DNA of 64,000 nucleotides from Bdellovibrionales bacterium (GTDB taxonomy: Bacteria > Bdellovibrionota > Bdellovibrionia > Bdellovibrionales > UBA1609): positions 6,018 to 70,017 of the forward strand of contig JBFWQY010000026.1 of the NCBI GenBank assembly GCA_050249195.1, read 5' to 3'. The notes beneath the pieces are model-generated. The model worked only from the letters and a program-made list of their open reading frames with translations. It was not told where the DNA came from and did no database searches. A program made the translations under genes and the position numbers. Positions 1 through 64,000 of the stretch are shown piece by piece. Numbering within the stretch: position 1 is the stretch's first letter; each line of letters starts with the position of its first letter.

Positions 1-1
1 G

Positions 2-244
2 GTTCGACTGGCATGGGGGGAGAAGCCTCCCACCGCGTATCACGCCAAGTTCGGTTGGCTCGATACGGCTGATATTTCCTTGTTTTGCAAGTTAAAAGCC
101 CGTATTCATGCAACCTACGGACAGGACGCATGGGAGAGCTTCCGCGAACGGATGATGCGCGATTTGCCTGGCGCGAAGGATCTCCCTCGCAATCAGGTTT
201 GGGAAATGTCTCTCCTATCTGAGAACTGTCAGCGTTACCCCTAA
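2..244 (+). CDS. 3' end of a hypothetical protein truncated by the window edge
   Basis: Open frame from nt 2 (VRLAWGEKPPTAYHAKFGWLD...LLSENCQRYP) ending TAA at 242-244, 14 nt before the next ATG. Confidence 0.6.
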   Translation, partial: VRLAWGEKPPTAYHAKFGWLDTADISLFCKLKARIHATYGQDAWESFRERMMRDLPGAKDLPRNQVWEMSLLSENCQRYP

Positions 245-258
245 ACAGGGATCGGTCT

Positions 259-693
259 ATGAGCGGGCGCGACCTCAAGTTTTTTCTGGCTCTCCAGATT
301 TTTGCTGTGATCTGGGCGGGGATGGTGTTTTCCCTAATCGAGGCTCGGGTTTGGGCTGGAGCTTTGGCCGGAGGTTACTTTCTAGGGGCTGGACTCTTCA
401 TGCTCGCACGGATCTGGAAATGGCCGAGAAAGTGGAAATCTCTCACGCTTTATCCGCTCTTCCTTCATGTCTTCTTGATTTCCATTCCGCTGCTGGTTTC
501 GCGGTTTCTTCAGATCGGCAAAGATTTTGAAGCCGTTCAGGTTCTCGGTCTCGAGGGACCAGTCTTTCACCGCCTCTCAACCATGGTCTTTTCGGCGCTG
601 ATCGCCGCCACTCTTTTGGATCTGGTCCGGGTGTGGAGAGGGGCACAGTCCTTGAAGTCCAAACCTGTGCAGCCCATGCGCGAAATCCGATGA
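259..693 (+). CDS. Hypothetical integral membrane protein (about 4 TM)
   Basis: 144 aa with four hydrophobic stretches; no family recognised. Confidence 0.7.
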   Translation: MSGRDLKFFLALQIFAVIWAGMVFSLIEARVWAGALAGGYFLGAGLFMLARIWKWPRKWKSLTLYPLFLHVFLISIPLLVSRFLQIGKDFEAVQVLGLEGPVFHRLSTMVFSALIAATLLDLVRVWRGAQSLKSKPVQPMREIR

Positions 694-694
694 C

Positions 695-785
695 CGGCTC
701 CGCAGCATCCCCTGGCTGGGGATGCGAAATCCACCGCCGAGCCGTGCTGTAGATTCACGCAATGTGAAAATCTACAGCTTATCTT
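695..785. terminator. Two adjacent stem-loops between convergent genes (likely bidirectional terminator region)
   Basis: CGGCTC(695-700)/GAGCCG(739-744) enclosing GCATCCCC(705-712)/GGGGATGC(718-725); then GCTGTAGATT(746-755)/AATCTACAGC(769-778) followed by TTATCTT. Confidence 0.5.
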
Positions 786-814
786 CATCTGACTGGCAAT
801 CAACGGGTCAATTA

Positions 815-1225
815 TTAATCAATTGAAAAGGGCTTAGGGGAGACTGTTTCTGGGCGCTCAAATGTATCATAGGCGCCTGTCCCGTTTGGCAGGAGAGCAA
901 GGCTGCGAGCTTTGCGAATGGCCGCGGCCACATGTTTTTGTTGGCTGGAGCTGAGCTTACTGATGCGAGACGGCACGATCTTTCCGCCTTCCATAATAAA
1001 GCGGCCCAGAGTGACGGGATCTTTGTAATCAAACTCAAAATCGGCGGGGTAATCCGGACGGAATTTGGAGCGATAGTTTTTTCTCATCCCCTTTTCATCG
1101 CGGCCGCCTTCCTCTTGTGAATTGCGGTCCATACCACGATCACCTCGGTCACCTCGGTCGCCACCGCGATCGCGAAATTTTGAGTTATTATCGGATGAGC
1201 CCCTGTCGGAAGAGTTTCTGTCCAT
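815..1225 (-). CDS. rpsR: 30S ribosomal protein S18 with low-complexity N-terminal extension
   Basis: FDYKDPVTLGRFIMEGGKIVPSRISKLSSSQQKHVAAAIRKARSLALLP is the S18 core; N-terminus has DRG repeats. Confidence 0.93.
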   Translation of the reverse strand: MDRNSSDRGSSDNNSKFRDRGGDRGDRGDRGMDRNSQEEGGRDEKGMRKNYRSKFRPDYPADFEFDYKDPVTLGRFIMEGGKIVPSRISKLSSSQQKHVAAAIRKARSLALLPNGTGAYDTFERPETVSPKPFSID

Positions 1226-1343
1226 TGCTTTTCACCTTTTCACTGTAGAGTCCGGTACATATAGTATGATTTTAAGTTGCCAACAAGAGGCTTTTTCCTC
1301 TATAGATCCCTTTTGCCCTATTCCAGTAGTACTCGGAGTCCAT

Positions 1344-1652
1344 ATGCCTCGTTGTGAATTAACAGGGAAAGTCCCTCAGGTTAAGAATTTGGTGAGCCAT
1401 TCAAACATCAAGACGAAATCTGTGGCCATTCCAAATGTTCAGCAAAAACGTATATATAGCAACGTCCTAGGAACTATGCTGAGCTTTAAGCTCGCGGCCT
1501 CCACAATCCGCTCCATTGATCACGTGGGTAGCCTGGACAAGTTTCTTTTAAATCAGCCTGATGAGTGCCTTTCCAAGCGGGCTCTGACCGTAAAGAATCG
1601 CATGCGGCGTAAGCTGCGCGGTCGGACGGCGCAACGGAGAAAGGCGGAGTAA
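1344..1652 (+). CDS. rpmB: 50S ribosomal protein L28
   Basis: MPRCELTGK...NLVSHSNIKTK...PNVQQKRIYS L28 signature; GGAG SD before ATG 1344 (track start 1122 is over-extended). Confidence 0.93.
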   Translation: MPRCELTGKVPQVKNLVSHSNIKTKSVAIPNVQQKRIYSNVLGTMLSFKLAASTIRSIDHVGSLDKFLLNQPDECLSKRALTVKNRMRRKLRGRTAQRRKAE

Positions 1653-1656
1653 ATTT

Positions 1657-1941
1657 ATGGCGATGAAGATGAAGTTAAAGATCAGAAAAGGGGCCACCGT
1701 TCAGGTGATTTCGGGTTCGGAAAAAGGCAAAAAAGGAACTGTCCTGGAAGTGAATCCGTCCCGTATGGGGGCGCGGGTGCAGGGGCTTCGGATGCAGACC
1801 CATTTCAGCAAGCAGGATGGGGTTCAACAGAAAGAGGGCTATATCCACTATTCAAATCTGAAGCTTGTGGAAGGTCCAGCCGCAAAGGCCTCGGCCAAAT
1901 CCAAATCAAAGTCCGGGTCGAGTCGTAAGGGAGTCGGTTAA
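1657..1941 (+). CDS. rplX: 50S ribosomal protein L24
   Basis: KOW motif KIRKGATVQVISGSEKGKKGTVLEV and C-terminal EGYIHYSNLKLV. Confidence 0.9.
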   Translation: MAMKMKLKIRKGATVQVISGSEKGKKGTVLEVNPSRMGARVQGLRMQTHFSKQDGVQQKEGYIHYSNLKLVEGPAAKASAKSKSKSGSSRKGVG

Positions 1942-1971
1942 AAACGGATTCTGCCCCTGGCGCAGGTCTGT

Positions 1972-2000
1972 TTGTATGGGCAAAGACTTCGTGTTAGAGT
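1972..2000 (+). promoter_or_regulatory. sigma70-like promoter with extended -10
   Basis: TTGTAT-17 nt-TAGAGT with TG at the extended -10 position; ATG 8 nt downstream. Confidence 0.45.
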
Positions 2001-2008
2001 CTTAGCTG

Positions 2009-2359
2009 ATGCACAGATACAACAACTTTGTTTACGGGCCTGCATTGTTTGTCCTTATCAGCTTCGGTGGAATCTTACCAGCAGGACTGGCATTTGCGGA
2101 TCCTGCCGGTGAAAGCACAAATAAGGCCTACTGGCTTTGCAAGTCGCGTCGCGATGTCCGTACCATTCGGGTGCATGTCGATAAAGAAGGGACCTGCAAA
2201 ACCATCTACTCCAAAGGGGGAGCTCAGAAGGTTGTGGGGTCCGGAAAAAATCTGCAGAGTTGCATGGGATTTCTTGAAAACGTGAAAGGAAATCTTGAGA
2301 AATCGAATTGGAGCTGCCGCGATATCAGCTCCACTCAAATCACCGACGTCGTGGAGTGA
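2009..2359 (+). CDS. Hypothetical secreted Cys-containing protein
   Basis: Signal-peptide-like N-terminus ending AFA; four Cys in the mature part. Confidence 0.75.
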   Translation: MHRYNNFVYGPALFVLISFGGILPAGLAFADPAGESTNKAYWLCKSRRDVRTIRVHVDKEGTCKTIYSKGGAQKVVGSGKNLQSCMGFLENVKGNLEKSNWSCRDISSTQITDVVE

Positions 2360-2364
2360 CGTTC

Positions 2365-3183
2365 ATGTCCCAAGCATTCCGTTTGGCGGTGGCTCAGATC
2401 ACGTCCACGGATAAGGTCGATGACAATCTTAGGATCGTAGAAAGCCTATTTAGTTCGGCAAGTGAGCGAGGCGCCGATTTGACCGTCTTTCCGGAAAACA
2501 CATTGTATTTTCGCTTACAGACAGGTGAACCCCTAAAGGCCGTGAAGCTCCAGGGGCCAGAGATTCGCCAGCTCGAAAACGTAGTGCGATTCCGCGGGAC
2601 GCATTTGATGCTGACGACGGCAGTGGTTCATGAGGACTCGGGCCGCGTCCGGAATTCCACATTATGGTTGGCGCCCGGTGAGAACGCGCGAGAGGTTTAC
2701 AGCAAAATTCACCTTTTCGATGTCGACGTGGAGGGAGCCCCTGCTGTTCGTGAATCCGAGCATTTTCTAGGCGGCGAAACGCCGGCCGAGGTGGTGATTG
2801 AGGGCTGGAAGTTCGGCTTAAGTATTTGTTACGATCTGCGATTCGCTGAACTCTATGGTCGATATGCCCAAAATGTGGATGTCATCCTTGTGCCATCGGC
2901 ATTTTTGGTTCCCACCGGGGCGGCTCACTGGCATGTGCTTTTGCGCGCTCGGGCTATCGAGAACCAGTGCTATGTAGCGGCTCCCGCGCAATCCGGCGAG
3001 CATCTCTCCGGGACGGGAGCCATACGCAAAACCTACGGACACAGTTTGGTCGTGGATCCTTGGGGCACCGTCCAGACGGAACTTACGAAAAGCCCCGAGG
3101 TGACTCTAATTGAACTCTCCAGGGAGCCGATCGAGCGCGCGCGCCGGCAGATTCCAATGGCTTCTCACCGACGCCTGGTTTAG
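2365..3183 (+). CDS. Carbon-nitrogen hydrolase family protein (Nit1 / deaminated glutathione amidase-like)
   Basis: FPE, YSKIHLFD, GLSICYDLRF, LLRARAIENQCYV, YGHSLVVDPWG motifs; start at MSQAFRL. Confidence 0.9.
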   Translation: MSQAFRLAVAQITSTDKVDDNLRIVESLFSSASERGADLTVFPENTLYFRLQTGEPLKAVKLQGPEIRQLENVVRFRGTHLMLTTAVVHEDSGRVRNSTLWLAPGENAREVYSKIHLFDVDVEGAPAVRESEHFLGGETPAEVVIEGWKFGLSICYDLRFAELYGRYAQNVDVILVPSAFLVPTGAAHWHVLLRARAIENQCYVAAPAQSGEHLSGTGAIRKTYGHSLVVDPWGTVQTELTKSPEVTLIELSREPIERARRQIPMASHRRLV

Positions 3184-3309
3184 AAAATACCTTGGGGGTT
3201 TTCCTCATATTGACATCTCGCTAATTTGTTGAGGTTAAGTTGAGGCGAGGCGCGACGACGGCGGACTGTCCAGAGGCAATGAGGAAAGGCCCTAGAAAAG
3301 AGAGAATAA

Positions 3310-3675
3310 ATGATGGCTTTGGGGAAAAAGATTCTGTGGATCGGATTGCTAGGCCTGGCGGGATCACTGAGCTGGGCGCAAGAGGGGGCGCTTGGTGGCG
3401 AGTCCGCGACATTCGAGGGTCATCCCGCAGTGATGGAAGGGGATTCCGCGTCAGCTGAGGTCGATCCTGCGGCGGTTGAGCGCGATCCGGCCGCGGCCCT
3501 TCCAAAGAAGGAACGGAATTATCCGGGCGGGAGTGAGGAGGAGGACTTGCGGGTTTCGCCGACTTTGCCTGAGGCTCCCATTAAGACAGACGCAAGGACG
3601 GTCCAGCGCGATGTCTATCGAGCTCTTTACAAAGAAGAACTTAAGAACGACCATGATGACGCTGCGGATGAGTGA
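3310..3675 (+). CDS. Hypothetical secreted acidic protein
   Basis: Signal peptide (KKILWIGLLGLAGSLSWA) followed by an acidic low-complexity region. Confidence 0.7.
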   Translation: MMALGKKILWIGLLGLAGSLSWAQEGALGGESATFEGHPAVMEGDSASAEVDPAAVERDPAAALPKKERNYPGGSEEEDLRVSPTLPEAPIKTDARTVQRDVYRALYKEELKNDHDDAADE

Positions 3676-4808
3676 TGCCGAGGTTCCTAGCTCTCACGTC
3701 ACGTGGATTGCTTGAGCCCTTAGCGGAAGAATTCCAAGAGCTCGGAATCAAGCGCCCGCGCGTGCGCCCCGACGGGGTGGAATTTGAGTCCTCCTGGGCG
3801 GATCTCTACCGTGTTCATCTCCACTCGCAGATTGCGTCCCGTGTTCTTCTCCCTGTAGCCGAGTTTCAGGCTTACAATGAGGAGGATCTCTATTACGGTG
3901 TTCTTCGTAAGCACGATTTCACCTTCTATATCGCCCCAAGCCAGACCTTGCGGGTTGAGGCTCATACGCGCGACCATCACAAACTCAAAGACCAGCGCTT
4001 CGTGGCCATGAGGGTGAAAGATGCGCTCGTGGATCAATTCCGAAATAAGGGCGGAGAGCGCCCCGATGTGGGAGACGAGGCTACGGCGGATCTGCGCGTT
4101 GTCGTCAAGATTGTCGGCGCTAAGGTGGCTGTGGCGGTGGATCTGACGGGACAGCCCCTGTCCAACCGTGGCTACCGACGGAATGTCGGAGTCGCGCCTC
4201 TGCGGGAAAATGTGGCGGCGGGACTGGTGCGCTTGGCGCAGTGGAAAGCGCCGCGCCCACTGGTGGATCCCTTTTGTGGCGCGGGGACGATTCTTATTGA
4301 AGCCGCGCTATCAACGGTGGGACGTGCCAGCATGAAGCAAGGGCGGGGTTATGCCTTCACCCGTTTGCGGAATTTCCAACCTGATGTCTGGTCGGAAGTG
4401 GGCAAAGGCTTGACCCGAAAGGCCGCTCCCTCGAAACCCTTTTTGTTTGGATTTGATAAAGACGGGGCCATGGTAGAGAAGGCAATTGCGAACGCACGAG
4501 CGGCCGGCGTGGAAAATTGGATTCGATTTCAGCAGAAGGATATGAAAGATCTCGTGCCTCCCTCGGGTGAGCCGGGAGTGATCATCACCAATCCGCCGTA
4601 TGGGGAGCGCATGGAAACAACTCCGGAGGTCCAACGGCTCATGGCGGATTTTGCGCACACATTGAAAACAGGCTTCGTGGGATGGGACGCCTGGATTCTC
4701 AGCGGCGACCCGGAAGCCAGCGCGGCGCTACGCTTGAAATCTGCGCGCAAGATTCCCGTGTGGAATGGCCCCATCGAGTGCCGATTCCTCCACTATCCTT
4801 TAAGGTGA
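3672..4808 (+). CDS. rlmL: THUMP-domain RNA methyltransferase (RlmL-like, 23S m2G2445)
   Basis: THUMP region, LSNRGYR, APLRENVAAGLV, DPFCGAGTILIEAA, NPPYGER. Confidence 0.85.
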   Translation: MMPRFLALTSRGLLEPLAEEFQELGIKRPRVRPDGVEFESSWADLYRVHLHSQIASRVLLPVAEFQAYNEEDLYYGVLRKHDFTFYIAPSQTLRVEAHTRDHHKLKDQRFVAMRVKDALVDQFRNKGGERPDVGDEATADLRVVVKIVGAKVAVAVDLTGQPLSNRGYRRNVGVAPLRENVAAGLVRLAQWKAPRPLVDPFCGAGTILIEAALSTVGRASMKQGRGYAFTRLRNFQPDVWSEVGKGLTRKAAPSKPFLFGFDKDGAMVEKAIANARAAGVENWIRFQQKDMKDLVPPSGEPGVIITNPPYGERMETTPEVQRLMADFAHTLKTGFVGWDAWILSGDPEASAALRLKSARKIPVWNGPIECRFLHYPLR

Positions 4809-6337
4809 GACAGGTCCAAGCGCGGAAACAGGGGATCGCCTTTCCGTATCGGGGCGTTTTCTCTGAGGACCGGCCATTTTTCGAGATCCTCCCAATTGAG
4901 GCTCTCGATCCCGATCCGCTTCAGCAGTTCCTCGGTCTTGCCCGGCATAACTGGGGAAAGAAGGGTGCCCGCGACGCGGATCACTTCGAGGGTGGTGGCG
5001 AGGACGTGTCCCGCTCCCGGCAGGTCCTCCTTGGCCATTTTCCATGGAGCCTTCTCTTCGAGGTAGCGATTGGCGAGAGATAACACTTGCACAATGTGCT
5101 CAAGCGCGAAGCTCGGACGTAAGTCCTCGACTTCTTTTTTCACCAGCGCGGGGAGGCGCAAGGCCCGGGAGCGGAGTTCGCGACCGGATTCATCCTCCTC
5201 TCGCAGCGCGGGCTTTTGGCCACCGAAGAACTTTTCCACCAAATTGGTGGTGCGGCTGAGAAGATTGCCCAGATTGTTGGCCAGTTCACTGTTGACCCGC
5301 GACTCCACGAGATCCAGGCTGAAGGGGGCGTCATTACCAAGGTGAATGTCGCGCACGAGAAAATAGCGAAGTTCATCCAAGCCAAAGATGTCCCGGATGT
5401 CCACGGGAGCCACCACATCTCCTGCGGATTTGCTCATCTTCGCGTTATCCTTGTTCAGGATCCAGCCTGTGGCAAAGATCTGGCGCGGCAGAGGTAGGCC
5501 GAGAGCCATAAGCATTGTTGTCCAGTATACCGAGTGCGTGGTGAGAATATCCTTGCCGATGAGATGCAGGGCTCCCGCGTCCACCCACCATTTCTGGAAA
5601 TCGGCTTCACGTCCGGGCTGATAGAGACCCACGCCCGTGCAATAGTTCAAGAGCGCATCAAACCACACATAGGTCACATACTCACGATCGAAAGGGATTT
5701 CCACGCCCCAACTGAGGCGGGACTTCGGGCGGCTGATGCAGAGATCCGCCAGCGGTTGCCGCAGGAAACCTAAGACCTCATTCTTGCGAAAATCCGGCAA
5801 AATAAAGCGCGGGTGGTCTTCAATGTGACGAATCAACCGGTCCTGGTACTTGGACATACGAAAGAAATAGTTCTTTTCTTGAATCTTGGAGACGTCTTTT
5901 CCGGTCGGAGATTTACCGTCCACCAGCTCCTTTTCGGTATAAAAAATCTCCTCGGAGACGGAGTACCAACCTTCGTAAACGTCCGCGTAGATATCGCCCT
6001 TATCGTAAAGCGATTGCAAGCACCTCTGAACCACTTCCGCGTGGGTTTTTGAGGTCGTCCGAATGAAGTGAGTGTACTCGACATCAAGGGCCTTCCAGGT
6101 GTCCTGGAAGTTCCGCACCATTTCATCACAATGCTGCTGAGGCGAGATGCCTCGCTTTTCCGCGGCCTGCTGGACCTTCTGGCCATGTTCATCCGTACCG
6201 GTGAGAAAAAAGGTTTCTTCACCGAACAGCCTATGAAAGCGACTCAGGACATCGGCGGTAATCGTGCAGTACGCTGTCCCCAGGTGAGGCTTGTCATTCA
6301 CGTAGTAGATAGGAGTCGTGATATAAAAGGGCTTCAT
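4793..6337 (-). CDS. metG: Methionine--tRNA ligase (short monomeric form)
   Basis: YITTPIYYVNDKPHLGTAY (HIGH), TGTDEHGQK, YVWFDAL, KMSKS; no C-terminal tRNA-binding domain. Confidence 0.97.
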   Translation of the reverse strand: MKPFYITTPIYYVNDKPHLGTAYCTITADVLSRFHRLFGEETFFLTGTDEHGQKVQQAAEKRGISPQQHCDEMVRNFQDTWKALDVEYTHFIRTTSKTHAEVVQRCLQSLYDKGDIYADVYEGWYSVSEEIFYTEKELVDGKSPTGKDVSKIQEKNYFFRMSKYQDRLIRHIEDHPRFILPDFRKNEVLGFLRQPLADLCISRPKSRLSWGVEIPFDREYVTYVWFDALLNYCTGVGLYQPGREADFQKWWVDAGALHLIGKDILTTHSVYWTTMLMALGLPLPRQIFATGWILNKDNAKMSKSAGDVVAPVDIRDIFGLDELRYFLVRDIHLGNDAPFSLDLVESRVNSELANNLGNLLSRTTNLVEKFFGGQKPALREEDESGRELRSRALRLPALVKKEVEDLRPSFALEHIVQVLSLANRYLEEKAPWKMAKEDLPGAGHVLATTLEVIRVAGTLLSPVMPGKTEELLKRIGIESLNWEDLEKWPVLRENAPIRKGDPLFPRLDLSHLKG

Positions 6338-7416
6338 TCGGGGCTCTTTCCGTTGAGAGATTCATTTTCCAGTCCCAGGTGATCGAGAATCCTTCGGACC
6401 TGCTTGATCAGCTCGGGCAGGGATTTCAAGGCGGCGCGGGTCCGCAACGACGATTTCAGATCTTGAAGGGGAAAACCCGCGTATTCGCCCGGTTCAAGAA
6501 CGGATTTGGAGATACCGGATAAACCTCCGACCCGCACACGATCGCCGATCTGAAGATGCCCACTGATCGTGGTTCGACCTCCGAAAACACAATGGCTTCC
6601 GAGCGAGGTGGATCCGGCAACGATCACGCCGCCTGTGATCAGCGTGTTCCGGCCGATTTGGATGTTATGGCCGAAATGACAGTGATTATCGATCTTCGTG
6701 CCGGAGCCAATGCGGCTATCCTGAAATGTGCCACGAGCGATCTGCACGCCGCAGCCGATATGCACGTCATCTTCAATCACCACGCGCCCGTAGTGCGTGA
6801 GTCGATAATGATTAAATTGTTTGTCTTGAGCATAGCCAAACCCTTCGCTTCCGATGGACGTATGGGGCTGGATTTCACAACGGTTCCCGATCTCGCACGA
6901 ATGGCCGATGAAAACCAGCGGGTGTATATGGGTGTGACTGCCGATTTTGACGAACGGCTCAATCACTGCGTTTGCGCCGATGATGGAATGTTCCCCGATT
7001 GTACAGTGTTCGCCGATAACGGCGCCCGGTCCCACAATACAGTTTTCGCCCACCCGAGCGCTGGCCGCGATTTGGGAACTCGGGTGAATGCGTTCACCGT
7101 TGTGAATCATAAGATTTTGAGTTTGAGGAAAAAAGGTACGCGCGACCAAAGCCATGCACAGCTGGACATTTGGAGATGTGATCACCGCGGCCACTGAAGA
7201 CGGAACTTCATTCAAAATCTCTTCTGAAATAACCCACGCTTGAGCTTGCGAATCCCGAGCCTCCTGAAGATGTTGCCGAGAGGACACGAAAATAAGGCTC
7301 GTGGAGCTGGCGCCAGCTGCTGACTGCGGCCCGGTCACTTGCAGTTCGGCCGGTCCCCTTTTGAGGGTCATCAGATCAGGAAATTTTTCCACCATTTCAC
7401 GGATTTGCACGCTCAT
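6334..7416 (-). CDS. lpxD: UDP-3-O-(3-hydroxyacyl)glucosamine N-acyltransferase
   Basis: Hexapeptide repeats, IGSEGFGYA, GRVVIEDDVHIG, GTKIDNHCHFGHN; GAGG SD before ATG 7416. Confidence 0.93.
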   Translation of the reverse strand: MSVQIREMVEKFPDLMTLKRGPAELQVTGPQSAAGASSTSLIFVSSRQHLQEARDSQAQAWVISEEILNEVPSSVAAVITSPNVQLCMALVARTFFPQTQNLMIHNGERIHPSSQIAASARVGENCIVGPGAVIGEHCTIGEHSIIGANAVIEPFVKIGSHTHIHPLVFIGHSCEIGNRCEIQPHTSIGSEGFGYAQDKQFNHYRLTHYGRVVIEDDVHIGCGVQIARGTFQDSRIGSGTKIDNHCHFGHNIQIGRNTLITGGVIVAGSTSLGSHCVFGGRTTISGHLQIGDRVRVGGLSGISKSVLEPGEYAGFPLQDLKSSLRTRAALKSLPELIKQVRRILDHLGLENESLNGKSPE

Positions 7417-7575
7417 ACGGGGACCTCTATTCGATTGGAGTGGTCGGGTTCGATTTCGTTCCAATGTGGAAAAACCCAGTCATCGCTTGGCTTTGCATTC
7501 GTTCATGCCACTTTAGGACCTAGCCTTTCAAGGAATTTTGATGTAAACACATAGTTTTTGACATGGAGATTCTCA

Positions 7576-8088
7576 ATGGCACGAAAAACCAAGGCCGTGA
7601 CCGCGGTGTCGGGCGGGGTGAGTCAGGGTAAAAGCTCTCAGGTCAAAAAAGCCACAACCAAGACGCCGGTGACTAAGGGGCCGGTCGACAAGGGATCGCT
7701 TGCAGCCGCCAAAAAAAACTCACCCGCTAAGGCCGCTTTGGTTCGTCACAAAGCCGCGCTCAAGTCCGTGCGGGTTACGGTTCAGGGAACTGGTCCCTCG
7801 GCGGCGGACGTGGTGAAAGCCCCGGTGAAGACGCGTGCACGGAAGCTGACCGTGGAGATCAATCCTAACGAGGCGGCTACAGCTCTAGCGCAAAAATGGG
7901 TGTCGCTCTACCGCAAGTCCGAGCAGATTGAAGCCAAACCTTATAACATGAATTCAGTCTTTGAAGAGAAAACGGCCATTATGCATAAAATCCTGGGTTG
8001 GGGCTATATTTTGGCCAACCGCAACGATCGATTGGAAGTTTTGTTCAAAGATGGCATAAGGTACCTCATTTCGAATTATAAACCTTGA
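7576..8088 (+). CDS. Hypothetical protein: Lys/Ala-rich basic N-terminus plus small beta-rich (Tudor-like) C-terminal domain
   Basis: GGAG SD; C-terminus IMHKILGWGYILANRNDRLEVLFKDGIRYL. Confidence 0.75.
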   Translation: MARKTKAVTAVSGGVSQGKSSQVKKATTKTPVTKGPVDKGSLAAAKKNSPAKAALVRHKAALKSVRVTVQGTGPSAADVVKAPVKTRARKLTVEINPNEAATALAQKWVSLYRKSEQIEAKPYNMNSVFEEKTAIMHKILGWGYILANRNDRLEVLFKDGIRYLISNYKP

Positions 8089-8117
8089 GTAGTAGAAAGT
8101 AGGACAAGGCAAACTTT

Positions 8118-8336
8118 ATGGCCAAAGACGATCTCGCCCAACTTGAAGGACAAGTTGTGGATGCCGCCGCCGGCGGTATATACAAAGTGAAGCTTGAGAA
8201 CAATATGGAAATTGCGGCCAAGCTTTGCGGTAAGATGCGCCGGTTTAATATTCGTGTGGTCGTCGGCGACAGAGTAACGGTCGGAGTGTCTCCTTACGAT
8301 CCTACCCATGGCTTGATCATGTATCGACATAAATAA
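8118..8336 (+). CDS. infA: Translation initiation factor IF-1
   Basis: MAKDD..EGQV...KVKLEN...GKMRRFNIRVVVGDRVTVGVSPYDPTHGLIMYR. Confidence 0.97.
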   Translation: MAKDDLAQLEGQVVDAAAGGIYKVKLENNMEIAAKLCGKMRRFNIRVVVGDRVTVGVSPYDPTHGLIMYRHK

Positions 8337-8361
8337 TAACCTCTTTCCTCCTCTAAACACT

Positions 8362-10776
8362 ATGCTTTCAATCAGTTCTTATATTTCGAAGCGTGTTCCG
8401 GGTGTTCAGGTTCGCTCCATTGAAGCGGTCTTGGCCATGAACAATGAGGGGGCGACTGTCCCATTTATGGCCCGCTACCGGAAGGAGCGGACCGGTAACC
8501 TGGATGAGGTGCAGATCCGTTCGGTGTTGGAGGCCTTCGAAGATTACAACACCATCGTTCAACGCCGGGAGTTCGTGCTTAAGGAAATCGATAAGCAGGG
8601 CAACCTGACGCAGGAGTTGAAAACCGCCTTGCAGAATTCGTGGGATCTCAACGAGATTGAGGAGATCTACCGTCCATTCAAGAAAAAGAAAAAATCCAAG
8701 GCGACATTGGCGCGTGAGGCGGGGATCGCTCCCTTGGCCGACTGGATTTGGGCTCTGGGGCATGGTGAAGTTCAGGATGAAACCACCCTTGAGGTGAAAG
8801 CGAAAAACTATCTTGCGCCGACCATAGGATACGCCACTTACGAAGAGGTGCTGCGTGGCGCCCAGCATATTCTTGTGGAACGTCTTTCCAACGATCTGGA
8901 CTTGCGCGGCCGCGTCCGCGACGAGTTTTACAATAACGGCAAAGTGAAATCGGTGAAAACGCCTGAGTTCAAGGCGCATTCCAAATATGAAATGTACGCC
9001 GATTACTCTGAGCCGATTAAGAGCCTGGACACGAAGAAAGCGTCGCACCGTTACTTGGCGCTCCGTCGCGGATGGCAGGAGGGTGAACTTCGAGTCACGA
9101 TGGAGGCGGATGAAGAGGGCCTCTTGCGCCAGTTTGAAGCCGTGGCAATCTCAGCGAACTCCCAAGCCACTGAATTTCTGAAAACAGTTTGCAAGACCGC
9201 GTTGACCGTGCATGTGATTCCATCCATCTCGAACGAGCTGCATGGACAGTTAAAGGAGCGTGCCGATGCCGATGCGATTCAGGTCTTCGCCGAGAATGTC
9301 CGTCGTGTATTGATGAGTTCGCCGTTTGGACCCCGGGTGGTGTTGGGCGTGGATCCCGGACTGCGCACGGGATGTAAAGTGGCGCTGATCGATCGCAGCG
9401 GCCACTTTGTCTCGCACACCGTACTGCATATTCACGGTGAAGAGGCGAAGGAAAAAGGCCGGGCGCTTTTCGCTGAGGCTTTGCAGAAGATCAAGATCGA
9501 TGCCATCGCGATTGGTAATGGCACCGGCGGACGCGAGGCGGAGACCTTTGTCCGTGGAATTTTAAAAGAGATCGGGGCAGAAGTGCCCGTGATTATGGTG
9601 AGCGAGTCGGGAGCGAGCGTGTACTCCGCTTCGGATTTCGCGCGTGAGGAGTTTCCGGATCTGGATCTGACCGTGCGCGGAGCGATTTCAATCGCTCGTC
9701 GCCTTCAGGATCCGCTCGCGGAACTTGTGAAGATTGAACCCAAGAGCATAGGCGTCGGTCAGTACCAGCACGATGTGAATCAGACACGCTTGAAGAAAAC
9801 GCTGCATGAAGTGGTGGAGTCGTGTGTGAATCAGGTGGGCGTGGATCTGAATACCGCGTCGACGGCCCTTCTACAGTATGTGTCTGGGATCGGGCCGGCT
9901 ATCGCCAAGAACATCGTAGAGTATCGCAAACAGCACGGATTGTTCAAGGAGCGTGAGGAACTGCTGAAGGTGCCTCATTTTTCGTCGAAAGTGTATGAGC
10001 TCGCGGCGGGGTTCTTGCGGATTGCGGAAGGTAAAGTCATGCTCGATCGCACAGGGATTCACCCGGAACGTTATTCCGCTGTCCGCGAGATGGCCCAAGA
10101 AGTGGGCGCCACGGTTTCCGCCCTTATTGGTCCGGGCGCCGAGAAGCTGCGCCGTTTACGTGAAAAATGGTCCCAACTGATTGGGGAATACACCTTCGAC
10201 GATATTGTTCGGGAGCTTGAGAAGCCCGGGCGTGATCCGCGTGACATGTTCAAGGTGTTTCAATACCGTGACGACATTCACGAACTAAAAGATCTTAAGC
10301 CAGGATTGATTTGTCCAGGTATTGTGACCAACGTTACGAACTTTGGTGCTTTCGTGGATATCGGCGTGCACCAGGATGGATTGGTGCACATCTCGGAGCT
10401 GAGCCATCAATTCGTGGAAGATCCCCGAAAAGTGGTCAGTCCGGGGGATCAGGTCCAGGTCAAAGTTCTTGCGGTGGACCTGGATAAAAATCAAATTTCC
10501 CTCACCATGAAGCTCGAAGAAAAGCCCCGCGCTGAATCGCGGCCGCGTTCCGAAGCACCGTCGCGGGATCATCGCGGGAGCGGTCCACAGCAGCAGGCCA
10601 AGGGTGCGCACGGTAAGCCTCATCGTGGCAAAACTGGCGATAAAGACAAAGGGTCGCGGCGGGATAAAGGCGGTGGAGGCCGCGGCGGTCCGCGCCCGGA
10701 TAACCGCAAACCACGGCCTGAGAAAACCCCTTTCAATAATCCTTTTGCTGCCTTAACAGGATTGAAGAATCAGTAA
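8362..10776 (+). CDS. tex: Tex family RNA-binding transcriptional accessory protein
   Basis: GATVPFMARYRKERTGNLDEV, GVDPGLRTGCK, EPKSIGVGQYQHDV, C-terminal S1 domain NVTNFGAFVDIGVHQDGLVHISE. Confidence 0.95.
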   Translation: MLSISSYISKRVPGVQVRSIEAVLAMNNEGATVPFMARYRKERTGNLDEVQIRSVLEAFEDYNTIVQRREFVLKEIDKQGNLTQELKTALQNSWDLNEIEEIYRPFKKKKKSKATLAREAGIAPLADWIWALGHGEVQDETTLEVKAKNYLAPTIGYATYEEVLRGAQHILVERLSNDLDLRGRVRDEFYNNGKVKSVKTPEFKAHSKYEMYADYSEPIKSLDTKKASHRYLALRRGWQEGELRVTMEADEEGLLRQFEAVAISANSQATEFLKTVCKTALTVHVIPSISNELHGQLKERADADAIQVFAENVRRVLMSSPFGPRVVLGVDPGLRTGCKVALIDRSGHFVSHTVLHIHGEEAKEKGRALFAEALQKIKIDAIAIGNGTGGREAETFVRGILKEIGAEVPVIMVSESGASVYSASDFAREEFPDLDLTVRGAISIARRLQDPLAELVKIEPKSIGVGQYQHDVNQTRLKKTLHEVVESCVNQVGVDLNTASTALLQYVSGIGPAIAKNIVEYRKQHGLFKEREELLKVPHFSSKVYELAAGFLRIAEGKVMLDRTGIHPERYSAVREMAQEVGATVSALIGPGAEKLRRLREKWSQLIGEYTFDDIVRELEKPGRDPRDMFKVFQYRDDIHELKDLKPGLICPGIVTNVTNFGAFVDIGVHQDGLVHISELSHQFVEDPRKVVSPGDQVQVKVLAVDLDKNQISLTMKLEEKPRAESRPRSEAPSRDHRGSGPQQQAKGAHGKPHRGKTGDKDKGSRRDKGGGGRGGPRPDNRKPRPEKTPFNNPFAALTGLKNQ

Positions 10777-11544
10777 TCGGTTGGCGAGTTCAGCGAAGCC
10801 TTCTCCTTCGGATTTTTGAGTCACGTAGGCGGGCTTAAACTTCATATCGGAAAGAAATTCTCTTACATTTGCTACCGCGAAGGAGTGAGGAAAAAACGCG
10901 AACATGGGTTCGTCGTTGGGTGAGTCCCCGATAAACGCGCAGGACGTCTTCATCTCGGGTTCGGAAAGTTCCAGTTCATGTTGGAGATATACCTTGCACG
11001 TGGAGAGCTTGTCGTAGTCTCCAAACCATCCATTCACATGAATATTGGAGACTTTGGCCTGGGCCCCGTGGTGTTTGAATAGGCTTACAATTTTCTGAAT
11101 GTCCGACTTTGCCAATGGTGGAACATCTTCATTGAAGTCGATAGCGAGATCAAAGAGCCGGCAAAACTGATCTGAAGCGATAGCCGCGCCCGGAACCGTC
11201 GCAAGCACCTCGGTTCGAATGCGCTTGAGCTTTGCGCGGTCTTGCCGGCGTGAGTTCTTGTCCCGAGCGAAGTGGCGTCGCAGTTTTTTCTTCAATGGAT
11301 CAAAGCGAAAATAAAAGGCGCCGTTTTCACCGACCACACCGTGCACGGGCCAAAGTCGAGCAATCAATTCGCACCAGCCTGCGGGACGTCCAGTGACCGG
11401 TATGACGTGAACGCCACTTGCGGCGAGCTTGCATAAGCTGGAATAGCTTACAGACGGGAGTCTCCCGTCTTGCGTGAGGGTGCCATCGATATCGGTTAAG
11501 AGGACACGGACCGCACGTGATTGAAATTGATTGAGAGATTTCAT
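10753..11544 (-). CDS. HAD-IIB family hydrolase
   Basis: LTDIDGTLT, VTGRPAGW, GENGA, FIGDSPNDEPMF motifs. Confidence 0.88.
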   Translation of the reverse strand: MKSLNQFQSRAVRVLLTDIDGTLTQDGRLPSVSYSSLCKLAASGVHVIPVTGRPAGWCELIARLWPVHGVVGENGAFYFRFDPLKKKLRRHFARDKNSRRQDRAKLKRIRTEVLATVPGAAIASDQFCRLFDLAIDFNEDVPPLAKSDIQKIVSLFKHHGAQAKVSNIHVNGWFGDYDKLSTCKVYLQHELELSEPEMKTSCAFIGDSPNDEPMFAFFPHSFAVANVREFLSDMKFKPAYVTQKSEGEGFAELANRLLILQSC

Positions 11545-11628
11545 TTCTCCATCCCATTAAGAGCAGAAGCATTGAGTCAAGAGAAAAGGATTGAAAGATT
11601 TGGGCAATGAGTCCAAATCTTAAATGAT

Positions 11629-14352
11629 ATGTCCAAAGCAACAGGTAAGAAGTTAGTCATCGTCGAGTCTCCGACAAAGGCCAAAACCATCCGCAAATTC
11701 CTGGGAAAAGACTTTACTGTTGAATCCTGCATGGGACATGTGCGCGATTTGCCCCAATCCGCGAAAGATATTCCGGAGAAATACAAAAAGGAAAAGTGGG
11801 CCAACCTTGGAGTTAATGTAAACGAGGAGTTCACTCCGATTTATTGTGTGCCCCGGACCAAGACTCGCATTGTAAAAACGCTGAAGGAAAAACTTGCGGA
11901 TGCTGAAGAATTGATTCTCGCGACGGACGAAGACCGCGAAGGGGAAAGCATCAGCTGGCACCTGGTCGAGGTGCTAAAGCCCCGTGTTCCGGTGAAGCGA
12001 ATGGTGTTCCATGAGATTACCAAGGAAGCGATCCAGGACGCTCTCAACCATTTTCGTGGAATTGATGAGAACCTGGTGCGTGCTCAAGAGGCGCGTCGGA
12101 TCCTGGACCGTCTGGTGGGATATTCCATTTCACCACTGCTATGGAAGAAGGTGACGTACGGCCTGTCGGCGGGACGTGTGCAGTCCGTGGCCGTCCGTCT
12201 GATCGCGGAACGTGAGCATGAGCGATTGCGCTTTCAGCGCTCTCGTTACTGGACCTTAACGGCGCAGAATGAAAAAGACGGAACGGTGTTTGAGAGCCGT
12301 TCTTTTATGCTCAAGGGCCAACGGGTGGCTACGGGCAGGGATTTCGATAGCCAAACGGGAGATCTGCTCGCGGATAAAAAGCCGACGTCCGTGTGGCTAA
12401 AGGAGACGGATGCCCGCAACTGGGTCCATGCCCTTCAAGGTAAGGAATGGATCGTCGATGAGGTGGAGGAAAAACCCATCTCGCGTAAACCCGCGGCTCC
12501 CTTTATCACCTCAACATTGCAGCAAGAATCCAACCGGAAGCTGGGATTCACCTCGCGTGAAACGATGGAGCTGGCGCAGAAGCTGTATGAGCGTGGGTTT
12601 ATCACGTATATGAGAACCGATTCTCCGAACCTGTCCACTCAAGCCATACAGGCGGCGCGCTCGGCCATTCAGGAACTCTACGGGAATAAGTACCTGCCCG
12701 CGCAGGCGCGCGAGTACAGCAGCAAGAAGTCAAAAGGCGCGCAAGAAGCGCATGAAGCCATCCGTCCTGCGGGAACACGTTTTCAGCAACCCGAAGAGAC
12801 CGGCCTCAGTGGAGGCCTTCTGCGTCTCTATGATCTGATCTGGAAGCGCACAGTGGCCAGTCAAATGACCAACTCAGAACAAAAGCTGGTCAGCGTGAAA
12901 TTCAAAGTGGGCGACGCGGTCTTTGCCGCCTCGGGTATGACGATTGAGTTTCCCGGCTTCTTGAAGGTGTATGTGGAGGATCTCGAGGAGGACACGGGCG
13001 ACGAAAAAGACGTGCGCCTACCCCCACTAAAAGTAGGGGATCGCGTGAAGTGTCTGCAGATCTCCAGTAATGAACATGAAACAAAGCCACCGGCCAGGTA
13101 TACGGAAGCGAGCCTTGTGCAAACAATGGAGCGCGAGGGGATCGGCCGCCCCTCAACCTATGCCACGATTATTGGCACAATTCAGGATCGCGGGTACGTA
13201 CGCAAAGTGGGCAATGCCCTCGTGCCTACGTTTACGGCGTTGGTGGTATCCAAGCTTCTTAAGAATCATCTTCCTGACTATGTGGATCTTGGGTTTACCT
13301 CGGAGATGGAACGCTCGCTGGACACCATCGCACAAGGAGAGATGGATTATATCAAGTATCTGGCTACGATTTACTTCGGCCAGAAAGGGTTGAAGGCTCA
13401 GATCGAAACTCAGGAAAAGACGATCAACGCGGATGAATCCCGCTGCATCCGACTCGAGGGCTTAGGGGATCTGAGCTTCCGCATCGGGAAGTATGGAGCG
13501 TATGTTTGTCGAAAGGACGAGTCGTCGAAGTCGGAAGTGTGTGCATCTCTTCCGGAGACTCAAGTTCCCGGCGATATGACACCGGAACTGGCCAATAAAC
13601 TGATTGATCAAAAGATCAATGGCACGGACGCCTTGGGGAAAGATCCCAAGACCGGTTTGCCGGTCTATGTTCTAACCGGCCGTTACGGGCCGTATGTTCA
13701 GTTGGGCGATAATGATTCCGACAAACTCAAGCGCATGGCGATTCCACCGACGATGGCGCCTGAGACTCTCGCCTTGAATGAAGCTCTCATGCTCTTGGAG
13801 TTACCGAAGACTTTAGGGCGGCACCCGGAAACGGATAAAGATGTAAAGAAAGGTCTGGGCCGTTTTGGACCGTATGTGGTTCATGAGGGTGATTACCGGT
13901 CCATTCCCAAGGGAGAAAATATCTTCTCGGTGGATCTGAAGCGTGCCTTGGAACTTCTTGCCCAGCCCAAGCGCATGCGCGGTCGCTCGGCTCCGCTAAA
14001 AGAACTGGGAGCGTATCCAGGAACTCAAGATCAGGTTCATGTCCATACGGGCAAATACGGTCCCTATCTCAAAGTGGGGACCAAGAACATTTCATTACCT
14101 GATGATATGAAAATCGAAGAACTCACGTTAGAAGCCGTCCTTCCCCTCATTCAAGACAAGCTGGCGGCTCCCAAGACGGGTGGGAAACCTGGGAAAACGG
14201 GGAAGACCGGAAAAAACGAAAATAACGGTGGTAAAAAGGTGTCTTCCAAAACACCGTCAAAAACGCAGGCGTTCGCAAAGTCCGCGAAAACTGTCAAAAC
14301 ACGCAAGGCGGCTGGAAGATCACGCGCGAAATCTGAGTCCAAGACCGTGTGA
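11629..14352 (+). CDS. topA: DNA topoisomerase I with C-terminal Topo_C repeats and basic tail
   Basis: LVIVESPTKAKTI, LATDEDREGESI, SAGRVQS, ITYMRTDS, AQEAHEAIRP; repeated G[KR][YF]G[PA]Y motifs. Confidence 0.97.
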   Translation: MSKATGKKLVIVESPTKAKTIRKFLGKDFTVESCMGHVRDLPQSAKDIPEKYKKEKWANLGVNVNEEFTPIYCVPRTKTRIVKTLKEKLADAEELILATDEDREGESISWHLVEVLKPRVPVKRMVFHEITKEAIQDALNHFRGIDENLVRAQEARRILDRLVGYSISPLLWKKVTYGLSAGRVQSVAVRLIAEREHERLRFQRSRYWTLTAQNEKDGTVFESRSFMLKGQRVATGRDFDSQTGDLLADKKPTSVWLKETDARNWVHALQGKEWIVDEVEEKPISRKPAAPFITSTLQQESNRKLGFTSRETMELAQKLYERGFITYMRTDSPNLSTQAIQAARSAIQELYGNKYLPAQAREYSSKKSKGAQEAHEAIRPAGTRFQQPEETGLSGGLLRLYDLIWKRTVASQMTNSEQKLVSVKFKVGDAVFAASGMTIEFPGFLKVYVEDLEEDTGDEKDVRLPPLKVGDRVKCLQISSNEHETKPPARYTEASLVQTMEREGIGRPSTYATIIGTIQDRGYVRKVGNALVPTFTALVVSKLLKNHLPDYVDLGFTSEMERSLDTIAQGEMDYIKYLATIYFGQKGLKAQIETQEKTINADESRCIRLEGLGDLSFRIGKYGAYVCRKDESSKSEVCASLPETQVPGDMTPELANKLIDQKINGTDALGKDPKTGLPVYVLTGRYGPYVQLGDNDSDKLKRMAIPPTMAPETLALNEALMLLELPKTLGRHPETDKDVKKGLGRFGPYVVHEGDYRSIPKGENIFSVDLKRALELLAQPKRMRGRSAPLKELGAYPGTQDQVHVHTGKYGPYLKVGTKNISLPDDMKIEELTLEAVLPLIQDKLAAPKTGGKPGKTGKTGKNENNGGKKVSSKTPSKTQAFAKSAKTVKTRKAAGRSRAKSESKTV

Positions 14353-14544
14353 CGCGGGTCTCGAAGCGCGGACCTGAAGAATAACGCTAGACCGCCAAGT
14401 GGAAAAAAGTGTCTAAAAGTGAGAAAATCAGTAGATTCATCAGCTTGGCTTAGAAGGCTGCCGAAGAGATGCTGGAACTGATGATTTGATGATAGCGAAC
14501 GCTAACAGATTAGAAAATCTGGATCACTTTGTTAAGGAATTCAT

Positions 14545-16680
14545 ATGCGTCAATTAATTATCGCGCTGACACTCGCTTTTACTTCTATGACGGCACAGGC
14601 ACAGTTTCAGCGAACCCAGTCCCTAGAATTGAGTTGTGTTCACCTGTATCCGGTACAAATGAAGTACCTGGAAAAGCATGTGAACTTTTCCAAGCTCAAC
14701 AAGAATCTGGAGGCTCGGACTGTTGATCAATTCACCAAGCGTCTTGATGGATCCAAGCTCTATTTGCTGGAAAAAGACGTCCGCGAAATCACCAAGACGA
14801 TGGGCAGCGTCTTTGACAAAATCCGTTCGAAGGACTGCTCCTCTTTGGAAAAGGCGAACAAGCTGTTTTTGAAGCGCGTGGAAGAACGAGTGGCGTATGC
14901 CAAGAAGTTCTTAGGACCAAAGTTTAAGTACGACCCAGGCGCCAAGATTCATCGTGATCCGGAGGATCGCCCGCGGCCCAAAACTGCGGCCGAAGCCAAT
15001 CGCTTTCACGAAACTTACATGCAGTATCAGGTGGCTAGCTATCTCGCGACCGATATGAAGCTGGAAGAGGCCAAGCAGCAGATCATTCGAAATTACGAGC
15101 GCGCTTTAAAGCGCGTCCAGGAGTTTAAGAAGGAAGATCTCTTGGCATCTTATCTGGATTCCTTTGCGCGCGCTCTGGATCCCCACTCCAGTTATCTTTC
15201 CGACGATGCGCTGGTGGATTTCGAGATTCAGATGCGTCTCTCTCTGGAGGGAATTGGCGCGACTTTGAGTTCACAGGATGGATTCACGGTGATCGAGCAG
15301 TTGGTCCCCGGTGGCGCCGCGGATGCTTCCGGAAAGCTCAAGCCCAAGGACCGCATCATTGCAGTGGGACAGGGCAAGGATGGTGTGTTTCAAAACGTGA
15401 TCGAAATGGAATTGCGCGAAGTTGTGAAGCTCATTCGTGGCCCCAAAGGCTCGGAGGTTCGGCTTAAGATTCTTCGTAAGGCGACCAAGGATCCCGAACG
15501 TTTCGAGGTCACTCTGGTTCGTGACAAGATTAAGCTGGAGGATGAGGCCGCTTCGATCACGTACCTGAATCGTGAGGTGAACGGGCATAAGTTAAAGATC
15601 GGGTTGCTTGATCTTCCTTCCTTCTACGCGGACAATCGCAAAAACGGACCGTCTGCGGCGACTGATATGAAAAAGCTGCTGGCTCAGGCTGCCAAGAACA
15701 AAACCGATGCCGTCGTACTGGATCTCTCCGGCAACGGAGGGGGAAGCCTGCGGGATGCCGTTGACATTGCGGGACTATTTTTTGCCACGGGTAATGTGGT
15801 GAAGCAGAGCCAGCGCGTGACGTCTGAGCTGGATCAAATGAACTATGAAACTCTGCGCGATACGGATTCGGATGTGGATTGGGCGGGACCGCTGGTTGTT
15901 CTCACGAGCCGCGTGAGCGCATCCGCTTCAGAGATCGTTTCGGGAACATTGCAGGACTACAAGCGCGCCGTGATCGTCGGTGGGGATCACACATTCGGAA
16001 AGGGAAGCGTGCAATCCGTGGAGTATCTCCCCCCGGGATTGGGCGCCATTAAAACGACCGTAGGTATGTTCTTCACGCCTGGTGGAGCCTCCACACAACA
16101 TCGTGGAGTTGAGGCGGACATTGAATTGCCCTCCTCGTTCGCGGTTGAAGAGATTGGAGAAAAAACCCTCGATTACTCGCTTCCGCCAAAGAAGATTAAG
16201 GACTTTATCTCCAAGTCCGCCTATGTGACGGAGGGCAAGGGCGCGTGGACACCCTTGAACCAAGCCCTTGTGAAAAAGCTTGAGGCCAAATCGAAGGTGC
16301 GAGTCGCGGCGTCGAGTGAATTTAAGAAGATTCGTGAAGACCTCGCAAAAACGAAAAAGCGCGGCAAGATGATCGTGGTTGGCGATCTCTTGAAGGACAA
16401 AGATAAGGATAAGGATAAGAATAAGAAGGGCGCCAATCCAGACGGTGAGGTGGAAGCGGGCGATGAAGGTCAGGAGAATCTGACGCTCTCGCGCGAGGAG
16501 CGCAAGAAGAAATATTTGGAGCGTGCGGATGTCGTCGAGGCCGTCAATATCGCGGCTGATCTGGTCGCGGAGCTGCGTGGCCCCATGATTAAGATTGGAC
16601 AAAAAGGCGACCGCTCGGCTCCCCCGGCGGGGCCGGCACCAGTTCCGCCTCCGGCGGAATCCGACAGTAGCGCCAACTAG
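14545..16680 (+). CDS. prc: Carboxy-terminal processing protease (S41, Prc/Tsp type)
   Basis: Signal peptide, LDPHSSY, PDZ EGIGATL, DLSGNGGG, SASASEIV, TFGKGSVQ. Confidence 0.9.
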   Translation: MRQLIIALTLAFTSMTAQAQFQRTQSLELSCVHLYPVQMKYLEKHVNFSKLNKNLEARTVDQFTKRLDGSKLYLLEKDVREITKTMGSVFDKIRSKDCSSLEKANKLFLKRVEERVAYAKKFLGPKFKYDPGAKIHRDPEDRPRPKTAAEANRFHETYMQYQVASYLATDMKLEEAKQQIIRNYERALKRVQEFKKEDLLASYLDSFARALDPHSSYLSDDALVDFEIQMRLSLEGIGATLSSQDGFTVIEQLVPGGAADASGKLKPKDRIIAVGQGKDGVFQNVIEMELREVVKLIRGPKGSEVRLKILRKATKDPERFEVTLVRDKIKLEDEAASITYLNREVNGHKLKIGLLDLPSFYADNRKNGPSAATDMKKLLAQAAKNKTDAVVLDLSGNGGGSLRDAVDIAGLFFATGNVVKQSQRVTSELDQMNYETLRDTDSDVDWAGPLVVLTSRVSASASEIVSGTLQDYKRAVIVGGDHTFGKGSVQSVEYLPPGLGAIKTTVGMFFTPGGASTQHRGVEADIELPSSFAVEEIGEKTLDYSLPPKKIKDFISKSAYVTEGKGAWTPLNQALVKKLEAKSKVRVAASSEFKKIREDLAKTKKRGKMIVVGDLLKDKDKDKDKNKKGANPDGEVEAGDEGQENLTLSREERKKKYLERADVVEAVNIAADLVAELRGPMIKIGQKGDRSAPPAGPAPVPPPAESDSSAN

Positions 16681-16692
16681 TCCGCGATTGTT

Positions 16693-16721
16693 TTGACAAA
16701 GAAAGGCCTCCTCAGTATCCC
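16693..16721 (+). promoter_or_regulatory. sigma70-like promoter of the E1 operon
   Basis: TTGACA-17 nt-TATCCC, 22 nt upstream of ATG 16744. Confidence 0.55.
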
Positions 16722-16743
16722 TCTGTAGAGGGGGCTTATACTT

Positions 16744-17910
16744 ATGGCATTATCCAGTCACTCGGAGCGTGGCAAGCTCGCGAAAAAGAGCGCCACCAGG
16801 CGTGCGTCCAAATCCGCATTGAAAAAAAACACCGGAAAATCGACGGGAAGGACCACGACTAAGGCTTCTGCCAAGGTCGCGGCCAAAGTCACTACGGCGG
16901 GACGATCACCCAAAAAGACCCTTCCTCTCCCTGCCGCACTGCTTTTGCATATGCATTCGTTGATGGTCAAGAGTCGTGTGCTGGAAGAACGCCTGATCAA
17001 GATCTACAAGGCCGGTGAGGCCTTTTTCTGGATAGGAGCTCCCGGTGAGGAAGCCTTCGGTGTTCCGCTGGGATTGCATGTGCACAAAGGTCAGGGGCCA
17101 CATTTTGATTACTTGCATCTGCACTATCGCGCCACGCCCACCTTGGTGGCGATGGGGATGCCCATGATTGATTCCATTCGCTTAATCATGAACCGAGCGA
17201 CTGACCCTTGTACGGGAGGTCGCAATTTTTGCAATCATTATTGTTTTCCGCAGTGGAACGTCGTTCCTGTTTCCTCTCCCATCGAGGTGCAATATGGAAC
17301 AGCGTTAGGAACCGCTCATGTCCAGAAGCGGATAAAGGGGGGCCGGGGTGTGACCATTGTAACCGGCGGAGATGCCGGAACGGCCGAAGGGGATTTTGCG
17401 AGTTGTTTGATCTGGGCCTCGCGTCCAAGCCACGAACTTCCCATTCTCATCACTGTACAGAACAATCGTTGGGGAATATCGACAGATTATGACAGTCAGC
17501 ATGGAGAAACGCATATCGCGGATCGTGGGAGAGCTTTTAATATACGAACACAGATCATTGACGGCAATGATCCCGTGGAAACGTACAGAGCACTTGAGAG
17601 CGAGATGGCTTATATTCGCAAAACTCGTAAACCGGTGTTGCTCGAGGCCCGGGTTTCGCGCCTCTATGGTCATTCATCGGCCACGGGCGCAAACTTAATC
17701 CCGGAAGAAGATGGGCTGCGCCGCTATGAGCAGTATCTCTTTGAGAACAATGTGTTGAAAGAAGCGGATGCGCGTGAACTCTGGTCCCGCTACGAGGAGG
17801 AAGCGAAGGCGGCTCAGGAGCAGGTTCGGTTGGAGCCGGCGCCCTCTCCCGAATCGATTTGGGAGCATTACTACGCCAATGGTGAAAACGGTGACTGGAG
17901 GAAGTTCTAA
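16744..17910 (+). CDS. 2-oxoacid (probably branched-chain) dehydrogenase E1 alpha subunit
   Basis: TPP-binding GDAGTAEGDF...VQNN, IDGNDP, RLYGHSS; Lys-rich N-terminal extension. Confidence 0.88.
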   Translation: MALSSHSERGKLAKKSATRRASKSALKKNTGKSTGRTTTKASAKVAAKVTTAGRSPKKTLPLPAALLLHMHSLMVKSRVLEERLIKIYKAGEAFFWIGAPGEEAFGVPLGLHVHKGQGPHFDYLHLHYRATPTLVAMGMPMIDSIRLIMNRATDPCTGGRNFCNHYCFPQWNVVPVSSPIEVQYGTALGTAHVQKRIKGGRGVTIVTGGDAGTAEGDFASCLIWASRPSHELPILITVQNNRWGISTDYDSQHGETHIADRGRAFNIRTQIIDGNDPVETYRALESEMAYIRKTRKPVLLEARVSRLYGHSSATGANLIPEEDGLRRYEQYLFENNVLKEADARELWSRYEEEAKAAQEQVRLEPAPSPESIWEHYYANGENGDWRKF

Positions 17911-18965
17911 TGGCAAGCATGGCTCAGGCGATCCGCATGGCACTCCACTTCGCTGAAACTCATATGGACCTGCGCGATGTTTTCGGGCAGGACGTGGGAG
18001 CCCCATTGGGCGGAGTTTTCACAGCGACGCAAGGACTAAAGACCGCTTGGAACACCCCTTTAGATGAGCGTGGGATCATTGGAATGGCGACGGGAATTGC
18101 CATGACCGGTGAGCGCTGCGTGGCGGAGATTCAGTTTGCGGATTACATTTTCAACACGGTTGATTTACTTAAAATCGCAGGCAATACGCACTGGGTGAGC
18201 GCGGGCAATTACACATTGCCTATGGTGGTTATGACTCCGGTGGGCGCCGGGATTCGCGGCTCAGTTTATCACAGCCATTCGTTCGATGCCTGGGCGTCGC
18301 GTCTTCCAGGCTGGAAGGTGGTGATGCCGTCCAATTCCTTGGATGCGTATGGACTGATGCTATCAGCGGTGGAGGATCCGAATCCCGTTTTGTACCTGAA
18401 ACCCAAAGCTTTGATGCGCGTGCGCGGAGAGGAATTAATTCCAGGTGAGCCCGAAGATCCCAGAGAATTGAAAAATCGTATCGATGCGCCCATCGGTGAC
18501 CGCGCGCAGTGGGCTCCGGATTGGCCGGTGCTCGAGCCGTACAAAGTTCCCATTGGGCAATCCAAGACCACACGCGAGGGAGATGAGATTACGGTTGTCA
18601 CCTATGGACGACATGTTCTGATGTGCAACAAAGTCGCCGATGATCTAGTTGCCGAGGGACGCTCGATTGAAGTCATTGATCTGCGCTCCATTTATCCCTA
18701 TGACTGGCAGGCGGTGAAGGCGTCCGTCCGCCGCACACGTCGCGTTCTCTTCGTTAATGAGGACACCGAGGTCACCAACTTCGCCGAACATCTTGCCTAT
18801 CGGGTGACCCAGGAGTTGTTTTACGAAATCGAAGCGCCGCCGCGAGTTCTAGCGGGTCAGAATCTGCCGGGAATTGGCCTCCATCCCAATCTCGAAGAAA
18901 ATTCCGTTCCCCAGACTCACCATATCGCAAATGCCATCCGCGAAGTTCTGGCTGAGGTGCCCTAG
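17910..18965 (+). CDS. 2-oxoacid dehydrogenase E1 beta subunit
   Basis: VFGQDVG...GGVF, NTPLDERGIIG, VAEIQFADY, YHSHS, EVIDLRSIYPYD; overlaps the alpha stop codon. Confidence 0.9.
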   Translation: MASMAQAIRMALHFAETHMDLRDVFGQDVGAPLGGVFTATQGLKTAWNTPLDERGIIGMATGIAMTGERCVAEIQFADYIFNTVDLLKIAGNTHWVSAGNYTLPMVVMTPVGAGIRGSVYHSHSFDAWASRLPGWKVVMPSNSLDAYGLMLSAVEDPNPVLYLKPKALMRVRGEELIPGEPEDPRELKNRIDAPIGDRAQWAPDWPVLEPYKVPIGQSKTTREGDEITVVTYGRHVLMCNKVADDLVAEGRSIEVIDLRSIYPYDWQAVKASVRRTRRVLFVNEDTEVTNFAEHLAYRVTQELFYEIEAPPRVLAGQNLPGIGLHPNLEENSVPQTHHIANAIREVLAEVP

Positions 18966-19759
18966 TGGCGAGGGCGCCGCGCGAGTTCGATAAGTATTGG
19001 TATTATCGGCGCGCCGTGCAGGCTCCGGATGTGGATTGCGAATTTTTCTACACCACCTACAAAGAGCTGCGGGGCGCACGGGCGCGAAGCTTACGTGAGG
19101 ATTTCTGCGGTACGTTCGCGATCTGTTGTGAATGGGTCCGCCGTCATCGTGAGAATCAAGCCGTGGGTATTGACCTCGACAACGAGCCGCTGGATTATGG
19201 CGTGACCAATTACCTTTCGCAACTGACCCGCAACCAACAACACCGCATTCAGGTGGTGCGGGATAACGTGCTGACGGCAGATGTTCCCAAGGTCGACATG
19301 GTGATCGCGCTGAACTTTTCCTATTATTTTTTCAAGTCGCGGCTGCTTCTCAGGCGGTACTTTTCAATGGCGCGGAAAGGTCTTAAACCTGACGGTGTTT
19401 TTATCGTTGATTGCTTCGGCGGCAAGGACTGCCAGAGCCAAATCGAAGAAAAAACGCGAATTGGAAACTTCTTCTACTACTGGGATCAGACCGGCTTTGA
19501 TCCCGTAACCAACGAAGCACTTTTCTATATTCACTTTAAACGCAAAGGCGAGCGCAAACGCGAGAAGGTCTTTACCTACGACTGGAGAATGTGGACGATT
19601 CCGGAGATTCGCGAAGTCATGCGCGAAGCCGGCTTTCGCCGCACGCATGTCTACTGGGAGGGCACCACGCGCACAGGACGAGGAGACGGCATCTTCAAGC
19701 GCGTGCAAAAGGGCGAAGAGTGTGATGCATGGGTCGCCTATGTGGTGGGCGAGAAATGA
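18965..19759 (+). CDS. Class I SAM-dependent methyltransferase, uncharacterised family
   Basis: LREDFCGT motif I variant, AVGIDLD, LKPDGVFIVD. Confidence 0.8.
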   Translation: MARAPREFDKYWYYRRAVQAPDVDCEFFYTTYKELRGARARSLREDFCGTFAICCEWVRRHRENQAVGIDLDNEPLDYGVTNYLSQLTRNQQHRIQVVRDNVLTADVPKVDMVIALNFSYYFFKSRLLLRRYFSMARKGLKPDGVFIVDCFGGKDCQSQIEEKTRIGNFFYYWDQTGFDPVTNEALFYIHFKRKGERKREKVFTYDWRMWTIPEIREVMREAGFRRTHVYWEGTTRTGRGDGIFKRVQKGEECDAWVAYVVGEK

Positions 19760-19813
19760 GCAAATAAGCGGGCTCATACTCACATCCACGGCCAGTTCGA
19801 GATTTTTACGTCT

Positions 19814-20920
19814 TTATTGTCTTTCGGGAAGAGCAGAGCCATTTGCCGGAGTGCCAGAAGAGCCTCCACTGCCGCCCTTAGTTGTGACGCAGTAATGGCT
19901 GACCGCCCCTATAATGGCGTCCCGTTTTTTCGCCTGAGGATCGCTCTCACGGAGAGGCCCGAAGTAGCGAGCCATGCCGTGGGATTCCTTGCCGCTGCCT
20001 CCACCCACGGACTGATCTTCGGCAATCAGCTTCATGGCAATGCAGGCACCGCATTTGATGTTGGTTTTAGCGTCGAGGATGGTGGTTTCGTTCAACTCCG
20101 CGCAGTCAGGGTCTTTGGACTTATCGTCGACTCCAATCTGGAACAAGCCTTTCCCGCCCATGGGCCGGCCCGTGGCTGGATCTCGCCAGGGTTTTTCTTT
20201 CGCTTTCGCATTCCAGCCGGATTCTTGTGTGATCAGCGCGGCCAATAATTGTTCGAACACCAGCACGCGTTGCGGACCGCGTTCGAACTGCGAATACGTC
20301 GGGCAGAAGCGATTGAAATCACGGATGGGCTTGCCCTCATCTTGCATTTTGAAAATGCGTTGGAGTTCCTGACTCGCGCACGATTTTCCATCGGTCAGGA
20401 TGTCTTTGAGTAAATCGCAATACTTTTGGTTGACCTGTGTTCGGTCCACGTTCTGGCCCGTACACAGCCCGTTACCAATGTTGCCCGAGCCTTCCCCACC
20501 GGAGTTAAAGTCGTAGTCTTTAGGGAATTCGTATTTATCCCAATTGACCTCATTCCAATTCGTCGTCTCCGAGGGACCTTTCTTTTTGTTACCATTGGCG
20601 GGCTTTTTATCTACGTCTCGGTTCCACGCCTTCGGGTCTGTCGGGCTACCGCCGCCCGCGCCCGACAGCATTTCTGGCAGTTTCGAAATCATGTCTTTCA
20701 TGGGGTCAGCCTTATTTTGTTCTTGCTCGGCCAGTGTTTTCGGAGTTTCAACCGCGGGAATGGTCACGGGCGCCACGGGAGTCGATGGCGTTTCCGTTGT
20801 GTCGTCTGCCAGGGGCGTGATTTTCTGCGGAGGTTTTGGTGCAAGAACCTGAGGCTTCATGGTCTGAGCAAAACTGGTCCCAAGCGCCATCGCAAGAGAA
20901 GTAAATGTGATCAGAAGCAT
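19814..20920 (-). CDS. Secreted lytic transglycosylase (SLT-like) domain protein
   Basis: Signal peptide, Pro/Thr-rich linker, catalytic LITQESGWN, GLFQIG, NIKCG motifs. Confidence 0.75.
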   Translation of the reverse strand: MLLITFTSLAMALGTSFAQTMKPQVLAPKPPQKITPLADDTTETPSTPVAPVTIPAVETPKTLAEQEQNKADPMKDMISKLPEMLSGAGGGSPTDPKAWNRDVDKKPANGNKKKGPSETTNWNEVNWDKYEFPKDYDFNSGGEGSGNIGNGLCTGQNVDRTQVNQKYCDLLKDILTDGKSCASQELQRIFKMQDEGKPIRDFNRFCPTYSQFERGPQRVLVFEQLLAALITQESGWNAKAKEKPWRDPATGRPMGGKGLFQIGVDDKSKDPDCAELNETTILDAKTNIKCGACIAMKLIAEDQSVGGGSGKESHGMARYFGPLRESDPQAKKRDAIIGAVSHYCVTTKGGSGGSSGTPANGSALPERQ

Positions 20921-21013
20921 GTCTCAAATTGTCGCATGCTGGAGGCAGCCGGGTAAGAGACTGGACCTGCGAACTGGCTCAAAACCCTGTAAATCCCAAG
21001 CCAGTTGCTAACC

Positions 21014-21028
21014 GTCTCAAAATGAGAG
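21014..21028. promoter_or_regulatory. Palindromic operator-like site GTCTCA-N3-TGAGA
   Basis: GTCTCAAAATGAGAG; related copies at 14411-14425 and 33530-33544, half sites at 20921 and 60531. Confidence 0.4.
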
Positions 21029-21060
21029 AGGTGCCGAGACCCTGGACCGCGCCCACAGAG

Positions 21061-21088
21061 GTGACACTTAGCCCTGGTTAAACATAAT
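21061..21088 (+). promoter_or_regulatory. sigma70-like promoter firing antisense to the 43-aa small ORF
   Basis: GTGACA-16 nt-CATAAT (5/6 match in each box). Confidence 0.45.
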
Positions 21089-21199
21089 CAGGTAAGCCCA
21101 GCAAAGTAACAGCTTATGGATGAAAAGAATCAACCAGAACTGGACTTTAAAGAGTTCCACCTGAACCCGAAACGATGAAAAGGTTTTGCTTTTCATCAT
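21068..21199 (-). CDS. 43-aa small hydrophobic protein, candidate type I toxin
   Basis: MMKSKTFSSFRVQVELFKVQFWLILFIHKLLLCWAYLIMFNQG; SD AAAGGAGGT just upstream, paired with CTCCT in a stem (21203-21226). Confidence 0.6.
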   Translation of the reverse strand: MMKSKTFSSFRVQVELFKVQFWLILFIHKLLLCWAYLIMFNQG

Positions 21200-21271
21200 A
21201 TCGACCTCCTTTCTGTGAGGAGAGTCTTCCAAAAGCTCCAGGGCCTCGGCTCCTGGAGCTTTTGCATTTTT
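21095..21271 (+). ncRNA. Predicted antisense RNA (candidate type I antitoxin)
   Basis: Bounded by the promoter at 21061-21088 and the terminator at 21231-21271; complementary to most of the small ORF and its SD. Ends are approximate. Confidence 0.35.
21231..21271 (+). terminator. Intrinsic terminator (possibly bidirectional)
   Basis: AAAAGCTCCAGG(21231-21242)/CCTGGAGCTTTT(21252-21263) perfect 12-bp IR followed by GCATTTTT. Confidence 0.7.
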
Positions 21272-21370
21272 AGGGCTACGGTGGGACGTGTTTAGAGTCG
21301 AGGGAAGGTAGGGGGCGAGTCGGCCCTCGGATAGTCGGAACGGGCGGATCGGCGGCAAGTGAACTCGCCT

Positions 21371-21904
21371 TTAGGCTCGCGCCGCCGACTTGAGTTGGTC
21401 TTGCGTGAACAGGCTCTTGAGTTCAAGTCCGGCCTGGCGCAGATTCTCTTCACCGCCTTGCTGGCGTGAAATCACGCATAAAACATCGCGAATCCGCGCG
21501 CCTTCTTTGCGAAGATCTTCGGCGCTGAGCACGACTTGCCCGCCCGTGGTGACAACATCTTCAATGATACACACCCTTTTATCGCGGAGCGATTCCAGTC
21601 CTTCAGCCACGCGACAGGTACCGTAGGATTTTGCTTTCTTGCGTACAAACACAGCCGGTAGGCCTGTCTCCAGAGACAGAGCCGTTGCGACCGGTATGCC
21701 TCCCATCTCGAGCCCGGCCAGGACCTCGGTTCCTTCGGGAATGAGCTGTTTCATTTCCGCCGCAATCGCGCGCAAGAGATGCGGTTGAGCTTCGAAGCGA
21801 TACTTATCAAAATACTCGTTTGAGGTGAGGCCAGAGCGAAGTTTGAACTCTCCTTTGAGATGAGCGATGTTGAAGATGGACTGCGCCAGTTCAGTGGGAC
21901 TCAA
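21371..21904 (-). CDS. pyrE: Orotate phosphoribosyltransferase
   Basis: GEFKLRSGLTSNEYFDK, AGLEMGGIP, VRKKAKSYGT, PRPP motif IIEDVVTTGG; TTG start after AAGGAGG. Confidence 0.92.
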   Translation of the reverse strand: MSPTELAQSIFNIAHLKGEFKLRSGLTSNEYFDKYRFEAQPHLLRAIAAEMKQLIPEGTEVLAGLEMGGIPVATALSLETGLPAVFVRKKAKSYGTCRVAEGLESLRDKRVCIIEDVVTTGGQVVLSAEDLRKEGARIRDVLCVISRQQGGEENLRQAGLELKSLFTQDQLKSAARA

Positions 21905-22064
21905 TGCAAACCTCCTTGAATCGAGCGGGATGGTCAGAATGACACTCGACCTTAGCCTGAGTAGGTGTACTTTCGGCCCCTGACAAGTCTTTTCCACGTG
22001 TCGCGATCAACGCTATTTGATCTTTCAAAACCGGCTTTGTATCGGCCGTGGCACAGCGTCGCGT

Positions 22065-22080
22065 TGGCACGGGATCTGCT
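22065..22080 (+). promoter_or_regulatory. sigma54 (RpoN) -24/-12 promoter
   Basis: TGGCACGGGATCTGCT, correct GG-N10-GC spacing. Confidence 0.6.
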
Positions 22081-22133
22081 CATAGAGTCTGTTGAGTATG
22101 GGGATGCGCCCTTCAGGAGGAAGGAATCGGCAC

Positions 22134-22232
22134 ATGGAAAAGATGAACGCGCGAACAATTTATGTGATTCTCCTTATCTTGACCCTGTTGATGGTGCTGG
22201 CGGGCAGGACTCTCCTGCAACAACCGGTTTAA
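22134..22232 (+). CDS. 32-aa single-TM small protein (not on the ORF track)
   Basis: MEKMNARTIYVILLILTLLMVLAGRTLLQQPV; purine-rich AGGAGGAAGGA upstream; downstream of the sigma54 motif. Confidence 0.55.
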   Translation: MEKMNARTIYVILLILTLLMVLAGRTLLQQPV

Positions 22233-22259
22233 AGACGGGAACTGTCATGAAAAGGCGAA

Positions 22260-22580
22260 TTAAACGCTCTGGTAATAAATCCAATTCAAAAATTCGGGTA
22301 ATCCGTCGTCAATCTTCAAGAAGGCCAAGGCCGGCACATCATATGGATGTTCTGCCCGGATTCTTTCCTTTAGTTCTGTCTTTTTTCTAGCGGGGAGCTT
22401 GAGAAGGGCGGCCCACTCCTTCTCCTTTTGAAGCTGCCCTTTCCATAGATACAGCGCCCGGTGGGGAGATAAAATATTCGCACAGGCAATGGTACCGCTC
22501 AAAACGAGGCGTTCGCAAATACGATGGGCCACATCTTCACTGGGAAACGTGCAGTACGCAAAAACAACATCAGAGCTCAT
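22260..22580 (-). CDS. cutA: Divalent-cation tolerance protein CutA
   Basis: YCTFPSEDVA...IACANI...LYLWKG...HPYDVP. Confidence 0.9.
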   Translation of the reverse strand: MSSDVVFAYCTFPSEDVAHRICERLVLSGTIACANILSPHRALYLWKGQLQKEKEWAALLKLPARKKTELKERIRAEHPYDVPALAFLKIDDGLPEFLNWIYYQSV

Positions 22581-23118
22581 GACTACGCAGTAGGCGCGGC
22601 GCCTCGGATACTGGGCCCGACACCGGCGAGAGTTCAATGCCAAAAATAATTTCCACGAACTCCGCCAGAGGCATGACACCGGTTGTGGTTCCGGCGTCGG
22701 ATTTGACAATCAGGAACGGACTTGCTGACTTGAGAAATAAATCGGCGAGATCGGCCACCGATGTGTTTTCGTTCACTTCTGCGACCGGCTGGGCATAGTG
22801 CTCAAGATCAATATCTTCACTCGATTCGTTCAGCAGCTCCATGACCTTTTGCTTGGAGATCCATCCCACGATTTGATCCAAATCTCCTTTGTAGACGGGA
22901 AAGTGAGCCACTTTTGCTGATTTTAGTCGGCGCACGCGATGAAGCTGGACTTGAGCATCGAGTGCGATCACCAACGCGCGTGGGATCATGGCATCCCTTA
23001 CCAACATCTCTTCCAATTCAGCCAATCGGGAATTCAGCTCCGGCGAGAGCGGCGGGGGTTCGGAATCTTCGTTTTCGTTTGGGCTTTTGAGGTCTTGAAT
23101 CCAGGAGAACAATTTCAT
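22570..23118 (-). CDS. CBS-domain pair protein (CorC/HlyC-like CBS module)
   Basis: VRDAMIPR, HFPVYKGDLDQIVG, second CBS repeat; no transmembrane domain. Confidence 0.75.
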   Translation of the reverse strand: MKLFSWIQDLKSPNENEDSEPPPLSPELNSRLAELEEMLVRDAMIPRALVIALDAQVQLHRVRRLKSAKVAHFPVYKGDLDQIVGWISKQKVMELLNESSEDIDLEHYAQPVAEVNENTSVADLADLFLKSASPFLIVKSDAGTTTGVMPLAEFVEIIFGIELSPVSGPVSEAPRLLRSHEL

Positions 23119-23196
23119 TATGTATATATATACCACATTCCGGGCCGATTCGGGTGCCCACTCTACGGTTTGCGTTCAGTGAAGCAGCGTGTGTTT

Positions 23197-23751
23197 TTAA
23201 CCACCCACAGCGCTGGGAAGAACCTCAATGTCCTTGAATACTTGGCTCCCTGTGGCGTTTTTTTGGCCCTGGTACTTTCCTTTATACGGCGTGGCGGCGG
23301 CCTGGTCCATGCGACAGAAGACCAGCTGGCAGATGCGCCGTCCAGCCTCCAACCGAATCGGGAGCGAGTTCGCGTTGTACAACTCCAACGTGATTTGACC
23401 CTCAAACCCCGGATCGACCCAGCCCGCATTTTGGATAAACAAACCAATACGACCGATAGAGCTTCGGCCTTCGACAAACGCGGTGAGGTCACGGGGCAGA
23501 CGCACGTATTCCATCGTGGTCGCGAGCAAAAATGAGTGCGGAGGAATGGTGATTTCCGTTCCATGAATCTGGCGGTAAATAATTTCGGAATTCAAGTCGA
23601 TGGTATGCATTTGTCGGTCTTCGACAACTAGGAAATGATCGCCGAGCCGACAGTCAATGGAGGCCGGTTGAATGGACTCCCCGTTGAGAGGATCGACCCC
23701 CAGTTCACCCGATTGAATCAGCTGCCTGAGGGTCTTATCCGACAGAATCAT
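23197..23751 (-). CDS. dcd: dCTP deaminase
   Basis: [54 protein letters not shown]. Confidence 0.95.
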
Positions 23752-23754
23752 GGG

Positions 23755-25860
23755 TCACTTCTTCTGTTCTTCCTGCCGCTGTTTTTCGTACTTCTTCACC
23801 AGTTCCTCTTGAATGTTGCGCGGAACGGGCGCGTACTTGGCAAATTCCATGGTGAACTCGCCTTTGCCTTGAGTGGCTGAACGCAATTCCGTCGAGTAGC
23901 CAAACATTTCAGACAGGGGGACTTCCGCCTCAACCACCGTGAACGCATCATTGGTCGTCGTGCCCAAGATCACACCGCGACGCTGGTTGATCTGGCCCAG
24001 TACGTTCCCCTGGTACTCTTCGGGGGCGGAAACCTCTACCTTCATAATAGGCTCCAGCGCAATCGGACGTGCTTTAAAGTAAAACTCACGGAATGCAGCC
24101 ATCGCACAAATGCGGAAGGCCATTTCAGAAGAGTCAACTTCGTGATAAGCACCGTCGCTCAGCACGGCTTTCACACCGACCACAGGGAATCCAATCAAAA
24201 GACCTTTCGTCATTTGCTCTTGAAAGCCTTTGTCCACAGCCGGAATAAATTCGCGTGGAATCTTGCCGCCCACAACCTTGTTTTCAAACTCATACGTTTT
24301 ATCGGGGCTGTCCAAAGGTTCGAATGTCCCTACCACCTTCGCATACTGACCGGAACCGCCGGTCTGCTTCTTGTGAGTGTAATCAAACGGAGCGGCAGCG
24401 GAAATGGTTTCACGGTAAGCCACCTGTGGCTGGCCCGTGACCACTTCACAATTAAACTCCCGCTTCATACGTTCCACGTAAATTTCGAGGTGGAGTTCGC
24501 CCATACCCGAGATAATGGTTTCGTTGGACTCCTCATCGCGATGCACACGGAAGGTGGGATCCTCCTTACGGAATTTCTGCAGGGCTTTGGAGAAGTTCGC
24601 CGCGCCGTCCTTGCTCTTGGGAGCCACAGCCAGCGAGATCACCGCATCAGGTACGAACATCGAAGTCATGGCGACGTTTACGCTTCCATCGGTGAAGGTG
24701 TCTCCTGAAGCACAGTCGATGCCAAAGAGGGCCACGATATCACCGGCGTAGGCCACATCAATATCCACCATTTCGTCCGCATGCATGCGCACGAGACGGG
24801 GAATCTTCACTTTTCTACCGCCCGCCATATTCACAATGAAGTCACCTTTACGCATGGTTCCCTGGTAAATGCGCATGTAGGTCAACTGCCCAAAGCGTCC
24901 ATCTTCCAGCTTAAACGCCAGAGCCACCAGCGGCTTCTCGGGGTTGGCTTCGAGTTCAATTTTCTCTTCATTCTTATCGAGATCGAGCCCTTCATAGACG
25001 AGTTCGGAAGGATTTGGGAGATAGTCGGTCACACCGTCGAGAAGCTTTTGAACTCCACGGTTTTTGTAAGCGGATCCCATAAACACCGGGGTCAAATCCA
25101 GTTTCAACGTCCCTTTACGGATCGCGGCTTTCAGCTCTTGTTCCGTGGGTTCTTCTTCCATCAGGAATTTTTCGCCGAGAGCATCATCGAAATCAGCGGC
25201 CTTGCCCACAAGCTCATGACGATACTTCTTGGCCTGCTCCATCATATCCGCGGGAATTTCCTTCTCGGTCAGGATCTCACCGTTTGCACCTGAGAAGTAC
25301 ACGGCCTTCATGGTAACCAGATCGATAACGCCTTCGAGCTTGTCTTCCAGGCCAATCGGAAGCTGCATCATCACGGCATTGTGGCGGAGCTTCTCGCGCA
25401 GGGCCTCCACAACGCGGAAGGGGTTGGCTCCCGCGCGGTCCAATTTGTTAATAAAGGCCAGGCGCGGAACCTTATAACGCCGCATCTGCCGGTCGACCGT
25501 GATCGACTGCGACTGCACGCCGGCCACCCCGCAGAGCACAAGAATCGCACCATCAAGAACGCGCAGAGCGCGCTCCACCTCGATCGTGAAGTCCACGTGC
25601 CCGGGAGTATCGATGATGTTGATCTCGGTGTCTTTCCAATGCACGTTAGTGGCTGCCGACTGGATTGTGATTCCGCGCTCGCGTTCGAGCTCCATATGAT
25701 CCATGGTTGCACCCACGCCGTCCTTACCCCGCACCTCGTGGATCGCGTGGATCCGACCCGTGTAGAACAGAATGCGCTCGGTTAAGGTCGTTTTACCCGA
25801 GTCAATGTGGGCGGAGATACCGATGTTCCTGACTTTCTCAAGGACCCATTTCGCAGCCAT
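23755..25860 (-). CDS. fusA: Elongation factor G (spirochete/delta/mitochondrial EF-G1 type)
   Basis: [47 protein letters not shown] insertion; not in a str operon. Confidence 0.96.
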
Positions 25861-26031
25861 TACTCTTCCTTCCTATCCTCTCGCTAGCGTAATACAGCGT
25901 AAAAACAACTACGCTGTTTCGATTAAAGTTTGAGCCAGAACCGTTTTTCCGGAGTGAATGCCCGAATCGGTTGATGAATTCAAGTCTTTAGGGGTTAACA
26001 CGAGTCCTTACAAAGTGCAAAGCCAATGTCA

Positions 26032-26061
26032 TTGTCCTTTCGTTGCGGAAACGCATATAAT
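26032..26061 (+). promoter_or_regulatory. sigma70-like promoter immediately upstream of recQ
   Basis: TTGTCC-18 nt-TATAAT; GTG start 5 nt downstream. Confidence 0.55.
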
Positions 26062-26066
26062 TCCCG

Positions 26067-27530
26067 GTGCTTATGCTAACGCTGGAATCTCTTGAAAATC
26101 ACGCCCGCCAAGCCGGCCTCTATCCGTTGCGAGAAGCCCAGGTCAAAGCTTTAAGGCATCTGGTCGAGGGTCGTGACCTTCTCCTCATCTGGCCAACCGG
26201 ATCCGGAAAGTCTCTCTGTTATCAGTTGCCGGCTTTGGTGCTGGAAAACCTGACGGTGGTGGTCTCTCCTTTAATTGCTCTGATGGAGGATCAAGTCCGC
26301 AAGGGCCGGGCTTTCGGTTGGCCCGTAACCTGCGTGCACTCGGGAATGGCGCGCGCGGAACGGGAGCGCCGTTTGAAGCAGGTGGAAGAAGGACGTATTC
26401 GGCTCCTTTACGTGACGCCCGAACGCTTTCGGCAGCAGGATTTTCGCGATTTACTGAGCCGCCGGAGGCTGGCGCTTTTGGCCGTTGACGAGGCCCATTG
26501 CATCTCGCAATGGGGTCATGATTTCCGTCCGGACTATTCCCGGCTGGGAGAGATTCGCCGCTCGCTTGGAGATCCGCAGGTCCTGGCGCTGACCGCCACG
26601 GCCACCGCGGAGGTGCAAGAGGATATTCGGAAGCAGCTTCACATGGATCCGGGGGCCCTCACCTTATGGGAAGGAGTGGAGCGGCCCAATCTTTATTTAG
26701 CGGCTGAAGAGTGCGATCATGTGGACGATAAAACCGAGCCGCTCGTGAGCTGGTTGAAGCGCGTGCGCGGTCCTAAGATCGTCTACTTCACCCTAATTAC
26801 GACGCTGGCCAAAGTCGCGGACCGTCTGCGAGCCGAGGGCTTTGCGCCTGACGTGTATCACGGAGATTTGGAAGACACGCGCCGGACCCGGGCGCAGAAG
26901 CGCTTCCTCACAGGCGAGAGCGATTTGATCCTGGCCACACCGGCATTCGGATTGGGTGTGGATAAGCCGGATGTTCGTGGTGTTCTCCATTACGAGACTC
27001 CAGGTTCCCTCGAAGCTTATTTTCAGGAGGTCGGACGCGCGGGCCGGGATGGGGAGAGGTCAGAGTGTTGTCTCCTGTACTGCCAGGAAGATTTAGAAAC
27101 GCAGATGCGCTTTATTGAGTCACTCACTCCGGATCCGGCGTACGTGCGTGCCACTTACACGCTCTTGCAATCATGGCAGGACCGCCTCCAGAGCGTCAAA
27201 CTCGATGATTTGCGCGCGCAGCTGAGTTTTAAGAACAAGCGTGATTACCGCCTGGAGACGGCGTTGAGTTTCTTGGATCGGTGGGAGGTGATCCGATGGC
27301 CGCACCGACGCCTGGACCGAATTGAATTTCTGCGACCTCTGGACGACGAGGATCTTTCCGCGGAGCTCTGGCACGCGCGTAAAATGCAGCTGCAAAAAAA
27401 GCTTCTGGCGATCGTGCAATGGTTCCGCAGCCCTCAGTGCCGCAAGGTGGGGATCTATTCGTACTTCGGCTGGCCGCACGTGGAACCTTGTGGTCTCTGT
27501 GACAGATGTGATGGAGCGCGCACGCCATGA
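26067..27530 (+). CDS. recQ: RecQ family ATP-dependent DNA helicase (short, no HRDC)
   Basis: PTGSGKSLCYQLP, VDEAHCISQWGHDFRPDY, YFQEVGRAGRDG, C-terminal Zn motif C...CGLCDRC. Confidence 0.92.
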   Translation: MLMLTLESLENHARQAGLYPLREAQVKALRHLVEGRDLLLIWPTGSGKSLCYQLPALVLENLTVVVSPLIALMEDQVRKGRAFGWPVTCVHSGMARAERERRLKQVEEGRIRLLYVTPERFRQQDFRDLLSRRRLALLAVDEAHCISQWGHDFRPDYSRLGEIRRSLGDPQVLALTATATAEVQEDIRKQLHMDPGALTLWEGVERPNLYLAAEECDHVDDKTEPLVSWLKRVRGPKIVYFTLITTLAKVADRLRAEGFAPDVYHGDLEDTRRTRAQKRFLTGESDLILATPAFGLGVDKPDVRGVLHYETPGSLEAYFQEVGRAGRDGERSECCLLYCQEDLETQMRFIESLTPDPAYVRATYTLLQSWQDRLQSVKLDDLRAQLSFKNKRDYRLETALSFLDRWEVIRWPHRRLDRIEFLRPLDDEDLSAELWHARKMQLQKKLLAIVQWFRSPQCRKVGIYSYFGWPHVEPCGLCDRCDGARTP

Positions 27531-28216
27531 GGAAGCTTTACGTCTCGGAGCGCACGAGCTTTCCTGATCCGCGCCATACGCTGGCCGAGGGGATTGTGGA
27601 TGTGAGCGATGACCTGCGTGTGGAGCGCCTGCTCGAGGCGTACAGTTTTGGAATTTTTCCATGGCCGCACGAAGATCTGCCGACGCTGTGGTATTCCCCA
27701 GATGAACGCGGCGTACTTGATTTCAATGAATTCCATATTCCGCGTAGCCTGGCAAAAGTCAGTCGGAAGGCGCCGTGGACGTGCACGTTCAATCGTGATT
27801 TCTCAAGCGTGATTGAGGCTTGCGCGTCGATTCGCAGGCCCCATCAGCGCGGAACATGGATCAGTCGTAAGCTGGTCCGCGCCTACCTGGATTTCCACCG
27901 AGCTGGTTATGCACACAGCGTGGAGGTGTGGGACGGCACCGAACTGGTGGGAGGCCTTTACGGCGTGTACGTCGCGGGCGTGTTCTCCGGTGAAAGCATG
28001 TTCTTTCGCGTGCCGAATGCCTCCAAGTTCGCATTGGTTCAACTTGTTGAATTTCTGCGGGCGAACGGTCTTACGTGGATGGATATTCAGATGGTCACAC
28101 CGCTTCTGCAGACCTTCGGTGGAAAGTATATTTCGCGCCAGTCCTATCTGGACCGCCTCACCGTGGCTCGGGCGGCTGCCAAATACATTGAGTTTAGTTC
28201 GCATGCTAGAACTTAA
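27527..28216 (+). CDS. aat: Leucyl/phenylalanyl-tRNA--protein transferase
   Basis: LLEAYSFGIFPW, AHSVEVW, LVGGLYGV, FSGESMF, NASK. Confidence 0.95.
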   Translation: MRKLYVSERTSFPDPRHTLAEGIVDVSDDLRVERLLEAYSFGIFPWPHEDLPTLWYSPDERGVLDFNEFHIPRSLAKVSRKAPWTCTFNRDFSSVIEACASIRRPHQRGTWISRKLVRAYLDFHRAGYAHSVEVWDGTELVGGLYGVYVAGVFSGESMFFRVPNASKFALVQLVEFLRANGLTWMDIQMVTPLLQTFGGKYISRQSYLDRLTVARAAAKYIEFSSHART

Positions 28217-28802
28217 AGCGTTGACCCCAGGGGGCGCCTCGCTTGCTATCATAATTCTCGCTCGGGCGCGAGAAGTAATAGATGAAGCCCAAAGCCAAGA
28301 TTGTGAGTGTAATGTAGGCGATGAATTGCCAGAGGTTGTGCAGGATGTAGGCTCGGTAGTAAAACCAATTGCGGTACTGTTGCTCGCGCATGGCTTTGAG
28401 AAAGCTGTCTTCGATCCCTTTGCGAATGGCCCGTGAGTGAGGTTCAGGAAGGTCTTCGAAGGTCAGGGCGATCAAATGCTTACCCTGGTCGGCGAAGGGA
28501 TCCTGACCAAATAGCCAGGTACGGGGTTCATATTCTTGAATACGCACCACGCGAGCGAACCACGCGATTTGATCGCCGCCCGGGATGGGGATCTCCACTT
28601 TGATTTGTTCCCCGACTTTGAACTCCGTCCCCTGATCCGCCAAAAAAGCGGCTCCCGTTTCCGATAGGTTCAGCAAAATCGTGTGTTCAATACCGCCGGC
28701 TCCGCGGGTTTCTTGCAGGCTAAATCGCATGATATGTCGATCCTGCGGCCGCAGCACATAGCGGGGCGCTCTTGAGATAAATTTGCGAACACCTTCAGCC
28801 AT
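28206..28802 (-). CDS. PilZ-domain protein with C-terminal TM helix
   Basis: SRAPRY and NLSETG PilZ motifs; hydrophobic segment near the C-terminus; true start 28802. Confidence 0.75.
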   Translation of the reverse strand: MAEGVRKFISRAPRYVLRPQDRHIMRFSLQETRGAGGIEHTILLNLSETGAAFLADQGTEFKVGEQIKVEIPIPGGDQIAWFARVVRIQEYEPRTWLFGQDPFADQGKHLIALTFEDLPEPHSRAIRKGIEDSFLKAMREQQYRNWFYYRAYILHNLWQFIAYITLTILALGFIYYFSRPSENYDSKRGAPWGQRFKF

Positions 28803-28806
28803 GGCG

Positions 28807-29247
28807 CTAAACCGCCTTCTTGAACTTGTTCTCGACGGCCTGAACTTGCGCCGAGAGTTTCTCGTCAACCCACCCATTGCGACGGAGGGTTTCATTCGCG
28901 TTCTGAAGCCTTTCAATCAGGCCCTTGGTGAGAGCGATGAGCCAAGGCGGAACAGATTTCAATTGAGATTCGATGGAGGTTTTCGAAAAGCGAATCGCTT
29001 TGACCGGCGTGAGGGCCACCACGTTGGAGGAATTGGGTCGTCCCAGCAGAAGAGCGGTTTCTCCTACATATTGGCCTGACGAGACGAGACCAATAGTAAT
29101 CTTTTGTCCGTCGGAACTGCTGCGATAGACTTCCAATTGGCCTTCCTTGATCACGAACAGCGCTTCACAGTTGGTTTTTTCCCGCATTAAGAATTCACCT
29201 GGCTGAAGGCTGATCGTCGTGCTTTCGTTTTTGCTGTCTATTGCCAT
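28807..29247 (-). CDS. Stand-alone cyclic nucleotide-binding domain protein
   Basis: LFVIKEGQLEV, GQYVGETALL, SSNVVAL, followed by the C-helix; no HTH. Confidence 0.85.
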   Translation of the reverse strand: MAIDSKNESTTISLQPGEFLMREKTNCEALFVIKEGQLEVYRSSSDGQKITIGLVSSGQYVGETALLLGRPNSSNVVALTPVKAIRFSKTSIESQLKSVPPWLIALTKGLIERLQNANETLRRNGWVDEKLSAQVQAVENKFKKAV

Positions 29248-29268
29248 GTCCCGTCTCCACTCTCATTC

Positions 29269-29295
29269 TCTTCGGGAGATCGGGGCTTGATTTTA
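29269..29295 (-). promoter_or_regulatory. sigma28 (FliA)-like promoter
   Basis: Minus strand TAAA-15 nt-CCCGAAGA. Confidence 0.45.
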
Positions 29296-29316
29296 AGAGA
29301 TCCTGGTGAATTTGAG

Positions 29317-29688
29317 CTATTCCCGTCCGGGGGCCCGGGCTGAAGTCTGCACCGGAGCACACAGGATCGTCATTCGATGTGGAACGTAGACTCCCAACGT
29401 GACCATGCTGAGAAGAACATCAGTTGGCGCCAGGCGAAGGTCGATATGCGCGACTCGCGCGCCAGAACATAACGTATACGCCGGCGGAGGTTTGGAAACA
29501 GGGATCAAGCCCAGAAGCAGAGAATGCAGCCGGAGTTCCACCTTCGCGCCGGCAGGAGGGACCGAGGGGCGATGGACCTCCAGATGGGAGCAGGAGGTTG
29601 TAAGGAATGTGAGCATGAGCGCGGATGTGATCGTGGGGATACCAAGAAAAGCTTTGGTGGTGATTGAACGGTTACACACTGTATCCAT
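29317..29688 (-). CDS. Bor/Iss-family lipoprotein
   Basis: Lipobox-like TTSC; C...VLLSMVTLGVYVPHRMTILC matches the Bor C-terminal pattern. Confidence 0.7.
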   Translation of the reverse strand: MDTVCNRSITTKAFLGIPTITSALMLTFLTTSCSHLEVHRPSVPPAGAKVELRLHSLLLGLIPVSKPPPAYTLCSGARVAHIDLRLAPTDVLLSMVTLGVYVPHRMTILCAPVQTSARAPGRE

Positions 29689-29722
29689 GCTCCAACTTTT
29701 GCAAACGGCCGCTTATTCCTAA

Positions 29723-29777
29723 AACTCATTTCAAAACCCAAGATGCGAGGCGAGCAGATTGGGTTTTGAAATGAGTT
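29723..29777. repeat. Perfect 19-bp inverted repeat with 17-nt loop
   Basis: AACTCATTTCAAAACCCAA(29723-29741)/TTGGGTTTTGAAATGAGTT(29759-29777). Confidence 0.9.
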
Positions 29778-30086
29778 CTAATCTCCACACCAGACTTTTA
29801 CCGTGAGAGGCGAGTAGATTCCTAAGGTCAGCGTTGTAATCACTCCGTCTTCAAAGGATTTCACGTGTTGGATCGCGTGCGGCTTTTGGTCCATGCACAC
29901 CTGATCAAGGTCCACGCGGCTGTGCCCCTGAAATCCAAACCAATAATAGTCAAAGTAATCCACATACACAGGCGGCGAACTCGGTTCCCATTCCGGATTC
30001 AGCACGACCTTCGTGGACATGCACGCCGGCAACAACGCACTTCCTAGGACCAGAGCCAAGTTCAGCCGTACACCGGCTCTCTTCAT
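29778..30086 (-). CDS. Bor/Iss-family lipoprotein
   Basis: Lipobox LPAC; YYWFG, VC...SFEDGVITTLTLGIYSPLTVKVWC. Confidence 0.8.
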   Translation of the reverse strand: MKRAGVRLNLALVLGSALLPACMSTKVVLNPEWEPSSPPVYVDYFDYYWFGFQGHSRVDLDQVCMDQKPHAIQHVKSFEDGVITTLTLGIYSPLTVKVWCGD

Positions 30087-31114
30087 AGTCTCTGTCCTTT
30101 ACCTTCCAGAACTTCGTCCGGCATGTGGAACCTTCGCGCCCATGCGTGACCATCCCTACCGAGACCATCTTTGAGTGCCGCATCCGCGCCGGCTTTCATG
30201 AGCAAGGAAACAATCGGTTTGTCCTGGTTCTGAATGGCCAACATCAGCGGAGTCTGGCCCAAGTCATTCTGAGCATTGACGGGAGCTCCCGCAGCCAACA
30301 GCCAACCCACGGCCTCCTGATTGCGCTCGCGCACGGCCAGGTGAAGCGCGGTATTACCGTCACCGTCAGCCAATGCAAGCGGGACCCCCGCGTCGATGAG
30401 CCTCTTCACTAAGAAGGGCTGACGATAGGAAAGGGCCAGCATCACCAGGGATGCGCCTTCACCATCTTTTTGGTCAAGTGAGGGATTGTGGTTCATCAGG
30501 AGATCGAAAATGGCGGCGTCACCGCGAGGAATGGAGAAGTAAAGGGCGGTCCACCCGTTGGGATCTGCCGTATGAACGGAGGCCCCCGCGGCCAAGAATG
30601 CCTTGATGGTCTCCAGGTTGGCAAAACGGACCGCCATCATCAGCGGCGTGAGATCAAACGCGTCCTTTGTTTCAAGCTTTGCCCCGTGTTTCGCCAACAG
30701 GGTTACCGCGCCGGGAGAGCTGCCCAAAGCAGCGTAATGTAGAGCTGTTGAATCCTGTTCATCGCCGAGTGAGGGATCCGCGCCCGCGGCGACCAATCTC
30801 TCCACCGCAACCACCTGATTTTTACGGGCGGCCGCCATCAAGGGCGTGATCCCCAGCGAAGACGGTTCGTTGACGGAGGCGCCACCTTCAATCAAGCGCT
30901 GAAGTTCACCTAAATCGCCACGCGCAGCTGCTCGGATGAGAGCTGTTGTTCCGGATAGCTCCAGTTCTTGCGCCGTGGGCGCCGGTTGAGGGGCCGGCGA
31001 CTTTGGAAGAGAGGCGCACGCGGCCTGGAGAACAAGCCAAACAAGCGCGAGCACGAGGCTGGGCCACCTGGGTTCGGTGGGAGGGATTGAAGATGTTTGA
31101 ATTGTTTCTTTCAT
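30083..31114 (-). CDS. Ankyrin-repeat lipoprotein
   Basis: Lipobox QAAC; about 8 repeats of the G.T[AP]L..A type (GITPLMAAA, STALHYAA, GNTALHLAV, GQTPLMLAI); start 31114. Confidence 0.9.
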   Translation of the reverse strand: MKETIQTSSIPPTEPRWPSLVLALVWLVLQAACASLPKSPAPQPAPTAQELELSGTTALIRAAARGDLGELQRLIEGGASVNEPSSLGITPLMAAARKNQVVAVERLVAAGADPSLGDEQDSTALHYAALGSSPGAVTLLAKHGAKLETKDAFDLTPLMMAVRFANLETIKAFLAAGASVHTADPNGWTALYFSIPRGDAAIFDLLMNHNPSLDQKDGEGASLVMLALSYRQPFLVKRLIDAGVPLALADGDGNTALHLAVRERNQEAVGWLLAAGAPVNAQNDLGQTPLMLAIQNQDKPIVSLLMKAGADAALKDGLGRDGHAWARRFHMPDEVLEGKGQRL

Positions 31115-31281
31115 TTCACCAGCTTCAGTGTCTTCGATGTTAAACGACGTTTCGATGTTGTTGCCGTTGCTGTGTAGCTCCACGATTGTAGGTTGGGCAA
31201 GGGAATTTCGTGTCGGGTTGGGGCGTGGGGTTTTTATGGGTTGACGCCGGGACGGGGGAGACGCATGAAATGTAGGATAGA

Positions 31282-32421
31282 GTGGACAGACTGATTTATA
31301 AATCAAAGAGCGGGGCTTCGTACCCGGAGGCCGTGAAATCGCGTCACGGCTGGACGCTGATATCAGCTGGCGAAGCCCTTCGGAAACTCAAGGTTGGAGC
31401 CAGGGCCCTAGACGTGCGCAGTCCCAAGGAATTTTCCGCGGCTGCGGTTCCGGGATTTACGAATGTTCCTATTCTTGATGATGATCACCGTCACCAGGTG
31501 GGGATCGCCTATAAGGAAAAAGGACAGCGCGAGGCCATTGCTCTAGGAACCGCGCTCGTCGCGCCAATTAAGGATAGTCTGACTTCCACCTTCCGGTCGC
31601 ATCTGGCGCCGGCGCCTCCAGATCAGCGGTTGTTGATATGCTGGCGAGGGGGCTTACGCTCGCAAATCGCTTCGGAGTGGCTTGCGGACCAGGGTATCTT
31701 GGGATTACGGGTGCAGGGTGGATACAAGGCCTTGCGGCGGCTGCTGTTGGAAGATCTGGAGCGCCCTCGGCCATTTTTGGTTCTTGGCGGCCGTACCGGT
31801 GCCGGCAAGTCCGACCTTTTGCGCGCGCAGCCGCCGGACGTGATCTTGGATCTGGAGGGCTTGGCCGTGCATCGGGGAAGCGCTTTTGGCGGCTGGCCAG
31901 GGCGGCCGCAGCCCCGTCAGCAGACCTTTGAAAATGCGATTGCGTTCACTGTGTGGGAATCCTCTCATTTAAGAGTGGTGGAGGCGGAGAGCCAACGGAT
32001 CGGCGCCTGCACACTTCCTCATTCCCTACGCCAGTGTATGCTGCAGGGTGAATTGGTTATTCTTGAAGCGGACCGCGCGGACCGGGCCCGGCGCATCTTT
32101 ATGGAATATGTGTGTACACCGTTAAAGTCTCATGCACGCGAGGATGTGCGAGAGCGATTGAAGCAGTCCGTGCGCGCGATTGCTCGCGCTCTTGGCGGTG
32201 CACGCACCCAGGACCTCCTTGAGGAAATGGACCAGGCTTTTGCAGCGTCAGCGAACAGCTTCGAATGCCATGAATCCTGGATTGAAACTTTGCTGCGCGA
32301 CTACTACGATCCCCGTTATGACTATGCCCTCCAGCGCACCAACCGGCGTGTCCATTTCCGGGGCGACTATAACGCCGTCCAAGATTATCTCACGGGTCGT
32401 CTTGGTCGGGGGCGGCCATAG
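31282..32421 (+). CDS. mnmH: tRNA 2-selenouridine synthase
   Basis: Rhodanese LDVRSPKEF and CWRGGLRS, P-loop GRTGAGKS, DLEGLAVHRGSAFG, YYDPRY; start may be GTG 31333. Confidence 0.93.
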   Translation: MDRLIYKSKSGASYPEAVKSRHGWTLISAGEALRKLKVGARALDVRSPKEFSAAAVPGFTNVPILDDDHRHQVGIAYKEKGQREAIALGTALVAPIKDSLTSTFRSHLAPAPPDQRLLICWRGGLRSQIASEWLADQGILGLRVQGGYKALRRLLLEDLERPRPFLVLGGRTGAGKSDLLRAQPPDVILDLEGLAVHRGSAFGGWPGRPQPRQQTFENAIAFTVWESSHLRVVEAESQRIGACTLPHSLRQCMLQGELVILEADRADRARRIFMEYVCTPLKSHAREDVRERLKQSVRAIARALGGARTQDLLEEMDQAFAASANSFECHESWIETLLRDYYDPRYDYALQRTNRRVHFRGDYNAVQDYLTGRLGRGRP

Positions 32422-33505
32422 TCACATTCAGTTCCTAAAAAGTTGGGCGGTGGACCCCATTCCCGAGGTGGAGGTGGTGCTCGTCAGTGATACGCCGCGG
32501 ACGCCTTATTCGGGGATGCTTCCGGGGCGTCTGGCGGGCTGGTATAGCGACGAGGAGATGCATTTTCATCTGGCGCGGATCTGCGCCTCTAGTGGAATTG
32601 TTTACCTGAATGACCGGGCCCTCCGCGTGAACGACAGCGATGGTCGGGTTTATTTGGAATCGCATCCGCCGCTCGAATTTGGTATCGCTTCATTGAATGT
32701 GGGAATTACACCGCGGCTTCCGGAAGGCGCCACGGCGCATGCTCATGTGATTGCGGTCAAGCCGATCTCACGTTTGCTTGCGAAGTGGGAGGCTTTGTTG
32801 CAGCGGGCGGGCGATCAGCCGGCCCGCTGGTTGGTGGTAGGTGGTGGACCCTCCGGATTCGAACTTGCCGTGATCTTGGCCATGCGATCTCTTCAGCAGA
32901 AATGGAATCTTCAAGTCTCGTTACTGGAGGAGGGGATGGACATTCTGCCCTCCCAATCTTTCCGAGTGCGATCTCGGGCACGCGCGATTTTGGCCCACCA
33001 TGGAATTCACGTTCACACCGGATGGCGCGTGCAACGTGTGGACGGAATGAGCCTAGTGGCGACCACCGGGTCGCGTCTTGAATTCGATGAGGCTCTTTTT
33101 ACGACGGGAGCATGCGCGCCCGAGTGGTTTAAAACCTGTGGTTTTGAGCTCTCTCGCGAAGGCTTTGCGGTGGTGGATGAGTTCCTGCGTGTGCACGGAA
33201 CATCCAGGATCTTCGCCAGTGGCGACTGCGCGCACTTCGCGCCTCAGCCCCTTGCCAAATCCGGTGTGTTTGCCGTTCGCCAGGGTCCGACCTTAATAAG
33301 GAATATTCGCAGTCATATTCAGGGTAAAAACGATCGGCAACCGTATCGACCTCAGCGGCGCGCGCTGGCCTTGCTCACGTCGGGACCACGTCGTGCGCTT
33401 CTCGCTTACGGATCTTTGGCACTCGAAGGATCGTGGATCTGGAGATGGAAGAGCTGGATCGATCGTCGCTTTATGCGTCGATTTTCGCCTCCCTCTGAAG
33501 CTTAA
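32318..33505 (+). CDS. FAD/NAD-dependent oxidoreductase like the N-terminal domain of fused SelD proteins
   Basis: VVLVGGGHSH, PYSGMLPG, VVGGGPSGFELA, IFASGDC, KSGVFAVRQGP, WRWKSWIDRRFM; start uncertain (32318-32348). Confidence 0.82.
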   Translation: MTMPSSAPTGVSISGATITPSKIISRVVLVGGGHSHIQFLKSWAVDPIPEVEVVLVSDTPRTPYSGMLPGRLAGWYSDEEMHFHLARICASSGIVYLNDRALRVNDSDGRVYLESHPPLEFGIASLNVGITPRLPEGATAHAHVIAVKPISRLLAKWEALLQRAGDQPARWLVVGGGPSGFELAVILAMRSLQQKWNLQVSLLEEGMDILPSQSFRVRSRARAILAHHGIHVHTGWRVQRVDGMSLVATTGSRLEFDEALFTTGACAPEWFKTCGFELSREGFAVVDEFLRVHGTSRIFASGDCAHFAPQPLAKSGVFAVRQGPTLIRNIRSHIQGKNDRQPYRPQRRALALLTSGPRRALLAYGSLALEGSWIWRWKSWIDRRFMRRFSPPSEA

Positions 33506-33664
33506 AAGAAGCGCGCCTCACCTCCGCTCGTCGCGAAATCAGACAGTCCAAGCCTCGAATATGACATCATCCTCAATTTTAAACAATTTAAACAGTATTT
33601 ACTATTTTTATTAGGGGATGGAATATGAAGGCAGGTTTATTCAACACCTCACAAGGAGGGGGAT

Positions 33665-34186
33665 ATGGAAAGCGCATTGAAAGTCACTGTTCCGCATCGA
33701 AGTGTCGCCGAAAAGAACACTCTTGCAGCGGGGATCATTACGGGACAAGTCGCAGGATTGATAATGGCTGTGGTGGTTATGGCCGTGTTTGCCGTGGTCC
33801 TAGGAAAAAACCCGCTTCTTCCGGTACAAGTTATTGGTTCCACACTGTTCGGAGAATCCGCTCTTCAAGGATTCCATTTGGGCGCGCTCCTGACCGGCCT
33901 GGTGCTTCATCAGCTGGGGCCGTCGCTGCTATGGGGGCTTATCTTTGGCGTACTTGCAAAAAAGTTCTCGATTGCAACCCCCATGCAGGCTTTGGGTTTA
34001 GGTCTTACAATTGGAATTGTTTCGATGATCGGTCCCTACGTGCTCATTCCGACTCTGATGAATGCACTCCACGGTGTGGATTATTGGAATAGGGAAGTGC
34101 CTCTCTTGTGGGACTGGGCGGCCCACATCGTGTTTGGAATCTCGTTTGTCCTTTATCCAAAAGTGCAGGCTCAGTTTTTTGCTTAG
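33665..34186 (+). CDS. Hypothetical integral membrane protein (4-5 TM, His-containing helices)
   Basis: Strong SD AAGGAGG; hydrophobic helices with GLVLHQL and WAAHIVFG. Confidence 0.8.
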   Translation: MESALKVTVPHRSVAEKNTLAAGIITGQVAGLIMAVVVMAVFAVVLGKNPLLPVQVIGSTLFGESALQGFHLGALLTGLVLHQLGPSLLWGLIFGVLAKKFSIATPMQALGLGLTIGIVSMIGPYVLIPTLMNALHGVDYWNREVPLLWDWAAHIVFGISFVLYPKVQAQFFA

Positions 34187-34285
34187 TGTGAGTGATCATA
34201 AGTGAGATGGATTGGGCTTTGCGGGTTTTATTAGGGGGATTGTTCCTCCTGGTCTTGAGGGAGGCAAGGATGCTACCTTCAATCC

Positions 34286-36808
34286 GTGCAAACGCCACTT
34301 CCGATCGATTCTTTGATTCCCGATATCGTGGCCGTTGTCCGATCAGCGGCCAACACGGTTCTGACGGCCACGCCGGGCGCTGGCAAGACGACGCGCCTCC
34401 CACCTCATCTGCTGAGGACCGTGGCCGGACGGGTGGTGGTGCTGGAACCGCGGCGGATGGCAGCTGTATCGGCATGCCACCGCGTGTGCGAGGAGCAGGG
34501 CTGGCGCGTTGGTTCCGAGGCGGGCTACCAGGTCCGCTTTGAATCGCGGATCACATCTCAAACTCGTTTGGTATTTATGACGGAAGCGCTCCTCCTTCGA
34601 CAAATGGTGGAGAACCCGGAACTGAAGGGCGTTGATTTGATCGTGATTGACGAATTTCACGAGCGCACTTTGAATCAAGATCTAATCCTGGGGCTGGTGT
34701 GTGAGCTGCAGGAGCTTGGGCGAGAGATCAAGCTTCTGTTGATGTCGGCCACGTTGGATCTTTCCAGGCTTCAAACCTTTTTACCGAACTGCGCGGTCTT
34801 GGAGGTGCCGGGGCAGAGCCATCCGCTTGAGGTCCGGTATCTGAATCAGAACCTCCGTTTACAATGTGATTCCATCTTCTATGAGCGTATAACTGATGCG
34901 GTGATAAATGCCCACCGTTCCACCGAAGGCGATATTCTTGTTTTTCTTCCCGGTGTGGGTGAAATCAACCGGACGCGGGAGCGTCTTGAAGGAGAGCTGA
35001 GCCGTGACCTCGTTGTCTTGCATGGATCTCTCCCGTTGAGCGAACAGCAAAAGGTTCTTCAGCCGCCACGCCAATCGCGAGTCATTCTTGCAACTAATGT
35101 GGCCGAAGCCTCGGTCACGGTTCAAGGTGTGGACTTCGTGATCGATTCGGGGCTGGCCAAAGTCATGGAGACAAACCCGCGGACTGGTTTTTCGCAGCTT
35201 CAGATCGCGCGCATCTCCCAGTTCAATGCCCGCCAGCGCGCCGGGCGCGCCGCCCGTGAGAAGGCCGGCGTCTGTTTACGGCTATGGTCGGCCTTTGAGG
35301 AAGCGAGTCAGCCGATTGAGCCTGTACCGGAATGTCGGCGCGAGGACCTGAGCCAGTCGCTGCTCCTTCTCGCCCATTTCGGTGTGAGCGACTTTTCCAA
35401 GTTTTCGTGGCTGGAAGCTCCACCCGCGGCCCTCATACACTTGGCTCAGCGTTTTCTTACGGCCCTAGGGGCACTGGACTCTTCGCATCGTCTGACGGAG
35501 TTGGGACATTCCCTGTTGAAGTTTCCATTGCCACCGCGGTGGGGAGCGCTCCTGGCTTTGGGAGAGCGCCGCGGGCTTGGCGGCTTATCGGCTCGGCTGG
35601 CCGCTCTTCTTAGCGAGCGGGATATCCTGGATCTGGGACAGGGGCAGGGACAGGGACAGGCGCACCCGCACGCGATGACATCAGGGCCGGACGGGAGCGA
35701 GTGCGATTTGGCCTTGCGTCTGGAATGGCTTGAAAATCTGGAGCGCGGACGCCGGTCGGCTCACATTCGGCAAGGGGCGGCCCGCGCGGTGCTCGATGTA
35801 GCACGACAACTGGAGCGTCTGGTGGCTAAGGGAGAGACATCCGCTCGCTCGGGTGAAATCCAAAGGCTTTTGATCCATAGTCAGCGGGATCGAATTTGCC
35901 GGCGACGAGGGAACTCGGATCGGGCGTTGATGGTGGGTGGTCGTGGCATTCGACTCGGGCCCCAGTCCCAGGTGCGCAAGAGCGAATTTCTGGTAGCGCT
36001 CCAAGGCGTGGACCTTCCGGGGCAGGCCGACACGGGCATTACGCTGGCCTCTGGGTTCAGCAAAGAGTTCCTCCTTGCAGAATTGAGAGACGAAGTGATC
36101 ACACGCGAGGATATTTACTTTGATGGCGATAAAGACCAGTTGTTCGAAAGGCGCCAGCGTGTGCTGGACGATCTCCCGATTGAGGAGCCCGTATTGACTC
36201 CGGTGCCGCCGGAGAGGGCTATGGGGAACTTGGTGGACGTCGTGGTCGAGCGCTGGGCGCGTATTGTGGAAACCCATCCCGCGCTTCAGCGCTGGATGGA
36301 GCGCTGGAATTTTTTGTGTCTGCATGAACCTCGACATAGGGAATATTTGGGAGACGCGGAAATTCGTCAGGTGGCTGAAATGAGCGCCTACGGCAAAAGC
36401 CGGCTTTCTGACGTGCTTGCTCAGGATCTGGTCGCTTACATGGAATCGGTTCTCCTTCCGGAGGCTCGAAAGGTGCTACGTGAAGAAGTTCCTCCCCATT
36501 TCACGGCACCGTCCGGAATTCCGCACGCGATTCACTATGACGAGGGCCATTCGGCGTACGTTGAAGTCCGATTGCAGGAGATGTTCGGGCTGAGTCAGAC
36601 GCCGAAGATCCTCTTTGGCCGATTTCCTCTCACATTCCGTTTGCTCGGACCAAATTTTCGTCCTGTTCAGGTCACGAGCGACCTCCAGGGCTTTTGGGAG
36701 AGAGGGTATCAGGAGGTGCGAAAGGAGCTGCGGGCGCGTTATCCGAAGCATGCCTGGCCCGAGGACCCGCTCACCGCCACCCCGCAGGCGAAGGGGCGGC
36801 GGCGTTAA
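34286..36808 (+). CDS. hrpB: ATP-dependent RNA helicase HrpB
   Basis: TPGAGKTT, DEFHER, MSAT, QRAGRAAR, C-terminal GPNFRPVQVTSDL...YPKHAWPEDP. Confidence 0.95.
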   Translation: MQTPLPIDSLIPDIVAVVRSAANTVLTATPGAGKTTRLPPHLLRTVAGRVVVLEPRRMAAVSACHRVCEEQGWRVGSEAGYQVRFESRITSQTRLVFMTEALLLRQMVENPELKGVDLIVIDEFHERTLNQDLILGLVCELQELGREIKLLLMSATLDLSRLQTFLPNCAVLEVPGQSHPLEVRYLNQNLRLQCDSIFYERITDAVINAHRSTEGDILVFLPGVGEINRTRERLEGELSRDLVVLHGSLPLSEQQKVLQPPRQSRVILATNVAEASVTVQGVDFVIDSGLAKVMETNPRTGFSQLQIARISQFNARQRAGRAAREKAGVCLRLWSAFEEASQPIEPVPECRREDLSQSLLLLAHFGVSDFSKFSWLEAPPAALIHLAQRFLTALGALDSSHRLTELGHSLLKFPLPPRWGALLALGERRGLGGLSARLAALLSERDILDLGQGQGQGQAHPHAMTSGPDGSECDLALRLEWLENLERGRRSAHIRQGAARAVLDVARQLERLVAKGETSARSGEIQRLLIHSQRDRICRRRGNSDRALMVGGRGIRLGPQSQVRKSEFLVALQGVDLPGQADTGITLASGFSKEFLLAELRDEVITREDIYFDGDKDQLFERRQRVLDDLPIEEPVLTPVPPERAMGNLVDVVVERWARIVETHPALQRWMERWNFLCLHEPRHREYLGDAEIRQVAEMSAYGKSRLSDVLAQDLVAYMESVLLPEARKVLREEVPPHFTAPSGIPHAIHYDEGHSAYVEVRLQEMFGLSQTPKILFGRFPLTFRLLGPNFRPVQVTSDLQGFWERGYQEVRKELRARYPKHAWPEDPLTATPQAKGRRR

Positions 36809-36851
36809 TCCAAGTGATCAAGACAAGCGAGGTGCCATTCGCGTGTGAACG

Positions 36852-37694
36852 ATGATAGGCTCCTCCTCTATGCTCGAGAGCTTCCTGATATTTCTTACCG
36901 GAATGCTGGCCAGCGGGTTCGGCACCTTAGTGGGCTTTGGCGGCGGAATCTTTGTAGTCCCTGTCCTTGTGATCCTCTTTCACGTGCAGATTCATCTGGC
37001 GGTGGGATCCGTTGTGCTCGCCTTGCTGCCCGCGGCGCTCGTGGCGACAGTTTTCAATGCTCGCGAACGCACCATTGATCCATTGGTGGCCTTATGGCTT
37101 GAGATCCCTACTATGGCGGGCGCTGTTTTGGGCGCGGCACTGACTTCATTGATTCCGGTGCGGGAATTGGAAGTCGCATTTGCCGTATTTGTTCTGTTTA
37201 TGGCTTATAAGATGAGGAAGCCTAAGCCTAGAACTGAGGATGGAGAGCAGGATCGCGGCCTCCTTGCCCGCCTGAATCGTGCGGGCTTTCAATTGCATCG
37301 CAAAAGAGCGGGTTGTTCATACAATGTCGGTGCCGGAGCGGCGGTGCTGTTCGGCTCTCTCTCCGGTCTCCTCGCTGGTCTTTTTGGAATTGGGGGCGGT
37401 TTTCTGAAGACTCCTGTCATGATCCGAGTCTTTGGTATGCCTGTACGCGTGGCTGTGGCTACGGCTCTCTTTATGATTGTCTTCACCAGCACGGCCGCGA
37501 GCGTGACCCACACCTCGCTCGGCCACCTGAGCTGGCCAATCGCTCTTCCCCTGGTTGCCGGATTTGCGTTTGGCGCGGCGATGGGCAATTTGATGAAGCG
37601 CCGGATTTCCGACGCGCGTACGGAGAAGCTCATTGCGGCGGCGTTGTTTCTGGCGGGCTTATCGATGCTTGTGCATGCGCTGGGGAAGGGCTGA
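36852..37694 (+). CDS. Sulfite exporter TauE/SafE (TSUP) family membrane protein
   Basis: Two GxGGG repeats (LVGFGGGIFVVP, LFGIGGGFLKTP), about 8 TM. Confidence 0.88.
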   Translation: MIGSSSMLESFLIFLTGMLASGFGTLVGFGGGIFVVPVLVILFHVQIHLAVGSVVLALLPAALVATVFNARERTIDPLVALWLEIPTMAGAVLGAALTSLIPVRELEVAFAVFVLFMAYKMRKPKPRTEDGEQDRGLLARLNRAGFQLHRKRAGCSYNVGAGAAVLFGSLSGLLAGLFGIGGGFLKTPVMIRVFGMPVRVAVATALFMIVFTSTAASVTHTSLGHLSWPIALPLVAGFAFGAAMGNLMKRRISDARTEKLIAAALFLAGLSMLVHALGKG

Positions 37695-37765
37695 AACGGA
37701 AATGGAAACAGGCTCCACGGGACGCCTGTCGCGACAGAGGAATCGCAGGAATGTCCTTCTGGCCT

Positions 37766-39355
37766 CTACTTTGCGGCTTCCGGTTTTGGTCCGCCTGAGG
37801 GCGGCGTGGTCGCGGCCGTGGCTGGCTTAGCCTCTTCTTTCGGGCATTCAGAAGCATTTTTTTGAAACGCTTCTTCGACCTTTCTGGCTAATGCGACTTC
37901 TTCATCTAGGCGCTTTTTTTCGGGATCGGCATCGGAAGTCAGTGGGTCTTTGGTGTACTCCTTGATTTTCTTCACGCCCTCGAGAATGATCGTTTCCGAG
38001 ACCGATGAGTTACTAATAAACTTGTCTCGTTCTATAATTTTTGCTTTGATTTCACTTGCCGGATCCTTAATGTTCTTTATGTCCGGAAGGAAAGCATCAT
38101 TGGCGCTGGTTGACTGGAAAAATTCGGGACGAGCTATCCGGCTGACGTCTGTCTTTTCAAATTTATAAGAACGGATGGAGCTGAGATCGACCTGGTTGTT
38201 CGCCCGGATAACATAACGAATTGCCGACAGAGGTAGACCCTTGTTTTCACCTTCTGTTCCTATCCTATAAGCGATAACGACTCGATTATCACCTTGGACC
38301 TCAAACACCTGGAACTCGTTAATGGCGGCGCTGGGACATCTCGGCTTGAGCACATCCACCTCTTTTCCGGTTGGGACCAGCGCCACCTTTTTCTTTTTAG
38401 CTTCGGCACACTCCGATATGGTTTTTTCATTCGCCAGGCATCGCGCCATGACGTCAAAAGGTACATCCAGATTGTTCACGATCTCCCGGCCCACGTAGCC
38501 GACTGTGAAAAGGGTCGAGCCTAGAAGGGCAGGCTTTATAACGCTGTTGTAAGCTTCCTTTGAGAACCAAGCGATCGCCTTTAACGGAGGCGTAAGCAAT
38601 GCTTTTCCAGCTTTGACTGAGGTCCTCACAGTGGCCGTGGTGGCTGGATGGGTGTAAACCTCCATTATGACGTTCTTGGCGACCTCATAAGAGGTGCGCG
38701 TTGCTGCTGACATGGAGCTCATCAAAGTGGTGCGAAACGCACCCACCGCCGTCGCGGCTGTGGCGGCCACCGCAGGATTATTGGCGACATAAACTGCCGC
38801 CCGTTGTGCGAGAATGACAGCTAAGGCACAACCGCCCTCGACGCAGATCTGCATAGCTATAGGCACTGCGAGTAATGGGTTGGCTTCAGCTCTCGGAAAG
38901 AGCAAATCAAAAGCGCGTTGAACCGGAATCGCACCCGTTCTTATTGCACGGCCCAACGCACCTTTGATCAGGTCACGCTGGATGTCAGCCTTACCATCCC
39001 AATCATGGGTGTAGATTTGGCCGTTGATCCTGTAACGCTGCTCGAACAAATCGACCATCTCGATTTCGAGGACCGCCTCACCTTTGTATTCAACGAGGAT
39101 CTTTGACTCCTCGACTCGCAGCTTTGGTAGTTTGAACCTCTTAAAAAAGGCGGCTCGTTCGTTGCGCGGCAGTAGGAGGGCGTAAACTTCGCGGAAATCG
39201 CCAGTGTCATGAAGCGAGTTGAATTCGTTTGCAAAGGCGCGCATGTAATTGCGTGCAAACTCCCGCCGAATTCGAACTTCATCCGCATTTGAGTATTGGG
39301 CAAAGCTAGGTGAAGCACTGGCGAACAAACTCAGGAGAAATACAAGGCGAAACAT
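37766..39355 (-). CDS. Hypothetical secreted protein with internal hydrophobic region
   Basis: 529-aa ORF, signal peptide ending SFA, GAGG SD; internal FDLLFPRAEA followed by Ala-rich hydrophobic helices. Confidence 0.8.
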   Translation of the reverse strand: MFRLVFLLSLFASASPSFAQYSNADEVRIRREFARNYMRAFANEFNSLHDTGDFREVYALLLPRNERAAFFKRFKLPKLRVEESKILVEYKGEAVLEIEMVDLFEQRYRINGQIYTHDWDGKADIQRDLIKGALGRAIRTGAIPVQRAFDLLFPRAEANPLLAVPIAMQICVEGGCALAVILAQRAAVYVANNPAVAATAATAVGAFRTTLMSSMSAATRTSYEVAKNVIMEVYTHPATTATVRTSVKAGKALLTPPLKAIAWFSKEAYNSVIKPALLGSTLFTVGYVGREIVNNLDVPFDVMARCLANEKTISECAEAKKKKVALVPTGKEVDVLKPRCPSAAINEFQVFEVQGDNRVVIAYRIGTEGENKGLPLSAIRYVIRANNQVDLSSIRSYKFEKTDVSRIARPEFFQSTSANDAFLPDIKNIKDPASEIKAKIIERDKFISNSSVSETIILEGVKKIKEYTKDPLTSDADPEKKRLDEEVALARKVEEAFQKNASECPKEEAKPATAATTPPSGGPKPEAAK

Positions 39356-39393
39356 TAAGCTACCTCAAACTGCAGGGGACACCTGCTCAAGTA

Positions 39394-39420
39394 TCATCGG
39401 TTGAATGCACGAAAACTTTA
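39394..39420 (-). promoter_or_regulatory. sigma28 (FliA) promoter
   Basis: Minus strand TAAAGTTT-11 nt-ACCGATGA versus consensus TAAAGTTT-N11-GCCGATAA. Confidence 0.65.
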
Positions 39421-39425
39421 TAATT

Positions 39426-39989
39426 CTAGTGATTTGGAATGATATTTAGCGGAATCGGGAGCAAGGGAGCTGAAACTTCGGAGTAGGACTCGGAAAGTCG
39501 ATTTGCAAGACGTTTCAACTGGTCCGAAGGGGCACTTCCTAAGTCTGCGTAATCCATCGCAATCAAACCTCTATCGCCTAAGGAAATGCGCCCCGTAAGC
39601 AGGAACGGCGGAAGGTCGTGCTGGTCACGTTCAAAGATGCGACTGAAGAAGAGCCAACATGAGCCAGGAAACTCGACGGCTATCACCTGTATGAGAAAGT
39701 GCCTTTCTCCCTTGGGGTGAGGAATGGTATTGAGCGCATGTATAATGCCTTCGTCGCCAGTCGTAATCCGGCACTGTGAATCTTTAACTTCGATCTGGAT
39801 GAGTTGGGATTTCCCGTCAACCTCGCCCGGACCGAGTGTCCCACGGAAAGTGGATTTCGTCGGAACGGCACTCCAAACCTGAAATGCCACCGCCCACAAA
39901 AGAAAAATTGGTCCGAAAAACAGGATTCGGCTTAAGCGAGCAGCCATCGCAAGGATCATAGTCATATTGACGGTGAAGAATAGCGTCAC
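39426..39989 (-). CDS. Hypothetical exported protein
   Basis: 187-aa ORF with a hydrophobic N-terminus; start uncertain (possibly 39947). Confidence 0.55.
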   Translation of the reverse strand: MTLFFTVNMTMILAMAARLSRILFFGPIFLLWAVAFQVWSAVPTKSTFRGTLGPGEVDGKSQLIQIEVKDSQCRITTGDEGIIHALNTIPHPKGERHFLIQVIAVEFPGSCWLFFSRIFERDQHDLPPFLLTGRISLGDRGLIAMDYADLGSAPSDQLKRLANRLSESYSEVSAPLLPIPLNIIPNH

Positions 39990-40128
39990 AGATATTCAGT
40001 GTAAATACTCGATGAAATAAAACCAGCTCTGTACATAACTTTTCCAGCTCGCGCTCCCTCAGCCCCAAGTCCAATTCTTCTTCCGCCCCGTAATGTTTTG
40101 AGATCAACCTGTCGACACACTCAGTACC

Positions 40129-40497
40129 ATGAATATCAAGACTCTTACCCCCGGTCCGATCGCGCCGCTAGAGCCTAAGAAAAAGGTGGAAAGTAAGGCG
40201 CGTGCGCAAGCCAGTACCGAGCGGGATGCCGACGGCCGGCGCGACCCAGGGGGCGAGGAACCCAGGCGCCATCTGACCCAACAAGAATTTGACGAAGCCC
40301 TTAAGGTTCTCGAGGAGCTGCCCGGACTTAAATCCCACAACCTTACGATCAAGGTCGAGGTGAAAGAGGATTGCCGCGTGATTCTCGTGATCGATCCCCA
40401 GGGGCAAATCATTCGCCGGCTATCAGAAAGCCAGCTGTGGGCCGCCACGCGCGACAAAGATCGCCACACGGGACGTATTCTAGACAAAGCGATGTAA
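40129..40497 (+). CDS. flaG: FlaG family flagellar protein
   Basis: VILVIDPQGQIIRRLSE pattern, C-terminal GRILDKAM, position upstream of fliD. Confidence 0.7.
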   Translation: MNIKTLTPGPIAPLEPKKKVESKARAQASTERDADGRRDPGGEEPRRHLTQQEFDEALKVLEELPGLKSHNLTIKVEVKEDCRVILVIDPQGQIIRRLSESQLWAATRDKDRHTGRILDKAM

Positions 40498-40559
40498 GTC
40501 ATTTTATTGACTCACGGCATCTCTTTTCCCTTTGCGAGAATGAAGGGAAGGAGGTGGGA

Positions 40560-41942
40560 ATGGCCCGCATCAGTTTCGGCGGAATGGCTTCAGGATTGCC
40601 GCCCAATATCGTCGAACAGCTGATGGAGGCCGAACGCCTTCCAATCAAGAACATTGAGGCCACCAAGGGGAAACAGGAAAACCGGCTCAAGCTTGTGACC
40701 GACCTTGAAACCAAACTCAACGGGATCACGGGCACGATCGGAGAGTTGGCTTCCACCAAAGGTTTCTCCGATATGAAGATCAATTCCGGTGATCCCAATA
40801 TCATCACCGGTGTCGTTGATCCCGGCGTTGCCACCAACGGCAGCTGGAACGTGGAGGTGCTGGAACTCGCGCAGAAGGCGGCGGCCATCACCAACGGATT
40901 TCCGGATAAGGACAAGACCGAAATCGGCGTGGGGTACTTTCGCTTCGACACGCCTGAGGGTCGAAAAGATGTCTACATCAACGGCGAAAATAACACCCTT
41001 GAAGGCGTGGCCAATGCCATCAACAGGGCCGGTATTGGAGTCAAGGCCACGGTCCTCAACGATCGCTCCGATCCCGATGAGCCGTTTAAACTCATGATCT
41101 CTGGCGATAGCGTGGGAGGAGAGAATCAAGTCAACTACCCCACGTTGTACTTTCTCGATGGAGACCAGGACCTTTACTTCGATCAGGAACGTGAGGCCAA
41201 GAACGGTCGCATCAAGGTGGACGGGTTCGAGTTCGAGATTGGCGACAATTCCATCAAGGACATCATTCCGGGGGTCACGCTGGATATCCGGCAGGCCAGC
41301 CCGGGACGGACCGTGAACATCAGCGTAAAAGAAGATATGGAAGTCGTCGTGGGAAAGATCAAGAGTTTTGTGGACGCCGTGAACGCAGTGTTGAGCTTCA
41401 TTCAGCAGCAGAACGCGCTCACTCAGGAGTCGGACACAAGCTCAACACTTGGCGGAGACAGCCTTCTTCGCAGTGTCGAAAATCGTTTTCGCCGCTTGAT
41501 TCAAAATCCGATCATGGGAACGGGAAGCGAGGTCACGCGGCTCAATCAACTCGGGATTGCATTCAACCGCAATGGAACCTTGGAGTTTGATCAAAAGAAA
41601 TTCAACGCCACGTTGGCTCAAAATCCTCCGGCTGTTCAGAAATTCCTCGCGGGGGACGGATTCAAGGTGGGCTTTATTCCAAGCCTACGCAATGAAATCA
41701 AGACTCTGATGAACTCGGCCTTTGGTCCCATCGCGATTCGCAAGCGCGCGCTTCAAGATCGTATCAGTCAGATGAACGACCAGATTGCCAACAAGGAACG
41801 AATGCTTGCGCGCAAAGAGGAGAGCTTACGCAATAAGTTCGCGAAGCTGGAAGAATCTATAAGTCGGCTCAAGGGCCAGGGCGGGCAACTCGCAGGTCTT
41901 GCGGGCGCCGGGGGCGGACAAATCCTTCCCGGAATGGGTTAA
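40560..41942 (+). CDS. fliD: Flagellar filament cap protein
   Basis: ISFGGMASGLP..IVEQLMEAER N-terminus, IKSFVDAVN, LGGDSLLR, C-terminal coiled coil; SD AAGGAGG before 40560. Confidence 0.93.
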   Translation: MARISFGGMASGLPPNIVEQLMEAERLPIKNIEATKGKQENRLKLVTDLETKLNGITGTIGELASTKGFSDMKINSGDPNIITGVVDPGVATNGSWNVEVLELAQKAAAITNGFPDKDKTEIGVGYFRFDTPEGRKDVYINGENNTLEGVANAINRAGIGVKATVLNDRSDPDEPFKLMISGDSVGGENQVNYPTLYFLDGDQDLYFDQEREAKNGRIKVDGFEFEIGDNSIKDIIPGVTLDIRQASPGRTVNISVKEDMEVVVGKIKSFVDAVNAVLSFIQQQNALTQESDTSSTLGGDSLLRSVENRFRRLIQNPIMGTGSEVTRLNQLGIAFNRNGTLEFDQKKFNATLAQNPPAVQKFLAGDGFKVGFIPSLRNEIKTLMNSAFGPIAIRKRALQDRISQMNDQIANKERMLARKEESLRNKFAKLEESISRLKGQGGQLAGLAGAGGGQILPGMG

Positions 41943-41990
41943 GTTCCGTGATGAGGCCGCCGATTGAAAATGGAGATGAATGAGACGAAC

Positions 41991-42383
41991 ATGAAAAGCG
42001 CGTATCAGAAGTACAAACAAACCTCGGTTCAAAGCGCCAGCAAGGAAAAGCTCCTTCTTATGCTCTATGAAGGCGCCATTCGTTTCATGAAGCAGGCCTT
42101 AATGGCCATTGACAAGAAGGATATCGCGGGTCGAGGCATGAATATCGGCCGGGCCTTCGATATCGTCAATGAATTGAACAACACCTTGAACCACGAGGCG
42201 GGCGGCGAAATCGCCAAAAACCTCGAGCAGCTGTACATGTTCATTAGCGAGCAGCTGACGAAATGCAATGCCTCCGGCGAGCGGAAACCGCTGGAGGACG
42301 CTCTGAGAATTATGGAAACGCTGCACTCGGGTTGGGTGGAAGCTGTGGAAAAACTGAAACGCGGGGACAACGTCAATAAATAG
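41991..42383 (+). CDS. fliS: Flagellin chaperone FliS
   Basis: YKQTSVQSASKEKLLLMLYEGAIRF, GGEIAKNLEQLY, LHSGW. Confidence 0.95.
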   Translation: MKSAYQKYKQTSVQSASKEKLLLMLYEGAIRFMKQALMAIDKKDIAGRGMNIGRAFDIVNELNNTLNHEAGGEIAKNLEQLYMFISEQLTKCNASGERKPLEDALRIMETLHSGWVEAVEKLKRGDNVNK

Positions 42384-42409
42384 GGTCTTAAACAGGTCAC
42401 GGAGGGCCA

Positions 42410-42835
42410 ATGGACACCATCATCAATCTGCTGAAGGACAAGAATTACCATCTGCAGAAGTTTTATCAGCTTAACGAGAGTGAGCTGTTGAACTTCACCG
42501 AGGGCTGCTTCGATAACCTCGAGATTTTTTATCAGTCCCGTGAGACGATTCTAGATCTCATTCGATGCATCGACCGGCTGATCGAGGCCGCGGCGGTTTC
42601 ACAGGGTGAACAGGTGACCCCCACCGACAGCCAAAAACAGGAAATGCTCAAGGCCATGAATACCAAAAATGATCTGGTCACCCGAATTCTCGCGCAGGAC
42701 CTGCAGATTCTCTCGGTCATTGAGCAAGCGAAGTCCGACATCATCAGGGAACTGCGGCAGGTCCAGGCTGCCAAGAAAGTCATGGGAGCTTATAAATCTG
42801 GCGAGCCTTCCGGGAAACTTGACGAAAAGGCGTGA
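42410..42835 (+). CDS. FliT/FlgN-like helical flagellar chaperone
   Basis: All-helical 141 aa directly after fliS; C-terminal KVMGAYKS...LDEKA. Confidence 0.55.
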   Translation: MDTIINLLKDKNYHLQKFYQLNESELLNFTEGCFDNLEIFYQSRETILDLIRCIDRLIEAAAVSQGEQVTPTDSQKQEMLKAMNTKNDLVTRILAQDLQILSVIEQAKSDIIRELRQVQAAKKVMGAYKSGEPSGKLDEKA

Positions 42836-42920
42836 CGGATTGATGACGCTGGACTGGTTTCTTCCGCACGGCCTTCGGCAAGGTTGCCCGATCAGAAAGA
42901 AATAAGCGCCCTCACAACAC

Positions 42921-42936
42921 TGGCACCACGGTTGCT
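42921..42936 (+). promoter_or_regulatory. sigma54 (RpoN) -24/-12 promoter
   Basis: TGGCACCACGGTTGCT, exact match to TGGCAC-N5-TTGCW. Confidence 0.8.
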
Positions 42937-42960
42937 GAACTCGAGATGTGGGAGGCGATC

Positions 42961-43890
42961 GTGGACAACCTACGACTAATGACTGAGCGGATGGTTCCGT
43001 ATGGAACCGAATCCAACGTTAAGCAAGGCCCGTACCTTCGACAGAACCCTGGCAGCCCTCCGCAGCCGGTCCGACTTGACCTTGAAGATCTTTATTGCAT
43101 TCTCCAGATCGACCCCAACGATTCTTTGATCGCCATGGAATTGGCCCGCCGCCTTTCCCATCTTGGTCGCAAGGATGAGGCCTTGCGGATTTTGGAGAAC
43201 GTGGTGGCGATCGACTACCGTTTTGAAACCCTCCACGCCCTGGCGCAAGCCGCCTTTGATCTGGACCTCGTGGACGCGGCCTTTGAGCACATGCAGCATG
43301 CGCTGTTGATCGCGCCGGAGGATCATCCCTTGCTGTTTGATGCTTTTAAATCCCTGGGGAACTTGTTTGTCCGTCGAGGCGACTTTGACTCCGCCGAGGA
43401 CAGTTACAATAAGGCCCATCGCCTCAATCCCAGTTCGGATGTGCTTCATGTCAATATGGGCACGTTAAACATGCAACGTCAGAACTGGGACGAAGCAGTT
43501 GAAAAATTCAGAATGGCGCTTAGTCTAAATATAAAGAATGACAAAGCATGGGTCGGGCTTGCGCTTGGTCACCGCCTGAAGGGGGACTGGGAACTGGCCT
43601 GGGGCAACGTTGAAGCGGCGCTTGAAATTAATCCGCTAAACGAAGTGGCGTTGACTCTCGCGCTCGAATGGGGCGCGCGCGAGGGGCGGGAGTTTCGCGT
43701 TCTGGAACTGATTCGTAATTATCTGGTTGAGGGTGGATGGAACGAGAAACTGAGTCTGGCGTTTGTTTGGCTGAGCTGGAAACGGGGAGACCTGATGGTC
43801 GCTCGTCTCGAACTCGAACGTCTCCTCGCCGTGAATCCAGGCCACCCGCAAGCGCTCGCGATCGCGCGCGAGATGAGGTCGAGCCATTGA
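42961..43890 (+). CDS. Tetratricopeptide repeat protein
   Basis: Multiple TPRs (AFKSLGNLFVRRGDFDSAEDSYNKAHRLNP); GTG start after GGGAGG is consistent with the sigma54 start site. Confidence 0.88.
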   Translation: MDNLRLMTERMVPYGTESNVKQGPYLRQNPGSPPQPVRLDLEDLYCILQIDPNDSLIAMELARRLSHLGRKDEALRILENVVAIDYRFETLHALAQAAFDLDLVDAAFEHMQHALLIAPEDHPLLFDAFKSLGNLFVRRGDFDSAEDSYNKAHRLNPSSDVLHVNMGTLNMQRQNWDEAVEKFRMALSLNIKNDKAWVGLALGHRLKGDWELAWGNVEAALEINPLNEVALTLALEWGAREGREFRVLELIRNYLVEGGWNEKLSLAFVWLSWKRGDLMVARLELERLLAVNPGHPQALAIAREMRSSH

Positions 43891-44507
43891 TTGATATTGT
43901 GACCTCCTCCACTGGAGATCCCGTCGTCCGGTTTCAAGGCAAGCTCTTGGCGTCGCGCTTTGATCCGCGGATGGAAGCGAAGTCATGGCTCGCGCGCCGA
44001 AGCCTGTTTGTGGATAAGATCGAGGGCGTCTTCGTCCTAGGTCTGGGCTCGGGCTACCATGTGTTGGAGCTCCAGCGCGCCACTTCGGGGCGGATCATGG
44101 TAATCGAACCCAATCCTGACATCATTGCCGCGGCTAAATCCATACATACCTTCGACTCCGCCCGCGTGATGATCGAGTGTGTGACTTCCGCTCGAGAGCT
44201 GCGCGCGAGTGAGAATGTCAAGAAGCTGCTGATGAAGAGTTTCACGGTCCTCCAACACGCGCCTTCGGTGGCATTGTCACCTAAGCTACACAAGGCGTGC
44301 GCGACTCAGTTGATGGGACGCGACTGGGGCAGCTTAAGCTGGCAGTGGCAGTTACGCGAAGGTTACAGCTTGGAAACCAATCCCCGTGTCGAGAGTGCAG
44401 TCGGCGCGCCTTTGACGATCTATGATTTGGAACAAACGGAGCTGGTCCAGAATTCCGAGGAGCGGGAACGCTTGCTGATCAAAGCGCTACGGGAGCTGGT
44501 GAAGTGA
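43887..44507 (+). CDS. Protein resembling the N-terminal domain of Maf (motility-associated factor) proteins
   Basis: LLASRFDPRMEAKSW, VFVLGLGSGYHV, IMVIEPN; TTG start overlapping the TPR stop. Confidence 0.6.
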   Translation: MIDIVTSSTGDPVVRFQGKLLASRFDPRMEAKSWLARRSLFVDKIEGVFVLGLGSGYHVLELQRATSGRIMVIEPNPDIIAAAKSIHTFDSARVMIECVTSARELRASENVKKLLMKSFTVLQHAPSVALSPKLHKACATQLMGRDWGSLSWQWQLREGYSLETNPRVESAVGAPLTIYDLEQTELVQNSEERERLLIKALRELVK

Positions 44508-46033
44508 AAATTCTTGTGTTGAGCCTGTTGCGCCTAGGGGATTTCATTCAGATCGTTCCCATTCTTGAAGGGCTGAGCGCGCGGTATCCACAGGCGCAGA
44601 TCGATGTATTTACACATTCTCCAGCAAAGGCGCTGCAGCCCATGCTTCATGGCGTCCGTCGGTGGTGGACACTCGATCGCGAAGAACTCCAGCAGGGACT
44701 GGGTCGGGCGGATGTCCCCCTGTTGACATCGTTTGACGTTCTCCGCGAGCACCTTGATTCCATGAACTCCGCGAACTATGACTTGGTTATCAACCTCACT
44801 CAGACGCGGTTTTCCGGCTGGATTATGGGTTACTTGGAAGGGCGCGATAAGCTGGGACTGACTTTCAGCCCGGGTGGACAGGCCCGCTTTCATTCCCCAT
44901 GGTTCCGGTACTTGGATCAACATGCGGCGGCCTCCTCGGCGGATGTTTTCCACTACACGGATATCTTTCACCTTGCCTGTGGATTAAAGGAGATTCCGCG
45001 CTCATGGAAATTCAGCGTTACGGCGCGAGGAGAGACCGAAGTCACGGCCTTGAACCTCGGGTCGGGAGAGCGCGTCGCTTGTCAGGTCTTCACTTCCGAC
45101 ACGAAAAAAACATGGGGTGAAGACCAATGGACGGAGCTTCTCACGGGCTTGCGCGCGGAGCGTCCGGAGGCGGAGATTTATCTCCTCGGCGCCGCCAATG
45201 AGGAGGAGCGTCTGTCTCGAATTCAGGTTCGGGTCCCGGGTGTGCGCAAAGCGATTCTTTCTTTGGAAGGTGTGCTCTCGCTCTTGCATCGAACGGATCT
45301 TCTGATCACGGGAGACACGAGCATCAAGCATTTAGCCAACGCGACCGACACGAAAGTTCTTGAGTTGAGCTTAGGTCCCAGTGACTGGCGTCGTACCGGA
45401 ATCTACCGCGCGGACAATCTGATTTTGCAATCGCGTGAGGAATGCGCTCCTTGCGCCCACTCTTCTCCTTGCTCGCAAGCTTCGCACCTCTGCTCCGCGC
45501 GCATTTCGGCCGTAACGGTAAAAGATTTCGCAGTGGCGTTCCTGAACTCCGATTGGGAGGGCCTGCGAAGTCTGGCCGAGAAACATCGCTCAGCGCTTCA
45601 AGCCTTGCGCACCCGCCACACAAACATGGGATTTTGGTTTGCTTATGACCTGAACGGAGGCGAATGCGCTTTGGAGCGCATCCTGGAAAGATGTGCATGG
45701 AAGTTTATTCTTAGCGGCGACCTCAAGCGCCCGCTGGTCGAGTTGGGTAGCGAAAGTGTGCACCTTGCCGAAGAGGTGACACGGCTGTTCGGTAACACCG
45801 CTCCCATCATGCCCCACCTTGATTTTTTGGAAAAGGAACTGCACGCGCAGGAGGAAAAGGCCCGGTGTGGTCTACAGTCCTTCACACGCCAACCGCTGGG
45901 TTTTGTCGGTGGCGCGCCGGACCTTGGGCGCTTGCGCCAGATGCAAGCGTCCCTTGAGGAGCAGCACCGCAAGTTGGAGATCAAGTCAAAACTCGTCCGC
46001 TCACTTAAATCGCGGCTCACGGAGTACATATGA
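44504..46033 (+). CDS. Glycosyltransferase family 9 protein with C-terminal helical extension
   Basis: MKILVLSLLRLGDFIQ, LLITGDTSIKHLANA, CAPC..C..C motif. Confidence 0.85.
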   Translation: MKILVLSLLRLGDFIQIVPILEGLSARYPQAQIDVFTHSPAKALQPMLHGVRRWWTLDREELQQGLGRADVPLLTSFDVLREHLDSMNSANYDLVINLTQTRFSGWIMGYLEGRDKLGLTFSPGGQARFHSPWFRYLDQHAAASSADVFHYTDIFHLACGLKEIPRSWKFSVTARGETEVTALNLGSGERVACQVFTSDTKKTWGEDQWTELLTGLRAERPEAEIYLLGAANEEERLSRIQVRVPGVRKAILSLEGVLSLLHRTDLLITGDTSIKHLANATDTKVLELSLGPSDWRRTGIYRADNLILQSREECAPCAHSSPCSQASHLCSARISAVTVKDFAVAFLNSDWEGLRSLAEKHRSALQALRTRHTNMGFWFAYDLNGGECALERILERCAWKFILSGDLKRPLVELGSESVHLAEEVTRLFGNTAPIMPHLDFLEKELHAQEEKARCGLQSFTRQPLGFVGGAPDLGRLRQMQASLEEQHRKLEIKSKLVRSLKSRLTEYI

Positions 46034-46212
46034 ACAATAATGAGCAAGACAAACTCAAGGCGACATTGGCGAAGCTCGAACTCTCCATCCAGAAGGTCCT
46101 GGGCACTCGCGGCTATTCACACGATGCGAAGAGTTTGAAGTTACTGGAGAACTCGATCCGGGAGAGCTTGACCAATGAAAATACTCGTTCTGCAAATCGC
46201 CACGGACGCTGA
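46030..46212 (+). CDS. Possible 60-aa coiled-coil small protein
   Basis: ATGA overlap with the GT9 stop, GGAG SD, amphipathic helix; overlaps the next gene by 38 nt. Confidence 0.4.
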   Translation: MNNNEQDKLKATLAKLELSIQKVLGTRGYSHDAKSLKLLENSIRESLTNENTRSANRHGR

Positions 46213-47812
46213 TTTCTTACTTAGCGTTCCGGCTTTCAATGCGCTCAAGCGCCAGGGAGAGGTTCATCTTCTGGTGACTCCACACTTAAGAGAAATCGCC
46301 GGGATGATCGCCGGAGTTCATCTCCACATCATTAACGAGGAGGATCCGGCGCCGAAGTCTCTCATTCCACTTTTGCTTCCTATCAAACAAATGAATTTTG
46401 ATCGCGTCATCAATCTCACGTGCTCGGCACTTACGAGTGTCATGACTGAGATTCTCAGCTCCCCCGGGGCCCAAGTGAGCGGATACACACGCCATGCGGA
46501 CGGCCACCTCCATATCCCGGACGATGCCAGCGCGTACAGGCATGCGCAAGTGGGGCGAGGACGCCATAATCAGTACCACATGGCCGACGTCTACGCCGCC
46601 ATAGCCGGTGTGGAGCTTGAGGACAGAGACTTCGACCTAGATGCGTCACGGGCGGCCACGAGGGAAAAGCGGATTCTGGTTCACCTCCAAGGGCGCGCGC
46701 CAGGTGAGCTGTGGAGTCATGTCGTTCAGGATATCGAGGCGTGGAATTCACACGAGGTGCACCTCATCGGGTTGAACGATCAGAGAGGACTCGCAGATGC
46801 GATTTCGCTCTTGGCCCCGGGCGTGCGAAATCGGGTCGGTTCTCTCTGCGCGGCTCAACTCTGGAAGGAACTGACGGCCGCCGAGCTTGTCCTCTCGGCG
46901 CCCGATCCCAAGGAGGATTTGGTGATCGCCATGAGTTCGCTGGCGCAGACACCGGTTCTTTGGCTCGGGACGGAAGCTTCAGAGATTTTTGAACGCGGCC
47001 CGCTAAGTGTCGGAAGCCGTGCGATTTGTACGCCGCGCCTTTTGGATCTTTCGCCCCAACGAGTTGTGGGCGAGGCGCAGGCTCTCCTTTGCGCGGAACG
47101 CCCACTGGGGCCTTGTGCCGAGCGAGTGTCGCTGTGCAAACCCTATTTGTTGCGGGGATGGGAATTGAACGATTCACCCTGGAAGTTGGTGGAAGCCATG
47201 TACACGGGCACGCCTTATCCTCCGCTGCCCGGCCTGGAAGATAAACTCGCATTGCAAAGAGTCTTTGAAATCGCAGACCTCGCCTTGGAGCAGCTGGACC
47301 GCTGGAAGGATTCGCGCCACAAGTCCAGTCTTGTCGGAATCCTCGCGTCCGTGGACGAATTGCTCACGGAGGTTTGCGCGCGCAACACCTATGCGGCGAT
47401 CGTCATCCGATGGTTTGAAACTCAGCGCCTGAGACTCCCACCTGCGGATGCGGACGCGACACTCGCATGCACCCGCCAACTCTTTGAAGAATTATTGTGG
47501 GTGGCTGCCGTTTACCGGGATTTTGCGGATCCCGCGAGCGAGGCCAAGCAAGCGTCAGATCTCTGCGTAAGCTGCGCGGCTCGACTGCGCGAGCATGAAC
47601 TTGCCGACGTCCAACCCGAGTTTCAAACCCTGCTCTCCAAGCTTCACGAGTTGGCGCGTCACTCGACGAAGGTCGCGGGACAGAGCTGGTCTTCAGTCCT
47701 GAAGACATTGAACTCCGCAATGGAACGCCAGGATTTTATCGAGGTTGCCGATCAACTCGAGCATGTTCTCGCACCTGCCCTCGGACAAGACAGCGCAGAC
47801 GAGACGTGCTAG
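46175..47812 (+). CDS. Divergent GT9-like protein with C-terminal helical domain
   Basis: MKILVLQIA..ADFLL, FDRVINLT, RNRVG; the GD and DT..HLA motifs are degenerate. Confidence 0.65.
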   Translation: MKILVLQIATDADFLLSVPAFNALKRQGEVHLLVTPHLREIAGMIAGVHLHIINEEDPAPKSLIPLLLPIKQMNFDRVINLTCSALTSVMTEILSSPGAQVSGYTRHADGHLHIPDDASAYRHAQVGRGRHNQYHMADVYAAIAGVELEDRDFDLDASRAATREKRILVHLQGRAPGELWSHVVQDIEAWNSHEVHLIGLNDQRGLADAISLLAPGVRNRVGSLCAAQLWKELTAAELVLSAPDPKEDLVIAMSSLAQTPVLWLGTEASEIFERGPLSVGSRAICTPRLLDLSPQRVVGEAQALLCAERPLGPCAERVSLCKPYLLRGWELNDSPWKLVEAMYTGTPYPPLPGLEDKLALQRVFEIADLALEQLDRWKDSRHKSSLVGILASVDELLTEVCARNTYAAIVIRWFETQRLRLPPADADATLACTRQLFEELLWVAAVYRDFADPASEAKQASDLCVSCAARLREHELADVQPEFQTLLSKLHELARHSTKVAGQSWSSVLKTLNSAMERQDFIEVADQLEHVLAPALGQDSADETC

Positions 47813-47821
47813 CCTTGGGAA

Positions 47822-49720
47822 GTGGAAACAAAGACCATTCAACTCCTGACCCGCGGGGAACCTCCGTCCTGGTGGTTTGACGTCCAGCAGGCCGCTCGTC
47901 CCCTGGATTGTCGCTGGATTGTGGAAAGCGGCTTTAGCCCCTACGCTTCTGTCGTTATCGTTCCGTGGCGGGAACTGATGGATTACCGCAAAGAGGAATT
48001 TTCGCCGTCGAAGGCTTATATCCTGGTCGACGAACGGTGGACGCCCGCGGGACTGAGACGGGCGTTGAATGCCTTAAAAGGCGCGCTGTTTATCGAATCC
48101 ACTCAGGCCGACGAGATCATCAGGGTCGTGCAAGTGGCGCTCGCGCGCCAGGTAGAAAAGGATCAGCACAGCCAGATGATGCAAATGATGCGCACACAAA
48201 ACCGCCAGATCGATGAGTTGAACCGGGGCCTTGAGCAGGTCGTGCGTGAACGCACGGTCAACGAAGCCCGTTCTCGACGCGCCAGTCAGCGCAATATCGC
48301 ACGCATGCGCGAAATTATCGGCTTCATCAAGGAATTGGCCCAGCTGTTTGATATCGCCGACATGCTGCCGCTGATTCGCAAGCAGGTGAAGGAGTATCAT
48401 GCGGTCGAAGCGCCTCATCTCTTTGTACCCCGGGGTGAAGGGCTTGGGGACTTGTATTACATGCGTGGGTCGGAAACCATTCGGTCGCGTGCGCGCGGGA
48501 TCTGGACGGCATCGGCGCGGATCCGCGTGAATGAGCCGGAGGATCGCCAATTCCTCGCCAATTCGCTCGGCCGCCCTTTCGGCCGCGTGATTCGCTTTCC
48601 CTTACTCACCGGACGCCATCAAGACGAGGTGGCCCGAGCTCCTTTGCTTTTTTTTGAACATGGCCTTCCGGCACCGGAACTGGACGCTCTCATCGAAGCC
48701 TTAAGCGAGAAGCTTCAACCAGTGAGCTGGGCCCTAGACCGGCTGTTGCTCGAACAAGAACTCAAGAGCACCTCGCGCGATTGGGAGCGCACCTTTGACG
48801 AACTCTCCGAGCCAATCGCGATCGTGGATCCGTCTGGACGCGTTCTGCGCAGCAACTCGCATTGGCGTTCGGAATTCACTTCCATGCTCGGGGATTCTTC
48901 CGATCGTGTTCAGTGCGGCGAGATGCTATATGCGATTGAGCGTTATCCGATCCGAATGCCGCCGTCACAAGCTCCGCTGTCGTGGGTGGTTTACCTTCGC
49001 GACGAAACCCGTTCGCGGAAACTGAAAAGCCAGGTTGTGCAGGTGGAAAAAATGTCGGCGATCGGCCAACTCGCCGGTCACATCGCCCACGAACTCAATA
49101 ATCCACTCACGGGAATACGGTCGTTGACTCAGGTTCTTCTCACGGAAATCCCGCCAACTGATCAGATTCACAAGGATCTTGATGAAGTGGAACGCGCCTC
49201 GGCGCGCTGTCAGAGCATTATCAACAATTTGCTGGATTTCTCCAAAGGAGGATCAGGACTTGAGCATCGGGTTCAAACGGTGGATCTCAACGAAATCACC
49301 GGCCGGACCCTGCCCCTGCTGAAATCCGCCATTAGCCGCTTCCGCAATGACATTGAATTTGCAGCGGAACCACTTCCCGTGCGCGTGGAACCACAGCTTA
49401 TGCAACAGGTGATCTTCAACTTGGTGAACAATGCCTGCCAAGCCATGGGGGAAAAAGGAGAGATTGGTGTGCGCACGCGACGGGAATCCTCCTTTGCATT
49501 GCTGGAAGTGCGCGACACCGGGCCCGGAATTCAGTCTGATCTACGCGAAAAAATATTTGAGCCGTTCTTCACCACTAAGGGAGAGGGTGAGGGAACGGGG
49601 CTCGGATTAAGTTTGAGCCGTGATTTCGTGCGCCAGTTTGGCGGCGACCTAGAATGTGAGTCGGAATTAGGCGAGGGATCCGTATTCCGCGTTCGTTTGC
49701 CGCTCAAGGAGTCGCCGTGA
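47822..49720 (+). CDS. Cytoplasmic sensor histidine kinase
   Basis: H-box IAHELNNPLTGI, NLVNNA, DTGPGI, FEPFFTTK, GTGLGL; PAS-like WERTFD..EPIAIVD. Confidence 0.93.
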   Translation: METKTIQLLTRGEPPSWWFDVQQAARPLDCRWIVESGFSPYASVVIVPWRELMDYRKEEFSPSKAYILVDERWTPAGLRRALNALKGALFIESTQADEIIRVVQVALARQVEKDQHSQMMQMMRTQNRQIDELNRGLEQVVRERTVNEARSRRASQRNIARMREIIGFIKELAQLFDIADMLPLIRKQVKEYHAVEAPHLFVPRGEGLGDLYYMRGSETIRSRARGIWTASARIRVNEPEDRQFLANSLGRPFGRVIRFPLLTGRHQDEVARAPLLFFEHGLPAPELDALIEALSEKLQPVSWALDRLLLEQELKSTSRDWERTFDELSEPIAIVDPSGRVLRSNSHWRSEFTSMLGDSSDRVQCGEMLYAIERYPIRMPPSQAPLSWVVYLRDETRSRKLKSQVVQVEKMSAIGQLAGHIAHELNNPLTGIRSLTQVLLTEIPPTDQIHKDLDEVERASARCQSIINNLLDFSKGGSGLEHRVQTVDLNEITGRTLPLLKSAISRFRNDIEFAAEPLPVRVEPQLMQQVIFNLVNNACQAMGEKGEIGVRTRRESSFALLEVRDTGPGIQSDLREKIFEPFFTTKGEGEGTGLGLSLSRDFVRQFGGDLECESELGEGSVFRVRLPLKESP

Positions 49721-49724
49721 GGAT

Positions 49725-50093
49725 ATGCGCGTGAAGGTAATGGTGGTGGATGATGAATCTTTGGTGCGCCTGTCTCTGCGTCGAGCGCTCGAGAAGCACG
49801 GGCATGAAGTTTTAGAGTCCGAGGATGGACAGCATGCGCTGGAGAATTGGCAGGCGTTCGAGCCGGATCTTGTGTATCTTGATGTTTTAATGCCTCGACT
49901 TTCAGGGCCTGACCTTTTACGCCAGTTCGCAAGTCGGGGGCGGCCCTTTCGCGCCAAGGTGATCTTGATGAGCGCATTTTCCGGAGAGTATGATTTGGAA
50001 AGAGCTAAGTTATTGGGCGCGGATTTGTTCGTTCCCAAACCATTTGACGACATATTTGCCGTTGTAAAGGCGGGGGAGGAGCTTGTCCGGTGA
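49725..50093 (+). CDS. Single-domain response regulator
   Basis: VMVVDDE, YLDVLMPRLSG, LMSA, VPKPF. Confidence 0.92.
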   Translation: MRVKVMVVDDESLVRLSLRRALEKHGHEVLESEDGQHALENWQAFEPDLVYLDVLMPRLSGPDLLRQFASRGRPFRAKVILMSAFSGEYDLERAKLLGADLFVPKPFDDIFAVVKAGEELVR

Positions 50094-50452
50094 GTCGGGA
50101 ACAGCCTGTAAAGATCGTGAAGAAAAAAATCAAACCTTACCCGATTGAAGCTGTTCTGGAGGCCAACGCCCTTAAAAAGACCGTGGAAATCATGTATTTG
50201 ACGGCTCAAGGCGCTGTCGTGCGATTGGGCACGCAAATGGTGTTTGTCGGCGAATATTACCAGACCCAGTTTCAGATTCCGGTAATGCGTGAGTCGATCC
50301 GCTCGCAGTGCCGGATCATTCGTACTTTTGACCGCGCCGTCGATCCTAAAAATGGGGTCGTGGAACGTTTGGCTGAGTTTCATTTTCAGAACTTGACCCC
50401 GGAACACAAAGAACGCATCGTGAGCTTCACGAAAGCCATTGGCCAAGCTTAA
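50090..50452 (+). CDS. Hypothetical protein, degenerate PilZ-like
   Basis: YLTAQG in the D/NxSxxG position and C-terminal FHFQNLTPEHKERIVSF; no RxxxR. Confidence 0.55.
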   Translation: MSREQPVKIVKKKIKPYPIEAVLEANALKKTVEIMYLTAQGAVVRLGTQMVFVGEYYQTQFQIPVMRESIRSQCRIIRTFDRAVDPKNGVVERLAEFHFQNLTPEHKERIVSFTKAIGQA

Positions 50453-50499
50453 AGCCGAAGTCATGGGGACACGGCTGTGGCCACGGTCCACGAGTGTGC

Positions 50500-51108
50500 A
50501 TGCGGGTCATATCAGGAAGGTTCAAGGGCCGCCGGTTGGCGGAGTTCGAGGCGGGTCACATCCGCCCTACCACGGACCGGGTGAAAGAAACCCTATTCAA
50601 TAAACTTATCGGTCGTGTAGAGGGAGCGCGGGTCCTGGATCTTTTTTCAGGAACGGGTAGTCTGGCGATTGAGTGTCTCTCGCGAGGCGCGGCGTGGGTC
50701 GATTTGGTTGAAAGCCATCCTAAAAGCCTGGCCATTGTTCGCGACAATCTGGAGCGGCTCGATATTCGCAGCGGGTATAAAGTTCACGCGGTCGATGTCT
50801 TTCGCTTTATTGCGCGCTTTCATCGCGCCGAGCGCGGGGATTCTCGGTTGGAGCCCTACAACCTGGTTCTGGCTGACCCTCCATTCACACGCGCATGGGC
50901 CCATGATTTAGCCGTGAAAATCGGCCAAAGTCGCGTGCTCGCGGAGGCGGGATGGCTTGTGATTGAAGCCAGTTCCAAAGAGCGTATGGATGACGTCTAC
51001 CCGGGTTTAATTCGCTTGGATCAACGTCGCTTTGGTGATAAACACCTTAACTTCTTTGCGAGAGACCCGGACCATGCAGATAAAGGCGATCTATCCCGGC
51101 AGTTTTGA
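50500..51108 (+). CDS. rsmD: 16S rRNA m2G966 methyltransferase
   Basis: MRVISGRFKGRRL, RPTTDRVKETLFN, LDLFSGTGSL, DPPF. Confidence 0.95.
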   Translation: MRVISGRFKGRRLAEFEAGHIRPTTDRVKETLFNKLIGRVEGARVLDLFSGTGSLAIECLSRGAAWVDLVESHPKSLAIVRDNLERLDIRSGYKVHAVDVFRFIARFHRAERGDSRLEPYNLVLADPPFTRAWAHDLAVKIGQSRVLAEAGWLVIEASSKERMDDVYPGLIRLDQRRFGDKHLNFFARDPDHADKGDLSRQF

Positions 51109-51562
51109 CCCGATTACTATGGGCCATTTGGACATCATTCGTCGCATTCAGCCTCTCTTTGCGCGGGTCACGGTGGTCGTGGCTAACTCCCAACGCAAGC
51201 AGTATCTGTTTTCACTTGAAGAGCGGGTCCAGCTGATTCGGGCGAACCTGGATAATCTTCCTGGCGTGGAAATCGACAAGTGTGATGGCCTGCTTACCGA
51301 CTACGCCGAACGCGAGGGCGCGCGCGTGATTGTGCGCGGTTTAAGAGCGATCTCGGACTTTGAGTACGAACTCGCAATGGCCGCGATGAACCGAAAGTTA
51401 AAGCATGGAATCGAAACGATGATTGTCTTCACTCGGCCGGAGTTCAGCTTTGTGGCCTCGCATATGGTCAAGGAGGTAGCTCACCATGGGGGCGACCTGT
51501 CCGGTTTGGTTCCTCCGAACGTGATAGAAGCTCTAACCAAACGTTTGTCGATCAAGAGGTAA
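51074..51562 (+). CDS. coaD: Pantetheine-phosphate adenylyltransferase
   Basis: AIYPGSFDPITMGHLDII, VRGLRAISDFEYE. Confidence 0.96.
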   Translation: MQIKAIYPGSFDPITMGHLDIIRRIQPLFARVTVVVANSQRKQYLFSLEERVQLIRANLDNLPGVEIDKCDGLLTDYAEREGARVIVRGLRAISDFEYELAMAAMNRKLKHGIETMIVFTRPEFSFVASHMVKEVAHHGGDLSGLVPPNVIEALTKRLSIKR

Positions 51563-51566
51563 ATCC

Positions 51567-52763
51567 GTGCTGTCGAAGAAAGCCCAGGGCCTGAAGCCCT
51601 CTCCCACCCTTGCCATTGCCGCCAAAGCCAAGGAATTGGTGGCGCAGGGCTATCATGTCATTTCTCTTTCAGTGGGCGAACCGGATTGGGATACGTTCCA
51701 ACCAATCAAGGACGCCGGTATCCAGGCGATTCGGGCCGGTCAAACCAAGTACTCTCCAGCCAATGGAACACCTCAGTTGCGGACCGCAATTGCCCACAAG
51801 ACAAGGGAACTGCTCGGAGTTGACTACGCGCCAGCGGAAGTGACGGTCACCGCGGGCGCGAAGTTTGTGTTGTTTTCGGCGTTGCAATCGCTGGTCGATC
51901 CGGGTGACGAAGTGCTCGTGCCCGCGCCTTATTGGGTCAGCTATCCCACTATGGTGGAGCTGGTGGATGGAGCGCCCGTGATCGTTCCCAGCGATGAGTT
52001 GACCGGTTTCAAGCCACACGCGTATCAGTTCGAAAAAAAGATCACGGACAAGACAAAAGTTCTTTTGTTGAACAGTCCCAATAACCCTACCGGACAGATG
52101 TACACGCGGGCGGAAATCGAGGGTGTTGTGAATCTCCTCCGGCGTTATCCCCGGATCGTGGTCATAAGTGACGATATTTATAACCAGCTACTATTTACAG
52201 GCGAACCGGTTGCGCCTCATATCCTGCATGTGGCTCCGGACCTTAAGGAGCGTGTGATCGTGGTGAACGGGGCATCCAAAACATTCTCGATGACCGGCTG
52301 GCGTATTGGATGGGCTTTAGGTCCCGAACCGGTGATTCGGGCGATGTCCAACTATCAGTCACAAACGGTGAGTTGTGCGAGTCCTTTTACCCAGAGCGCG
52401 GTTTTGGCCGGACTTCAGGCCGGCGATAAGGAGATCAAAACTCACGTCGCGATCCTGTGCGAACGTCGGGACCTTTTTGTGGACGCCTTGAACTCGGTCC
52501 CGGGATGGAGAGCCGGTCCTCCACAAGGAGCGTTCTACGTCTGGGCGGATATCCGCGCGCTCCTAGGACGAAAATGGCATCAGACGGTCTTGCGCACGTC
52601 CACAGATGTGGCCGCGGCCCTTCTTGAAAGTCAAAGGGTTGCCGTGGTTCCTGGCGGGGAGAGCGGTCTTGAGGGATATTTGCGGCTCAGCTTTGCTCTT
52701 CATGAGCATGATCTGAATGAGGCCGTTAAACGAATTCGATTGTTCACTGATTCTATTGATTAA
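51567..52763 (+). CDS. PLP-dependent aminotransferase class I/II (aspartate aminotransferase-like)
   Basis: LSVGEPD, NSPNNPTG, SDDIY, SKTFSMTGWRIG. Confidence 0.93.
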   Translation: MLSKKAQGLKPSPTLAIAAKAKELVAQGYHVISLSVGEPDWDTFQPIKDAGIQAIRAGQTKYSPANGTPQLRTAIAHKTRELLGVDYAPAEVTVTAGAKFVLFSALQSLVDPGDEVLVPAPYWVSYPTMVELVDGAPVIVPSDELTGFKPHAYQFEKKITDKTKVLLLNSPNNPTGQMYTRAEIEGVVNLLRRYPRIVVISDDIYNQLLFTGEPVAPHILHVAPDLKERVIVVNGASKTFSMTGWRIGWALGPEPVIRAMSNYQSQTVSCASPFTQSAVLAGLQAGDKEIKTHVAILCERRDLFVDALNSVPGWRAGPPQGAFYVWADIRALLGRKWHQTVLRTSTDVAAALLESQRVAVVPGGESGLEGYLRLSFALHEHDLNEAVKRIRLFTDSID

Positions 52764-52884
52764 ATGATGAACCATCTTATCGGGAATTCATGAGCCCGAC
52801 CAATGGCACTCCGCCTGAAGCCCAAGTCCAGTTGTGGAGTTCGGACGCCCGCACTTAGACTGAAGGAAAGTAGGGGGAGGGTGC

Positions 52885-53796
52885 GTGGCCATCTCAGTCT
52901 GGACAATGTTACAGGTCGTTTTCAATCTTGTGGTCTTTGCGAGCCTTGCGATGCTCTGGTCGCGATTGCGCCGTCCTCCGCAAGATGATCCCAGACTCAG
53001 TCGCGGCCTCCAGCTTCTGCAGACCAAGATCACGGTGCTTGAGGATTTGTCCGACCGAACAGACAGTCAGGTTAAACAGCTAACTGGATTGCTGGATCAT
53101 AAGACTCGTGTTTTGCAAAACAAAGTCCTCGAGGCCGAACAGCAAGTGATCAAAATTGAACACTCGATGAGCAAGAGCATGGAAGTTGCGGAAATTTTCC
53201 AAGACAAGATTCCCCATCAAGAGATCCTTGAGCGTCGTCAGAAGGTCGAGTACGTGAAGGCCGCACGCATGGCGCATTCGGGCTTGAGTGTGGATGAGAT
53301 CGCGGAGTCCGTCTGTCTGCCGCGTGAGCAGATTGAGCTGATCGCGAAGTTCAACCGGGACCAGTTGATGTTTGATGAGGAGGCGCTGCCGGAGTGGGCG
53401 GCGCGTGGGGCTCAGAAGGATGAGGAGTCGTTCTCGCTGGGAGATATGGATTTTGTGGCGAATCTGGAGGGCCCCAAGCACGATGTGGAACAAATGGCGC
53501 GCCTTGAAAGTGACTTCAAACAGGCGGTTAAGCAGGCGCAGGCCAAGGAGGCGGAGCCACCGTCCCCGCCCCCACTCCCACCTAACGTTATCAGCGCCAG
53601 CGCCGCGCCGGCTGTGATGTCTCTCAAAGCCACAGCGAAAACGCTCAAGGAGCATCTTGTATCGACGGCCGAGGACATTCTACGTTCGCAAAGCTCCGAG
53701 CCCTCCACCGTTAAGGACGTAGATCAGGCGACTGCTAAGGCGAAGCTTCAGGCGGTACAGGTGAAAAAGGTCGTGTTTCCGCGCATTGAACGCTAG
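52885..53796 (+). CDS. N-terminal TM, coiled-coil, DUF2802-like protein
   Basis: YVKAARMAHSGLSVDEIAESVCLPREQIELI fits the DUF2802 pattern. Confidence 0.65.
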   Translation: MAISVWTMLQVVFNLVVFASLAMLWSRLRRPPQDDPRLSRGLQLLQTKITVLEDLSDRTDSQVKQLTGLLDHKTRVLQNKVLEAEQQVIKIEHSMSKSMEVAEIFQDKIPHQEILERRQKVEYVKAARMAHSGLSVDEIAESVCLPREQIELIAKFNRDQLMFDEEALPEWAARGAQKDEESFSLGDMDFVANLEGPKHDVEQMARLESDFKQAVKQAQAKEAEPPSPPPLPPNVISASAAPAVMSLKATAKTLKEHLVSTAEDILRSQSSEPSTVKDVDQATAKAKLQAVQVKKVVFPRIER

Positions 53797-53879
53797 GGTG
53801 TGGTGAGCGCCGACAAGGGATGCTTTCCATTGATCATTGGTTCCAAAGGAACTAAAGCCGATTTGGCGAGTTGAAGGTT

Positions 53880-54311
53880 ATGCTTTTAAAAAGAACATTT
53901 GTAGCAGTCGCGATCCTGTCTCTAAATTCAGCTTTTGCGAACGACTCTTCACAAAAGGATGACATTTCGAATATCAGAAGGGCTGTCTTAGTGCCTCAAA
54001 CCAGTCTAAAGCCAAGGGGCCACGTGGAGTACATAGTCAAAGGCCATTTGCAGTTACACGAGCCCGAGGACAGAAATGAACCCAATTGCACTCTCATTTG
54101 GCGTCCGGAATACAAAAAGGTGATTCCTAAAGGCACTAAGTTAAAAGTAAAGAAGCTGAGTTACACTAGAGACAAGACTGTTATGGATATTCAGCTTGAG
54201 GATAGGTCAATCTTCATTGATCTATGGTGCGCAAATAGAGATTCAGAAGAAGTGACCTTTGAACTTTTGCATAACAGTTTGAAAGGTGTTTTTGAGCTTA
54301 AAAGAGAGTAG
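53880..54311 (+). CDS. Hypothetical secreted protein, AT-rich
   Basis: Signal peptide ending AFA; two Cys; visibly lower GC than neighbours. Confidence 0.65.
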   Translation: MLLKRTFVAVAILSLNSAFANDSSQKDDISNIRRAVLVPQTSLKPRGHVEYIVKGHLQLHEPEDRNEPNCTLIWRPEYKKVIPKGTKLKVKKLSYTRDKTVMDIQLEDRSIFIDLWCANRDSEEVTFELLHNSLKGVFELKRE

Positions 54312-54426
54312 GTCGCAGAATAAACCACTCCTTAAACACCCATCAATTGATCAGGATCGCCGGTGATCTTCGCCCAGCCGGAGATTGATATTTGGAAATG
54401 TGAGCCTTGTTAAACCATGTAGGTTC

Positions 54427-54921
54427 TTAACGTGCTGAGTCCTTAACAAAACGGCTCATATAATACCGAACCAGGTAGTCGAGATTGATCGTGTGATCAT
54501 TGTAAGTCCATACGAGTTGGCCGAAGGCGCCCCAAGCCGCGCGCAAGTTGTCTGTCGCCTGATTGTCTTCTGGCTTTGCGGTTCCCGGGACGTAGTGTGT
54601 TCCGGCGCTGGAGTAGGCGACGGTGATCAATCCTGGCTGGCGCATACTGAAGATGAGTTTGTATCCATTGCGAAATAACATAAAATCCGCTTTGGTTTTG
54701 GAGATCCCATAGATGCGCAGGTGACCATGGGGCGATCCTTTCATTTGATTGAAGGCGGATGCGGCTTCCACAAATCCCGCCTTCAAATCGTTAATGAAGT
54801 CCACGGTGGCTTCTTCCAGCTGACGGCCCGGATCAAAGCCTGCTTCCAGATCCACCACACCAGACTCCTCCATCTGCTGCTCGGCTAAAACGAGTTCCTT
54901 GATCCAACTCATTTTTTCCAC
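54427..54921 (-). CDS. Hypothetical protein
   Basis: 164-aa well-formed globular-looking ORF with AAGGGGG SD; no family recognised. Confidence 0.75.
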   Translation of the reverse strand: MEKMSWIKELVLAEQQMEESGVVDLEAGFDPGRQLEEATVDFINDLKAGFVEAASAFNQMKGSPHGHLRIYGISKTKADFMLFRNGYKLIFSMRQPGLITVAYSSAGTHYVPGTAKPEDNQATDNLRAAWGAFGQLVWTYNDHTINLDYLVRYYMSRFVKDSAR

Positions 54922-54945
54922 GGATCCCCCTTCGAAATGGTCACA

Positions 54946-55383
54946 TCATGCAGGATGCGCCACAGCATTATGATTTCGTGAGGGCATGGGATTGTCAAGA
55001 TTCTCCATATCCTCCGAGAGTGCGGGGTTTTCTCCCGTGCGGGCTGGTATGGACAAATGCAGGAAGCGGACCTCTTCCGCGTGCACGGCATTCTTATACG
55101 GCGTCTCTCCTGGCGTCGGTTCCGCTACTTTCCAGTAGGTGAGAGCTCCTTCAACAAACACCAATGCCCCTTTATCCAGGTGTTTACAGCAGGTTTCGGC
55201 AAGAGCGCCCCAAACAAACACGGAGTGCCATTCCGTTGTTTCCTTTACCCCTTCATCCGGATGGGTCCACCGCCGGTGAGTGGCAACGCTTAAGCGCGTG
55301 TAGGGGCGCCCCGCCTTAGACCATGTCAACTCAGGCTTGCGACCAAGATGGCCCATCAAGAAGACGCGATTCATACTTTTCAT
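54946..55383 (-). CDS. ssb: Single-stranded DNA-binding protein
   Basis: MNRVFLMGHLGRKPEL, LSVAT, TEWHSVFVWG, LDKGALVFVEGAL; GGAGG SD before 55383. Confidence 0.92.
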   Translation of the reverse strand: MKSMNRVFLMGHLGRKPELTWSKAGRPYTRLSVATHRRWTHPDEGVKETTEWHSVFVWGALAETCCKHLDKGALVFVEGALTYWKVAEPTPGETPYKNAVHAEEVRFLHLSIPARTGENPALSEDMENLDNPMPSRNHNAVAHPA

Positions 55384-55579
55384 TGAGAAACCTCCCTCAG
55401 TGGGTAGTGGGTTGAACTGGAGAAGACGAGTTGCAAGGCGGAAGGCCACAAACGGAAGTGGTATAACGTCGGGGTATGAAATTCCTGTCCGGATTCCAAA
55501 TTTTGTTGCTCAGCAATAGAAATGGACAGAAAATAAGATTTTCCTAAAATGCTAAGCAAATTCAAAAGGAGAATGCATC

Positions 55580-56098
55580 ATGTTAAAGCGCGTTTCGTTA
55601 GTCACCGTACTCCTGGCGTCTTTGGCGCTGACGGTTTCCTGCGGGAGCAAGAAGAAGACCGAGTCCGCTCCGGTTGGAGGAACGGAAGGCGGAACGATGG
55701 ATCCGAATGTATCCTCGCAAGCGATGAGCTTCGATGCGGCAGGCAGCGACAGTGGCAAGATCCAGGGATTACAGTCGGTGCATTTCGACTATGACTCTTC
55801 CACCCTGACCACGGAGGCGCGTCGCCAGTTGGCTGAAAATGCAGAGTGGATCAAGTCAAATGCGAATGCCACCATTCAGATTGAAGGCCACACCGACAGC
55901 CGCGGGTCCGTAGAATACAACTTGGCATTGGGCGAACGTCGAGCCAAATCGGTGAAGAGTTATTTGAGTAGCTTGGGGATCGACTCCAAACGCATGACTA
56001 TCATCAGCTATGGTGAGGAAAAGCCGATTGCAACCGGGGACAGTGAAGACGCGTATCAAAAAAATCGCCGTGCGAATTTTGTTCCTCTGGCCCAGTAG
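55580..56098 (+). CDS. pal: Peptidoglycan-associated lipoprotein
   Basis: Lipobox TVSC, VHFDYDSS, IEGHTDSRGSVEYNLALGERRA, SYGEEKP, NRRANF. Confidence 0.95.
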   Translation: MLKRVSLVTVLLASLALTVSCGSKKKTESAPVGGTEGGTMDPNVSSQAMSFDAAGSDSGKIQGLQSVHFDYDSSTLTTEARRQLAENAEWIKSNANATIQIEGHTDSRGSVEYNLALGERRAKSVKSYLSSLGIDSKRMTIISYGEEKPIATGDSEDAYQKNRRANFVPLAQ

Positions 56099-56387
56099 TA
56101 TATTGGTGATCTGCGGTCTCGTAGGATGCGTGGCCGCGCCTCCGCCTTACGAAGAATTCACCTTGGCGCGCGCGGCTGTGCGTGCCGCTCAAGACGTGGA
56201 TAGCGCTCGCTACGCTACCGGGTTGTGGCATAAGGCGGACGAGGCTTTCCGGCACGGCAGTAAGTCCTTTCGGGAAAATGAGTTTGGCGAGGCTAAGCGG
56301 TATTTTGAAATTGCAATCGAGTATGCGGAGCGCGCTGAAAACGCGACTCGACTTAAGAAATTTCAGAGTGGAGATACATTCCCATGA
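56070..56387 (+). CDS. DUF4398-like lipoprotein
   Basis: Lipobox LVGC, then ARAAVRAAQDVDSARYA helical pattern; start approximate. Confidence 0.65.
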   Translation: MRILFLWPSSILVICGLVGCVAAPPPYEEFTLARAAVRAAQDVDSARYATGLWHKADEAFRHGSKSFRENEFGEAKRYFEIAIEYAERAENATRLKKFQSGDTFP

Positions 56388-57160
56388 AAGACCGAATCCC
56401 GTCCATTCTCCTTTCCTTGCGATCCGTCTTATCCCTTCTTCCAGTCCTGTGGCTCGCGGGCTCTCTCGCGGGTTGCGTGAAAACGCGCTCGCAACTCAAG
56501 GGAGAATCAGGGAATCAAGAGTTGGCTCGCCAAACTCAAGCACAAAGGCGTTTTGAACAGCAGAATGCACACGCTTCAGCGTCGGCTTCGGCACCGGCCG
56601 CAGCATCAGCTCCCGCCCCGGCTCCAAAACCCGCAATCGCGGCCTACCGCCTCGAAGAGTATGACGAGCAGATGCGTCACTTGCACGGACGTGTTGATAC
56701 GGTTGAGAACATGTTAGCGCAGTTGAATGCGGCCGAGCAGGGTCACCGGGAAATGAAGCTTCAGGAAAACCAGGCTCTGGAGCAAAAATTCATCGCCTTT
56801 GAAGACGCTCTGAAGAAATTGGAAACGCAGGTCCTGGAATTGAGTGATCAGGTCTCGCGTTTGAAGCCGACTCCCGCGCCAGCCGTGGACACGAGCGAGA
56901 AGGCCCGCACCTCTTTCGAGCAGGCTGAAGACCTCTTCACTGCCAAAAAATGGAAAGAGTCAATTGTGGCCTATCAAAAATACCGCGACAAAAATCCGAA
57001 AGGAAAGCAGTACGCGGACGCGACTTATAAAATTGGCGTGAGCTTCCAGGAGCTGGGCATGAAGGACGAGGCCCGCGCCTTCTTTGATGAAGTCACAACC
57101 AAGTTTCCGAAATCCAAAGAGGCCAAGAAGGCCAAGTTCCGACTGAATAGTCTGAAATGA
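56384..57160 (+). CDS. cpoB: Tol-Pal associated TPR protein CpoB/YbgF
   Basis: Lipobox LAGC, coiled coil, C-terminal TPRs (YADATYKIGVSF...FPKSKEAK); downstream of pal. Confidence 0.8.
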   Translation: MKDRIPSILLSLRSVLSLLPVLWLAGSLAGCVKTRSQLKGESGNQELARQTQAQRRFEQQNAHASASASAPAAASAPAPAPKPAIAAYRLEEYDEQMRHLHGRVDTVENMLAQLNAAEQGHREMKLQENQALEQKFIAFEDALKKLETQVLELSDQVSRLKPTPAPAVDTSEKARTSFEQAEDLFTAKKWKESIVAYQKYRDKNPKGKQYADATYKIGVSFQELGMKDEARAFFDEVTTKFPKSKEAKKAKFRLNSLK

Positions 57161-57167
57161 CCGGCGA

Positions 57168-58202
57168 ATGATCCTTGGGCTTGAGACCAGCTGCGATGAT
57201 ACTTCCGTGGCCGTGCTGGATACATCTGGCATCGTGAGGTCTCTAGTTTCCGCGAGCCAAGACTCCTCCCATCGTGCGTTTGGTGGCGTTGTTCCCGAAG
57301 TTGCGAGTCGCCAGCACACTGAAAACTTATTGCCGCTCGTGGATCAAGCCTTGCTTCAGGCCGGAGTGAGATGGTCTGAGATCACGGGTCTCGCCGTGAC
57401 CTCTCGTCCGGGATTAATCGGCTCTCTGCTGGTGGGTGTGGTGACCGCCAAGACCCTGAGCCTCGTGCGCGGGATCCCGTTTGTGGGTGTGAACCACATC
57501 GAGGGACACCTCTTAGCGGCATTGCTGAAAGACGAAACCTATGCTCCACCGCCTGAGTTTACCTTCCCCTTTTTGGGACTGGCGGTCAGTGGCGGTCATA
57601 CCCATCTCTTTCATGTGGAGAAGCCTGGTCGCTATCATCTGCTTGGGCGCACACGCGACGATGCGGCCGGTGAGGCCTTCGATAAATTTGCGAAGATGAT
57701 GCGACTTGGATTTCCCGGTGGTGTAGAGGTGGATCGAGGAGCCGCCGAGGGGAACCCGGGTGCATTTAAATTTCCGCGCGGATTGATCCAGGAAGACTCT
57801 TTGGATTTTAGTTTTTCCGGACTGAAGACCGCGGCGCTGAGGGTGATCGAAGGACTCAGCCCGAATGAACGTGAGACCCGTAAAGCGGATCTTTGCGCCT
57901 CGTATCAGGAAGCGATTGTGGAAGTGCTGGTGGCGAAGCTGGTCCGCGCGTCCGCGCGCACAGGCATCCGCGCATGGACCGTGACTGGGGGAGTGAGTGC
58001 CAACTCGCGGTTGCGCACGATGGCGACGGAGTCGGCACGAAATCAGGGCGCTGTCTTGGCTCTCCCGCCGCTGCGATATTGCACGGACAACGCGGCCATG
58101 ATTGGTCTTGCGGGTCTTTACAGGCTCAAGTCTGGTGCTCCTTCGGAGCAAGATCTCGCGCCACGTGCGAGCTCGTTGCCCACGGATTGGCTGAATTCAT
58201 GA
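57168..58202 (+). CDS. tsaD: tRNA N6-threonylcarbamoyltransferase
   Basis: ILGLETSCDDT, GGVVPEVASRQH, VNHIEGH, DDAAGEAFDK, CTDNAAMIG. Confidence 0.97.
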   Translation: MILGLETSCDDTSVAVLDTSGIVRSLVSASQDSSHRAFGGVVPEVASRQHTENLLPLVDQALLQAGVRWSEITGLAVTSRPGLIGSLLVGVVTAKTLSLVRGIPFVGVNHIEGHLLAALLKDETYAPPPEFTFPFLGLAVSGGHTHLFHVEKPGRYHLLGRTRDDAAGEAFDKFAKMMRLGFPGGVEVDRGAAEGNPGAFKFPRGLIQEDSLDFSFSGLKTAALRVIEGLSPNERETRKADLCASYQEAIVEVLVAKLVRASARTGIRAWTVTGGVSANSRLRTMATESARNQGAVLALPPLRYCTDNAAMIGLAGLYRLKSGAPSEQDLAPRASSLPTDWLNS

Positions 58203-59023
58203 GTCTGACCGGGGATCTCAAAGCGCGCCTGGCGGAAATAGGAATCGAGCCCAAAAAGGCGCTGGGACAGAACTTTCTTATAAGCCGGCAGGTGATTCAA
58301 AAAATCATCGCGGCCGTCCGTTCCCACGAAGGCGAATTCAAGGACCTGATCGAAGTCGGACCGGGAGTGGGGGCTCTTACCGAGCCTCTTCTCGAAGCCG
58401 GACTGGACGTCAGGCTCCGATTAATCGAACTCGATCGGGATCTCATCGCGTACTGGCGAGCTCGTGGCCTTGCCGTGATCGATGCGGATGCGCTGAAACT
58501 GGATTGGGAAACATTGAACTTGTCCGCTCCAGCCCTACTGGTCAGCAATCTCCCCTATCAAATTTCAACTCATCTGGTGGTGGAGCGCTGCCTGGGGCCG
58601 GAAAGGCTGCGCTGGATGATTCTGATGTTCCAGAAAGAAGTGGCCCAACGTCTGACCGCCCGACCCCGCACCAAGGACTACGGCCTTCTGTCGGTAATGG
58701 CTCAGCTCCATTGGCGAATGTACAAGATAGCGGATGCGGCTCCCGGAGATTTTTTTCCGCCACCCAAGGTTGCCAGCCGGGTGTTGGCGTTTGAGCGGAT
58801 CTCCGCCGAAGGCCTCGGAACGCCCTTTCTGAAGTTTCTTAAGGCGGCATTTGCACTTCGCCGAAAGTTTTTATTGAAAAACGTGAAAGGGGTGGTGGAT
58901 AAAGCCAAACACGACCGGATCCCACGACTTCTCGAGGAACTGGGGCACTCGGATAAGGCGCGTGCGGAGGAGCTGAGTCCGGGAGATTTCGCGCGGCTTT
59001 TTGGCCAGCTAAGAGATCGGTAG
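58199..59023 (+). CDS. rsmA: 16S rRNA adenine dimethyltransferase
   Basis: KKALGQNFL, IEVGPGVGALT, SNLPYQIS, MFQKEVAQRL, FFPPPKV; start 58199. Confidence 0.96.
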   Translation: MSLTGDLKARLAEIGIEPKKALGQNFLISRQVIQKIIAAVRSHEGEFKDLIEVGPGVGALTEPLLEAGLDVRLRLIELDRDLIAYWRARGLAVIDADALKLDWETLNLSAPALLVSNLPYQISTHLVVERCLGPERLRWMILMFQKEVAQRLTARPRTKDYGLLSVMAQLHWRMYKIADAAPGDFFPPPKVASRVLAFERISAEGLGTPFLKFLKAAFALRRKFLLKNVKGVVDKAKHDRIPRLLEELGHSDKARAEELSPGDFARLFGQLRDR

Positions 59024-59117
59024 GGACGGTGCCGCGAAAGACGGCTCACCCGACGGGACAGAACTGAGCGACACGGGACCCCGAGAGATCCCATGAGAGA
59101 GACAATGAGGATCTAAG

Positions 59118-59585
59118 ATGAGTACGAAAACGGCCGGGATCAAGATTGTTACAGATAACAAGAAAGCCCGCTTTGATTATGAAATCGTGGACACGTTTGA
59201 GGCCGGTCTCGTTCTCACGGGCAGTGAGGTGAAATCGCTGCGCAATAACCAGTGCACACTCAAAGACGCCTACGTGGCCTTTCGGGGTCATGAAGCCTTT
59301 TTGCAAAACGCTCATATCCCCGTGTACGCCGCTTCCAGTTACAATAATCATGAGCCGGAACGGCTACGCAAGCTGCTCTTGCATGAGCAGGAACTGAACC
59401 GGATCAGTGCCGCGCTCGCCGAAAAGGGCCTCGCGTGCGTGCCGTTGAAGGTCTATTTCAAACGAGGAAAAGCCAAAGTTGAAATCGCGTTGGCACGTGG
59501 AAAAAAGAAGGGCGATAAGCGCCAAACAATTAAGAATCGCGAAGCGGAACGCGACATCCAGCGATCGATGCGGCGGTCGCGGTAG
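59118..59585 (+). CDS. smpB: SsrA-binding protein
   Basis: NKKARFDY, EAGLVLTGSEVKSLR, RKLLLH, ARGKK. Confidence 0.97.
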   Translation: MSTKTAGIKIVTDNKKARFDYEIVDTFEAGLVLTGSEVKSLRNNQCTLKDAYVAFRGHEAFLQNAHIPVYAASSYNNHEPERLRKLLLHEQELNRISAALAEKGLACVPLKVYFKRGKAKVEIALARGKKKGDKRQTIKNREAERDIQRSMRRSR

Positions 59586-59592
59586 GCTTAAG

Positions 59593-59988
59593 TCAGCCTA
59601 CTATCCTCAATACTTCCTTCAATTCATCCAGTGCTTTTCGGGCATGTGAGAGCTCGTAAAATTCGGAAGGCGTAATATCCTCTGATCCGTAAAAAGCCAG
59701 CTCCCGATCACGACGCATGGATTTTGAGATTTCGCATAGGCGGTCGAGGGCGTTTGCAACCGGAGCCGGTAAATCCGCCTTGATCCGCGTGAGCGTGCCG
59801 GAGACTTCGTGGGAAAAAGGAACGCTATGTCCGGCTTTGCGGATAACGGCCTTGAGCGCCAGTTCGCAAGCCTCCTGAGCTTCCCGAACCACGTCCGCAT
59901 AGAGCCCATCTTCCAGTAAGACCTCGATCGCACGCACTCGGCCCTTAGCCCGCCTCAGGTAGTCGTCAGCCAATGTCTGATTCGTCAT
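59593..59988 (-). CDS. HEPN domain protein
   Basis: AQEACELALKA, VPFSHEV, RRDRELAFYG; pairs with the upstream MNT. Confidence 0.85.
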   Translation of the reverse strand: MTNQTLADDYLRRAKGRVRAIEVLLEDGLYADVVREAQEACELALKAVIRKAGHSVPFSHEVSGTLTRIKADLPAPVANALDRLCEISKSMRRDRELAFYGSEDITPSEFYELSHARKALDELKEVLRIVG

Positions 59989-60388
59989 CTGTCTTCCCTT
60001 TCAGCGCCTTTAACCGCGATTGCAAAAGCCTTTGTGGATCGTAAAGTATCAATGAATCTCGCAGATTTCCCATCATAGCAGGTTCCTGCGTCTGAAAAAC
60101 GCTCTTCCCGACGACTACGAATTGAAGCGGCAGGGGATCGTTGTGCGCTTGGAGCTGGTTTTCAAGTAGTTCCTGCACGGCTCGCACGTCGTGCGCCTTG
60201 AACGCCCTCTGATCAAGAATCACCAACAAATCGACGTCGCTGCGATAGGTCGCCGTACCCCGGGCGCAGCTTCCAATCAACAACACACCGAGAATGCCTA
60301 CAGGCCTAATTTGATCCAGATCGGATGAAAGGCCCCGGACCTGACGACTCAGCGGGACTTGTAGACTGGGAACCTGGGTAAATTTCAT
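59966..60388 (-). CDS. Minimal nucleotidyltransferase (MNT) domain protein
   Basis: LIGSCARGTATYRSDVDLLVI (GS...DxD motif); start 60388 or 60427. Confidence 0.87.
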   Translation of the reverse strand: MKFTQVPSLQVPLSRQVRGLSSDLDQIRPVGILGVLLIGSCARGTATYRSDVDLLVILDQRAFKAHDVRAVQELLENQLQAHNDPLPLQFVVVGKSVFQTQEPAMMGNLRDSLILYDPQRLLQSRLKALKGKTDDESDIG

Positions 60389-60693
60389 TATTCCACTCTT
60401 GAATCCAGTTGGAAGCGACACCTCCAACCTAGCATTTCAGGTGTAGGAGCTCAACTTCGTCAATTCGGCAACGGCTGGCCCGCCTCACTTACGACGAAAA
60501 AATCTGCGGCAAGCTCTAATTCGGAGGACAGTCTCAAATTCCGTGTGCGATTCCGGTTTGTCGTCAAGAAGGAGGGGAACCCAGGATCGCTCAAGGATGC
60601 TCAATCCTAAGCTTCTCAATTCATTGCGCCCGGACGAAGGTCGAGATTGCATAAAACATTGAGGGACATCCTATCGGCTACTATCCTTAAACT

Positions 60694-61413
60694 ATGTCCA
60701 TAAAGTTCCGTATGAGTTTTACTCTTCTGATCCTGATTCTTCTGTGCGCATGCAAGAGCAAAGTGAAAGCCGCGCAGGAACAGCGTCAGCAGGACGCGCA
60801 GAAGGTGGAAGCGGTGCTGAAGACGGAAGTCTCCCTTAAAGAGGATCGCGACTATCTCTCGGAAATGCGTAAGGACATTCCGGAAGAGACGCGCAAAGCG
60901 AATGATGAACTCGCGCTGCAGTTGAATTTGATGCAACAGGGGACTGAGAATCCGTCGCGTGTGCGCGAGCGCTTTCATCACTTGATCCAAAGTAAACGCG
61001 CGGAGTTTCGGGACAAGGTGACGCGCCTTCGGGAAGAGTTCCACGCCGACGAGCGCAAACGGCGCGACACTTTTTTGACTAAAAAGAAAAAGGAACGCGA
61101 TGCTTTCGCGCGACGCAAACTCGAGCCAAGATACACCCGCGAGTTCTTCGCGCAGCAGGAGCGAGAACGCCAAGCGTTCTTCGCCGACGAACGGGACCGG
61201 CGCCAAGCTTTTGAATCCGAAATCAATGCCCAGTCACGGGACTTTGATTCCTATATGCGTGAGCGCCAAAACGAGTTTAACGAGCAATTCCGCATCTATT
61301 CCAAACGGTTGAGCGAAAAGCCTAAGCCCAAAAAGGCGATCACCGGCGATGTGAATGACTCAAACGCGGTGGACGCGGCTCCTGTTTCCCCCCAAGGGTC
61401 GGAGGAGCAATGA
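60694..61413 (+). CDS. Hypothetical coiled-coil lipoprotein
   Basis: Lipobox LCAC; long Arg/Glu-rich helices. Confidence 0.75.
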   Translation: MSIKFRMSFTLLILILLCACKSKVKAAQEQRQQDAQKVEAVLKTEVSLKEDRDYLSEMRKDIPEETRKANDELALQLNLMQQGTENPSRVRERFHHLIQSKRAEFRDKVTRLREEFHADERKRRDTFLTKKKKERDAFARRKLEPRYTREFFAQQERERQAFFADERDRRQAFESEINAQSRDFDSYMRERQNEFNEQFRIYSKRLSEKPKPKKAITGDVNDSNAVDAAPVSPQGSEEQ

Positions 61414-61425
61414 AGAACGACAGAG

Positions 61426-62274
61426 TTAGCGATACGCGCGCTTGGGCGTGAACTTCGAGCTGGCTTTCTTTCGACGCGAGGTTTTTTTCCGCCGGACGGC
61501 TTGGCTGGGCGCCTTACGGGCTTCTGGACGGCGCTGGCGAAAGACGCGCGCGATTCCACTTTCGTCCAAAAAGGCATACTCGCCTTTACGTAATCCCCCC
61601 AGGGTTAACTGGCCTATGGCGACGCGCTTGAGCTTCTTCACGTCAAAGCCGATTTTGGCGAACATGTGCCGGACCTGTCGGTTTTTGCCCTCGCCAATAA
61701 TAATCTTAATCCAATCGTATTGCTTCGAGTCTCCCACCTTTGCGCGCTCCACATGCCAGGCCTTCACGCGGCCCCCTGGGATCGTCACTCCGCTCATGAG
61801 CTTCTTGAGTTGCTCGTCGGAGGGATGTCCATCCAGCTTGGCCAAATAGGTTTTTGGGATTTCTTCGCGTGGGTGCATCACGGACTGCGCGAATTCCCCA
61901 TCATTCGTCAAGAGTAGCAAACCTTCCGTGTCCCAGTCCAAGCGGCCGACCGGAAACACACGCACCGGGAGCTTTTCCATATAATCCGCCACGGTGGGCC
62001 GTCCTTCAGGGTCTTCCATAGTCGTAAGGACGTTTTCAGGTTTGTTGAAAATCACGTATATTTTCTGAGTTTCGGGCCGGACAGGCTTGCCGTCCAAAGT
62101 GATCCGATCTTCCGTTGGACTTACACGCACGCCGAGCTCAAACACGGTCTTGCCATTGATCTGAATCCGGCCTTCCTCAATCAGCCGGTCGGCTCCGCGC
62201 CGACTGGTCAACCCGGAATCAGCCAGATATTTATTGAGCCTCACTTGGACGGAGCCGTCTTTGGGAAATGGCAT
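61426..62274 (-). CDS. rRNA pseudouridine synthase (RsuA/RluB family)
   Basis: S4 domain RLNKYLADSG..SRR, VGRLDWDTEGLLLLTNDG, EGKNRQVR. Confidence 0.93.
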   Translation of the reverse strand: MPFPKDGSVQVRLNKYLADSGLTSRRGADRLIEEGRIQINGKTVFELGVRVSPTEDRITLDGKPVRPETQKIYVIFNKPENVLTTMEDPEGRPTVADYMEKLPVRVFPVGRLDWDTEGLLLLTNDGEFAQSVMHPREEIPKTYLAKLDGHPSDEQLKKLMSGVTIPGGRVKAWHVERAKVGDSKQYDWIKIIIGEGKNRQVRHMFAKIGFDVKKLKRVAIGQLTLGGLRKGEYAFLDESGIARVFRQRRPEARKAPSQAVRRKKTSRRKKASSKFTPKRAYR

Positions 62275-63193
62275 AGTCCAGATGAGTTATCAAAAGGCCG
62301 AGCAGTCTGTCATTGGGAAAGATATTTTTCAGGCATAAACGACCACGATTCAAGGTGCGCTCGACCTCCGCTAGATTATCGAGCGAGGGGTGATTGAGCA
62401 GTCGATTCGCCCGTTCCAAGCGTCCCACCAGGTCCTGATAGAAAGGATCGGACTGAGGGTTTATAAAGTGCCGCTCGAGCTTTTTGAGGCTGTAGAAAAG
62501 ATCTTGGGTCTCGGAGAGCTTTGCGCGGATAAACGTTTCAAACTTTTGAAACGTATGCCCACGGGTGATGAGGCCGTGCACACCTTCCATGTCGACATGA
62601 AAACAGTGGGTGGTGAGCAAGCTGCCCTCAAGCACCTGCCGTATGTCGGGAAGCAGTTCGAGGTCCGCCGAGTAATGAAGGTGCGTGATGGGAGCCGCGA
62701 GTTTCAGGGCCGCTCCCCACACGAGAGCCATATTGGGGTAGATCTTCACCTCGAGGCCTCCCCCGGGCGCCAGGATCAGCGCCATGACCTGCGTTTCTGA
62801 CAAACGCACGCATTTGATCTGGTGCCCAGACTTTTGTCGAGCCACGTGGGCCGATTGAATGAGCTCCTCAAGATCCTCAAACAGCTTGAGATGGACGATT
62901 TGAAGCGAATCCGAGTGGCGCAAATTCTGCCACACTTCGCCTTCTTCCTCGTTTAAGTGCTGTCGGACGAAAGCATGCAGATCGGTGCGTACCGTGTTGG
63001 CAAGGCTTTCTGTTTCGCTTTGCCAATGTTCAAACTGCAAGACGCGCGCGTAAAAATTTTGGATCACCGCCGGAGTGAACGGCACTGCCGAATCGAGGAC
63101 GTGCTTTACAAAATTAAATAGGGTGAGGCGGGCCGTATTCCGTTGCGGATCAAGCTTCAAAAGGTACTGGGCGAACTGGCTCACCGATGTCAT
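62231..63193 (-). CDS. Hypothetical protein
   Basis: 320-aa ORF upstream of and overlapping the pseudouridine synthase; no family recognised. Confidence 0.75.
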   Translation of the reverse strand: MTSVSQFAQYLLKLDPQRNTARLTLFNFVKHVLDSAVPFTPAVIQNFYARVLQFEHWQSETESLANTVRTDLHAFVRQHLNEEEGEVWQNLRHSDSLQIVHLKLFEDLEELIQSAHVARQKSGHQIKCVRLSETQVMALILAPGGGLEVKIYPNMALVWGAALKLAAPITHLHYSADLELLPDIRQVLEGSLLTTHCFHVDMEGVHGLITRGHTFQKFETFIRAKLSETQDLFYSLKKLERHFINPQSDPFYQDLVGRLERANRLLNHPSLDNLAEVERTLNRGRLCLKNIFPNDRLLGLLITHLDYAISQRRLRPSEAQ

Positions 63194-63250
63194 AATTCTA
63201 ACGATAGGGTGGAAGACACGACGTCGTCCACTTTAAAAAGGAGTTCAGTT

Positions 63251-63757
63251 ATGGCACGAGAACTCAACCGCGATCTGTTTGGTAATCGTCCGGCCGCAGA
63301 GGGTGACGCCCAGGGAATTCCGGCCACGCCCGCTTACGCCAAGGCTGACGATGTCCGCGCCGCGTATCTTCATATAGAAGCGATTTCCCGGCGGATTAAA
63401 GAATTCGAGTCACGCGTGGAGACGATGCATACCAAGGTGGAAGACCTCGCCGCTCAAAACCGGCAACGATTCGAGCGCGTGCAAGGGGCCTTTCAGCGTC
63501 AGAATGAGAGCATACAAAACGGTTTCGGCGACATGAATAGCAAGATCGCCGCAGTCGTGAGCCGCGTGAACGAGCGTAAGGTCGCTGAGGGCATGATCAA
63601 GGAGATGGTCGACCGGCACGCCGCCGTCGTGCAAACCTTCGAGGTGCGGATGCAGCAGCTCCAGCGCGTGATCAGTGAGCAGGAACTCACGCTAATGAAC
63701 GCCCGCAGCGAACTGCGGGAAGCTTTGCAGGAGTTAGCCCGTCTGAAGAAGCTCTGA
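63251..63757 (+). CDS. Hypothetical coiled-coil protein
   Basis: AAGGAG SD before ATG 63251; heptad-rich sequence. Confidence 0.78.
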   Translation: MARELNRDLFGNRPAAEGDAQGIPATPAYAKADDVRAAYLHIEAISRRIKEFESRVETMHTKVEDLAAQNRQRFERVQGAFQRQNESIQNGFGDMNSKIAAVVSRVNERKVAEGMIKEMVDRHAAVVQTFEVRMQQLQRVISEQELTLMNARSELREALQELARLKKL

Positions 63758-64000
63758 TGACCGGCTGAAGCCATGGACCAAGGTCGAGGCGACGGTGTTT
63801 CATGTGTGTTTCAAAATGATACGTGGGGGGCGTACTTTCGGTCTAGGAGCCACCTATTCGCCCCTTGTTCCCCTATCATAATCTTCTTTCTGACGTCTTC
63901 ATGACACGCGAACACAAAATCGAATAGCATAGACAATATGGGTAAACATAATGATCGAGAACAATTGATCCTCGGCGGAGTTCCTCGTTTTATCGTCATG

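Follow-up and report, generated by a model that had tools for sequence, protein, structure and literature searches.

The hok mRNA folds back so that its 5′ and 3′ ends pair, and Sok has an unpaired 5′ tail. In the AapA/IsoA system of Helicobacter pylori, as described in the parts of the literature drawn on here, the antisense RNA lies wholly inside the mRNA and overlaps the start of the ORF, its promoter can be mutated without a change of peptide and hence lies within the ORF, and an mRNA of ~250 nt blocks translation by its own folding, with several chromosomal copies of which some are dead (PMC5416894, PMC8594479). The Bdellovibrionales locus presented here, known from sequence prediction, most closely resembles AapA/IsoA in layout, including the position of the antisense promoter, without sequence kinship, as searches of Pfam and of PDB sequences with the family gave no match. 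The IsoA1 promoter reads TATAAT and is described as constitutive, whereas the antisense promoter predicted here is FliA-type and that of the mRNA sigma-54-type; IsoA uses two kissing loops where the predicted antisense RNA here has an unpaired 5′ tail, and the AapA peptide has 30 aa compared with 33–45 aa across the family described below (PMC5416894, PMC8594479). Likeness to Hok/Sok lies in the 5′–3′ long-distance pairing, a likely activation by 3′ processing and a single-stranded 5′ antisense seed, but Sok lies 5′ of the toxin ORF (PMC8594479), whereas the predicted RNA here overlaps it, and the family here has no plasmid or phage match. The Ibs/Sib, TisB/IstR-1 and DinQ/AgrB systems share with it short helical membrane peptides; however, Sib covers the whole ORF and the antisense RNA predicted here only the start region, while IstR-1 and AgrB do not overlap their mRNAs and tisB is controlled by LexA (PMC8594479, PMC8309996).

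Within the portions of these sources considered, membrane type I toxins are described only in Proteobacteria and Firmicutes in a 2021 review (PMC8309996), and for Bdellovibrio bacteriovorus HD100 no type I locus is given in a survey of 2010, in which Bd3114 (54 aa) is a candidate row (PMC2887945). FliA and RpoN do not occur in the available part of PMC11951105, and searches of the open-access literature, as far as its texts were accessible, turned up no description of a type I system from Bdellovibrio and none of an antitoxin driven by sigma-28.

In the window (the whole stretch of DNA analyzed, 64,000 nt), the putative toxin is encoded on the minus strand at 21068–21199, an assignment based on its family, predicted helix and dN/dS. 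A sequence-only reading of this DNA had pointed to a 43-aa ORF at 21199–21068 with a basic N-terminus and a hydrophobic C-terminal half, and its coordinates, charge and hydropathy were confirmed (net charge +4; best 19-residue hydropathy window 1.99, from residue 22). AlphaFold predicts a single helix spanning residues 4–42 with a pLDDT of 84, and the window peptide has the size and shape of type I toxins (20–60 aa, hydrophobic, helical). That reading had also recognized no known family in the peptide, which agrees with scans of 20, 98 and 40 members against Pfam, NCBIfam and PHROG that returned no match. None of the known type I toxins in Pfam matched at E 0.1, and neither family HMMs nor antitoxin covariance models for Hok, Ibs, Ldr/Fst, TisB, TxpA and other catalogued toxins matched. 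PDB sequences gave no match to the family, the best Rfam hit (E 0.9) was far below the gathering score, and Foldseek found no match, which is uninformative for a single helix. Atlas gave nothing for the window peptide and, for a member of the short clade, faint leads to the TisB (0.83) and DinQ (0.79) clusters, below the level that the tool rates as reliable. Phages and plasmids yielded no family member by tblastn with single queries, none was present among 68 viral pattern matches, and 10 of 10 peptides from genus g35 were missing from a collection of 15 billion proteins.

By homology, the locus in the window belongs to a peptide gene family of Bdellovibrionales that is scattered and multi-copy, with as many as 12 members in one genome. 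The window peptide as a single query found homologues in 11 of 17 congeners, a 20-row HMMER profile reached 107 representatives at 50% identity, and a 98-row profile (A3) matched 33 of 383 genomes of the order (assigned as Bdellovibrionales from record titles), with 0–12 copies each. With A3 the family was not found in 5 of the 17 congeners, and many of the absent genomes are complete. A word-indexed protein search returned the query alone, which must represent a limit of sensitivity because HMMER gave 107 representatives; a DNA search of 41 relatives found short pieces of the ORF in 2 genomes and nothing more. Records bearing members are titled Bdellovibrionales or Pseudobdellovibrionaceae, with one Oligoflexales, and several are identical to copies in congeners; a member-like copy is present in a genome of another order (L066). 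Profile iteration reached a short clade of cationic, amphipathic peptides of ~33 aa (median charge +5, moment 0.58), whose own profile matched 31 of 181 genomes of family f10 and 29 of the 44 genomes of genus g35, the other 15, many of them complete, giving no match. A phylum-wide search with the same clade matched 37 of 401 genomes, all inside the order. The long clade, to which the window peptide belongs, aligns with the short clade at 97% probability, the two being separated by a rough criterion under which at least L256 is misplaced. Codon comparisons show purifying selection on the peptide: for the 16 codons that follow the promoter region, 37 disjoint pairs give a dN/dS of 0.20, and pN/pS in the peptide frame is 0.26, the lowest of six frames. 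The counts that follow mostly concern a main set of 125 distinct copies, four junk rows having been dropped, and should not be taken as independent events because the copies are kin. Five of the 125 (L079, L105, L106, L109 and L112) were found solely by a DNA pattern that contains the motif discussed next.

From which promoter would an antisense RNA arise? Across the family, the strand opposite the ORF carries YTTAA-N16-CCGATA within the ORF, and in the window this predicted FliA (sigma-28) promoter reads TTTAA at 21146–21150, 16 nt, and CCGAAA at 21167–21172 on the plus strand. In B. bacteriovorus, the part of the study by Karunker et al. used here gives TTAAG-N16-CCGATA as the FliA consensus at 92 of 140 attack-phase promoters and includes mapped promoters of the form TTTAA-16-CCGATA (Bd0688) and CTTAA-16-CCGAAA (Bd2109; Table S2), so that the likeness to the HD100 attack-phase regulon lies in both promoter form and spacing (PMC3627812). 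Of the eight sRNAs that it lists for the attack phase, three have FliA promoters; those sRNAs are intergenic, whereas the antisense RNA here would arise inside a peptide gene, and in the same portion of the paper the word “toxin” is absent and no antisense RNA within a peptide gene is reported (PMC3627812).

The rationale for a promoter within the coding sequence comes from the codons. The most conserved residues of the peptide, Y-R and, seven codons on, F-K, are those that encode YTTAA-N16-CCGATA on the opposite strand. Among the first 39 anchored copies (40 were kept of 44 after four weak matches were dropped, and one was unanchored), the Tyr was TAT in 35 of 35 and the Arg CGG in 32 of 39, counted before any DNA pattern was searched for, against genome-wide usage of 0.50 for TAT and 0.20 for CGG. 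In the 125 copies the motif Tyr is TAT in 95 of 95 compared with 57 of 86 elsewhere in the same ORFs, and the motif Arg is CGG in 104 of 121 compared with 17 of 157. At the −35-like box, a fixed 16 nt away, Phe is TTT in 56 copies and TTC in 2, compared with 105 and 58 elsewhere. Synonymous codons are thus locked to the motif, and selection therefore acts on the DNA. An exact −10 is present in 82 of the 125 copies, or 77 of 120 without the five found by pattern; 99 of the 125 have both boxes with no more than one mismatch (3 of 122 controls), and most copies have a purine at +9. Another 24 copies, obtained solely with a protein profile, served as a held-out set. In it the CGA core is present in 20 of 20 anchored copies and a −35 with at most one mismatch in 18; the −10 is more drifted, lying within one mismatch of CCGATA in 6 and within two in 13 of the 20.

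The window genome (4.94 Mb, 53% GC) carries fliA together with boxes of this kind, namely a TTAAG-like −35, 16 nt and a CCGATA-like −10. Upstream of genes in this genome, the motif is most frequent at the spacing expected (19 sense versus 7), but only 1 of its 7 flagellin genes has a FliA box within 300 nt. Presence of the module could not be tied to fliA because all 83 good genomes of the taxonomic family carry that gene.

An alternative hypothesis is that no antisense RNA is made, and that TATCGG and the nearby codons are kept by pairing within the mRNA, where CGA lies between SD and AUG, with control by folding alone. The hexamer is indeed often paired in the mRNA (0.55–0.86), so structure may add to its conservation, and a CGA in the spacer of 47 of the 125 copies pairs the hexamer at 0.8–0.86. 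However, the 78 copies that have no such CGA still use TAT for the Tyr in 60 of 60, 65 of them keep the box to within one mismatch, and neither the constant 16 nt to the −35-like box with its TTT preference nor the clustering of opposite-strand terminators at 79–117 nt fits folding alone, which we consider quite improbable.

These terminators bring us back to the antisense RNA itself. The sequence-only reading had placed a hairpin with a U-tract here, and a 14-pair hairpin is present at 21230–21264, forming with its U-tract an intrinsic-terminator-like element at 21230–21271 (plus strand) with counterparts in homologues: by a permissive rule, a terminator-like hairpin lies 60–122 nt past the predicted start in 93 of 116 full-flank copies, against 42 of 116 controls. 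The antisense RNA is predicted to span 21181–21271 (plus strand, ~90 nt), its start being placed by the distance of 8–9 nt between box and start in Table S2 of the available part of PMC3627812. It would consist of an unpaired 5′ tail, an SD-complementary hairpin and the terminator, with a fold z of −5.1 and 22 unpaired nucleotides at the 5′ end that are complementary to the start codon and first codons. The antisense promoter is thus predicted to be the FliA-type box inside the ORF, giving an RNA of ~90 nt over the start codon and SD.

The same reading had instead proposed a promoter GTGACA-16-CATAAT and an antisense RNA of ~175 nt over the ORF and SD; as a sigma-70 promoter, this box would drive a constitutive RNA across the whole ORF as in Ibs/Sib. 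The box exists at 21061–21088 (plus strand) and matches the consensus at 10 of 12 positions, the window’s FliA −10 is the CCGAAA variant, so that a local gain of a second promoter is possible, and boxes of at least 9/12 occur near the stop codon in 10 of 122 copies against 2 of 122 controls. It is nevertheless the only such site in 20500–21900, where shuffles average 0.5, and therefore not beyond chance; the other nine boxes differ in the −35 and mostly have AATAAT-like −10 elements from AT-rich ORF sequence, only 3 copies have 10/12 boxes, and no sequence is shared. The box is local to the window copy and lacks family conservation. For this reason the sigma-70 promoter is probably wrong, the longer RNA gives way to the ~90-nt RNA from the conserved FliA-type box, and we regard the sigma-70 version as very improbable.

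On the minus strand, the mRNA for the peptide is predicted to be ~225 nt long (21029–21252) with its two ends zipped together, the ends being taken from the fold, from sigma-54 spacing and from the 3′ arm. The 5′ arm of this long-distance helix lies at 21237–21250 and the 3′ arm, followed by an unpaired ACC, at 21033–21046, both defined by covarying pairing. A fold of 21252–21020 shows the closed ends, a hairpin at the SD and another at the start codon, with z at −5.6; the wider region 20950–21371 gives −4.5 against shuffles. The SD, AAAGGAGGT at 21212–21204, is complementary to the genome’s own 16S anti-SD and, as had been claimed for the stem at 21203–21226, is paired within a predicted sequestering hairpin there, with a pairing probability of 0.94 in the window copy. 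The adjacent hairpin (21172–21199) would close the start codon and first codons, with an AUG pairing probability of 0.98. Strong SDs are nearly family-wide (a run of at least 7 in 112 of 125 copies); their pairing across the family is modest, with a mean of 0.76 against a background of 0.66 and values above 0.8 in 36 of 85, and pairing of the AUG equals background (0.65).

The pairing of the two ends recurs among copies. Cognate arms pair at −23.0 kcal/mol and non-cognate arms at −14.8 kcal/mol (−23.6 versus −14.1 in 22 held-out copies), the cognate arm is the best of nine in 69 of 109 copies where about 12 are expected by chance, and the preference is seen only at offsets of 11–21 from the conserved box. 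This motif-anchored test was used because a whole-region duplex test was noisy (43 of 116 copies beat all 25 controls), and a count of closed ends in 92 of 93 copies was left unused as circular, the ends having been chosen by the arm. Predicted mRNA lengths are 163–322 nt in 93 of 109 copies, inside the 150–400 nt expected of type I toxin mRNAs with paired ends. Non-Watson-Crick positions in 77 arms comprise 76 G-U and 17 A-C, and the pairing therefore takes place on the mRNA strand, which rules out terminal inverted repeats of a DNA element. A hairpin that the sequence-only reading had placed downstream of the ORF is real (~20969–21008) and lies past the predicted 3′ end of the mRNA, but it is no part of the module, a strong hairpin being present there in 8 of 77 copies.

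Several recurrent sequences were observed in the untranslated regions. Predicted 3′ ends commonly read GCAC(C/T) directly after the 5′–3′ helix (window 21029–21036, minus strand), these being the commonest ends in the family, and some short-clade ends read GCACCA, reminiscent of a tRNA acceptor end and possibly a processing signal. In long-clade copies GGGCTAA or GGGCTTA recurs at or past the stop codon (window 21046–21074, minus strand), and TCTGTGGG recurs in the 5′ or 3′ UTR beside the long helix.

What would drive this mRNA? A WTGCA box lies 35–100 nt before the start codon in 97 of 116 copies (background, 11 of 116), and the 5′ arm starts where a sigma-54 transcription start would fall. 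On the basis of WTGCA conservation, a sigma-54-type promoter is predicted at 21263–21277 (minus strand), with a −12 ATGCA at 21267–21263 and, at −24, AG rather than GG at 21277–21276. The spacing GG-N10-GC is present in 38 of 45 short-clade copies and in 17 of the 24 held-out copies (control, 0), whereas among 62 long-clade copies the −24 GG lies at mixed distances, namely 8 (15 copies), 9 (16), 10 (8) and 11 (10). The window copy, which reads AG-N10-GC, is unusual in joining a long-clade peptide to a short-clade 5′ layout with AG replacing GG. Because of the mixed long-clade spacing and this AG, sigma-54 is well supported for the short clade only. The window genome has rpoN, and the GG-N10-GC motif peaks upstream of its genes. 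A reading of WTGCA as a sigma-70 −35 was ruled out by eye, as no −10 follows it. Sigma-54-type sites are numerous in this genome, with 56 strict TGGC-N7-TTGC sites upstream of genes of at least 200 aa versus 29 on the other strand, and many precede genes with signal-peptide-like starts.

By its distribution, the module is accessory and dispersed: it occupies a variable site and has the tandem and broken copies of a selfish-module pattern. At 15 congeneric pyrE loci neither the module nor the SLT gene was found within about 1.5 kb (0 of 15 for each), and in 8 of the 15 a methyltransferase gene lies at most about 700 nt from pyrE. The SLT-domain gene of the window (19814–20920, minus strand; Pfam E 1e-4) is lineage-specific at this variable site, like the module. 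Between pyrE and cutA the window also holds a 32-aa hydrophobic ORF with a strong SD (22134–22232, plus strand) of a different family, and L289 has a similar peptide at that place. A copy of the short clade is located at a comparable position near the contig start, about 11–13 kb of C1, in each of five g35 genomes that are complete or near-complete (G107, G428, G284, G246 and G163). Among broken copies, L105 has an insertion with an inverted-repeat look, L312 an internal deletion, and L046, L030, L106, L012 and L016 truncations or frameshifts, some of which may be assembly errors. For an organism A, the contigs of four RNA runs tell neither strand nor ends. The module is covered in full by one of them, X2, which has about 120 bases missing from L312, a distant relative’s copy and not that of the window, so organism A has an undeleted copy; three of the four runs had no contig over the 5′ part of the module and are uninformative. 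The one paralogue in the window genome (L035, C2:160010–160135) has an intact ORF and FliA-like box but neither a WTGCA box nor an antisense terminator; its 5′ region contains a second, outward-pointing TTAAG-16-CCGATA and may be rearranged.

Such decay raises the question of whether the window copy is itself silent or decaying, its hairpin serving mainly as a two-way terminator behind pyrE. Its −24 reads AG and not GG, broken members are common in the family, and the paralogue at C2:160010 is without the WTGCA box and terminator. However, the ORF, SD, both arms, FliA box and terminator of the window copy are all intact, homologues carry the hairpin whatever lies upstream, and a canonical −24 is generally missing in the long clade. 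We regard a silent or decaying copy as very improbable; given the AG in its −24 box, transcription of the window copy may be weak.

In its small helical peptide and the paired ends of its predicted mRNA, the family has features of the type I toxin-antitoxin class; it belongs to no catalogued family tested, and likely represents a new type I toxin-antitoxin family. The earlier proposal of a type I system thus stands as a new toxin-antitoxin-like family with a putative cis-antisense RNA (from homologues, selection, terminators and 5′–3′ pairing), its antisense promoter and RNA length being replaced; the 5′–3′ arm, the start-codon hairpin and the sigma-54-type promoter had been missed. On balance, we think it probable that the locus is a toxin-antitoxin module of AapA/IsoA-like design, with a sigma-54-type promoter for the mRNA and a FliA antisense promoter within the ORF. 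In such a module, toxin mRNA made from the sigma-54-type promoter would fold into a stable, closed and poorly translated form, which 3′ trimming or refolding might open, as the analogy of hok and aapA1 suggests. The antisense RNA of 90 nt would seed on the start-codon region through its unpaired 5′ tail and block translation, leading to RNase III cleavage. From data on B. bacteriovorus, this RNA would be supplied only during the flagellar or attack programme. When FliA activity stops, through prey entry, failed flagellar assembly or a shut-off of transcription, the short antisense RNA would decay, leaving stored mRNA free for translation, and the resulting peptide would enter the inner membrane and arrest or kill the cell.

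The limitation of antisense supply to the attack phase is proposed because FliA is active there and its anti-sigma factor FlgM is high in the growth phase. In the portion of the B. bacteriovorus data used (Table S1 of PMC3627812), attack/growth RPKM values are 990/104 for fliA, 92/1344 for flgM and 169/271 for rpoN, with the column order read from the flagellin rows; fliA is thus ~ten times higher in attack phase and flgM ~fifteen times higher in growth phase (PMC3627812). Should rpoN be active in growth phase with FliA off, each cycle would bring production of a lethal toxin, unless the activator of sigma-54 is phase-limited too. The same RNA architecture might serve a phase-timed, non-lethal membrane peptide, made from the sigma-54 promoter in growth phase and switched off by the FliA antisense RNA in attack phase, and proposed to modulate a membrane protein, permeabilize the prey remnant or aid exit. 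The presence of rpoN transcripts in both phases, with FliA opposed by FlgM in growth phase, fits routine growth-phase expression. The cationic, amphipathic nature of short-clade peptides also speaks for such a role, as does one g35 copy that lies at about 12 kb, a comparable position, in five genomes. Against this, the family's occurrence is patchy and variable (5 of 17 congeners and 15 of 44 g35 genomes gave no match), its copies are dispersed, tandem or broken, and in the accounts of hok and aapA considered here a closed 5′–3′ mRNA with an antisense RNA locks a harmful product (PMC5416894, PMC8594479). We consider a non-lethal role unlikely.

Returning to the toxin-antitoxin reading, we tentatively hypothesize, as a bolder proposal that may well prove wrong, an order-wide family wired across the flagellar cascade, with the toxin under sigma-54 and the antitoxin under sigma-28; its role would be that of a checkpoint in the life cycle or of an addiction device, killing or arresting a predator whose FliA programme stops while toxin mRNA is stored. 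If true, this would be a large new family largely missed by annotation, in which an antitoxin is tied to a developmental sigma factor and the silencing of a peptide is coupled to the attack (hunting) phase. It would bear on open questions in predators, which include the switch from attack to growth, the death of starved attack-phase cells and the origin of host-independent mutants, in Bdellovibrio-like organisms that are studied as living antibiotics.
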